From: Paraspadella gotoi
Taxonomy: Eukaryota; Animalia; Chaetognatha
NCBI GenBank assembly: GCA_051294375.1
Contig: CM119266.1
Coordinates: 19,355,657 to 19,419,656 of the forward strand
Direction of reading: 5' to 3'
Length of the DNA: 64,000 nucleotides
Both the position numbers and the translations under genes were made by a program. Below are positions 1 through 64,000 of the stretch, in pieces (within the stretch, counting starts at the first letter, position 1; the number at the start of each line of letters is the position of its first letter). The notes beneath the pieces were generated by a model that did not search any database, had not been told where the DNA came from, and worked only from the letters and a program-made list of their open reading frames with translations.

Positions 1-1102
1 AATTACTTTGGAGATGATGTTCTTTTCCCTGGAATATCATTGATATAGCGATGGCCGCTAAGTTGCGACAATTTTCGTGTTGCTCAAGTAGCATTTGCAG
101 CAGTGTAATGACCCCTGAAGAGGAGACCCAAGAGCTGTATGCCGTGGGCCAATTGTTCGCCTATTAAAAAGTTGTGAAATGTAGATAGATGACAATTCTC
201 TCACGGTCACGCTGGTTAAGTGTAATGGTACTATTATAAGCTCGCAAGTAACATGGGCTGGTAACTTTAGGTGCAACGCGCTGAGCGCCAGCTGTCGGGA
301 GATGCGTTACACCCAGGGCATCAAACCAGCCCCCCCGTTTCCATAAAAAAGTAATAAGTCATCAACAACAAAAGTACTAAAATTTACTAAAGTTTATTTA
401 GCTAAAATAGGTTAAAATCTGCAAAAATAACTTTTTGTTCGTGAAATTTAAAATTAACTAAGTGACAACAATAATTAATAATTTTTATCAGCGAGATTCT
501 CATCATTCTTCATCAATGTCACGGACTTTAAGAAGATTTTGTGGAATCATTCATGCGTTGACGGTCACGTGGTCCATCGGGACCGAATCACGTGACTGAT
601 GTGAATCACGAAGCCCAGATCCGTGATCCGTGATCGTGTTTTGAATTCGGTTCCTCCCTTCATGACTCGGGGGACGAGAACAACCGAAACCAATTCTCCT
701 ATTTTTTAACATCTTATAAATTATAATAGATTTTATTTGGAGCAAAAACTTATAATTTCACATTAAAATAGTTTTTTAAAAAATTTCAACAAGAGTTAAA
801 ATGAAAAATTTATAAAAAAAATATTTTTTTTGTTACCATAAATATATTAAAATTGTATGCCAAAAGAATTAAAAATTTTCCTAAACAAAATATTTTTATT
901 AGTTATTACTATATTTACAATAATTTTAATTTTATATCCAAGACTTTTAGTTTTTATTCTGTCTTACTTAATGTATAATATACAATATACATAAAGCCTT
1001 AAAGCTCAGATTAAAAAGTATTTTAGCTATATAGTTTACTATCATAGTATACCAAAATATTTGTAATTTATGTACTTGGACTGAATGACCAATGACAAAA
1101 AC

Positions 1103-1598
1103 ACCTTCATGAGCGCCATGAGCGTTTTAACGGCCATTTGCTTGACGTCCACGTCATTTCCAGGGGCCATCAATGCCGACAGAAGACGGAGCACGTCAGC
1201 TCGAGCCATTTCTTCCGCTTTTGACTGCGCCACGTGCCACAGGGCCTCGAGGTAGAGACGACGGTCCTCATCCGTAGCAACAAAGCCTCCGCCAGTACAG
1301 CCGCGACTCTTTGTTGAAACCCCGCTTCTTGTGTTAGACACGTAGCTGCCAGTATCATCGGCCTCATCAGAGCATGCCAATCTTGCCATCGATTCTTTCT
1401 CCAGCTTGAATATCATTTTCAACAGATATTTAAATTCTTTTCCTCCGACCAAGAGGTTAACGTTGTCCGCAGATTCACGGAGCAATGAAGTCAAGGCCTC
1501 CAGAATCGTCGTGAAGCAGCCTAAGGGTTTCAAACCGTTTTATCTGTAATTAGAGTATGGAAATGATAGATTTAAGCATTTAAGGCCTTTCTCATTAT

Positions 1599-1645
<47 letters not shown>

Positions 1646-4073
1646 CGCGCCCGATTGAGAGAAAGAGAGAATAAATAAATAGAGGAGAAGGTAATGAGGA
1701 AAAACTAATTGTCATCGGAGGATTTGTTTGGATGGAGATTGGATCGTCTGTTTGAGCAAAAGCGGAAGCAATCGTACGAAAGTCTCGCATCATTAATGCA
1801 AAATCGCGCGCGAGAGAGAGAGACATTAGTCAATACAGGGAGTAATGAATCAATAAATTATTGTGACGGGATTTGATTTGGAGGTTGTCACTTACTTTTT
1901 AGATTTGAAACGAGAGCGAAAATTTCATAAAAAATTACTTTCGTTATTTGGAAGTTTTGACGCTTTTATCAGATAGTCAACGATAATAGTCTGTAGCTCT
2001 GCGCCCAGGCTTTGACGTAATAGTCCATTTTCACACAGTCTACGAATAGAATAACTCACTAGTCATGTATGAAAGAAAGAATAAAATATACATGTTAGTA
2101 ATTTAGGCAACCTCGTAATAGCCTTGCTTCCTGGACAGATGGATTTGGGCACTTGCGACATTAGGTCGAAAAGAACTTTTTGTATCTAAAAGAAAAAAAA
2201 ATGATAAAAATAAGTTTCCTTTCCCAGTGAAGAAAGCAAGTTTACGTCGAGCTCGCGGTAAATCCGACGGTTGTCCGCTAGACCTGACGTCGACGCTACC
2301 AACTCGCAAATTTTCACTTGAATTAGTTCTCGCGCATCGACGCTCATCTAAGGAAAAAACAAAGAATTGAAAAATTAGCTCGTCTTATAGTATTTCAAGT
2401 TGAAAGTCGCCTCAAAAGCATACATTATAATTTAAAATTAATTTTGAGCTTAGACGGAGATAAAACCTCGAAAAGCTTTCGCAACCACAATTTATCCTTG
2501 AGGAACTGAACATTTTTGACGCGTTTCATGGCCTCCTTTAGAAATTCGAAAGCCGCCTCGGCGACTTCGTCGTCGCAGTCTGCTAACAACAGAGCGAATG
2601 TCGCTTCCAGAATCTTTTTATCTCTCGCCCAATCTCTGTTTTTCTCCAGCGAGCAAATCGACTTCAGCAAGACAAACATTTCAGTTTTAACCTGGTAATT
2701 AAAACGGGTCCGAATAGACATTAAACATCATTTATAAAAATAAATTAATGTTCATTATTAATCGCATAACTTCGCCTCACCTCCGGATCCGGGATTTTGA
2801 CGAGACTCATGGCGACCTTGTTGAACTCGTTCATGGACGTCAGCGCTCGCTTAACATCCCAATCAATGGAGAGCAGTTGCAAATTTTGAAGTGCTAATTT
2901 CTGTTAAGTTCAATAATTTAATTAAATGATTTAATAATTTATTTAAATTGATCTAACGCTACCTTGATGAGAACGTTTGGATTCTTGAGATGTAAACAGA
3001 TTATGTTCAGTCCGTTAAAACTTCTGACTTTGGCGACGAATCGAAAATCGGCCAGCAGACGACGGAGCAAAGTCAATGCTTGAATGATAAGCAACGCGTT
3101 CGTTGCTTTACCGCCTGAAAACGACAGTCTGTAACGTGTACAGTACGCTTAATCACTGGCTCATATGATTATAGAATATCCCGGCAGCGCAGACCTGGTT
3201 TCATGAATGGCACCAACAAGTTTTGGATGTTGGGATATTCCTTAGTCACTCTGTAAGCGAAGGGCGACGTTTCCACGAGAGGGTTTAGGAGTGTCAGAGT
3301 GCGAAGGGCGAGATTCTGATTTTTCGTCTGTCGCCATTGAAATTAGGAAATTCTCCGTAAACGTTTTTCGACCTTATTTTGCGAGAGCGCCCCATTTCAT
3401 TTTAAATTCGGGATTCAACTAGGTTAGGTATTAGAGTTGTGGTTTAAAGTTAGGAACTTAGGGTTAAGGGATTAAGGTTCGAGATTAATATTCAAAATTT
3501 AGGGTTAGGGTTAAGGATTAAATTAGGGTTAAGCATTAAGGTTAAGAATTAGGGTTAAGGATTGGGGTTATTTGTTTAATAACAAATTATAATTAAAAGT
3601 TATGGTTAAATTAATAAAATTTTACTTTTGCCGACCAATGTTTTGGCGTCTTTTAAAAACTACTTACAAATAATTTTAAAAAATTTTATAAAATTATTAC
3701 TTAATTACCTTAAACCCTCTTAACCCTAACCACCCTAAACCCAATCGGCGATTAAGGAATAGAAATAGGGCGTTTTTTGAAAACATATAACAACAACAAT
3801 AACAACACCAACAACCTGCAGAAACCGAAGAATTTTCTGCGTGACTTGGTGTTGGACAAGGATGAGTGCTGCCTCCGCGCACCTCTCCACATATTCATAC
3901 AAAGCCGCCAAGACCGAGATCAAAACGCCATCTTCGCCCGCTTCCAGCAGCGGGTAGGTCGTGTCCAGCTTTCCGATTTCCGTCTTTAAGGCGTCGAATT
4001 TGTCGGCCGCCTTGCCCGACGCGGGCCTCTTCGACTTGCCCGACGATTTGGAACTAGCTTGGGATTTGACCAT
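1103..4073 (-). CDS. ARMC3: Armadillo-repeat protein, ARMC3-like (multi-exon; 3' end uncertain)
   Basis: Phase-consistent GT-AG exons at about 4073-3816, 3327-3195, 3114-2963, 2900-2781, 2691-2468, 2347-2244, 2185-2111, 2038-1939 and 1520-1103. N-terminus DKFDALKTEIGKLDTTYPLLEAGEDGVLISVLAALYEY resembles the ARMC3 start (DVFDPLMIESKKAATVVLML...EEILAKACEAIYKF, from memory). The rest is helical and Leu-rich. A possible last exon lies near 698-660. Confidence 0.6.
3421..3745. repeat. Degenerate TTAGGG/TTAAGG telomere-like tract (3421-3570) with a complementary CCCTAA-like tract (3704-3745)
   Basis: Repeated ttagggttaagg variants, then taaccctaaccaccctaaaccc, inside the first coding intron of the ARMC3-like gene. 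Confidence 0.7.
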
Positions 4074-4659
4074 GGTTCCTTATTGCTTCTGGGTACGGAT
4101 GAGATTTAAGACCTACTCTTTTTAAGATGCAGTCACAAGAGGAATTATTGAAATTTTTAAAAAAATTGTATCGTATGTTTCGAAAATAACTAATCTCTAA
4201 AAAGATGTTAAGTTGTAATATTTTGAATTTTTTATGATAAAAAAAGAACTTTTACAAAATCGAAAAAGGCATTTTGAGTAGGTTTGTAATATCAGATTTA
4301 GAATATTATTCATATGCATTAAGCTGTATTCATGATTCCCCGCCAAGCACATTGTCTATATGAGCATCGAATAACGGGAAACAAGATGTATAATATATAT
4401 GCTGTTTTCTGATGAAAAATTTAAAAAAATAAAAGAAAAAAAATGAGGATTCATTTTACGAAGGTTTACGGGATTGAGATGGTCCATAGAGTAAAATCTT
4501 ACAAGTTTACAAGTTTAGGAACTGACTACGAAAACCTTACCTTTCTTAAAGATATGAATGACCAAAGAAAAGGGACATAAATAAAAGGGAGAAAAACACG
4601 ATCTCAATGAAAACATGGGGGACAAAAAAAACAAAAAAAAAACCCTCTTTATCGACCGA

Positions 4660-4990
4660 CAATGCTCGGTTCGTTTCTACTGCAGCGTGCCACGACAACT
4701 TTGTTAGTACACGGCTGTTTCGTGGCGCGCGAGATATTAACTCGCGTAGCGCGAGACACAATCCTACGGCGCGCGAGTGAGTTCGCCACGCAACGAGCCG
4801 TAGGCGTGTTGCTCGCTGGAAGCCAGTGCGCGCGTGTCGTCTAGCGGGGTTTTTTTTTTTTTCTCTCTCGGCGTCGTGAAATGACGTCTCTTCTTCTTTC
4901 GTTTCCTTTCGTCGGACTCGCGAGGCTTTCATTCAACACGATGCCTTCATTGACAAGACTGCGATCCAATTCAGACCGCGTCGTCTTTCA
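4660..4990. promoter_or_regulatory. CpG-rich island between divergently transcribed ARMC3-like and MEK genes; probable promoter/5' UTR
   Basis: Local CG enrichment (gcgcgcga, cgcgtagcgcga) in AT-rich surroundings, with no credible ORF. A minus-strand donor (GTAAGG) lies near 4540. Confidence 0.35.
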
Positions 4991-6843
4991 TTCACATCTC
5001 TTTTTGTGACAAGCCCGTTTTAAATTCAGGACTCTCTAATCTCGATATATCTTCCAAGTTCAACGCACTGATACCTTGCTCTGCTTTTGGTTCGCTCATA
5101 AATAAATTTTTTTATGCATTTGTACAAAGTAGAAGAGTTTTATTTTCGATTAATAACGATTAAAATTGAATTCGGACATGTTTCGGTTTTTATTTCAAAC
5201 CTTTATCAGCGCATTTTGACAAATTGTTTTGACAAATACAAGTATTCATTTCTATTCATTTTTAATGCCTCAACAAAGTATATTCGACACGTGACCCACG
5301 AGCACTGAGCAGCTTCTTGCGTGACATGTATAAAATGTATCACATCACCAGAAAATAGCTTCTTCTATACAAGTTTCATACTTGTCGGGATGCGAAATTA
5401 AAAAGTTCTCACGTGATCACTTAGTATCATACAACATAAGAAGATAGAAGACAACAGTAACCTCTCTCGACACAAATATGCTAAAGGTAGCCAATATTTG
5501 AAATTTGATTGTTAAAATCTTAAAAGTTTATTATTTTCATAAAATTATAACTATATTTTCGGATATTTTCATTAAAAGCATGGGAAAGAAAATAATCTAG
5601 TAACTTTCATAATCAGAGAGCAAATTCTGACCATTAACTTTATTTTAATTTATCACAAAATTCCAAATTCTTTATTTTTATGCATATTTATTTATCAAAG
5701 TTTTTTTTTCATCTATTCATTTTTTTAAACAAATTTAATATATATATATATATATAATAAGGAAGTTCCCGAGTGTAGTAAACTGCATCCTAAGGCGAAG
5801 GCCGTAATCTTTCTTCTCCGATCGAAAACTCGTGAAGTGAAAGCGAAGCCGAGATTTCTAATGAGTGAATCATTTCTTTTTTCGGATTTTCAGTCATCCT
5901 AATCCAAACAAGTAATTCTGACTTGAGAAACAGAACTGCGAAAAGATTTTGTTTAGATTTTAATCTCTTTTTTCTTTTTTTTTGGGGGGGGTGTTGTTTT
6001 TTTTTTAAACGAAATTAGAGAAATTCGGTACAAAATTAAAGAATTTTTTTAAAAATTCGATCGTTTCACTTTTAAAAACGAAAAAAAAAAACAAAAAAAA
6101 CAACAAGAAACAGTTGCTTTTTTAAATTTTAGCAGTTTTTTAATGAAAGGTTGTTTTTTTTCATAGAAAAAAAAGTTTCGAATGGTTTTGCCAAGCCAAC
6201 ATGACTTCGCCGACTTCTACATCGATTTTGTTCGTGTTTAAACACGATTTTTTTTACAAAATTTATCTCCTGTGTTTACGATATATCCAAAATTATTGGC
6301 AATAAAATAAAAAATCAAGCCAAGCATTTTTAGATATAAAAAAAACTTTCCGACGGGATAAAGAAATGAGATATTTCAAATTACCGGAAAAAAAAAACTA
6401 TCATTATTCTCCATATTTATTATAACTCTTTTTTTACGACTGCACCCGTCATTTTAAAGATCGGTAAACCTTTTTTAGAACTTTGTTTAATATAACCATA
6501 CATTATATTTTCCTATGTCATCAACTCGACCGTAAGCAATGTTTCCTTCTGCGCCGTTAACTCAGAAAACCACGTAAACAGAATTGACGCAAAAATACAA
6601 ATACAAAAAACGAAAGTCGAAGGAAAAAAAAGTCCGCTGTTTTGCAGATGAAATAAGTTAAGCAGAGACCGACTCCTTAAAAAAAAATAAATAAAATTTC
6701 TGTCTCGCTTTTATTCTTCACGCTGCTCGTTCTAAAAAAATAAAAAGCTCTATTACTTATGACTCCGTTATCCTATCTGTTTTAACATCACGAAAAAAAC
6801 AAAACGAAAAAAAAACAAAACAAAACGAAACGAAAAAAAAAAA

Positions 6844-18660
<11,817 letters not shown>

Positions 18661-20454
18661 CGACTCGCTTTTCTTTTTTTTTTCCTCTCTCCTTCCCTGA
18701 TTGTTCTAACTTCGCTTTTCCCAATCCCATGACCCGATTTCATTTTTCTTTTACCCTTCTTTAATTATTACCGTGAAATCAGTAGAACAACGACAACAAC
18801 GACAACAACGAAAGAGTATAGTTTTTAGGAATGTTCTGTTGTTTAAAAAAAAAAAAGGGAAATTAGTACATTTATTATTAAAATATTATTATTTTAATTG
18901 CATTGCTTTCTTCTTCATCGAATGAGTCGTACAGAAATATAAAAAAAAAAAAAAATTAGATAAAATTTGATTATGAAATTTGCGTTGTTGTTTTTGTTCT
19001 CTCTGCCTTTATGTAGCGAGATTGATCAAAAGTACAAGAGGTCCAAGGACGATTTTCCAGGTTTACTGTTTTTACCTTCTCAGTTATATTCACAATTTAA
19101 TAAAATAATGTTGCTTTACCATGTTTTAATTTTCATTACTGATTCATATACCGCTCTTTTTCAACACCGAAAGTAAATTATATTTCCACGATGTTTTTTT
19201 TTTTCGACCTATTTTAATTTGAAGCCCTCGAGTATAAACACTGTTTTTACGGTTTACATGTCATAGAAAAAAATAAATTATAGTTATAGTTTGTCAAGAT
19301 GATTTCCTATAAAATTTTGTAACTTATTTTAATGTGCTTTTCTCTCGAGTCCGCTTTAACACAGTTTTGCTCTGAGAGATTAAGCTCGGTCAAATACGAG
19401 TGAGCGTGAAAATTAATGTTCGTTTTCTAGAATATTGCTTTTGGAACGTCGCTTTTGAAACGTCGCAACCGAGTTTAATTGAAGTCTTTGACGTGATTCT
19501 TTCATTTTGTGTCCCCGGCGTCCACAACTTATGTGGATATAACCAATTAAATTGATCATTTGGTCACACGTTTTGAAAAGTAATAAGGAAAAAAAACTCC
19601 AAAACTCTTACTGTCCACGCTTTATGGCGTTATCATTTTACACGTTTTCATGGGCTTTTATACTCTTTTTGTAATTTGCTTGTTCGAAAACAAAAACAAA
19701 ATAATTTATAATCCGAGCATGAAGTCGGTATATATGACAGTAGATTTATAGATTTCTTGCCACATTCGACTGCACGTCGGCGAGCAAAGATTTCGTCGGT
19801 CGTAGCCGCTCTCATCATAAATCTTATTTCCGTGATAATTTTTTACTGATTCATGTAAACGAGATGTTTTAATCAAAACTGTATGCAAATGCTCAGTTGA
19901 CAATATATTTTATCATCTCTGGTTGTGTACCAGAAATATTTTTAACGTAAAACTCTTCTCCCATCCACTTAGTTCTAAACGCTTGGTCTGCAGTCTAGAA
20001 AAATTATAGAGATAAAAATTAAACGAGAACATGTTTTTTTTTAATTCAATAACAACTGGTAATAAATACAAAAACACCCTAGCAAAATACAACGAAAAAA
20101 AAAGAACAACAGTCATACATAATCACTCTTGATCAGCAATTTAAAATTAATTAGCATATATAAATAATAATCTCGCCAAAGCATGCGGCGACGCGATTAC
20201 GAAACGCGTTAGAGTTATGGTCGGAAAGGAAGGGGATTGAGAGAGATGCATATATTTTTGGAAAGGGCGTCTTGGACTGTCATCTCAATCACCTTCTCAG
20301 TCGCGGTCTTTGCAAATTATTGCACAATGCACAAGCTCGCTTTCTCCGTCTCCAAAGTTCAGCGACTTCCGTGTGGGTCGACAAAAAAAAAAAAAAATCC
20401 AAAAATCGATGCGTATTTTGGTCAAAAACTTTTCCACGCCTCCGTTCACACGTC

Positions 20455-23400
20455 TCACATCTTGGAGCCGTAGGCGGGGTTGGTGTAGGTCGAAGTGGCC
20501 TTCTTGTAGATGGGGTTCTCGCCCGTGTCCCACTTGGCGTTTTGTCGTTCCGCCTCGAATTTGGCAAACTCCCGTCGGTCGGTGATCATCGTGTAGAGTT
20601 TCCAGATGAGAAGGAGCGCCAGACCGATTGCCACGATACCTTATTGAGAATATATAAAATGAAAAATCAAATTCGAAACAATATTCGGCTTAATTTTACA
20701 TTCGCCGACGAGGGTTAGAGGGTTCGTGTAAAGTGTTGTTTAGGGCTTTAGGGTTAGGTAACAAATTTGGTTATTTTATTTTAATTTTAATACATTGTTA
20801 CTCATTTGAAGCGTCGGCGAACGTAAAATTTTAGCCACCATTTTTTTATTGCGTTTTTGTTCATTATTTTTTTTTTTAGTGATCCTTTCTCTCTCGTTTA
20901 CCGATAATGACGCCGAAGATGATGAACCAAAAGTCAATGTCTTGAGGACAGACTTTCTTTTCTTGCGATCGAATGTATATGTTGTTTTCTTGGTCGTATC
21001 GATAGGCGAAGAAAAAGCTGCAATCGTCAACTTGATCCTGATTGGAGAAATTCAAGGAGAATAATTTTAAAAAAAGTTAAAAAAGGTTTTTAGGTTAAAC
21101 GAAATTGTAAGGAGGAGGTGATGTTTTAAAGTGAAGAAAAGACACAGTTGGATTAGTTCGAGATTTAAATATTTTTCTGACAAAAAGTGTTGAGTTACGC
21201 TTAACAATAAAAACCAAAAAAATTTAAGAGATTGCGATAATGAATGTTTTATAATATATGGCTAAACTTTTATTACTTTTATAAACAGTAAAAAAAAATA
21301 TTAGTGATTTTTATAAAAATGATAAATTAATGTAATATTTACACTTGCTTTAGTTCAACTTCAATCAAACCCTCTCTGTCTTTCTTTCTTTAATGTCACA
21401 CGTTTATTGTGAGAATAAATCGTTTTCGAAAAGTTGATTAGGAATTTTTATGTCCGAAAGCCTCAAGGGGGGAAAACGCGGGAACACAAACGCACCCAAC
21501 AGCAGATTAATCACGATGTAAACATGCGGACTCACTAAAACTTCCTAAATTCAGAAATAACACTAATCTTTCTGGTTAGCTATCCAAAAAACAAGTATGT
21601 TAGAAATAGAATGAATGATTGACATCGGCAACAGAGTGTTGTGGAAGTGGCTTAAATCTTAAAAAATTTGAAAAAAATATTTTTTATACAATTATGTTAC
21701 AATTATGTTGCCTATTCTTGACTTGTAGAATTTTGATTGAGGCAAATTATTACTTTTAACTACGCTGTATTAAGACAATAAAATTTAAGAAAAACAAACC
21801 TTGAATTGACATCTACGAAATCCTAGTTCCTCCTTCACCTCTTCAGGTTCTGGCAACTTCTCTAAAGGGAAATTGCAAAGATCATCTGTGAAAAAGGAAA
21901 GTGATTTGGGTGGGAAATTGAGCGAACGTGAAACTAAGACGAAAAAAACAAGTGACCCCGATAATTTCCGAGACTTAAACCCAAAACATAATTTGTTTCT
22001 TTATTGGAACCCGCGCTCTACAAAAAAGTAAATCAATCACTTAGTTATTTTCTAAAGATTTTTATTGATTTTGACTATTTCCTCGCTTGTATGTATCATC
22101 GATGGTGACCAGTGACCACTGAGCAGAAGCAATCTCTTAATTCGCTTTTTCAATTTTAACATTTTTCACAGTAAACGATGTTCATACTTAAAACTTAAGA
22201 AATAAATGATAAATTATTGGGGGTTAGAACCGAAATAAAGACTTCGTCTTAGACAGGAAATAGGATGAACCGTAAACAACATTTTCGGAATGTGGACGAC
22301 AACAACAACAACTTTAATAGCCATAAATTCGACCGCAATTGCTTGGCTGAGAGGAGTCTGGATATTTTTTGTAGGAAGTTTAAAAATAGGCTATTTTAAC
22401 GATTTGAATATCCGTTATCTGTTATTTCTTAGATCGAGATATTCGGGAGAGAGAAGCCCAAATGACAATGCGTCACACGACCTAAAATTGCCAAAGGAAA
22501 AAAACCTATGACGAATGCAGTTCAAAGTCCGAACAGAAATAGAAATATTTCGTAATTTTATAACAGATTCTTCACCCGTTTTTCAAACTATTTTCATATT
22601 TTTGAACTGACGTCAAGGAATGTTTAAAGAGGTTTTTCCGAATACAATTGTTTTTTATTTCAACTTGTATTCTTCAATCAACTTGTCGTTAGTTTTAGCA
22701 AAAACCGGTTTTGACGACTTGCATCTACTAGGGATTTCTCCATCGCGTGCAATAACTACCAACTGTCTTGTAATTTAAAAAAAAAATTATAAATGGCAAA
22801 GTGTCGAAACCCTTTTCCACAGATAAATTGGAAAAGAAAAAAAGATAACACAGTTCCATTTTCGAATCGTTCATACTTCTTGACTGATAATAAACGAAGA
22901 GAATATATTGAAAAAAAAAACACCCAAAAACAATTAAATTAAAAAAAAACTCATAAAATGCAGTTTATTGCTGCTTTATTTAATCTTCCCTCGTTTGTCT
23001 CGTCCCTTAATATCGTTTTAATCTTCGTTATCGTCGCTTTCATCGTCATCATCGTCGATAAACTCCCGCGTTTTAAGGGATTCGGACGCACGACGATTTT
23101 AGGCGTCGACAGCATGAAAATAGACGCTTGTCCGGTGAGGGCGCTAACGTCAACGTCTCAAACTCTAAAGCAGACTTCGCAACAAGCTCTGCTTACATTT
23201 GCTTGCTTAGACGGTCTCGACTGGGAAGACGCGCTTCTTTACTTATTGATCTACAAACAAGGTCGGTCTTGCTTTAGACTTAGCACGGGCTTAGCTAGAG
23301 CCAAACTTTGTCAATGGGGTGGGTCAGAAGCACTAGTAATTAATTTTTTAATATTTATTTATAGATAGGAAATGTCAAAAATTTTTTTGAATTTTGTATT

Positions 23401-26400
23401 TTTAAAAGCAGATTCAGATAGCTTATTAAAAGTTGTCTACACAAAGTATAATTCTTTTTTCAATATTTTGATGATAAGTGGGTCAAAATTGGGAAAAACC
23501 TAAAAAAATCATTCTCATCATCATCATCCGAAGATTTTAATAGTTTTTGAGAATTTTTAATAATAAAACGTCAAAATTTTAAAAAATAAAAAACTTTTTG
23601 AGCTCTATCAGAATCAATTAAAAAAACTTAAAATATCTAAAAAAATTTTTTGACATTATATAGCAATATAATAATTTTAATTAACGAATTACTCATGGTT
23701 CTGAACATTTTTGCAAAAAAATATTTTAACACAATAACTAATACCAATAATGGATTCGTTTAATGCTGTTCCAATTAAAATTTAAATTTGGTCGGCTACC
23801 GCTAAGCCTTAAATTTGAAATTTAACTCAGGTTGCAAAATACTTAAACAACGACTTAAAATTGAGTTGAAAAAAAGGAATTTGGATTGGGAAACTTATTG
23901 TCGTCAAAACGATGAGTTCATCAGGTAAATGATTAAGATTTTGACAATTTTCTCACTTATGAAAAATTGACATATAACTTGTTTTATTAGTCTAAATTAG
24001 ATTATATTTTAAAATGAATATAAAAGGTTTATCATAAGTAATAAACTTAATTATTTAGATATTTATTTTATATTTAATAATGTAATGTGGATAGGCCTGT
24101 TAGCGATGTCTTCTAGAAATAGAAGGAGCATCTTATACAACACAAGGTTAAAAATACTTAATAGTAAGGCGTTGGCTTAAAACCCCAAGTCACCCCCATG
24201 TTATTTTGTCTAGAGTTTTATTGATGCCACTTTTTTCTTTTGCCAGGTCGTACCCTTCTTTCGACTGCAGCGCCATCGGTGATTCCGGGTATCCAGATTT
24301 TGAACGAAAAGACGTAACATTTCTCTCTTTCGTCTTGGCGCCAAATTTAACGACTGAGGGCGTCAGGCCACCTAGAGATCCGTTGCTATGTGACGAAATC
24401 TCGAAAAACGCCGTCGTCAGGCTAAAGGCTTTTCGAAATGAGCTCGCGCATCGAGGTAAAACAACATTGCAAAACAAAAAAACAAAACAAAAAAAAACCA
24501 TTAAAAACAGAAAGAAACAGAGAAAATAAAAGAAATAAATAAAGGAGCAGTTAAAGGAAAATATAAATACAATTTTTAATTTACATGATTTTATCTATTT
24601 ATATTTTTATAGTTAGAAGTGACGAGTGATATTTGCAAAACAAATAGTTTTTCATTTTTCCCGCTAGGCGACGACAAAAGAGCAAACGGAGAATTCGCAG
24701 CCCGATTCGTGGAAGTGAGAGAATGTCTTGACGAGATCATCGCAAGTGGAACCGGAAGCGATGGTGAAGATCGTCTCTCCTCAGAAAATTCCTTTAACGA
24801 GACTCTGGACATAATTTCAACAATTGCCCAAAATTTAAGCTCCATGTCAGGATGAAGCCGGGCCACGTCGGGGAGTCAACGAGCGATTTTGTACTTATCC
24901 GTTGCAGAAATCCTTAGCCTCGTTCATTGAAAAATCTTACACCATTATAAATTTTACTAGATATTTTTGAACACGTAATATTTATTTAAGATATCACTAA
25001 AGCTAATAAAAAACGAAGCCGAAGGCTGAAGAAACATCTTGGGCAGCAAATCATTTAGCTCGTATAATATTTCGATTTCATTATGTAAAATAAACTCACT
25101 CGTTTCGCAGTCATCGGCGAGGGATCCAGTTCCAAAAGTGAGACATTGCACACAATCTTTGTATTTGAAGCAAGTTCCCTCACACTTTGGACAGTCTTCG
25201 CAAGTTGGACCTCGGTAGTTGGAAGAAGTGTTGCACCTTGGATTGGAGAGGGAAGGACAGAATTGTATTGATGTGGGTACTGGTTACCGTCACCCATTAA
25301 CCAGTAACCAATAACCAGTCATACGAAAATCTTTTGTTTTTATTTCAACCTGCATGTTCCGCAAACGCAGACCCCGTGGTTGTTACAGAGTTCTCCGGTA
25401 GAGGCGATGCAGGTGGCGTTAGAAGTGGCGCATCCACAGTCGTTGCCCACAAAGCCGTCCTTGCATTCGCATCTGCCACAGACACAGGTGCCGCGATCAG
25501 CGCCACCGCAGAGTTCACTCTTGTATCGGTCGCAGCTGAAATTGTCGCATTCACAGAAAGGGCCGGTCACCACCTCGTTCTGGTAGAGAGGAAAAAGATG
25601 GGGGGGGGGAAGGAAGAAAGATTAATAAAGAGTCGTAGTCAAGGTTACCAATAAATACGGAAATAGACGGTAGATTAAACGGAATTAATATGGAATGGAA
25701 TGAATAAATAAACATAGGCGATAGGATAAAATAAGGAAAGAGAACTCTTTGAATAAAACCGCATCAGCACAAACTGGCAATTGGCTTCATAGCAATCAGG
25801 GATTCGCGAGAGAGTTATTTCCCTTTAAATATGGATGAAAAATTCGATCTCTGCGGACGTCAAAACCGTTTCTTTTTTTTTACCTCCATCTTTTTTTACA
25901 ACCACTTCGATGAAATTAGTACAACCAGTATAAAAATTATCCATTCATTTAAAGAAAATCCAAAGTTTAACTTTGTTTCCAAACAACGCTGTTTTCATTA
26001 AAACCGTCGTTTGTGATAAAAAAAAAAATTCAACTTTGTTTTTTCTCAATCTCTTACTAAAGGAAAAGAAAAGAAATTTATTTAAATAATAAGCTATCTT
26101 GCCCCTGACTTTGAACAGGCTATTGTGCTTTAAGGCCTCCATCACTCTTACAAGATAATAACATAGCAGAAACCCTGCAAAGCTTTCAATCAAGACTCTC
26201 TCTCTCTCTGTCTATTTATTCACTACCAGAAAACCTGTCTTCCCGATCAGTTTCATTTATCCTTTCATAACTAATTTTCTCCCCCGCCGTATTTTCTAAT
26301 TTTCTATAATCCTCCGTCATAAACGCTATTGTACTCTTTCAAACTATTTTATTAATTGAAGTTCGTTTATTCCAATAACGAATTGGCACACCTTGTTTTT

Positions 26401-29400
26401 CCGCTCGAAACACTTGCACTCTCCGCAGACGCATTTCCCTTTTCCCGAGCAGACTATCGAAGTGTCGTTATTTTTTCGGCAGGACGCTTCGTAATCCTTC
26501 AAATCTAAAATGAACGAAAGAGAACTTAAAGGAAGAGCAACTTGCAGGAAATGACCCAACATCGAACATTGAGCAACAATTCAAATCTTTTTGGATGCAA
26601 ACTTTCCTATTATCTAGCAAAGTCGAAACGATATGAAAAAAAACAAAACAAACTATTAAAGTGGATTGTAATCCAAATCCAAGAAGATAATCTCTTTTTC
26701 ATCACTACTCACTGGGTTCTGTGGATGAGCATTCACAGAATTTTCCATATCGATCGCTGGGACACGTGCACTGGCCACACTCGAACGTTCCGTTCCCGTT
26801 GCTGCAGCGCGGAGATTTCCGCTCCTCTTTTTCAGGACTCTCGCATTCGCATTCGCAGAGGGCGTCCAGGTTGATCTGAAAAAGTGAAAACATCGCGTTA
26901 CACTCATTCGCTCAGAAAGACAATGCGGCGTAGTCGTGTAAGACTTGGTTCTCTCAGTACCCAATACTGTACAGATGAGCGATCAAAAATACGTGATACG
27001 TTTCATGCCTGGAAAACCTAATCACCTACAAATTCTTACACGTAGTAAGAAATTTTGAATTTTGAAATTTTCGAGACTTTGTTTTATTATTTTCTCTCTT
27101 TTTTTTAATGAAAAATTGAAAGATTACTTGTTTTACTAAATTATACTTTAAAATTTTATATTAAAATTTTAAAATAAATGTAAGAATTTAATAAATTTTA
27201 ATAAATTTTATATTCAAATTTTAAAATAAATGTAAGAATTTTATTTAATTCAATTCTTATAAAGTCGCCATATTCTTTTCATTCAGTTGACCTTGAGAGT
27301 TTCGTCCAACCCGACTGGCTTAATCTCTATCTTCTGCCTTGGTCTCTTCGGACATCCTCGTGAGTTCACGCGGACTTCAAATTCCACCGTCTCGTTGATG
27401 CCGATGTCTTCGCAGGCGACCGTCTCTAAGAGCTCGTGCTTACCGGCGCACGTACTAAAGAAGCGGACCTGAAAACGTTTTGCAAAAGTTAATGTGTCGA
27501 TCAATTGCCAGAATGATTAATGTTTAATTTCAATAAATTTTTATCATCATCATCACAATCTTCTTTTTATTTTTATATTAAATTTTTTTTATTGTTACTT
27601 ATACCTTTTTTATATTTTAATATTTTTTAGTCTTTATATTTATATCCATTAATCACTTTAAGTTTTAGGTTTGTTACATTAACAATGATATCAACTCAGC
27701 GCGAAATTAAAAAAATATTTAGTTATTGGTCTATGAGATATCAGCACAAAAAGAAACTGCATAATCTCAGTTTAAAATACAAATTTTGATCTCTCTGTAG
27801 AATTTTTGTCGTCATGAATTTTGTCGGAAAAACGAAAACTTTATTGGTAAAACGTTTTATATTATATAATTATACGTTTATGATGGTTTTCCATTATCAA
27901 GAACTTGGTCGTTGACGTAGTATTCCACTGTTCTTTGACATCCGGTTTAACATCTGATAATCCATATCACTGTCACTGTCATGTCACTGATTACCTGAAT
28001 GTCATCGTCGGCCTCCGCAGTCATCTTGACCTCTGAAGTGATCTTCTGATAATTGTCTCTCACGAGTTCGACTATGTTCGCCGAATCGTCGGCCAATCTC
28101 CCGGCGCGAGATCCCTGGCCGAGAGTCAGATATGCGTTATGTCGTTAGATTATACTATAATTTATATTATTTAAATAAAAAAAATTGTCTTGCTTTTAAT
28201 AACCAGCGGAATGAATTAGACTTAATAAAACCTGAATTCTATCAAAATTAAATTGATTGTTGTCGTTACAAAATTTAAAAGAAACAAACTTTAAACTTAA
28301 CTTTTCGGTACCAGTCATTATGAAAATTAAGAATTTTTAGCTTTACTGATAATATTCCATAGGTTTCATTATTCCCTTCTCCTATTTCACACTCCTCTCC
28401 TTCAACGGACATTCGAGTATTTATTTTTGCTTTTCTTATCTGTATCTATCTCTCTCGCTATCTCTTCTTGAACTCGTAAACGTTTTTCGTTTGCTTTTAA
28501 AGATTCTCTCGGGACAGACTACGTCGAAAACAGGAAGGAAGTGGGAGAAAAAAAAAAGAAAGTGAAAGGCTTTAAAAACGTAGGGATTATTTTCCGAAAG
28601 CGCCCGATATCTGTTGCTAATCTGAAAAAACATTGCCATTAGATATATATTATTATATCTTAGTTACAAAATTGATTTAAAAAGTGAGGTATCGAAACTC
28701 ACGTCTATTTCTTCGGCGAGTAGATTGTAGACTTCAACTTGATCAGCCGTGACAGCGAAGATTAAGTTGATACTTTTGTCGGTCACGACTTTATTTATCT
28801 AAGTCAGACATACATAAATATATAAATTAACATTTAACAATCACTGTCGAGCAAATTTCAATTGAAAATCATGATGTTCTTTTTAATTTCCAACCTGGGA
28901 TATCGACGGATAATCTTGCACGGTTGAATAAACGTACTCGCCATCAACCAGGTGGCATTTGCCATCGTTCGGTTCGACGATGCCACCTAATTTTCCATCG
29001 CCTAAAAATTAAAAAAACTTAAGACGTGAGTGAAATTTGAATATACATCGCAGTCTATATAAAAGTATATACGGTACGGTACACCAGGTACAGTGAATTA
29101 AAAGGCTGTATTTTATATTAATTTATATTATCATTAGATTATTTATTTATATTTTCTCATCAATCGTATATTTTAGCTTGGAGAATGAGAGATGGAATAA
29201 TCACCGGCAGAATGGAATTCCGAATCTGTGGAGAAGACGAGAAGTTTCCGACTTCGGTTTCTCCATTTGATTTGATCAACACAAACAACGGACTGCATGA
29301 TGGCGTCGAAACCTCCCTCGGGGGCGTCAAGGTTTCCGCTCACTAAACACAGATAATTTAAGTCTAACTTGATCGAATGAGGTCATCGCTAGCAATAACA

Positions 29401-29510
29401 ATGAATAACAATAATAATAATAACAATAATAACAATGAACGTATACATGAGCGAAGGCGACAGCTGGACAAGAATATTTTTTACATTTATTCTTTTTTCT
29501 TTCATACTTC

Positions 29511-29551
<41 letters not shown>

Positions 29552-29598
29552 CTTCTCTCTCCTCTCTCTCTCTCTTTCTTCTTTCTTTCTTTCTTTTT

Positions 29599-29635
<37 letters not shown>

Positions 29636-32600
29636 TTTCTTTTCTTTCTTTCTTTCTTTCTTTCTCTATCTATCCCCTCTCCTTCACCTTTCTTGAAAGA
29701 AATAAGTATTATATTTCAATAATATTTTCGCTTCTTCGGTCTATATCAATCATGCTGCAGATTCACCGGGACTGATAAACCAAAACCCCCACAAAAGCCG
29801 TTGACCATGCCCGCCTTGACTCGCACGCTTCAGACTCCCTCCTCACCGCGGGTCGCTCGTTTTTAACTTACCTCTTTTTACTCTTCGCTTAAACTCGTCC
29901 ACCTTTCGCGTCAAAGGGAGGTCATTGCGGAATCCATAGGGCGGGGCGCACCCGTCGCAGGGCTCCTTCAACTTACGCTCGACTGTAGAAACATAGGGCA
30001 TCACCTGAGGTTTAAGGAGACAGATGAATATTGAATACAGATAGCAATGGACTCAAGCAGATGACCAAAGGGAAAAAATCAACGTTGTTGATGGAGTATT
30101 TATGAATATTAATTATGTTTAATTACGATTAAATATTGTTTACCGTTTTATCGACGAACGAGCCGAAGCCGAGACGAAAATCTTTCGTGATCTCTTTCAT
30201 CTTTTCAGACAAAACCGTACCTAATGAAAAAACAAAAGGGAAACGTAAATTTAAAACGAAATGACCAAAAATAGATTAGGAAACGAGAAAAACCTAATCT
30301 CGCGAAACAAAGCNNNNNNNNNNGCAGCTTTAAGTCTTGCTGCCACAATATCATATATACGACACAAAGTACGTATCCATCTGGTATAGTCTATATATTG
30401 TATAATTATCATCAAAACTTATTTTTATCCAATTTCTGAAAATAACCTTTTCATTCTCGCTCGTTAGCAGCCATGAAAGTTAAAGTGGTTCTTGTAGAGA
30501 GAGATATCTGTACTAGCATAGACTCTTTCATTCGTCTGGCCAAATGATCTGTGGCACAATCTCAGGTTTCTCGTGTTCATCTCGCCTCTCAACGGTTCTT
30601 AACTTAAGATGAAAGTCCCGGCTTTCTTTTTCAATAGCGCCCCAAAGCCGCCCTATTTCTGTTTAATTCTAATTCTCATATTTAACCATAATCTGTTATA
30701 AAACTCAGAACTTCAAATTTAGAACGAAATTGGTCGTTCTGGGAAAATAAGGCCGAAAGACCCTCATCTAAGACGCGTTTGGAATATTTCCTCACCCAAA
30801 TCGGCGAGCTTCTCCTTGTCGTCCTTCATGGATGCAGAGAGATCCATGAGGTAATACAGATCCACTGGATAGTCCTCCGCCTGACGGAATTTGATTTTGA
30901 ATTTTGCCGCGCTTTTTGGTCGAAGGCGAACGTCCACCTCCTGAGGGAACAACTGGACGGCGTTTTTGGCCCCGCCTTTAGAAGAGGCCAATGGCTTGGC
31001 CTTTCTGGGCGTCGTCTCGCTGCGAGCCTGGAGGGAAAGAAAGCTTTTATGATCAAGACGTGAAAAATATGATAATTAAAATAATTATTAAATAACTATT
31101 ATTAAGAGTCCTATTGAAATTGTGATCACTAATCATTAATACATGGCTAATCTCGTCCGCAGATAAGATTCATATAAACACATATGCCGTATGAATATCT
31201 TCTAACAAAAACGATCACAAGCGGAATCATACAACGAACGCCTGCCAGAGGGTAGACTCATTCAAACGCACGCAATGCACAAGATGACCCTTCGTACGAA
31301 ACCCTCTGATTATAGAGAGAAGAGAATCGTCCTCGAAAAGGGCGATAATAACAAAAGTATCAGATGAGACCTCCTGCTCTTATTCATTACCAATATAACT
31401 CTCATTTTCAATTTAATATGTTATAATGTTATACAGTAGACAAAGACGAAGAGGCACTGGCGGACGTAAATAAAATAAGAAAAAACAGGCAGATAGCAAT
31501 ACAAGACAAATATAAAACGCAACTGGCACAAGATCTAGAAAACTCGAAAACCGATATAACTACTCCTACACCGCCTATTTCGCTGCTCCCCCGTAATAGC
31601 GTGAACTAAAGCCTCATTCCTCGATCCTCTTCTACCGCGTGTTCACTCGACGCTCCCTCGTTCTCCCGTTTCCTCCATGTACCCAACTGGATTGAGTTCC
31701 TTGCATTTCAATCCAAGTTATTGCTTGTCGCGCCTGCGGCGTTCAAGCGTCGGCAGGACGAGGAGGGGTTGGATCGCCTCCGCATCTCGCGATCTTAAGC
31801 CGCGAAAAGTACACGTCAAAATTGGAGGAGTCGGCCGGACGACGAAAGCCGGATTTAAGAGGCCTGCAGCACGAACGGCGCGACGTGCCTCGGCGGAGAA
31901 ACCTCATTTCGCACGGCTGGCCCCCTGCTCCCTGCCCCGTTCCCGACTTGGACGAGTAGGTCTTGCCGGCTCTCCGCGGCTTGAGTGGACTCCATGCTGA
32001 CCTGACGACGTTATGCCAAAGAAAGCGAGGCCCGCCGCGGATCTTAAGGCGTGACACGGACTAAGCGATCGAATCGGGCGTGACAGAGAATCCCGTCGTT
32101 GCCGATGCGATTACAAATACGGTTGACTCTCGTATAAAAAAAATAGTCGAGCCGGTCTTGGGCGTTCGAACCATTCTAGTCTGTTTCACATGCCTCACCT
32201 TCTCTTTCCTTTATAATTAGTTTAAAGCTTTTAGTTTTGTCAAAGCGAGGCTCGTCCTTGGGTCCATCGCGCCAGTGAACAAGGCATCACTGAGGGTCGG
32301 AAACCCCAAAAGCCAACGGTGAGATGCCCCATCCAACGGGCATCAGAGGCAACCCGTCTGTTGCCATTAAGCCAATGGGATTGGACTGAACAATGGTGGA
32401 TGTATAGGTATTGTGAATAATCACCAACCAAAGATATATAGAAATTAGAAAAAAGCAGTTAAAAATAGGTTCATGAAGAAGGATGTTTAAATAAGCCATT
32501 ATTGATTCTCGTGGCATCGCTCTCGACCTTATCTTAAGACACACAGATCAGCTTCACCTGTTTGGGCGTTGCTGACCTTGTACTCGATGTCACAACCATT

Positions 32601-34735
32601 TTGACGAGATTGTCCCACGACGATCGCATCGAGTCACGTCCTGGGTCGTGAACCGTCACCTGCTATCTTGTCGCCACCAACACGCCAAACGAGGCGGTCT
32701 AAATGGAGGAGCGAGAAAGGGGGTGAAGAATAAATACTGAAGATTGAAAAGAATTTAAGGGAAGTACGTATTATTCCGTGGCGGTAGTATTAAAATGGAA
32801 ATCGGAATAATTAAAAGAAATTATGCCTGCAATTTTTATATTTTAAGGAAGCTTGAAGTTGGGCTAGCCACACTCAATGGGGTGAGTCAAAAATTTAGAG
32901 TGAGNNNNNNNNNNNNNNNNNNNNNNNNNNNNNNNNNNNNNNNNNNNNNNNNNNNNNNNNNNNNNNNNNNNNNNNNNNNNNNNNNNNNNNNNNNNNNNNN
33001 NNNNNNNNNNNNNNNNNNNNNNNNNNNNNNNNNNNNNNNNNNNNNNNNNNNNNNNNNNNNNNNNNNNNNNNNNNNNNNNNNNNNNNNNNNNNNNNNNNNN
33101 NNNNNNNNNNNNNNNNNNNNNNNNNNNNNNNNNNNNNNNNNNNNNNNNNNNNNNNNNNNNNNNTTTTTTAGAAATTTTAAATTTTAAGACCAGATTCAGA
33201 TAGATAGACAAAGTATAATTTTTTTTGAATATTTTTATGATAAATAAGTAGAAAATAAGAAAAACCATAAAAAATTATCATCATCATTATTCGATGATTA
33301 TATTGGTTTTTTTAGATTTTTCTCGATATTTCTCGTTTAACTTTTTATGCTCTATCAGAATCCATAAAAAAATTTTAAGATATAAAAATTTTTTTACTTA
33401 TATAGTAATAAAAAAAATTATTTACGATAGTACCCTCAGAAAAAGCATTTTTGACAAAAAATATTTTAATATTATAATCCATGCTCATTATAGATTATTT
33501 TAATGCTGTATACATTAGTATTTAAATTTCATCGGCTATGGCTATTTGAAGTGAGGAAATTGATAGAAAGAGGCATTAAGAGAAAATGGATTAGATTAGA
33601 TTAAATTTAAAAAATAAAATCTAATAAAACGAAAAAAACGACATGGAAATTCTACATCCGGAGAACTAAATAAAAGAATGGCATCTCGTAAAATTAGTTT
33701 AATTAGTTATAATAATATATATTTAAATGCTTTAGTGTTACATCACAGATAGTGTTACATCACAAAATAAACTAATTTGAAAAGTTACAGCAGAGATCGC
33801 TGTAATATAAGGAATATATGTATTTATATAAATATATATTTATTTAGAACTTTATTTTGTAAAAAGTATCAAATTTTAGGCCACCTTAGTGAAAAACTTA
33901 AAATGCCATTACTCACAAAATAAATGCTACTTATTTCGCCTAATTCTTATTTATTTTAGTTAATACTTTATTATGATATTCTTTTCAATTCGTTGTGTTT
34001 TAATATTTAGCAAAAACAAAGTTTGAATTTGTACAGTACTAATAAAATTGTTGTTGTACAAATACAAACTTTGTTTTTGCTAAAAGTTAATAGAGTGAAA
34101 GTTACAGATCAAAATTCGAATAGTTAATCATGAACAGTCTTGTACTAAAGAACATTAATATATAAAATTGTTTAAAAATTTTTCAGTTTTTGCATTTTCG
34201 CATAATACTCACCATAAAAAATTTCAAAATTTTAAAATAGTTTTTTATTAGTTTTTAATTCCTCATAAAAAGTAGATAAAAATTTTAATCAAAAATTATT
34301 TCATTAAGTTAGCTAAAAATTAAAAAAACTATATTTTTTATAACTAAATTCAATTATAGGTTAATTATAACAGTTATTTAGAATTTTGAAAGTAATTTTT
34401 TAAAAAGTCCAAACCCTGTAATATATCAAACTATTATTAGTGCCACAGTAACAGTTCAGCTTAAGCCCTTGAAAGCGATTTACATGTATTAGCGCAGCCA
34501 CTGGTATTTCCTTCGATCAACTTTTCTTGAGAAATTCGAATCTGCTTTTTAAAATTTTGACATTTTCTATGGTGAGTACTATATATGAATATGGGCTAAT
34601 GCGAAAATTGAAAAATAAAAAATAATTTGTTTTGATTTAAAAATGTTCACAGGTACAACTACAAGACTTTTGTCATAAAGAAAGTCGCGCGAGACTTTCA
34701 ACTTTTTAATTATACATCACTCACCTGCGACGATG
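20455..34735 (-). CDS. ITGB1: Integrin beta subunit (beta1-like tail); 5' exons incomplete because of gaps
   Basis: At least 17 exons, including ~31027-30797 ([24 protein letters not shown]), 30221-30144 ([11 protein letters not shown]), ~29342-29205 ([16 protein letters not shown]), Cys-rich EGF exons at 26875-26712, 26505-26392, 25579-25350 and 25237-25100, then 21885-21800, 21038-20902 and 20639-20455 ([53 protein letters not shown]). The PSI exon at 32538-32698 is garbled by indels. The symbol denotes similarity, not proven orthology. Confidence 0.95.
23114..24855 (+). CDS. Stand-alone HEPN-domain protein (DZIP3/hRUL138-like HEPN), about 222 aa, nested in an integrin intron
   Basis: Exons 23114-23261, 23831-23924, 24117-24146, 24247-24455 and 24668-24855 join through GT-AG introns into a 669-nt open frame. 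It contains [14 protein letters not shown]...[40 protein letters not shown] (Rx4H motif). The start codon is uncertain. Confidence 0.72.
23280..23810. mobile_element. MITE-like element with imperfect inverted ends and an internal palindrome
   Basis: Shares caatggggtg(g/a)gtca, cagattcagatag, acaaagtataatt, gctctatcagaatc and tttaatgctgt blocks with 32860-33545. Ends are ttagctagagccaaa and tttggtcggctaccgctaa. Confidence 0.65.
29515..29670. repeat. Compound (CT)n/(CTTT)n microsatellite
   Basis: Seen directly. Similar GA/CT tracts occur at 1601, 16750, 17537, 39343, 46271 and 60800, and (CTTT)n at 63570-63700. Confidence 0.95.
30324..30347 (-). mobile_element. 5' end of another family A LTR copy (collapsed into the small gap)
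   Basis: gcagctttaagtcttgctgccaca is the exact reverse complement of the LTR start at 54980. Confidence 0.7.
31419..32084 (-). mobile_element. GC-rich intronic insertion, possible solo LTR
   Basis: On the minus strand it begins TGTCACG and ends TATAACA. The body is GC-rich with only spurious ORFs. No TSD was found. Confidence 0.25.
32260..32369 (+). mobile_element. 3' part of LTR-like family B
   Basis: gcgccagtga...tcactgagggtcggaaacccc...gccaacggtgagatgccccatccaacgggcatca...ctgttgccat matches 56095-56200. Confidence 0.8.
32860..33545. mobile_element. Second copy of the MITE-like family at 23280 (interrupted by gap)
   Basis: Colinear shared blocks with 23280-23810. Confidence 0.6.
34125..34680. 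mobile_element. Long imperfect inverted repeat, MITE-like
   Basis: agtcttgta...ttttcgcat...tactcaccata...aaaattttaaaa is mirrored by ttttaaaatttt...tatggtgagta...atgcgaaaa...tacaagact. Confidence 0.55.
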
Positions 34736-35896
34736 NNNNNNNNNNNNNNNNNNNNNNNNNNNNNNNNNNNNNNNNNNNNNNNNNNNNNNNNNNNNNNNNN
34801 NNNNNNNNNNNNNNNNNNNNNNNNNNNNNNNNNNNNNNNNNNNNNNNNNNNNNNNNNNNNNNNNNNNNNNNNNNNNNNNNNNNNNNNNNNNNNNNNNNNN
34901 NNNNNNNNNNNNNNNNNNNNNNNNNNNNNNNNNNNNNNNNNNNNNNNNNNNNNNNNNNNNNNNNNNNNNNNNNNNNNNNNNNNNNNNNNNNNNNNNNNNN
35001 NNNNNNNNNNNNNNNNNNNNNNNNNNNNNNNNNNNNNNNNNNNNNNNNNNNNNNNNNNNNNNNNNNNNNNNNNNNNNNNNNNNNNNNNNNNNNNNNNNNN
35101 NNNNNNNNNNNNNNNNNNNNNNNNNNNNNNNNNNNNNNNNNNNNNNNNNNNNNNNNNNNNNNNNNNNNNNNNNNNNNNNNNNNNNNNNNNNNNNNNNNNN
35201 NNNNNNNNNNNNNNNNNNNCAATGTTATTTTGGGAAAACAAAACTTTATGAATTTCAAGAAACGACAGAGCCCAAATTTCTATTTAAAATTAGTCTGCAA
35301 AAGTAAAGTTTTTTTTCGGTGAAAGGTCGAGCGATAAACAAAGAATTACGTCGAAAATCTGACCTTTCAAAGAATTGTAACAATTAAGTTTTCTTTAGCC
35401 TAAGCGGCAATCCGGGAACGGAAAACAAAAAATTGACTTTCCCCCCCCTAAAAAAAAGGGATTGCGGCAGAGTAAAATTGATTTCGATATAACAGGGACG
35501 TTTATAGTCGAAATTTCAGCGTCAATCAACCTTGGGGAGACAAAAACACGGGGACGCAGTTGCGGGTCCAGAGAGTTCAAGAGCGAGCGACTCGACCAGA
35601 TTGGAAAATGCAAAGATAAGAATCATTCGAGCTTCTGAGGTCGAGATTTCCCCGAACCCGAAAATCCTAAGATGTTTGTTTTTTCCCCTTTGGATTCTCT
35701 ATTCGCTTTTATTGCGCCCAGACAAAAGTTCCTCTGTTCATTCATTGTTTCATGTGTTAGTAATAAAGAAAAATATTTTTTGTCGAGACGAATTAAAACG
35801 AAAATGAAGCCTTGGAGATGAATTAAAAAAGGAAATAGTGTAAAGTATTTTCATATAAGTCGGTTTGTTTTGTGGGAGACGAAAATAGAAAGAAAT

Positions 35897-36126
35897 TGTT
35901 ACGAGACTTCGGTCACAGAGTAAACAGAAGAACTACATTTTTGACATTTTGAGGTCGACTTTTCTTGGGCTTTTTTCTCGACGTTCAAGTCCGAGTCTTG
36001 AACCCGATCTATCCTGGCCTCCACGAACAAATTCGGATGGTTCCGGTTGGTGGACGTAATCCTGTAACCGGACCTCACGACGACCTCAACCAATCAGCGG
36101 ACAATTGCCTCGCGGCTTCCGTAACA
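35897..36126. mobile_element. Possible 230-bp solo LTR or short TIR element
   Basis: Perfect 7-bp terminal inversion TGTTACG...CGTAACA around a GC-richer core. No clear TSD. Confidence 0.25.
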
Positions 36127-37405
36127 AATTTTTTCCCCAGACTCCTTAACATACTGCAAAAAGCATGAGGCAATTTTTAGAACGTGGGTCTCGGGTTCAC
36201 TTCCCGAGCTCCCCAGTTGCCACAGTTTGACGGGTCGCGGCGGCCATTCAGGGTGCGTAAACCCCTGTGAACATTCTGTTGGTGAGATGTTCTGCGCTCA
36301 GCTGAGCCCCGAGCTTCAATTATCATCTCCGCCTTTATCAAAAAAAAAAAAAAAGAATATTTATTCTCCTTTTCTTGTTACTCATTAAGATTTTTAACGT
36401 AATTTTTTTATTTTCACCGCTAAGGATGCGTCCACACCCAAATATGGCGCCCTTTACCATTGTAAAATTGAGTGTGGTGCAGAGATTCATTAGAGGAAGC
36501 AATTAAATAACCTTGCTTATACAATTAATGAATTCAAAGGAATAATCAAAGGTACCAACTTTGCCGTTCAGGAGAAAAAAATATTTTTTTTCGTTTTGCT
36601 TAAATCGTTAAAAAAGGCGGAAGCCATCTCGAGGTCAAATTGTGGCCAAACAGATGGATTTACCATTAAGTTGATGAACTGAAACAAAAAAAGCAAATTC
36701 CGATTTTCATTTGAGTTAAACTTAAAGGTGAAGACGGGGAATCAGTTTTGACGTCGATAGCGTTTTCGTTTCGACTTTCGAAACAGAAAACTGGAGAGTT
36801 GTTTTGCTTTTCGAGTTGTTTTCACTTCGGGTTGTCTTTTTAATTCATCCAAACGTTTCTTTATCTTCCTTTAAACGTATGTTTTATAGATTTTACATTT
36901 TCGAAACTGTTTTTCGGACGAGATAAAAATAGTGAGGAAAGTAAAGTAGTGATAGTGAAGTAACAGGATTTCTATTAGGAAACCTTGTTTTTAATAAATG
37001 CAATTTTCATTCAGGTGTAACCGGTGGACAACTAGAAGTTATCCCATGTAAATAATGGTTAATGGTCAAGTGACTATTATAAAATATGAAAACAAAAATA
37101 GTTTCAAGATTTATCTAGTAGATAAGAATGCGGAGGCTTTTAAAAATTATTTATTACTATTACTATAATCTTATTACCATGATTTTTAAGAAAAAAATTG
37201 AATTGAAAGTGGGTCAAAAATAAAAAATAAAAAAATTTGAAAAAATAAAAATTTAACCAATGTCATTGCAATGATTTCGTAAGCTTTTTTATTTTTGACC
37301 CACTTTTCAAAATGTAAAAAATTCTAATTATAACAACTTTTATTTAAATTCGCTCGCTCTATTAGAATTCGTTCTTAAAAAAAAAAAAATTAAAAAAAAA
37401 AGAGT

Positions 37406-39161
37406 TTAATGTTTTAAATGACAACAGGGTGGAAAAGATGCGGGCCTCCGATTGCTCTTGAAGGATTTCCACAGAAAAGCGACAATCTTCCCCACAGTTT
37501 CCGGCCGAGATTCTAACATTTCCATCCACTCGGTGGAAGTCATGACTTCCTCGCCGAACTCGACGAAACAGTGGAGGCTTTCCCGAAGCAGCACCGGCGC
37601 TTTGAATTCCTCGGCCAATGCCAGCGACTTCAGACAGGTTGTCGGCTTTACTTCCCTGGCCAAATGCTCCTGCGCGAATCGAAAAAGATCCTGGTCGTGA
37701 TAGCGGTCGGCGAGGAGCAGCAGGTCTTCAGCGTGGGGCTCAACCGGAAAACAGGAGCCGCTGTAGGCGAAGGTTATCCACTTGCGTACGACATCTGGGG
37801 AGACATCCGGGAGGCAGAGACGTCGATCTCGCGTTTCGATCACGTCGTGACGAAACATTGCGCCGAGGACGGGCGAGGACGATGACAGGACGGATTTATG
37901 GACGAAAAACTCCGCGTAGTCAGAAATACTTGGGAGGGCGAAGGAAAACCAACGGGTTGTGAATTAAGTTAAAGACACCCATGTGCAAAAAACTCTCAAA
38001 AGACGCTCAATAAAAATATTTTTACTTAATATACATAAAAAAATAGTTTTTTAAAAGAGGAATTAATAAGTATAATTTTATTTTAATCGGTAAAGTTTTT
38101 TAAACAAAAAAAAATGAATTTTAGAAACATTACCCTGCTACTATTGCATTTTTTAATAATCTTAAAATTGTTAAATAAGGATCTGGGTTAATCTTGTTAT
38201 CCAGTTATCTTTCCGGATATCCAATATAATTATTATAAATTTATAAGTTTTTTAATATACTACAAAAAATGTAAAATATAAAAAAAGATTAGTCTAAATA
38301 AATCAATTTTTTTTTATATTCAGTTTAGCTTTAGAATATTTTATTTTAAAAAATTCTGCTCTTTTATGGATGGTCCAATTTTTAAAAAATTTATGCTCTT
38401 TTTTATCAATAAACTATAATTGATATATAAATTATAATTATGTTTTATGGATTCAAGTATATAGAATAATTTTTTTGTAATTGTTGTGCTATAAATATTA
38501 TTTTTATATTTATTAAATTATTAAATGCACTGAAATAGACTTCGTTTAATTAAAATTATATTACAAGCTTATTTCAAGACCCGTCGATCTGTGATCCGAC
38601 GAACGGCTGTTTTCCCGCGCAGACGCGAAAATCAAAATCGTCGCTTTCGATCGGATAACATTGATAGCGTCGAAGGTCATCGATCGCCTCTCGATCGTGG
38701 ATCCGAAGATGGCATTTAACGACGCAAGGTTCCGCGGAGGGCAACCGTGAACGACGGCAGAATCTCGTCCAACCCTGACTCTCTGAGAATCGAATGTATC
38801 GATGACGCGTGGACCGGACCGCGATCGGAACCGCGCCCTCCCTCGCGGGGTTGTCGTCGAAAAGGCGAAATTCGAGGTCGATGTTGAATTTGGCAGGAGG
38901 TTCCAAATGGTCCGGCGAGATGCTGTCGATATGAAGGCCGAAATCCTCTTCGTCGAGGGTCGCGCGGACGATCCACTTGGAGCGGAAGAAGCCGACTCTG
39001 ATGATAAATGGGTCCGTCTTCAGGGTCGTCGTCGTAGTCTCCGTCGCTCCGTAGACGCAAATAGTGACCACGTTTATTTCCCGGTTTTCTATCCTTTCAA
39101 CGACTAAGCGAGGGCGATGGGACGGCGCAGCGGCGTAAGCTGCTCCTGCTGACGCTGACAT
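37406..39161 (-). CDS. SPOP/TDPOZ-like MATH-BTB protein
   Basis: Exon 39161-38581 encodes a MATH-like beta domain (KWIVRA, QGWTRFCRRSRL, VVKCHLRI) and the BTB start (DFDFRV). Exon 37928-37406 encodes EFFVHKSVLSSSSPVLGAMFRHD...FAYSG...AEDLLLLADRY. The phase-2 GT-AG intron joins them in frame. Confidence 0.85.
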
Positions 39162-39340
39162 GTCTCCGGATTAAGTTTCTCGATTTTGAAAAGAAAATTA
39201 AACTTTTTTCGAATCGCCTTTGTCCCGAAGTGAATTATTTCCAAGGGCGGCCGCTCGCGACGAGTTTTTTTCGACGATATTGTAATGATAAAAATTTGTT
39301 ATTCACCCACAATAAACACAGACTGAAACGATTTGTTGGG

Positions 39341-39418
<78 letters not shown>

Positions 39419-41945
39419 TGAAAGTTGATAGCGACGAGTTGATATTTCGTACGAATTACCATGGTAACCTTTGTGATCGTTGGTGAATAAAAACGAAGGA
39501 TCGAATTCTATGAAGTAACTGAAGTTTTCTGATGATGACTGTTGGCCGATGAGATGAGTCGAGGATGAGTAAAATATGGGCGAGGGACGAATGGGTGAAA
39601 ATAACTTGGAGCGAGATGATAGAAGGAAAGAAGAAATGAAGAAGACATAAAGAATAAAGAAATAGATTAGATTAAGGATGAGAAAATAAAGAAAACAAAA
39701 ATACGAAAGAAATTATCACTGACGGAAGGACGGAAGAAACCGGGGAATGCGGGAAAAAAAAAAATTTAAACACAAGACGGCTGTAATGAAATTATAGGGG
39801 GAAAAAATTGGTATAGAAAGAGATACAAATAGTGGGACGCCGCTTTTATAAATCTAAAGCAAATTCATAGAGAAGCGGACTTATCTAGTTTTTACATTCA
39901 GAGAAATTTGGACGATGAAAAAAAAAATGAAGGAAAACTGCAAAGAATAACTTTTTCCCAAACGAAATGAAAATCTCTCCACATGCGACTTGGCGATGAA
40001 AGCACTCTCTCTCTCTCTCTCTCTCATCTCTCTTTCTCATTTAGATAAAAATGTTTACGATTCTCATTTTATTTTCCTTTTTTAAGCATTTTTACCGACG
40101 GTTAGTTTGAGATATACAACTCCCTAGGAACGATCAATTTGTTTTTTAACATTATCTCCAATACACTGAAGGGCACTTTTTAAAATTTTTTTATCATTTA
40201 TCACAAAATACAGAAGAGACATGGATTTTTATTATTTCAGGTGGAATCTAAATTCGAAACAAACAAACAAATTTCATAAACCAGTTTTTAGTATTCTTAT
40301 TTTTTCGAAGCTCAAATAGTTCAAACAATTTTTACACCCTATTGCCAATTAAAAAAATCGTATATAATATAAAAATACAAATTCATATTCGGTGACTAAT
40401 CTTTATTAGTCGTAAAATTAAGATCTATTATTATTCAATACTTTTGGCCTTCGAACCCATTAAAAAAAATATTTAATGAAGCAATATTATTATTGTTATT
40501 ATTGCTAATAATTAAGAATGACACGTAAGATGCCATTTTGTTTTTGCTAACAAGAACGAGCAACGATCTCTAAATCGAGTGGAGAGTTTTGAATTAACAA
40601 CCTGCAAGAACTTACCTTATATTTGTACATATATATGAAAAGAATAAGAAATATAAAAACAATATATTGCCATAATATGGGGCAAATTATCCTTCGACTA
40701 CTGTCTTATTGGTTTTAAAACCCTACTAATTCAAGGTTTCATTTAATTTGATTCGATATATACCCATTCCTAAAAACAATTTGGTAAAATTATGCCAATA
40801 CTTTAGTAAATTATATAAATTTTTTAATATATATGTCTCGAGGGAAGAAAATGTTATAAATTCTATATGAAAATTTATTTTAGTATCTTTTGACAGACGA
40901 ACGTCCCAATTTATGAGCGACTTTATGAATACTTACGGCTTTACCGGCGCGATTTTCCGGGAGCGCCCATTAGATGAAAAAATTTCATTACGATCTATTT
41001 GTCGAAAAACATTGTCCTCAAAAGAAGAGTTTCTTTCTCTACTATTTAATTAGTTTTTTTTTTTTACCTTGTCTTGCTTGATGTACTGAATCAACCATGT
41101 TGAATTCGAAATAAAACTCATATATCAAGATTCTTAAAAATTAATTTAACGGGCGTCCCAGATCTACCCTTTAGGGTTAACTTAAATAAGCCAGTATTTC
41201 ACAAACTATACCGAATTCACTACCTAATTACGTGAGCACACTATTATACGATCACGTTACTAGTATTAATACTATGATATCTTTTTCATTTATTGACGTG
41301 ACTGAACAAATATGATATCTAACTACTAACACGGTATGCACCTTAAAGGTTTCAGAGTAACTAACCATCCTACCAAATATGAACCTAGGTGGGGATAATA
41401 ATAAAATAAGGAAACAGACCAACGAACCCGCGAATACTCGTGGCAACTAAGAATACTATTAGAATAGTTGTAAGAATACCGGAATGGAGGTAATTTTCAT
41501 AATATTGTCAATTGATACTAGTCTAAAACCTGCTGCGGTTGTAAGTTGGATTTTGCTACCTACTCAGTCGTTATTTATATCTTCCTAAAAGCTAGCTTTG
41601 TAAAAAAAAACATTTTTTGTAGCGAATTGATACTAGTAATTCAAAACAAAACGCTTAAACAAGCTTCAAATATCGCTTCAAGCGATTTAAATACACAAAC
41701 CTCAGACTCGAATACCAAAAGATATAAAAGAAACGAAGCCCTTTCAAATTTTGTTGTTTCACAATTATTCTTATAATTTGAGCTGACCCCGACGTGGGAT
41801 GATTCGCAATGATAAAAGCAAAATGACCGCAGTCTTTATTCAAATATCCCCAAGTTATTTTCCTGAGGAAAAAATAAAGAGGAAAATTAGTGATGCAAAG
41901 GGCGACATGAGTCAGACATTTGTCTTTTGATTCACCCCACGTTTT

Positions 41946-42931
41946 CTAAGCTCCGATGCGCCATTGGATGTAGACTTTCTTGAAGGAATCAAATCCAGCC
42001 AAGACGCCCGCCCCCCCACACCGCGGAGAATGTTGGCGCCGGCGCCCTTCATCATCGACATGAAACCCTCGTTCTTGAGGATATGCACGGCGCAATCGAT
42101 GGATCCCTTGTACTTGACCGCCGTGCCCGACGTCATCATCATGCGTCGACGAATTGTGTCGATGGGGTAGGACATCAAACCAGCCGTCACCGTGACAACC
42201 GTAACCCAAACAGAAGGACAGCAAGAGACCGGCATCGGGGCCGAGAAGGATCGGCTTCAGAGAATCGTAGAGACCGAAGTACATCCCTCGGTAAACGAAG
42301 ACTGCTTCCACTGCAGGGAGATGACGAACCCGCGGTAGAGGCCTTGGATGCCGTCCGACTTGAGGGTCTTGCTGTACACGTCGACGAGACCCTTGTACTG
42401 ACGTTCTCCGCCCTTAGCCTTGGCGTCATTGGCCAAACGCGTTCGGGCGAAATCCAGCGAATACACGAACATAAGAGACAAGGAACCGGCGCATCCTCCG
42501 GAGAGAATATTTGAACCGAACTTGGTCACGTAAGAAGCGTCCTTGGGGACGTTGAAAGCCGCCTTCACCTTGTCTTTGAACGCGAAATTGAGGGCCTGCG
42601 TCGGAAAGTATCGCAGGCAATTGGCCAAATTGCCGCGCCAAAGCGGGTAGACGCCCTCGGTTCTGATGACTCGGGTTGTGCAGTCGATCACACCCTGGGA
42701 GAGAAGGAGAGAAAAAAAAATTAAAAAATGGGAAGCAGGCTTTTTTCGGTTTAGGCTACGATTAATATTTACCTTATAAGGTTTGTCAAGACGACCTTGT
42801 TTGATCATTTCATCTTGATTTTGAACGAGCAGCTTGACTCTCTCGATAGGGGCGGCCGCCGTCTTAGATACGACAGCAGCAACGCCTGAGAGTGCGAAAT
42901 TCTCAGCGAATCCCAATTTCTTGTCGGCCAT
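41946..42931 (-). CDS. Mitochondrial ADP/ATP carrier (SLC25 ANT/AAC), with at least 3 apparent frameshifts
   Basis: Exons 42931-42773 and 42694-41946. Motifs [61 protein letters not shown] (ANT signature RRRMMM) and [10 protein letters not shown]. Frame changes occur near 42310, 42197 and 42012. Confidence 0.93.
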
Positions 42932-45900
42932 TTTAGAATGCGGTCTTTTCCCCTTAGAATCTGAAATGAAATAAAAAGCCGGTTAATCTTTGATATTTTG
43001 AATATGATTCAGTCAGTGATACAACAAGTTAGTCTGAACGTTATAGAAACGTTAACCGTCAAAGAAAAAAAGATTTTGACGATTTCTAATAATTCAAAAG
43101 ATTTTGAAGAACGCACGCCTTCCGAAGCACAAGAACAAAAACTAAATAAAAAAAGCGCAATATCGGAGTAGAAACATTTCTTTAGATGTAGGAAGATACA
43201 CGGAATTGTATTTAAGAAAAACCGAAAATGATTACGTCCTAGAAGAGCGTCCAAACCGTATCAAGAGCCCGCTCATATGAGGGACCATATTCAAATCGAG
43301 CTAACCTTGACTAATATTTCGAAGTTCGGCCTGCTCACCACTAGAGGCGATGGTGTCGCTCTCGTGGCTTTGAGAGTCAAACCAGTAACCATCACCCGCT
43401 CCACCAATAAAATCAAGAGTCTCGAGTCTCATCCAATCACAGACCGAAAGAGATATACGTTTGCTTCCTTATTGGTTCACTGACCGAATTACTCTGCACG
43501 AACGTTAGTCTCTTATTTAGCTCGTACTATGCAAGTATGCAATGCTTGCATGTGTGATTTGTGATCAGGAAAAACGAAGGAATAGTTTAATGTTCAGGAT
43601 ATCTTAGACGGTCCAAGATTTTATATAAGTTTGTCTCTATCCATGATCTATTTTTGTAATCGATTAATTGTAAATGAAAACTATAATATATACTTTTATA
43701 TTGGTTGAACCAATTTCATAGACTAGAGTTCTAATTTTTATAGTGGGGAAGACAACTGAAGACTTGGTAAATCATTTGTTGAATTTTCACTTAAGATACA
43801 AAGCTCTTAGGTCCTAGGATATGAAAAATTGCAAGATTATTTGTTTAACTATATTAGACTTTAATTTTTTTATTAAAATTTAAAAATAAATGTAAATTTT
43901 TTAATGATTTTTGTAGTACGTAAATAGCTATCCTTTAATTTACTTTCGAACAAAAAAGCATTCGATCAACTCAATGGTATTCAGTATTCACATTTACAGG
44001 ACCGATTTCAATCGGTTTTCTGTAATGAAAAATTTCGATGTTCTCGTGACGTAGGCGCAATGAACTCACTTTTTGGGAATGAAACCCCCCAAAAAACTAG
44101 CCATAATATGGCCTCGTTTGAATACATATTTGTTCACCATTATTTCCCACTTTTAGCGTTTTTTTTTATTTTTGCCTTTTTCTTATTACGGAAATAAGAA
44201 ATTTGAAACTCGATAAAAATTATTTCGAAATATACTGTATGCCCACTTTTACTATCAATTTTACAACTAATTTACATGACATTAAAATCTATTTTTTATT
44301 TTTCTTTTCTTTTCCGACCCATGAGTTTTTCACGTGCCCTCCTCAGATCCCCTCGTCTTTGTGGAGGGTGTCCACTGTCCAGTGTTCAGTGTCCGTCCAC
44401 CGCTCTACTCACCCCTACCCCGGACGGACAGGCTAATCAGCAGAATGATAAGCCGCGACTAAAATTTAAGGTTCACTATTGAAATCTGCACTTCCCATAT
44501 CAATCTTTTTTCATTTTTGTATAAAATCAATTCAAACTTCAAAGTTTTGTGAAATGTTTGTGTAAGACTTAGGGACGGACAAATAATACGGGTTTTGTCC
44601 TAATGTCGTCGTATTCGTGGAGATGTTTACTCAAGAGTCATGTCAACCTCACACCCCTGATTAAATATAAAGTCGGGATTAGCTGAGTTTTTACTGAAGC
44701 CATCGATTTGTTATCGCTCAATCTTTTCTGAAATTATTCTAATTATAATTATTATGTCTATTTCAAATGCACAAGACAGCCTTCAAAAACGTATAGTTCC
44801 TCTCTCGAAAGTACAACTACTTCGATTTTAGTTTTACAACTTCACCGAATTCATTCATGTTTTGTCAATCCGTCGAGGTCTCGAGGGGCTTGGCTTCGCC
44901 CGCTGAAGGAGATTCGATCGCCCAGTTTCCCCCCAAATCGAGAAGAACCGAAGACGAAACGAAAGGAAGAAAATTGACCTTCCGTGTAGCGGGAAAACAA
45001 GACCAACTAATTAACTCAGTTATTTCGTATAATTTTCTTACGATCCAAAAAAAAAACCCAACTTTTTTCTGCGTCGTTTGTTACTGTCAAACTTTTTAAC
45101 AATTCTAATTTGCGTATCGTTTAAATTTTAATCTCGTCATCAATCGTCTTTTTGGCGAATTGCTTTGTTCGGGCGTGCGTCGAGAATTCAAAGATTTTTC
45201 AATTCATGATGGTCACGTCGTGTGTTTAAAAAATTCTACATCTTCTAATTTTTGTATAAAACAATTCAGAAATGGAATAAAAACTATCGAAATTTCTTAA
45301 TCTTTCAAGAAAAAAAATAATTTTTACACACTTAACATGTATTTTTAAACCCCGCTAAAACCAAATAAACAACAGTATATTGATTTTTCCTATTTATTTT
45401 AAAAGTTATTACTCGACGAATTCCTTAGTTTTTTTCATTGACTTAGATTTTACATATTGAGCAGACGCGACTGAAATCGAACTCCTCATTTCATTTCTTG
45501 CTCACTATCGTTCTCTCGCGTTATCTTTGGCTCTCGCTCTCCCTCTTTGGCTCTCGCTCTCCCTCTTTCGCTCTCTACTCGTTCTAACTCAACTTCTACC
45601 TTCTTCCAATGGAGGTGAAAAAAAGATGCTCCCGTTTTATTTTATCGAACATTTCGTATTCGAGAATCCAGACAAACAAATCAACTTGAAACAACAACTA
45701 CTAACCGACAACATTCGTTGTATGGAGCAATTATTTAGTAATTTCGAAAATAATTTACGAAAAAATTTTTGACAATGTTTTACGTACTTCAATAAGTTTT
45801 TAATTTTTTTAGTTTTTTATTTTTAATTTTTTTACTTCTCATTAAAATTATATTTTTAGTTCTCCCGAATCTACGGTTTATTTTTCATTATATTATATTG

Positions 45901-46139
45901 AGCCTTATTGGAGTTGGTGCATTTATACGCGATTAATCAAAATCGTTTATAGTTAAACTGTACATTACATTATTTAATCCATCTAACAATTTTTTTCCGT
46001 CTATCTTGTCGATAAAGTTTAAATTTGACAAGTGGATGAAAGCCAGAAACAGAAGAGAAAGAAAGAAAGTAAGAAAGAAAAAACGAAAGAAAGAAAGAAA
46101 GAAAGAAAAAAGAGACAGGCAGTTATTTCTTTTATTTCT

Positions 46140-46262
46140 AAACAAGAACCAAGACCTTAATGCAATGAAAACGTAGCTGAGACAGACCGACGGACAGACG
46201 TAAAGACTGACCGAAAAGTCACTTATTGGATCTCTCCGCGGTTACTCGAGGCGTAACTAAGA
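46140..46262 (+). mobile_element. Short Helentron/DINE-1-like (HINE) element
   Basis: AACAAG start, GACN microsatellite (gacagaccgacggacagac), gaccgaaaagt.acttat and a terminal ...caactaa-like end; shared with 61355-61625. Confidence 0.5.
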
Positions 46263-46266
46263 AAGT

Positions 46267-46310
<44 letters not shown>

Positions 46311-46497
46311 GGGAGGTTATGGAGAGCGAGTAAGTATGAGAGAGAAACGGATTAGTAGAAAAATTCTCAATTCTCATGTTAACGAGATTGTTTTTTTTGT
46401 TTTTTTTTTAATCTTCAGAAGCGTGCATTGGAAATCCGAGACAATCTCCCCGTAGGCGATATCTCCATTCCAACGTCTTCAACATTCCTCCACCGTC

Positions 46498-47658
46498 ATG
46501 TTGCCGTCATGCCTTCGCTCCCATTGGCGACCTTTGACTCGTGCATCGGCGCTCATGTGCTTTCTCATCGCCACAGTGGCTCTTTTCCAAACCAACGTCA
46601 TCCCCACAGTGCAACGCGGGTTTTTTTGCGACGACCAGACGATCCGTTATCCCTATCATTACTCCACATTCCCGACGTGGCTCCTCGTCGTGGTTTTCAT
46701 GGTTGTCCCTGACCTCATCGTCGCGGGAGTGGAATTTTGCTACGCTCGAAACTATGCAAATCTCTTTTACTGTTTGGGACATTTTAAACTCTCCATCTCG
46801 ATGTCGACCATTTTAACGGATGTCGTCAAGTGCGTCGTGGGACGGTTACGACCGCACTTTATCGCCGTCTGTGGCCCGGATGTTCTTCTCAATATGACCT
46901 GCGACGCAGAAACCTCATTGCTCTACATTCTTGAATATAATTGTACGAATCCGCTTCATCTTGATCCGGATGTAATAGTCGAAGCTCACAAATCATTTCC
47001 CTCTGGTAAATAATTGAAAGACGCAACCTCCATTTTCTTTTTTAATTGTTAACGGTTTACTGGAAAAAAATTATTCATTAATTGATAAGATAAAGAAATT
47101 AATTAATAGTCTTCGTCATTCCGACGCGACCTGGGACTCGATATTCAAATAGTTAGTTTAAATGAGTTTTGTACCGATGTTTCAAAGTTACATTAGCATT
47201 GATTCAATTAACAAATTTGTAATTAAATTAACGAAATCACCAACTGCTTTTTTTTTCGCCCCCTCGTTTTCTCAACCCGTGGTCTTCGCCTCTCCCATTC
47301 GAAAGGTCACGCTAGCCTCGCTATGTGTAGCGCCGTCTTCGTGACCCTCTACGTCTGGCGCCGGGCGCCCTCTCAGCCCCCTCATCTCGGGCGCCTCTTT
47401 CTCGTCTTTCTCATTTTGGTTGGCGCCGGCGCCGTCTGCGGGTCACGCGTCATGGACTACAAACATCACGGAGAGGACGTGGCCTTTGGATTTGTCATCG
47501 GCAGCGTCGTCGCCTTCACATCCGGTTATGTTTGGTGGGGAGCGATGGAGTCACTTCGATTCGAAGATGACGACGACAGCGACAAAAGTGGCGCCGGTGA
47601 CTCGAACAATGTCACAAACATCGTCGAACGCAAACCCCTCACCGAGTACCGCGTTTGA
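46498..47658 (+). CDS. Phospholipid phosphatase (PAP2/LPP, wunen-like)
   Basis: Exons 46498-47005 and 47306-47658. Contains QRGFFCDDQTIRYPY and catalytic motifs C1 KCVVGRLRPHF, C2 SFPSGH (across the splice) and C3 SRVMDYKHHGED. Confidence 0.93.
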
Positions 47659-50064
47659 AAGAAAAATTGGATATTTGTTAAGGTTTTCTTTTATAACCTC
47701 AAAGTTATATATGTTGTTAAACTGATAATTGTAAAGCGACCGTTTGTGCCATATTTTACCAAGTATTCCTTAGTTTAACAATGCAGCAGGCGAGGTTTTT
47801 TAAAATTTTTATTACGTATATTCTAAATATTTTGTCTCTCTGCCAAACTATAAATATAATTTAAATTTCATTAATTTCATAATTTCAACTTAAGGTCTAT
47901 AAAAGGGTTTCAAGAATACAGAATTAGATGTTTAATGTTTAGACAAGATAGTACTGAAGACAAAGAGACAATTGTAGTGCAAGATTTTCGTATTAGGAGA
48001 ACAGAAGAGCGTAGTGAAAGTCACATATATATTCTAATGGTCATTTATGAACAATGTACCACCAGTGAACATTAATATATAAAAAAAAATATCTTTTTTT
48101 TAATGTTTTTTAATGTTTTTACATTTTCGCCGTAGGCTAAATTTAGATAATATATAGTATTATCCTTAAAAAATCATAAATTTCAAAATGGAATTTTCTT
48201 AATTTTGATGGCAGATTTAAATTCCCCGTCAAAAGTTGATGAAAGAAAATATAACTCATTTTTAAAAATTCTTTTATTAAGTTGGTTAAAAATTAAAAAA
48301 CTATTTAATATACAAAAAATATTTTTCAGTTTAAAATATAGGTTTTTTCTGATATTTTACCAACTTAATGAAAGAATTTTTAAAAAAGAGTTTTATTTCT
48401 TTTTATCAACTTTTTTATGACGAAACCAAATCGGCAAAAAAAATCTTATAAAAAAATATTTTGAAAATTTAACATTTATAGGCTTAGTACTTTATATTGG
48501 TTGTACCAATTTCATATAAATATATCCTACTGTGTAAATTTCAAAAATTATAATAACATTTGTTTATACATTAATGTTCATTAGTACAACGTTGTTCATT
48601 CCTCACGCTTTACTCAACAGTCAACACTCAACACTCAACAGTGTCGTCCCTATTACTAATAGTATTAGCAGCTGGGACGCCAAAGGGATTGATCATTGAG
48701 GGTTTGAGGTCAGAAAGCATCTCGTACCAATCATCGCCCATCGAAAATCAAGTTATCAGCTAAACCTCCAGCTAATTCTTGACGACGAGCTTAACAACAT
48801 GCTCAGATATGATCTTCAAGCTTGGCTGGCTTCTAGTACCAGTCGAAATTGCAATCTATCAATCTATTACTTAACGACGAGCTTAACATTAACAACCTTC
48901 TCAGACATGTTGCCCAGTCTGGTCTCCATGGGGACAGTGTCAGAAAAACAAAATTAAATGCATCTTTGGCGCCTCACTACCGACTATGTTCAACCAAGTA
49001 ACAATAAACAGTGTCACATATTAACTATTCACAAATTCAACGTAGCCTGTCGTTAGTTAGGAGACAAGATAGCTTTTTTATTGAATAATAAATAATTTTT
49101 ATATTGGTTGTACCAATTTCATAACCTGTTCTGCAGCTTCCGCTGAAAACCACCTTTAAAAATCAGTCACTTTTACATCAGGAAGAAATTTAAACTTAAT
49201 TCCGGTCACTCTCTGTGTTTACATGTAAAAGTCATTTTTCAAAATATAATGAAAAGAACCAGACGCGGAGAAAGGTTTCTGGTTTATATTTTAATATAAG
49301 TGAGAAAAGAGCTAAAACTATATTAATAATAGAAAAAAAATCGTGTAAAAACTAACGAAATTATTTTTTTCTTAGTCTTTGATTACTATATCAGACTTGT
49401 GTTTGTTTTTCAGATTATACTTATTCTCGTCGATGCTCCAGGGATAAGAAAATAAGAGGTTTTCTAAAAAGTATATCAAAAGATTAATAAATGCAGGGCA
49501 TTCACAGATCCGTTATAATAATCACTGATCAAAATCGTCAATTTTTTTTTCGCAATATCCCATAGTATATTTAATTTACCAGGATCTGTCCGACTAGTCT
49601 TTGTCTTTAACTCTTTACTTATTCTGCTTATTAAGCCAACTCCGCCATCCAGCTTACGCCTCCTTTTTTAAATTTTCGGTCACTTATATGTATTACCAGC
49701 TTCTAATATAATAATTACTTCGTCCAGACAATATATCTCCATGATCTATAAGATCTTTAAGATATTTTCTCGTCGCAAGGCCCCTATTAATTTCTCAACT
49801 TAACGCCTACCCTGACCGTGAACTCGTCCGCTTAATTAAACTCCTTCCTTTCATTCCTTCAAGTCCTTTGACATAATCGATTTTCCCTCATTCCCACAAT
49901 CGCTAAATTTTTTAACAAAATCACCACATGAACATCTTTTTCCTTTAAAAGACCTACAACACTTTTTTTTAAAATCACATTGAAAGTTAATATCTAATAT
50001 TAAAAAAATCAAAGAAAAAGATGTCGCAACATTTATAAAAGTCTCTAATTTAGTCTTCTTCTCA

Positions 50065-52801
50065 ATGGAGTTGGGTAGCGACGCCGCCTCGGTCGACGCC
50101 GTTCTCTCGTCTTTCGGCCTCCGACGCCGGCTCTTTCCCCTCGGCGTCTATTTCTTCCAGTTTCCAATCGTTATGGTTTTTTCCTGGCAAATGTTTGTCC
50201 TCAGCTTTTCCGCCTGGATTCCTGAAATTGGTTGTTCGGACGTCGCTGAAGGAGCCACACCGGAGCCGGTCGGAAACTCGACGGGGAGTTGCAATGATTC
50301 CTTTAGGGCAAAGTCAGAGGAAACCCTCGTCGTAGAGTTCGAGCTCGTAAGTTATTTTCCTTCTTTATTTTAATTATTTTATTTTATAAAAATTCTGACT
50401 ATTCTCTCCCTTTTTCCGATGGCTTCAGTCAGGACGAGACGTCGATTTGGTGAACATGACGAATTCTTGTTATATGTTTGGAATGCTGATCGCCAATATT
50501 TTTTTAGGGTGAGAGTATTAAATTATGTACGTTCTTTTAGTATCTCATCGTACAAAAATTTGTTGTATCAAGTAAGCCAGCAGCCAATATTATGACAGGC
50601 GACTGCCAGACATATTTGGGCGCAAACCCGTGATGTACTTGAGTTTGTTGATCCTTTCCATTCTGTCTTTTGTCTCCGCTGCCGTTCAAAGCATTCGCCA
50701 GATGATGGCGATACGATTCTTCTGTGGGATGATTTACGTCACCGGTAGGTTGACAATGGACCCTTTGGTTATAAAATATAACCAGTTAAACTCCATGAGT
50801 TAAAAGTTACCAAATTTCCTTTGAAAGGTGCGTTCGCGATCTTCGTCTACTTACCCGAACTATTTCCCACTCAACACCGCGTATATCCTTCTCAATGCGT
50901 GCTACTCGCTTGGAGTTTGGGTGAGAAATTCAACATTTTGTTTCGATGATTAAAGATTAAATCCCTATCTTTGTTGTGGCCATTTTTAGGGGTTTCGTCG
51001 TTATCGCTGCTTTGTTACTTTTTGCGGGGATGGCGCAACATTCACTTGGCGTTGGGAGCCGCCAATTTGCTAATGCTTCCGCTTTACTTTGTGACGCCTG
51101 AATCCTTGGTATGGTTGGCACTGAACAAAAGGTTATTATTGGAAGAACGAAAAAATAACGACAACGACGACGACGATGACAACGACGATATTTCATTTTG
51201 TTAAACAGACATTTTATGTACCATGAAGCTTACTTCGTTCAGATATAAGGAGTTGGAAACGACGGTGAACCGAATCAGATCGAATCGTCTCATTCTGGTG
51301 ACGAAAGAAAATGTAAATCCTTGCGTGAGAAACGTCGAGGATGAAAAAGAAGAAACTAGCATCGCGTTGAACGGAGAAAATAAGAGAGAACCAATTGTTG
51401 AAGGTAAAGTGTTTTTAATTATTAGTCATGTACCATTGTACACTGACTCACTGAGTGACATGACTGACTGTATGACTTATGACTATACGCGTCCCTCTCA
51501 TTTTCCTTTTTTCATTTCAGAATCTAAATCCTTTTGGTCAAAATACGGAGACGCCACTTTTTGCACAAACCTTCTTGTTTTTACGTTTTATTGGTAAACG
51601 AAAAAGAGAGCAGCAACATATTTTGACTCGAGCGTAAACAGAAACTTCCTTTCCACTTAGGTTCGTTGATGGCCTCATCTACTTTGCTCTTCAATTTTCG
51701 ACGCAAAGTTTCGTTGGTGACAGATTTCTCAACTTCTTTCTCTTTGCAATCGTTGAAGTCCCTGGGTTGTTGCTGGCAGCGACGCTTATTCGTCTCACCA
51801 CGAGGTAGGGGAATCAGGCGAGATCAGGCGAGATGAGTTGAGATCAGGCGAGGTCAGGCCTTTCTTATTTTAATGTTGTTTTTTTTTAAAGACGATTCTC
51901 TTTATTCTTCGTCCACTTTCTGGCCGGAGCGGCGATGGTGACGCTCGCCGTCATTCGAATCACCTTTCCCGAAGTCTTGAAGACACATTCCGAGATCCTC
52001 ATCTCTTTGAACCTCGTAGCCAAACTCTCCGTCACGGGCGCCTTCTCTGTCATGGGTAAATCGAGAAGATTGGCTCAACCAAAAATTATTCGATTTTAAA
52101 TCTTCCTCCGACAGATGAAAATTCAATTGAGATTGTTTTAAGTTTAATTCGGTAAATTTAATTCGTTTGTGATTGTTTTACATTCGCGATTGAATTACTA
52201 AACCAGTTCTGACGTCGGTTGAGATGTTCCCAACCGGCGTCCGTATCTTCGCTTCCAACATGGCGGCCGCGGGATCGAGAATCGCCGGTATAGCTGCCAT
52301 GTTTCTTCCCATCGTCGCGAGACAAATGGAATCCCCACTTGCTCTTGAACTTACTTTCGGCATTTTGGGTGAGGCATTCGGTATTTAGGGTTTAGTTGGT
52401 AAAGCCATCTGCAATGTTATACCTTAGCTTAGGTCCCGTAGATAAATAATATTATATTTAAATATTTAACACAAAAAAATATCATAACAAATAGATAAAT
52501 CATAAAAATAATTATTTTAAATCTAAAAAAAAACTAAAGACAGTGAAACAAGTAATTTTGCAATTTTCTGAATCCCATAAGTTATGGCATAATTTATGGC
52601 ATAACCTAACCTAATCCCTGAATTATAATTTATAATTTATAATTTGCTGCGCACATCAATTTTTAACTTATTGTTTAAGGGATTTTGGCGTCGCTGTCGA
52701 CAATTTGGTTAGTGGAGTCACTTGGACATCCTGTTCCCCAGACGATGGATGACATCCGAAAAATGAAAAAAGAAACCAAAAATTTATTTAAAATATTTTA
52801 A
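50065..52801 (+). CDS. SLC22-like organic cation/anion MFS transporter
   Basis: About 12 short exons. Motifs TLVVEFEL, DIFGRKP, YLPELFPTQHR, VTPESLVWL, DRFLNFFLFAIVEVPG, SVEMFPTGVR and LVESLGHPVPQTMDD. TAA at 52799-52801. Confidence 0.88.
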
Positions 52802-53628
52802 TTTTTATAATGAAAACCGAGAAAAAATTAAAATTGCCACGAGAAAATGCCTCTATTTAGCAAAGAAAAACTTTTGTTTTTGATGCCAAAAAGTGAGGAA
52901 AAAAACAAAATAAGTAAGTATATAATTATTTCAAAATCTAAAGCTTTTTTAGAATAGTCGAATAAGTAATTTATAATTTTCATAAATTCAATCATTAATG
53001 AAGGAAGTCAGTGAATCAATTTTTACTTAAGGTGCGATGTTCTTTTTTAAATGGGAAAAACATTCTTTAGTGCCATCTTTAGTTTTTAGTATAATTTCGA
53101 ACAGCAGTTGTTCACGCTCATTTTTGAAACCGTTTTTGTTGTTTTTATATTAAACACTTGTTAGTAGAAATGCTTGCTAATGTTAGAAACATGGCCTTTA
53201 CGGATCGACGGGAAAGAGACGTACATAATTAAACAGAGATAACAAAGTATAAGGATAATAAAAACTATAAAGGAAAAATAAAGAAAATGAATAGAATCAT
53301 AATAATTAAATATTTTAAAATGTAAAATACTTAAAACAAGTAAAAAAAAATTAAAAATTGCCCATAAATTTCATTATATATATATATATATAGCAAAAAC
53401 TTCTATCCCCGACATCAACATTATTTAAAATAAAAAGAAAATACTAAATTTGTAGGTGAAGAACATTTTTATTTCATCAAAACAAGAATAACTTTTTTTG
53501 TTAAACACCGGGAAAAGCACAAACAAACGAAGGATGAACATTGTGTTTAGTTTAGGTCGCTGGTGAATTCGGATTAATCATTGATATTTTATTTCAGGGA
53601 AACGAACAACGACGAAACTCAGTGAGAT

Positions 53629-54203
53629 TCAGTGAAAGTCGTCCTTGTTTTTGCCCAGAGTTTGATCCTGGTTGAAGGAAAAATGCGTGGGACAGTCGCT
53701 CTCAATGCAGTCGTACCTGATCGCAAATACAGAAACTCGATTAAAAAATGGCAGAGGATCAAGCGAAGAGCTATCACACCTGAAACGCGTGAAAGAGAGA
53801 AAGAGAATGGTGATGACGACAAAGGTAAGCGTGATACCGCAAACTTGGAGATGCCGCGCCGCCTGTCGATCAAAGATAACTAAGATTGTTCGTCTGCTCG
53901 TCTCTGATATTCTTACAACGACATTTTCGTTCTTTTTCTCTTTTCCATTCCGTTTCTTTCTTCTCTTTTCCATTCCGTTTCTTTCTTCTCTTTTTTTCGC
54001 TTACCTTAAGTCTCCATTTTCCTCCGCGGGCGTCGCCGGCCTCGAGGTGTTTGTGCGCCAGCGAAGACATGATGAGCGCCAGCGCACCGAACGGGCAGTT
54101 GATGAATGCGCACACGATGAAAGACAGGATCTGAAAGACGAATATGCTTTTGTTACCATATTTTACTGAAAACTTCTGGGTGGCATTGAACACACTCGCT
54201 CGT
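53629..54203 (-). CDS. CD225/dispanin (IFITM/PRRT-like) small membrane protein; ends uncertain
   Basis: ILSFIVCAFINCPFGALALIMSSLAHKHLEAGDARGGKWRLK splices (54005 to ~53862) to AARHLQVCGITLTFVVITILFLSF. This gives two hydrophobic segments flanking an AGD..G linker, as in CD225 domains. Confidence 0.6.
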
Positions 54204-54979
54204 TCTAATCAGATTTGAATGAGTTGAAATAAGTGAATCAGCGGCACCCGAAAACCTCATGAATAACTGAACAAATGGAAGACACCCGCCGAATTAATGA
54301 ATGAAAAGGCAATTAATAAACTTTTTTCACTTGGCGGATGACGTTAAAAAATAACAGATAAAATAACAGTGAGAAAAAAATAATGCGACGAATCTTCAGT
54401 AAAACCGACGCCGCAAGGATTCAATCAGTTTTTCAGTTGTTTTTTTATAAATTTTGACTGAACTTTCTTAATCAAACAAAAATCTGGAGTGACTGTCCTC
54501 CCCTATTAGTTAATGATTTTTCTTGAGTCTGGATTCATCGGACATCACTTTAGTTCACTTCAGTTCACTTCAGTTGATCACTTCAGTTTAGTTCAGCCTT
54601 CAGTTCATTACATCAGTCCGCTTTTCTTTTTTCCTCCTTTTCCTTCTTCTAATGATTTTTCTTGTCTCCCATTTCTTTTTCTTGTTTCATTTATCATCTT
54701 TCTTTTCCCCTGTCATCTCATTTCTTATTACTTCCTAGTTTTTCCCACTCTCTCTTCTCCCATTTGCACTTTGCCCTTTTTTGCCTTTGACAGAACCACT
54801 CATCTCTCTTCCCGTTCTAATTGGCGAGTGGCCACGCCCTTATTTACTTCCCTCTCGGAGAACATTGGATTCTGAACAAATTTGCAAAACTAAGAGGAAT
54901 ACTACCTTGTCTTAGATTTCCATTCGCTAACTCTAACTTATTAACTCCAAATGTCTTTCGCTTCCGCTAATTAAGAAGC

Positions 54980-56201
54980 TGTGGCAGCAAGACTTAAAGC
55001 TGCCTCACTGCTGTCCGTACTCCAGCCTCGTCTCAATGGCTGAGCAGGCTAAATCATCTCATTCCATCCGTGCGTCCCGGGTTCAATCCCTGGGTATCCC
55101 GGTTCTGGCTTAAATGTGATGGTGCCGGTATAAACATGCCAGTGACAGGAGGCGGTCACTGAGGGTCCGCAGCCCCTACGCCAGTTGGTGAGATACCCCG
55201 CGCCCCGGGTATCACAGGCTATCCTCCCGTTGCCATAAGTGGTGAGCCCTACTCTCGAACACGCAACCGCTGCGCACCGTGCGCCCACGCTAACGTGCTT
55301 AGGGTATGCATATCACGCCTATGCCCTACTTCTCTGGTAACGCTCCAGACTGCTCGCTCGCTCGCCCACTCGCTCTCACTATGGCAATGAGATCAAAACC
55401 TTCTCTCAGACATCTCCTCAGGATTGAGGCCCCTGTGGAGAAGTCTGGTGGGGGGATCCTGTGGCAGCAAGACTTAAAGCTGCTCACTGCTGTCCGTCCT
55501 CAGCCTCTGTCTCAATGGCTGAGCAGGCTAAATCATCTCATTCCATCCGTGCGTCCCGGTTCAATCCCTGGGTATCCCGGTTCTGGCTTAAATGTGACGG
55601 TGCCGGTATAAACATGCCAGTGACAGGAGGCGGTCACTGAGGGTCCGCAGCCCCTACGCCAGTTGGTGAGATACCCCGCGCCCCGGGTATCACAGGCTAT
55701 TCTCCCGTTGCCATAAGTGGTGAGCCCTACTATCGAACACGCAACCTTCTCAGGGTACGCTACGACAAACGCCTATGCCCTGCCGACTTCGGGTACGCTA
55801 CAACAAACGCCTATGCCCCTGGGTACGCTACGACAAACGCCTATGCCCCCACAACTCGCGCTCTCTCTCTCTCTCCCACTATGGTAACAGTCTTGTCAGA
55901 CACCTCTCAGGCTTGAGGAACCTGAGTGATGTCTTGGCCCGGGGATCCTGTGGCGGTATATTCACACCGCTCACGTCCACCATCCGTCAGCCAAATCCAT
56001 TGGCTCAGAGGGGAACACACATCCCAGGTGTAGTGTTCCATCCACAGTCCTAACGACTTCCCTCTGCGTTGGCAAAGCGAGACCGTCCTAGGGTAACCGC
56101 GCCAGTGACTGGAGGCGTCACTGAGGGTCGGAAGCCCCCAAAGCCAACAGTGAGATGCCCCATCCCAATGGGCATCACAGGCAACCCGGCTGTTGCCAAT
56201 A
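54980..56201 (+). mobile_element. Tandem TRIM-like non-autonomous LTR element: LTR-A / internal / LTR-A / internal / LTR-B
   Basis: LTRs at 54980-55237, 55460-55715 and 55949-~56201 (TGTGGC...TGCCATA/GCCAATA). PBS-like TGGTGAGCCC at 55240 and 55718. Purine tracts GGTGGGGGGA (55447) and GGGGA (55941) each precede TCC and the next LTR. No coding capacity. Confidence 0.75.
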
Positions 56202-57187
56202 AAAGCCTTTATATATTTACGCTGCCATTTTGCTGCATAATCGAGTAACAGTGGCTTAGAAATTCATAATAAGGTTTTAGGTGTCCAACCATGGAGCTAC
56301 AATTCATGCTACATTTTTCAGCGTTCAACTTAGCAGTAATCGTGAATTAGAGAGTAGTCTTCATCGGAGCTAAAGAATTGGATGGTTGTTATTAGATTAA
56401 TTTAAAAAAAAACCCTATTGCAAATCCGGGCGAGATACTAGAAAATCCCTGATTATATTTCCATATAAAAAGACAAAGGTCTGTTGTGATTTATGACGAA
56501 ACGGAGTTAAGGAGTGATATTGAATAAGTTAAGCTAATAAGTATAATAAACATGATGATTAATAGCTACTTAACCTCAACTGTTTAAGCGATTAAGATTA
56601 TGAAATTGGCCAAACACAATGAGTTTCTCTGTTCTTTCAAATGACAACGAATGGATTATTTCTAACGCCCGGGCTGCGACTGTTGCTCAATTTTTTTTAC
56701 TTTACCCGATGAACTTAGATAAGATTCTACTAGTATTTAAAGTTGCTTATTCTTTTTTTTTTACTTCAGACTTTTTTTAACTTTCTTTTAACCTGGATAT
56801 ATATTAAAAAAGATAAATTATCAATGAAGCGAACGCGTTCGGTAAAATATCGCTTTCGCGTTCAATCCCATTACACCCAATTTTCTATCGCTTTCGCTTC
56901 TGCAAGAAATCTGGCGCATCCATTGTGTACGCTTTCAGTACCCGGATCGTTTCTGTATCTGACAGAGACTTCAATAATACATCTCCCCATTGATTCCAGC
57001 CTCGTTGTCATTCTCTTTACCGCCACCTCTTGACATAACCATTAACCAATTAACCATTAACCATTCACCTCTACCTTCTCAGCTGCTTTTTCTCCCACGA
57101 TTTTTTTTTTTGCTTTGAAGAAAAAAGGATATTTAAGGGAACAAAAATGAAACTCGAAATCCGTCGGAAAAATAAAATCCCCTCGAG

Positions 57188-58959
<1,772 letters not shown>

Positions 58960-59212
58960 ATTTTATTAGCGTTAGACTGAGAGATAGACTTAGAGGGATT
59001 GTCAATTATGGTCTATCGTGTGTAAGACATTCTTTAGCGAAAACTATACTCGATGCACTAAATATAGACATTAAACTAACTTTTTGATGCAGATGAATTC
59101 TAGCTCTTTCGTCATCTGAAAATTTAAGTCTTTAGAAAAAGTACTCGTATATTTTTTCCAACATACAATAAAATAATAATATTAATAAAAATAAAATATT
59201 TACATTAAAATA

Positions 59213-60795
59213 TCATAAACTAATAGTGTATGTGGACTCCTGATGAGCGGCGGAAGTGTCGAAGACGCTGGACGGTGCGTCGAGGAGGTCACGTGACGGA
59301 GGAACGACGCGGGGGTCGTCACGTGACGTGGGAGTGGAGGTGAAGGAAGGCTGGAATTCTGCTGCGGAGGTTGGAGGAGTTTGACGGGTGGGTTGTTGGG
59401 TCGGTCGGTTGGCTGCGGAACAAGGAAATTGGAGATAGAAACTATTTTATTTCTTTTTTGAAATTTCTCGAATGAATTCTGTCTTTCTATCTGTCTTTCT
59501 ATCTTTTTTTTGTTGCTATCTTCGCTTACCTATTGGCGGCGTGGATCGCTTTTGTTGTCCGCCGCCTTGAGGAACGTTGTTGTTGTTGTTGCCGGTTGTG
59601 AGTTGCTTCTGCATTTGCTGAATCATCTCTTGCATCCTTGCAATTTCCGCGTCTTTCTGCCTAAGGACTTTTTCCCTCGACACGGATCTGGCGCTGACTC
59701 TGGAAGCCTGGCGCTGCTGCTGCGTCTCTATGGCGACGGCCTGGTTGGCTACGGCCTGCGCCAGCGCCGCGTTCGCCGCCTTGTCCCCGCGCGCGGCTTC
59801 ACGCATCGTGCGAGTGATGTACTGCGCGCGATAGTTCTCGTAGTGGACGTCGCGGGTCACGTCCTTGAGGTCGTGCATGTGAGTCACCATCAACATGGTG
59901 CGAAGTTTTATGAAGTCGGAATGATCAGGGTTTTCCACTTCAACGATGCCCCAAGGATATTGGCGTCCGCGTACTCGCTTTCCGTTCACTTCGAAGATCT
60001 AAATGGCGGGAAATGGCGGGAAAAAAAGAGAAAGAGGATGAATTTAATCATTACGTTTTGGCTGATGATAGATCATTATTGATTAACGATAATTAAGCAT
60101 AATCGGAAATAAAGTTGTAATGATCAAATCGTAAATGAAGTAAGTTTGTTACGTATAATTCCAAATGTTCCACGAAAGTTCATGTCCCACAATCGATGTC
60201 AAAATTCTCAGTCTCCAGCCACTCAAAACTTTTGTTTAGCTAACCATGAGACCATGTAACACCTGATTGGAACCTATAACAGCGAAGGGCAGGGCCTTTC
60301 TAAGTTCCCTGTCCATGGCTTTGACGTCGTCGTCTTCGTCGTCGTCGGTGGCGGGAAATTCGTAGATTCCGATTTTCGATTCTCGGATTCGATCGAGGAC
60401 GCGGCGCTTGAGCGTTCGGATCTCCGTCGGCGTCAGAGTGTCCGCCTTCGAGATGACGGGAATGATGTTGACTTTGTCGTGAAGGCGAAGCATAAACTGA
60501 ACGTCGATCGGACGGAGCCCGTGGCCTGCGGAGAGATCGGGTGCGGAGGGAGGAATGGAAAAGGTGGGGAAAAGAATTTCATTGTCTTAGTTTTACTGAC
60601 TTGAAAAGGGCTGGTATAAAATTAAATTAAAAATTTAGTATTGTCAGATATTTTTAAAAAAGTTTAAAAACTTTTATTATATCAAAAGTTAATTAACGCG
60701 GGTGAGGCGGGGTAAACTTTTTCAACGTGATCTTTTTCTGCTTTTCATTTTCTCGAGTCCTTTTTCTGTGATTCATCTTTTTGCGGTTTGTGTGT

Positions 60796-60858
<63 letters not shown>

Positions 60859-63015
60859 ATCTCTCTCTCGTCTTCATAGTCTCCTCTCTCTCTCTCTAGC
60901 TCTTTGCCTCCCCAATGAAAACCCGAAATCGAGCTGACTTCTAGTCACTTTAAAGACTACGTTTTTCCTTTTCTTTCCGTTCTTTTCCTTGTTTTAGGCT
61001 TTTTGAAAAAAATATTTTTAATAAGGTTTGGCTCCAGTTCCCACTTTTCTTCACAATGTGTTTTTCCAAACAAATCCCTCCTTTGCTTAACTCGGTGCTT
61101 TTCCTTCAAATTAAACCTCCTTCTTTCCGCTTGCTAGCTTGCTTGCTTGCTTGCTTGCTCACCGATGGGGCTGATAAAGTAGAGGCAGCAGTGGACTCGA
61201 TTGTCTTGAATATTTCGCCTGTTGAGTCCGCTCTCGTCCTTGAAGAATTGTTCGAACTGAGCTTCGATGTAGTCGGAGACTGGCTGCCAACAGCTTTGAT
61301 TGTTCACCGCGTCGCCAAAACCTTTGGAAGAATGAAGTAATAATATTTTTTTTTAAAACAAGGAACGGTTATTCCAAGGTGTTGCGCCGCATTACTTTTC
61401 TTTTTATTTATAAGATTTTTTTAAAAACAAAAGGTGGCGCCAGTAGTCGCTTAGATTTGATTTTTAACAAATGAGCAACAAACTATAGGCAAGTTATAAG
61501 CATTTTTAATGTAAGTGGGACAGACCGACGGACAGACATACCGATGGATGGACCGACCGACAGACCGACCGACCGAAAAGTGACTTATAGAGTTGCTCCG
61601 CGAGTACTCGCGGCGCAACTAAAAATCTCAAAAATTTATAAGGACAATTAATTATTCCGCTAGCTCGTCCATTAATTGAAAAAAAAGTCAAACGCGTTGG
61701 ATTTTGCGAATTTGCTTTGTTTTTTTTTGTTTCGGCCCCGGATGTACGTAAAGTAAGATTTTGTTTTGAACCGAAGCCAAACGCATCGACTCTTCAAGAA
61801 AAGAATTTTTTTTTGCATCATAAATATTTTATGGCGGAGTTTCGTGACGTGGTTCCAATTTATCAGAAAAATTCGTGTATTTTATATGTTAAATGCTTTA
61901 GCTTAGGACGGACTTTGATTTAGTTATCATAAAAATGAAAAAAATATAAATAAAAAATATAATAATAAAAAATAAATAAATAATAGATAAATAAAAATAT
62001 AATACCAAACAGAAGGAAGTTTTCAAATTTTTAATATATAAAGTACAATTACGAATAACACCTGGCAAAGCCAAAAGATAGTTTGATAGTTTAAAGCTGT
62101 CCGCTCCGACCCGACTCACCTGGCGTGTCAACGATCGTGAGACGAAGTTTGACTCCTTGCTCCTCAATTTCGAGCATCTGAAAGAAAATGGGGAGAAGAA
62201 GGCTGAGATCAAATGGCGACGACGACGACGACGACTACGGTTACGATGTCACAACCCAGTAGAAGAAGCAGATGGTAAAGAAATAAAGGCAAAAAAAAAA
62301 ATTCCTCTTTTTCATTCATTTATGCGGGAGAGATAAACGGGTCCCAAGGTCCCAGTTTTTTCACTTTTACAAAAGTTTTTGTCTTGTTTCTCCTTTTTCT
62401 TTATTCATAGACTTGATAAAGTAAATTAATAATAGAATTTATGCAGAAAAACTGGCTGCTTTCGATGTCTGGAATAGAAAAGCACTTTGAAGAAGTTTAA
62501 AAAAAACAAGAGGAAAGAAAAACAAGAAATAGAAATATAAAGCAAATGCTATTAAAATATCATCTCAAAATTTAAAAAGAATACATTCTCACTATGTTAT
62601 TCAACTATTATTAAACATTTAATCAGAAAATGTGACCAAAATCAATGAAAGAGAGACTTTGATCCACTCATCGATTCATCCGCCCCAAACGACTCTTCAA
62701 GTCCTCAACCCACCTTCTTCTCGATCTCCACAGTCTTCTCAATTCGATCCTCGACGACGGGGACGACGCGATCCTCGTAGAGTTCGTTGAGGAAGAGGCT
62801 GTTGATCAAGGTGCTCTTTCCGAGACCAGACTCTCCCACGACCATCAGAGTGAAGTCGAACCCTCGTTTCACACTTTTGCGGTGAATCTGCTCGGGGAGA
62901 GTCGCGAATCCTATGCAGTCGCCTCCGCCGCCGCCTCCGCCTCCGCCGCCGCCTCCATCATCCTCGGCCCCGTTACTTCCGCCGCCCAAGACGCCCAGGT
63001 TTTCCCGAGAGAAAC
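59213..63015 (-). CDS. Septin, SEPT2 group (SEPT1/2/4/5-like); first exon not identified
   Basis: Exons ~63015-62714, 62176-62120, 61321-61163, 60524-60262, 59998-59530 and 59412-59213. Motifs [75 protein letters not shown] and VHYENYRAQ. Confidence 0.95.
61355..61625 (+). mobile_element. Helentron/DINE-1-like (HINE) element
   Basis: AAAACAAG start after a T-run, subterminal inverted pair GTTGCGCCGC / GCGGCGCAAC, a (GACC/GACG)n microsatellite and a 3' hairpin ccgcgagtactcgcgg. Confidence 0.6.
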
Positions 63016-63570
63016 TAGAATCGATATTAGTAAAGGATTAACTTGAGGATTTCTCGTAATGAGGAGGATTGAAGGAGTAATAATTTTCTTTTCCAGCTGC
63101 GAGTTGAGTTGGGATTTTCAATTCCCAGGCGCCATCTTTCTTTTTCTCAATTCCCTCCCATCTTTATTTCTCTCTCTTTGTTTACGATTTTTCATTTAGC
63201 GTTTTGGTTGTCGTTGTTGTTGCTCTTGTGATTCCGCAGGAATCGTGTTTTTTGCATCCAAACAATTTTTTTTTCACTCAACTCTTTTTCAAATTCCCGA
63301 CAATGTCTATCTTTGTATCACGTTACCAGCTCGTCTCATATGTTCAACACGTTGTTTTTTTTCGTCCGCTTTCCTTTTTTTTTCGTCTGCTTTTCCTTTT
63401 TTTTCCCTTTTTTTTCCTTTCAGCTTAACTCTAGATTTCTCCACTTCGCTCCCCATCATTCCAAATGATCATCAAACTCAAAGCGAAAGAGAAAAACTCG
63501 TTTCAAGATTGGGATTCATTCTTTCTCTTCTTATCATTCCGCTTTTCTGTCTTTCTGTATTTCTATATAT

Positions 63571-63656
<86 letters not shown>

Positions 63657-63659
63657 TTC

Positions 63660-63702
<43 letters not shown>

Positions 63703-64000
63703 ATTACCTTCCCATTTTTTGTTATTCATTTACATAATCGATTTGAAGAGCTTTTTATTTTCCTTTTCAAGAAAAACTTTGACCTATATGTTAAATATAT
63801 AATCCCTTTCTCTTAACATTCTGTTATTAACTAGGACTTTCCAAGTTTAGGGCGTCTCAATGAAGATTTATTGGGCGCCATCATTGACTTTCGCTTAACC
63901 CCGACCGCCTTGAAATGTTAACTTATTTATTCTTCCAATTATAACTCAACTAGTCTCGGCTTTTATTTCTTAGTTTTTAATCCCTAAATACCTTTATGAT

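Follow-up and report, generated by a model that had tools for sequence, protein, structure and literature searches.

A spliced, probable HEPN gene antisense to integrin-beta in the chaetognath Paraspadella gotoi, putatively DZIP3-like and with a predicted membrane helix

What might a small HEPN protein do in an animal if it carries an intact ribonuclease motif and no sensor domain? The question is raised by a plus-strand gene in a 64-kb window of the Paraspadella gotoi genome (the whole stretch of DNA analysed, 64,000 nucleotides of contig CM119266.1, numbered here from its first letter). An earlier note on this DNA had described a minimal, stand-alone HEPN protein and suggested either a free RNase effector or a decoy or regulator of larger immune receptors. 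Our best explanation, to which we give a probability of about 0.4, is a four-exon gene encoding a membrane-anchored, 264-aa DZIP3-like HEPN ribonuclease.

Transcript structure and genomic setting

The HEPN gene is real, spliced and antisense to integrin-beta. The splice evidence is one contig from one public run, X1, whose RNA nature is not on record; we take it to be RNA because its joints are canonical in two genes, one on each strand. This single contig (1183 nt, depth 22.4) spans the gene and joins three GT-AG introns, leaving four exons, and the predicted four-exon form over 22601-24885 comes to 1182 nt. On the plus strand it comprises a 5' leader (22601..22957), unspliced in the contig, whose outer end is no evidence of the transcription start; the stretch of exon 1 that would code for the start of the likely 264-aa product (22958..23261), with its donor joined; intron 1 (23262..23830, 569 nt, GT..AG); exon 2 (23831..23924, 94 nt, joined on both sides), which may encode part of HEPN helix 1; intron 2 (23925..24246, 322 nt, GT..AG); exon 3 (24247..24455, exon 4 of the earlier model), the conserved core, which encodes the Rx4H motif and, at 24311-24313, an invariant aspartate; intron 3 (24456..24667, 212 nt, GT..AG); and the last coding exon (24668..24855), whose stop is TGA and which may supply an acidic tail as well as HEPN helix 4. 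The contig extends 30 nt beyond the stop, and the first AATAAA lies at 25005. The reading frame is closed at both ends within this one contig, by stops at 22940 and 24853, in agreement with the earlier view that the gene is not spliced into a longer multidomain transcript. Intron 1 also carries a repeat with inverted arms of 65 nt.

The five segments proposed earlier (23114-23261, 23831-23924, 24117-24146, 24247-24455 and 24668-24855) do give an open 222-aa frame with GT..AG ends and matching phases, but X1 joins four exons rather than five. Exon 2 runs straight to the motif exon across a skipped 322 nt (GT..AG), so that three introns are joined where four had been predicted, the pair flanking a 30-nt microexon (24117-24146) being replaced by one. 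By its record positions, 93 letters of the contig fall to exon 2 and the microexon has no room, and the X1 depth bin over the microexon (4.4) equals the skipping contig alone (79 nt x 22.4 / 401 = 4.4). The microexon has an unremarkable coding score, reached by 374 of 1000 shuffles, and intron 2 holds 12 stop-free, in-phase AG..GT candidate exons of 9-60 nt. We reject the microexon as the main form on the exon 2-motif exon junction; assembled contigs lose rare variants, and a rare isoform with the microexon is compatible with this one. Four exons encode 212 aa from ATG 23114 or, as is likely, 264 aa from ATG 22958.

The nesting described earlier is borne out, as X1 also joins the host integrin-beta intron (21886-25099, minus strand, 3214 nt), which encloses the entire HEPN gene. 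Nested genes are an ordinary arrangement, since a second one is present in the same window, and the position within integrin-beta is probably incidental.

Start codon and predicted membrane helix

Translation had been placed at ATG 23114, which is probably not the start: the frame is open for 52 codons upstream, back to an in-frame ATG at 22958, and these codons are coding-like. The extension scores 9.7 bits against -6.9 in its best other frame, a score matched by 3 of 1000 shuffles and by none of 152 non-coding windows, a set from which the integrin exon block was left out. From ATG 22958, the first 17 codons show no coding signal (711 of 1000 shuffles); the 18 codons after the helix described below carry a modest signal (49 of 1000); the helix codons themselves approximate an ATC/GTC near-repeat, which can inflate a frame-specific coding score. 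An acidic minus-strand reading of the helix region scored lower and was set aside (best other frame 2.8, compared with 10.3). The same four bases precede ATG 22958 and the start codon of the ADP/ATP carrier in this window. Two more ATGs stand ahead of ATG 22958 within the leader, which counts against this start. On these sequence features, translation likely initiates at ATG 22958, yielding the 264-aa product.

This start brings a predicted membrane helix into frame (22997..23056, plus strand; residues 14-33 of the long form; Kyte-Doolittle), contrary to the idea of a minimal free protein. Its 19-residue mean of 3.05 compares with 3.17 for the helix of the host integrin, and hydropathy of at least 3.0 occurs in just one of 190 ATG-started 52-codon frames, the HEPN extension itself. 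The flank on the N-side is uncharged and that on the C-side is basic, with a net charge of +3. As a basic flank faces the cytosol under the positive-inside rule, this asymmetry suggests that the helix may insert as an uncleaved signal anchor. The helix was seen in the HEPN gene alone, its relatives being motif exon sequences without an N-terminus; an Atlas language-model search with exon 1 returned no usable match.

The strongest competitor, though we think it rather unlikely, is a soluble solo HEPN RNase of 212 aa from ATG 23114, a free enzyme of defence or RNA turnover comparable to the Swt1-type proteins of Daphnia. ATG 23114 has an A at -3, the opening codons of the extension look non-coding, and solo animal HEPNs are known (PMC3710099); yet ATG 22958 lies upstream inside the X1 contig, and an open, coding-like extension of 52 codons with a helix of membrane grade would have to be put down to chance.

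The motif exon and its nearest family

The motif RNELAH lies exactly where the earlier note had placed it (24434..24451, plus strand; long-form residues 196-201), where a predicted helix ends. RN-x3-H is found four times across the six frames of the window and is weak evidence on its own, but this instance rises above chance because it is conserved in relatives. Five relatives of the motif exon, 58-68% identical to it, bring the set to six sequences, all of which keep RNxLAH (RN[EG]LAH), with R, N and H invariant in 6/6 at pairwise identities of 58-80%. Aspartate 22 of the motif exon is also invariant in 6/6 and lies immediately ahead of a predicted helix, at a pLDDT of ~50; it is a candidate for the conserved acidic residue that HEPN proteins have in helix 2. 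The conservation of R, N and H weighs against a non-catalytic HEPN, whether an RNA binder or a decoy pairing with the HEPN heads of NLR-like receptors: the missing sensor domain and an RNase activity at the level of prediction would suit that role, but a decoy need not preserve these residues, and no partner gene lies within the window. The decoy or regulator proposed earlier has gained no positive evidence, and we regard it as improbable.

HEPN_DZIP3 (PF18738) was the top Pfam family for three of the six exon sequences, below its gathering cut-off of 27 bits in scans of exon pieces and the unspliced frame (best E 0.009, 16.3 bits). On exon pieces, three of the five relatives scored 14.5-16.3 bits, all below the cut-off, as was the longer unspliced frame (14.7 bits, E 0.027); the gene's own 69-aa motif exon alone gave zero matches. 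Where relatives matched, the alignment covered profile positions 32-96 of 144 and terminated at the motif. In the Atlas language-model search, the top two clusters both bear HEPN_DZIP3 (score 0.91) and share 164 and 155 features with the query, against 170 typical within the same family; rank 4 was an HEPN_Swt1 cluster (0.89), a lead only, and the HEPN_Swt1 Pfam profile found no match on exon pieces. The family named earlier is thus the nearest one for the motif exon, albeit below threshold.

Other searches added little. DUF4209 had no match in the six exon sequences at E up to 10 (short pieces) and KEN none on exon pieces; PADLOC gave a weak CARF_HEPN match for one family member (E 0.041), NCBIfam profiles nothing relevant, and PDB sequence searches no match at E up to 10. 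No relatives were found in viral contigs, and no full-length relatives among 14 candidates or the best 7996 candidates, which is weak evidence. Two JGI metagenome candidates (L001 and L002) matched over 23-25 residues without the motif and were dropped, a further JGI search finding none, as was a prokaryote genome candidate (L003) whose match was limited to residues 15-38.

Structure was modelled for the 69-aa motif exon only, about half the domain (mean pLDDT 62, pTM 0.33). A model helix at 50-67 (pLDDT 83-90 by block) stops at RNELAH, consistent with a HEPN motif that closes helix 3 (PMC3710099); together with the 6/6 conservation, it gives the Rx4-6H placement expected of the superfamily. 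HEPN domains fold as four-helix bundles; a fold search with this half-domain against 48,161 chains was uninformative (best Z 2.3, rmsd 4.9, 56 aligned). Sub-threshold Pfam scores and a motif that recurs in the window might suggest some other conserved helical protein with a chance RN-x3-H, but Pfam and Atlas independently rank HEPN_DZIP3 first, the relatives' match runs up to the motif and the model helix is placed in agreement with it, making this reading very improbable.

Known HEPN systems and a possible mode of action

No sensor domain is present in the transcript: NACHT, ankyrin and death domains had no Pfam match in any exon, and the HEPN-NLR architecture, in which one chain also carries NACHT or another STAND ATPase together with repeat or death domains, was not found. 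The exons might instead be the last ones of a longer receptor, in which an ectodomain or sensor and the helix precede the HEPN domain, the 5' part of the contig being a retained intron or outron. This would fit an AT-rich, intron-like leader, the non-coding look of the first 17 extension codons, an acceptor-like AG at 23077 and 13 further X1 joints beyond those listed, but is the least probable reading of all, as the contig crosses 22601-23259 without a splice and meets an in-frame stop at 22940, and upstream of 22957, as far back as the final MAP2K exon (18516), no further plus-strand coding exon appears other than antisense shadows of a host exon and two weak candidates below 7 bits.

A stand-alone HEPN is less unusual than the earlier note had supposed. 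PMC3710099 describes, for Daphnia, a Swt1-type expansion to 46 copies and, for Oikopleura, solo KEN, proposed as defensive RNases, and PMC9646362 describes NACHT-less HEPN proteins in pearl oyster. With the former the present gene shares a stand-alone domain and an intact motif, whereas those belong to other, expanded HEPN families and here no paralogue was found within the 64-kb window searched. With DZIP3/hRUL138-like HEPNs, its best Pfam and Atlas match and likewise of animal hosts, it shares RN-x3-H, the commonest pearl oyster form (131 proteins with Rx4H, R being followed by N; PMC9646362), but it is without the TPR, RING, ankyrin, CARD, NACHT, death and LRR fusions of Table 1 in PMC3710099, whose DZIP3/hRUL138-like row names no membrane helix such as that predicted here. 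The same source lists IRE1 (KEN), C6orf70/DUF4209 and bacterial TM-HEPN groups as membrane-bound HEPN RNases proposed to cleave RNA at the membrane (PMC3710099). A predicted single membrane helix and a cytosolic-side HEPN would be common to these and to our protein, which is without kinase, outer sensor domain, or DUF4209 or KEN match (exon pieces). IRE1 is far larger than the 264-aa protein, and the likeness would be one of working at most, not of membership.

In the literature surveyed, animal DZIP3-like HEPN domains appear as genomic predictions only, with no biochemical test, and one that is small, expressed and single-domain, with its motif conserved, makes an easy subject for such a test. 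Lone animal HEPNs are already known, and without a real helix this would be another, ordinary one; an anchored minimal form would be a new variation and, after IRE1 and C6orf70, a third way in which eukaryotes arrive at a HEPN RNase on a membrane.

If the membrane-anchored reading is right, one N-terminal helix would hold the 264-aa protein in an internal membrane with its nuclease toward the cytosol, and two copies might pair, as other HEPN enzymes do, each contributing to a composite R-x4-H active site; those enzymes require a dimer (PMC8266594). Such an anchored dimer could cut membrane-near RNA, by a metal-independent activity if it conforms to the superfamily. It is a more doubtful, though conceivable, step to a conserved subfamily in which a DZIP3-like HEPN consists of anchor and nuclease, IRE1-like but kinase- and sensor-free, activated by pairing in the membrane and cutting mRNA bound there or the RNA of viruses at their membrane replication sites. 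Since a sensor domain is absent, control might lie in membrane clustering, in a partner protein or in low translation behind the two upstream ORFs of the leader, one from ATG 22620 (52 codons) and one from ATG 22793 (49 codons), the latter with its stop (22940-22942) in the frame of the HEPN gene.

A four-exon gene nested in an integrin intron

The window is intron-rich eukaryotic DNA with integrin beta, midnolin, septin, trypsin and MAP2K-like kinase genes. The final five minus-strand integrin exons join into an open frame ending in a membrane helix and cytoplasmic tail, and on the opposite strand the HEPN gene sits inside a 3214-nt intron of this host (21886-25099). Nesting of this kind is a common arrangement and nothing new, with nearly 10% of fly genes counted as nested in the available text of PMC3814207. 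MAP2K1/2-like kinase exons (9819-18640, plus strand) flank a midnolin-like gene on both sides, making this a second nested antisense gene in the window; its arrangement crosses an assembly gap of Ns near 11200-12090, between the MAP2K-like exons.

Five exons encoding 222 aa had been proposed for the HEPN gene, and all five segments do have GT..AG ends and matching phases. However, only four are joined in X1, the single public run found covering the stretch and guessed to be RNA, whose contigs skip canonical introns of the integrin gene and the nested gene alike. One X1 contig (1183 nt, depth 22.4) spans 22601-23259, exon 2, 24244-24453 and 24666-24885, and its GT..AG joints skip 569, 322 and 212 nt; over the same range (22601-24885), the four-exon form is 1182 nt. 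The 322-nt joint links exon 2 directly to the motif exon (24247-24455), skipping the proposed 30-nt microexon, and positions in the contig record leave no space for 30 extra letters there. As the microexon is also not coding-like (score reached by 374 of 1,000 shuffles) and 12 in-phase candidates of its type occur in the same intron, the structure in X1 has four exons, on the basis of one contig from one study; a rare isoform with the fifth exon is conceivable. The locus is a real four-exon gene.

The contig includes both a stop in frame at 22940 and the terminal one at 24853, leaving this transcript no room for any further domain. Fourteen candidate coding exons turned up in a plus-strand scan of 16400-22957. 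One is the final exon of the MAP2K-like gene, 11 are antisense shadows cast by the last exon of the host, and the remaining two are weak, scoring below 7 bits. Given this closed frame and the lack of a convincing upstream exon, the earlier claim that the gene stands alone, rather than being spliced into a longer transcript, holds for the transcript in X1.

Identity of the domain

By itself, RN-x3-H occurs four times in the six frames of the window, one occurrence being RNELAH (24434-24451) in the motif exon. Searching 1.84 billion representatives with this exon returned one relative (E 6e-18), and a profile search found five among 60 candidates, all unnamed pieces of 67-110 aa out of short ENA contigs. 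Over 65 columns the relatives are 58-68% identical to the motif exon compared with 68-80% among themselves, and RNxLAH with an upstream aspartate is kept in all six sequences, whether orthologues or paralogues. Similarity ends directly past the motif in 5/5 relatives, and one (P0005) also aligns from the exon's opening residues onward, suggesting, at the protein level, that the relatives may share its edges. So strongly conserved a core speaks more for a maintained enzyme than for a decoy, and would suit defence and housekeeping equally.

The earlier assignment to HEPN_DZIP3 was borne out in part: it was the top Pfam family for three of the six pieces (best E 0.0086), but all fell below the 27-bit cut-off (best 16.3 bits). 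It also ranked first for the unspliced frame around the motif exon (E 0.027), and the 69-aa motif-exon piece alone gave zero Pfam matches. Formal placement under PF18738 is withheld. In Atlas, a language-model cluster search, two HEPN_DZIP3 clusters came out on top (0.91), with the family on 87% and 18% of their members. AlphaFold2, run on the six exon pieces, closes a confident helix with the motif, preceded by a short helix and loop, matching the HEPN order of helix 2, insert and helix 3 outlined in PMC3710099. A structure search with the model, which covers half the domain only, gave no match (best Z 2.3), a result that says little either way. We put the probability that this is a HEPN domain at about 0.9, and the four-exon gene probably encodes a HEPN nuclease domain.

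Start codon and a predicted membrane helix

The likely membrane anchor, overlooked in the earlier note, is the part deserving tests. The frame is open back to an ATG at 22958, 52 codons upstream of the ATG previously chosen (23114), giving 264 aa instead of 212 aa. A Markov model specific to reading frame, trained on 1576 codons from the window's other genes, gives the extension 9.7 bits in frame versus -6.9 in the best other frame; 3/1000 dinucleotide shuffles and none of 152 non-coding windows (integrin exon excluded) match the in-frame score. Several points count against the extension: its opening 17 codons are not coding-like (711/1000 shuffles), the helix codons form a near-repeat able to inflate the score, and the 18 codons behind the helix are only modestly coding-like (49/1000). 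Residues 14-33 are hydrophobic, with a 19-residue mean of 3.05 (integrin helix, 3.17), and the extension is the only one of the window's 190 52-codon frames beginning with ATG to reach 3.0. The positive flank of a membrane helix generally stays cytosolic (the positive-inside rule); with an uncharged N-side and a net +3 C-side, the remainder of the chain would lie on the cytosol side. We consider the long form somewhat the likelier product, with its predicted helix known from the P. gotoi sequence alone. Also counting against it, the transcript leader holds two upstream ORFs of 52 and 49 codons (22620-22942, plus strand) ahead of ATG 22958; the X1 contig mismatches the window in an A-rich stretch of the leader (22920-22935).

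Splicing, the closed frame and the conserved motif have direct support; beyond these, we infer that a one-helix anchor would keep the HEPN domain at an internal membrane, where two copies may pair, their motifs meeting in a single active site as shown for RnlA in the available text of PMC8266594, and the dimer would cut RNA close to the membrane. With no sensor domain, regulation would come through pairing, from a partner or by way of the upstream ORFs.

Standing alone is already known for HEPNs and is no novelty: the accessible parts of PMC3710099 describe solo Swt1-type HEPNs (46 in Daphnia) and solo KEN domains in Oikopleura, and those of PMC9646362 a pearl oyster rich in NACHT-less DZIP3-like HEPN proteins. 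The former also lists TPR, RING, ankyrin, CARD, NACHT, death and LRR as partners of DZIP3-like HEPNs, and IRE1, C6orf70 and three bacterial groups as membrane-bound HEPNs. Excerpts of PMC8260672 and PMC8195603 cover cnidarian HEPN-NACHT fusions and oyster receptors that combine a membrane helix with death-like domains and, in some cases, HEPN. A protein consisting of nothing but a helix and a DZIP3-like HEPN was undescribed in the literature searched, which covered main texts, including a minority of subscription papers.

Neighbouring features

HEPN intron 1 contains a MITE-like repeat (23324-23704) with 65-nt inverted arms, 74% complementary, on which X1 contigs stack up to a summed depth over 2000; a second high-copy repeat, in an integrin intron (25910-26200), has a summed X1 contig depth of about 18,000. 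The midnolin homologue (12222-16397, minus strand) is an intronless frame of about 1380 aa. It matches PDB midnolin (E 2e-25) over residues 111-246 and 1212-1263, and an FHA domain (Pfam E 1.5e-14) separates the two matches. No paper in the literature searched, with few subscription papers, combined 'midnolin' with 'FHA domain', and a proteasome adaptor carrying a module that reads phosphothreonine may merit a separate look. At 37406-39170 (minus strand), a frame with a weak MATH-like match (E 0.017) adjoins one with a BTB match (E 5e-14); together they are probably a SPOP-like gene.

Follow-up and report, generated by a model that had tools for sequence, protein, structure and literature searches.

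TRIMs whose LTRs contain a tRNA-like stretch have been described in six animal phyla and named Helenus (TRIMp3) (Kojima 2024; PMC10886601). According to that report, most Helenus LTRs carry a box A with the motifs TRGCY and YGG, most of the elements were not predicted as functional tRNAs (Censor and tRNAscan-SE were used), and their transcription by Pol III is a prediction that Kojima (2024) presents as unvalidated. The animal families generate a 4-bp TSD, and those of Hymenoptera use tRNA-Lys, Leu, Trp or Arg as primer, the Trp-primed ones including wasp families, with Gypsy elements such as Gypsy-32_NVi proposed as their partners (PMC10886601). In plants, tandem arrays with shared LTRs have been reported for Cassandra (PMC7215508). 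A further class, the LTR retrozymes, is mainly a plant feature in the accounts that we drew on, in which the non-LTR retrozymes of metazoans, repeats with a type I hammerhead, have neither LTRs nor a PBS (primer-binding site) nor a PPT (polypurine tract).

In the present study, we analyzed a locus that lies within a 64-kb window, which is the whole stretch of DNA under analysis, and found that it probably consists of non-coding TRIM units of Helenus/TRIMp3 type arranged in tandem, which would move by the mechanism proposed below. In design, the element is a further example of one already published and not a new kind. An earlier note on this DNA had described a miniature LTR element with tRNA-type boxes in its LTRs, and this structural reading holds, the element being TRIM-like and non-coding, while the novelty that it implied, namely a possible animal tRNA-promoter analogue of Cassandra, is not supported, as this design had already been named Helenus (TRIMp3) in PMC10886601.

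Results

The array spans positions 54980-56198 of the window in the order LTR(256)-internal(224)-LTR(254)-internal(235)-LTR(250), a single LTR-internal-LTR unit being 734 bp long (Table 1). The strings and the LTR-PBS-internal-PPT layout given in the earlier note were recovered at the same positions, and its three LTRs were confirmed, with lengths of 256, 254 and 250 bp replacing its values of 258, 256 and about 253 bp. All three LTRs start with TGTGG and end with TTGCCA. The first two (A1 and A2) are of one type, hereafter A-type, and the third (LTR B) shows 76% identity to them that is limited to its 3′ 100 nt, with no BLAST match to the A-type found for its 5′ 150 nt. Comparison of the two internal regions found 32 of the first 33 nt identical and 78.7% identity over the last 61 nt, with unlike sequences in the middle. 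Since its first and last LTRs come from separate subfamilies, the array is not one single insertion, and its flanks, AAGC and ATAA, are unlike and form no TSD. No second complete copy was present within the 64-kb window, and the B-type LTR fragments elsewhere in it share the TTGCCA end. Several hairpins recur in both LTR types: that at the LTR 5′ end has the B-type counterpart GGCGGT/ACCGCT (z −3.1), in which two pairs are altered on both sides (by eye), and in the third of the three hairpins farther downstream, GATACCC/GGGTATC, AU is changed to GC on both sides in two of four sequences.

Table 1. Features of the TRIM array and related LTR fragments, with positions counted from the first letter of the window.
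Feature	Position	Strand	Details
LTR A1	54980..55235	+	256 bp; TG..CA ends; 97.3% identity with A2 (291 alignment columns)
Hairpin at LTR 5′ end	54983..55004	+	GGCAGC/10-nt loop/GCTGCC; z −1.9
Box A-like sequence	55037..55048	+	TGGCTGAGCAGG; aligns with B-type TGGCTCAGAGGG
T-arm-like hairpin	55077..55093	+	CCGGG-TTCAATC-CCTGG; contains box B GGTTCAATCCC (55080-55090)
TATAAA, possible Pol II TATA box (putative function)	55129..55134	+	A-type; absent from B-type LTR
Three hairpins	55140..55213	+	CAGTGAC/GTCACTG, GGGT/GCCC, GATACCC/GGGTATC; kept in A-type and B-type LTRs
Internal region 1	55236..55459	+	224 bp; non-coding
PBS and antisense tRNA-Trp relic	55240..55289	+	TGGTGAGCCCTAC; GAACACGCAACC (55257-55268); D-arm complement GCGCACCGTGCGCCCACG (55272-55289)
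G-rich polypurine-like tract	55447..55456	+	GGTGGGGGGA; 3 nt before A2
LTR A2	55460..55713	+	254 bp
Internal region 2	55714..55948	+	235 bp
PBS and antisense tRNA-Trp relic	55718..55750	+	exact 16-mer GAACACGCAACCTTCT at 55735-55750
28-nt unit, 3 copies	55753..55848	+	GGGTACGCTACGACAAACGCCTATGCCC; inside internal region 2
LTR B	55949..56198	+	250 bp; divergent subfamily; without T-arm, without TATAAA
B-type LTR, 3′ part	11033..11199	−	ended by N gap; BLAST 84.8% over 158
Third A-type LTR, first 24 nt	30324..30347	−	beside 10-N gap; flank ATAT
B-type LTR fragment, 5′-truncated	32237..32367	+	BLAST 85.2% over 135

Fifteen stop-to-stop frames of at least 50 aa overlap the element, and a Pfam search of its six longest frames found no family. 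No autonomous partner, for which the earlier note had suggested a search, was found among the 22 long frames scanned in the 64-kb window; the domains detected in those frames were all of the host, namely FHA, trypsin, carrier, BTB and PAP2, together with a weak kinase match below the Pfam threshold. The 1391-aa FHA frame had no homologue at E ≤ 1e-20 among proteins of near length, the ADP/ATP carrier exon reached an identity of 80% at best, and the protein atlas returned bacterial FHA clusters alone, at a score of 0.75. No SINE-type tail, named in the same note as a sign against its reading, was found downstream of 56198, and the element instead possesses LTRs together with a PBS and a PPT; a tRNA-derived SINE was ruled out by these three features and the absent tail. 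Scanning metagenomes for a 16-base pattern of the LTR returned 119 loci, all of them chance occurrences, whose BLAST matches to the element were at most 27 nt long.

The tRNA-like module of the A-type LTR consists of a box A-like sequence and a complete T-arm-like hairpin enclosing box B, both as the earlier note had reported, and the distance between the two boxes equals tRNA spacing. To evaluate how often such a module arises by chance, 3 Mb of background sequence, generated by a first-order Markov model to match the window composition, were searched on both strands, and the search was repeated with the element's own composition. With search patterns that were composed after the sequence had been seen, box B (GGTTCRANNCC) occurred 27 times in the window-composition background (0.56 per window, while a separate estimate expects 0.83), a box B accompanied by a 5-bp T-stem was seen twice, a box B having a box A located 25-65 nt upstream was not encountered, and neither was the combination of box A, box B and T-stem in the 3 Mb of either composition; the element-composition counts for the same four patterns were 27, 1, 0 and 0, respectively. 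Box B alone is at chance level, and the combination of the boxes is above it.

Within the window, alignment placed the T-arm with box B in both A-type LTRs (2/2) and in neither of the two B-type copies that cover the region (0/2). The A-type pair gives no independent evidence of conservation, because the two copies are tandem neighbours. The T-arm of A2 is short of one G, resulting in a C.T mismatch in the T-stem, which could be a homopolymer error of the draft assembly. LTR B contains TGGCTCAGAGGG at 56001 and GTTCCATCC at 56035, which had been taken for its two boxes: the first was upheld, as it aligns with the A-type box A, while the second is present but pairs in the MAFFT alignment with A-type ATTCCATCC (55069-55077), upstream of the T-arm, and is therefore not the counterpart of box B. 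Compared with the box A motifs of Helenus, both types have TRGCY in the form of TGGCT, and the place of YGG is taken by AGG in the A-type and by AGG or GGG in the B-type. ARAGORN found no tRNA in the LTR down to an 80% threshold, and at 70% the program forced a 'tRNA-Met' alongside three evident false calls; a tRNA gene in the LTR was rejected. The Rfam tRNA model gave no match at E ≤ 10, even with a 261-nt query. We treated this failure of the tRNA tools on the module as a sign of its decay and not as exclusion from Helenus.

Transcription by Pol III from the LTR boxes is predicted. No run of at least four T was found on the plus strand over 1222 bp, the first lying at 56228, and therefore a Pol III transcript could cross the element; simple arithmetic gives a chance probability of about 0.1 for such an absence. 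A different account, possible but rather unlikely in our estimation, is that of an ordinary Pol II TRIM that starts transcription downstream of the TATAAA at 55129 and in whose LTR the tRNA-like piece is a passenger, the remnant of a SINE or tRNA that inserted there long ago. The TATAAA of the A-type LTR, which recalls the one in the U3 of the ant PbTRIM, speaks for a Pol II element, as does the loss of the T-arm in the B-type subfamily, but the B-type LTR is devoid of TATAAA as well. The absence of a Pol III terminator from the LTR, unlike that of Cassandra, also speaks for Pol II, and the freedom of all 1222 bp from T4 runs against it. That the module was recognised by none of the tRNA models used also agrees with a passenger relic; nevertheless, box A and a perfect T-arm are retained whereas nothing recognisable is left of the acceptor and anticodon parts, which is the pattern expected if the promoter boxes alone matter.

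The PBS, TGGTGAGCCCTAC, starts 4 nt past A1 and likewise 4 nt past A2. The earlier note had suggested matching it to the 3′ ends of tRNAs, and the match obtained was tRNA-Trp: 11 of the first 13 bases are identical to the tRNA-Trp complement of the Apis and human references, which may differ from that of the host, and a tRNA-Trp-derived stretch follows downstream. In internal region 1, the PBS is followed by an exact 12-mer of the tRNA-Trp complement and by a D-arm complement agreeing at 17 of 19 positions, the relic being without the anticodon arm. Behind the PBS of internal region 2 lies an exact 16-mer that corresponds to the T-arm side of tRNA-Trp. All these comparisons were made by eye, using the antisense oligo printed in PMC6379413 and the 3′ end of Apis tRNA-Trp in Fig. 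S2 of PMC10886601. Judged from this resemblance, the PBS is derived from tRNA-Trp. An Rfam search of the PBS region alone gave no match, and scanning viral contigs with a 16-mer common to tRNA-Trp yielded 16 loci, none of which was a tRNA. At the other end of the internal regions, GGTGGGGGGATCC lies directly 5′ of A2 and CCCGGGGATCC directly 5′ of LTR B, where the tract is weaker (CGGGGA).

Read on the minus strand, tRNA-Trp-like sequence (by eye) stands directly before the reverse complement of the LTR, which is the order in minus-strand strong-stop DNA, and a strong-stop model exists for the origin of SINEs. The array might accordingly be taken for tandem SINE-like units on the minus strand, each with a tRNA-Trp head joined to antisense U5-R (strong-stop cDNA-like), a reading that we consider extremely improbable. 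The unit boundaries are exact TG..CA ends with a G-rich tract directly 5′ of each downstream LTR, LTRs occupy both ends of the array, and the B-type fragments elsewhere bear the same TTGCCA end; moreover, no tail is present, and the supposed head, which no tRNA model matches, is missing the anticodon arm as well as the greater part of the 3′ T-stem strand.

Under the TRIM reading that we favour, a transcript reaching from the 5′ LTR to within the 3′ LTR would be packaged, and its reverse transcription would be primed by tRNA-Trp, with the proteins supplied by an autonomous element elsewhere in the genome, probably of Gypsy type. The additional matches to the complement of the T-arm and D-arm could be a leftover of plus-strand synthesis that read through the primer, or else an extended primer-binding surface. 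The array would have been born of unequal or ectopic recombination, and its 3′ unit would be a chimera of the A-type and the divergent B-type subfamilies.

Searches of the LTR for structured RNA returned Rfam twister-P1 as the top match in both LTR types, with 17.6 and 15.2 bits. In addition, CTGAGGGTCC is located at LTR position 180, which is the site of the hammerhead core CTGATGAGTCC in the Trp-primed cynipid Helenus-2 (by eye). On these grounds the LTR might be seen as retrozyme-like, with the hairpin domain 55127-55197 as an RNA that cleaves itself, either twister-like or derived from a hammerhead, and so sets free RNA of unit length, a reading to which we assign hardly any likelihood. 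The twister scores compare with a gathering score of 67.2, even short searches gave E values of 0.31 to 3.5, P2 contains two non-standard pairs, and the conserved UAAA and GAGGG of the consensus are unmatched, while the putative 3′ strand of P1 (AUACC) is occupied by a hairpin that is conserved between A-type and B-type with a compensatory change. The twister ribozyme (RF03160) was rejected for its scores far under gathering, its unmatched UAAA and GAGGG and the engagement of its P1 strand in the other hairpin. As for a hammerhead, a G follows CUGA-G-G where an A is required, and no GAAA follows the second hairpin. Neither an Rfam hammerhead family nor the motif CUGANGA...GAAA was found in the 64-kb window, and an LTR retrozyme with a type III hammerhead was rejected, no motif and no Rfam match being present in the window.

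Discussion

The element itself adds little and would be one more family of a class named in 2024. Nevertheless, the co-occurrence of A-type LTRs (box A and T-arm) and B-type LTRs (box A only) in one window provides a natural comparison for selection on box B, and the antisense tRNA-Trp relic beside the PBS would record primer read-through or extended primer contact in an animal TRIM. In yeast, Ty1 is primed by initiator tRNA-Met, and its extended primer contacts have been tested genetically. The element resembles Ty1 in that the primer tRNA finds complements of its T-arm and D-arm in the sequence downstream of a short PBS, although the pairing here, as opposed to that of Ty1, is read from the sequence alone and could be a read-through relic.

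Among the systems described in plants, Cassandra is also a non-autonomous LTR element with an LTR promoter from a small RNA gene. It contains a 5S-derived sequence with a terminator, transcription both starting and ending inside the 5S, whereas the sequence here is of tRNA type and has no T-run; membership in Cassandra was rejected, with no Rfam 5S match. Plant LTR retrozymes (Cervera et al. 2016) are likewise non-coding, with both a PBS and a PPT, and their LTRs contain a structured RNA domain, but each of these LTRs carries a functional type III hammerhead, and none was found here.

On inspection by eye, the published LTRs of cynipid Helenus-2 contain a complete type III hammerhead, which goes unmentioned in the available text of PMC10886601. 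If it is real, an animal would thereby have a retrozyme of the LTR type. Trp-primed Helenus might even constitute an animal LTR retrozyme lineage, in which the LTRs of cynipid Helenus-2 would combine a tRNA-type Pol III promoter with an intact type III hammerhead, and the related family in the window would have a hammerhead decayed to CUGA-GG-GUCC at the corresponding LTR position and a near-whole antisense primer tRNA kept as an extended primer-binding surface; this, however, we regard as doubtful and quite unlikely.

The ant element PbTRIM (Zhou and Cahan 2012; PMC3532108) shares TG..CA LTRs, TATAAA, a PBS and a PPT with the array, and its AT-rich targets are reminiscent of the ATAT that adjoins one A-type LTR end here. 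Its LTRs measure 152-184 bp, its PBS corresponds to tRNA-Leu and the account in PMC3532108 that we drew on describes no tRNA-like module, compared with LTRs of 250-256 bp and tRNA-Trp in the present element, and membership in PbTRIM was rejected by LTR length and PBS.

The element agrees with Helenus in that it is an LTR element of small size and no coding capacity, has both a PBS and a PPT and carries in its LTR a tRNA-like stretch with box A and box B, and the closest layout is that of Helenus-2_SyJa and Helenus-2_SyUm of cynipid wasps (PMC10886601). Compared by eye with Helenus-2_SyJa, the LTR likewise starts with TGTGG and contains CGTCT and then ATGGCT(C/G)AGC, ATGGCT being 40 nt upstream of CCCGGGTTC in both elements; in neither does a T-run follow the tRNA-like part. 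Among the Helenus families listed in DataS1 of PMC10886601, 11 of 12 k-mers of the element (7-13 nt) were unmatched, k-mers crossing a line end being able to escape such a search, and the sole match, the 7-mer gttgcca in a fungal LTR, looks like chance. The k-mer gaacacgc had no occurrence in the supplement of that paper as available, and the available Table S1 includes no family combining an LTR of about 256 bp with an internal region of about 225-235 bp. In contrast to the described Helenus elements, the tRNA-like part here is more decayed, box A has AGG in place of YGG, a divergent subfamily is without box B and a long antisense relic of tRNA-Trp persists in the internal region. The element in the window thus appears to be a new family of the Helenus kind, set apart by its k-mers and its lengths from the families available for comparison.

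Anatomy of the array and its surroundings

The element at 54980-56198 consists of three LTRs arranged head-to-tail, with two short internal regions between them. All three LTRs start with TGTGG and end with TTGCCA; TGGTGAGCCCTAC lies 4 bases downstream of LTR A1 and likewise of LTR A2, GGTGGGGGGATCC stands ahead of A2, and CCCGGGGATCC lies upstream of LTR B. A1 and A2, which represent the A-type subfamily, share 97.3% identity across 291 alignment columns, while LTR B, of the divergent B-type subfamily, reaches only 76% identity with them, restricted to its last 100 nt. The internal regions agree at 32 of their first 33 nt and at 78.7% of their last 61 nt and differ in their middles; a 28-nt unit occurs three times in internal 2 (55753-55848). 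One related copy of this unit is found in internal 1, near 55300-55330, and the single AAAA of 54980-56201 lies at 55395. Fifteen stop-to-stop frames of at least 50 aa overlap the element, with no Pfam family found in the six longest, and no A-rich or simple-repeat tail was found 3′ of it. This anatomy is that of a TRIM in a tandem array whose 3′ unit resembles a recombinant of the A-type and the divergent B-type subfamily. The sequences on either side of the array, AAGC and ATAA, form no target-site duplication, a comparison that is uninformative because the end LTRs belong to different subfamilies.

Partial LTR copies of both types also occur elsewhere in the window. Assembly gaps total 1641 N (11200-12100, 30315-30324 and others), and two of them cut copies of this element family; therefore, the family's repeats seem to break the assembly. 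Gene content (trypsin, ADP/ATP carrier, BTB, PAP2 and FHA) identifies the host as an animal. A 1391-aa open frame on the minus strand (12222-16397) encodes one FHA domain (E 1.5e-14) and found no homologue at E≤1e-20 among the 765-2435-aa proteins of a large protein collection.

Features of the element, its further copies and neighboring host genes (window positions)
Feature	Position	Strand	Remark
LTR A1	54980-55235		256 bp
Internal 1	55236-55459		224 bp
LTR A2	55460-55713		254 bp
Internal 2	55714-55948		235 bp
LTR B	55949-56198		250 bp
Weak twister-P1 match	55127-55197		17.6 bits (Rfam)
Weak twister-P1 match	55605-55675		17.6 bits (Rfam)
Weak twister-P1 match	56100-56143		15.2 bits (Rfam)
B-type LTR, 3′ part	11033-11199	minus	adjoins N gap
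Third A-type LTR, first 24 nt	30324-30347	minus	adjoins 10-N gap, abuts ATAT
B-type LTR, 5′-truncated	32237-32367
BTB domain	37406-37963	minus
ADP/ATP carrier exon	42257-42982	minus	best identity 80%
PAP2 phosphatase exons	46456-47658	plus
Trypsin-like protease	58091-58654	plus

A tRNA-like module in the LTRs

The strings that the earlier note had quoted in describing tRNA-type Pol III boxes do sit where it had placed them. In A1, the box A-like TGGCTGAGCAGG lies at 55037-55048 and is followed by the T-arm hairpin CCGGG-TTCAATC-CCTGG (55077-55093), which includes the box B GGTTCAATCCC (55080-55090); A2 has lost one T-stem G. Chance was evaluated in random sequence (3 Mb) matched to the window's composition, and also with the element's own composition. 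Box B on its own is at chance level, with 0.83 matches expected per window and 27 in the 3 Mb simulation (0.56 per window). In the same 3 Mb, box B occurred twice with a 5-bp T-stem, and never with box A 25-65 nt upstream or with all three parts; random sequence of the element's own composition gave 27 box B matches, of which one had the T-stem, none box A and none all three. The combination of box A, box B and T-stem exceeds chance, the true odds being less extreme than these counts since the patterns were written after seeing the sequence. The reasonable reading is that this stretch derives from a tRNA or a SINE. The stretch itself is no tRNA gene: ARAGORN found none down to the 80% threshold and gave at 70% a forced fold plus three evident false calls, and the Rfam tRNA model had no match at E≤10, even on 261 nt searched alone. 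Upon folding, the T-arm hairpin was the sole recognizable part.

All LTR copies were then aligned, of which two B-type copies span the T-arm stretch. The B-type TGGCTCAGAGGG shares columns with the A-type box A, and the T-arm columns read TCCACAGTCCTAA, lacking GGTTC, in both covering B-type copies. The A-type counterpart of the B-type GTTCCATCC, previously taken for a box B, is ATTCCATCC (55069-55077), which lies upstream of the T-arm. Non-conservation of the boxes, which the earlier note had named as speaking against its reading, therefore holds by half, because the box A-like sequence is common to both subfamilies and box B is confined to the A-type. As tandem neighbors, the two A-type copies provide no independent evidence of conservation.

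Transcription of the element by Pol III is predicted at somewhat less than even likelihood. The boxes persist together with a clean T-arm where the remaining tRNA shape is gone, and the plus strand of 54980-56201 lacks T-runs of four or longer over its 1222 bp, at a locus otherwise rich in AT; the first such run lies at 56228. By our own arithmetic this absence has a chance probability of about 0.1. However, box B is missing from the B-type subfamily, the element's box A deviates from the usual YGG, and a TATAAA in the A-type LTR (55129-55134) would suit Pol II, as in PbTRIM.

Primer-binding site and antisense tRNA-Trp relic

The sequence following the A-type LTRs was compared by eye with two printed tRNA-Trp sequences, an antisense oligo to a human tRNA-Trp-derived suppressor tRNA (PMC6379413) and the Apis mellifera tRNA-Trp 3′ end (Fig. 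S2 of PMC10886601). The first 13 bases of the primer-binding site (PBS) match the tRNA-Trp complement at 11 positions, after which about three bases are missing. Internal 2 then has the exact 16-mer GAACACGCAACCTTCT (55735-55750), complementary to the T-loop, the 5′ T-stem strand and the variable region. Of this 16-mer, internal 1 retains the first 12 bases (55257-55268); it has no anticodon arm, and its D-arm complement matches at 17 of 19 positions (55272-55289). Because the PBS, the T-arm side and the D-arm complement all match tRNA-Trp, the element carries an antisense copy of its primer tRNA that is nearly whole but decayed; the Rfam tRNA model did not detect this relic in the PBS region. 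Two explanations fit: plus-strand synthesis may in the past have continued into the primer tRNA, or the added complementarity may aid primer binding, as complementarity beyond the PBS does in yeast Ty1. Damage is greater toward the tRNA 3′ end than in the T-arm part, which hints at selection on the latter or at a differing acceptor stem in the host tRNA-Trp.

Hairpins and ribozyme resemblances in the LTRs

No Rfam family reached its gathering score anywhere in the window. The best Rfam match in both LTR types was twister-P1, scoring 17.6 and 15.2 bits where the gathering score is 67.2 (E 0.31 in a 261-nt search and 3.5 in 3 kb). P2 contains two non-standard pairs, and UAAA and GAGGG, which are conserved in twister, are unmatched. 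A consensus fold built from the 3′ halves of four LTRs consists of three simple hairpins, the third of which, GATACCC/GGGTATC, occupies the supposed P1 3′ strand and keeps its pairing between the subfamilies. The twister-P1 matches were therefore judged a chance resemblance of a two-hairpin domain. The B-type form of this third hairpin (55192-55213 and 56157-56180), GATGCCC/GGGCATC, differs by a single compensatory change from AU to GC. Both subfamilies also keep a hairpin at the LTR 5′ end (54983-55004 and 55952-55971); its arms are GGCAGC/GCTGCC in the A-type (folding z-score −1.9) and GGCGGT/ACCGCT in the B-type (−3.1), two of the pairs having changed in both arms.

Downstream of their tRNA-like part, the published LTR consensuses of Helenus-2_SyJa and Helenus-2_SyUm (DataS1, PMC10886601) show what appears by eye to be a complete type III hammerhead: GUC, stem I hairpin AAGGCA/TGCCTT, CUGAUGA, stem II GUCC/GGAC, GAAAC and a 6-bp stem III. 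The stretch is identical in both Synergus species, and other LTR parts differ. In the main text of PMC10886601, a cited reference's title is the sole place where 'hammerhead' or 'ribozyme' occurs; retrozymes are named once, in passing, as a separate group. According to passages of PMC7229834 and bioRxiv 10.64898/2026.07.22.740005, LTR retrozymes are mainly a plant feature, and metazoan type I hammerhead repeats have no LTRs, PBS or PPT. Among the papers that literature searches listed, none dealt with LTR-type retrozymes in insects. The candidate is a lead read from the consensuses; should it prove real, these LTRs would represent an animal retrozyme of the LTR type. The window's LTR has, by eye, CTGAGGGTCC at LTR position 180, where the Helenus-2 LTRs have CTGATGAGTCC; its hammerhead-like core is broken there, and no GAAA follows downstream.

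Comparison with known elements

An LTR element with a tRNA-type promoter, put forward earlier as a possible animal analogue of Cassandra, is not a new idea because it is already in print as Helenus, which Kojima (2024) grouped with Cassandra and Ajax as TRIMp3 (PMC10886601). According to that paper, Helenus occurs in fungi, one plant and six animal phyla. Chalcidoid and cynipid wasps contribute 40 of the families, whose TSDs are 4 bp long and whose PBSs correspond to tRNA-Lys, Leu, Trp or Arg; the proposed partners are Gypsy elements, among them Gypsy-32_NVi for tRNA-Trp, and Pol III use is validated for Cassandra only. With no 5S match in Rfam, the element is not Cassandra, nor is it PbTRIM, which has LTRs of 152-184 bp and a tRNA-Leu PBS. 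Twelve element k-mers of 7-13 nt had no meaningful match in the FASTA file of PMC10886601, and no family listed there has the element's dimensions; its family is apparently not among the listed Helenus families.

The closest layout by eye is that of Helenus-2 from the cynipids Synergus japonicus and S. umbraculus (277-bp LTR, tRNA-Trp PBS). In the published consensuses, both share with the element the TGTGG start and CGTCT followed by ATGGCT(C/G)AGC, the distance from ATGGCT to CCCGGGTTC is 40 nt in each, and neither has a T-run after the tRNA-like part. Over the 30 nt between the boxes, however, only 8 positions agree, which is chance level. The likeness is one of shared design, and not necessarily of close kinship.
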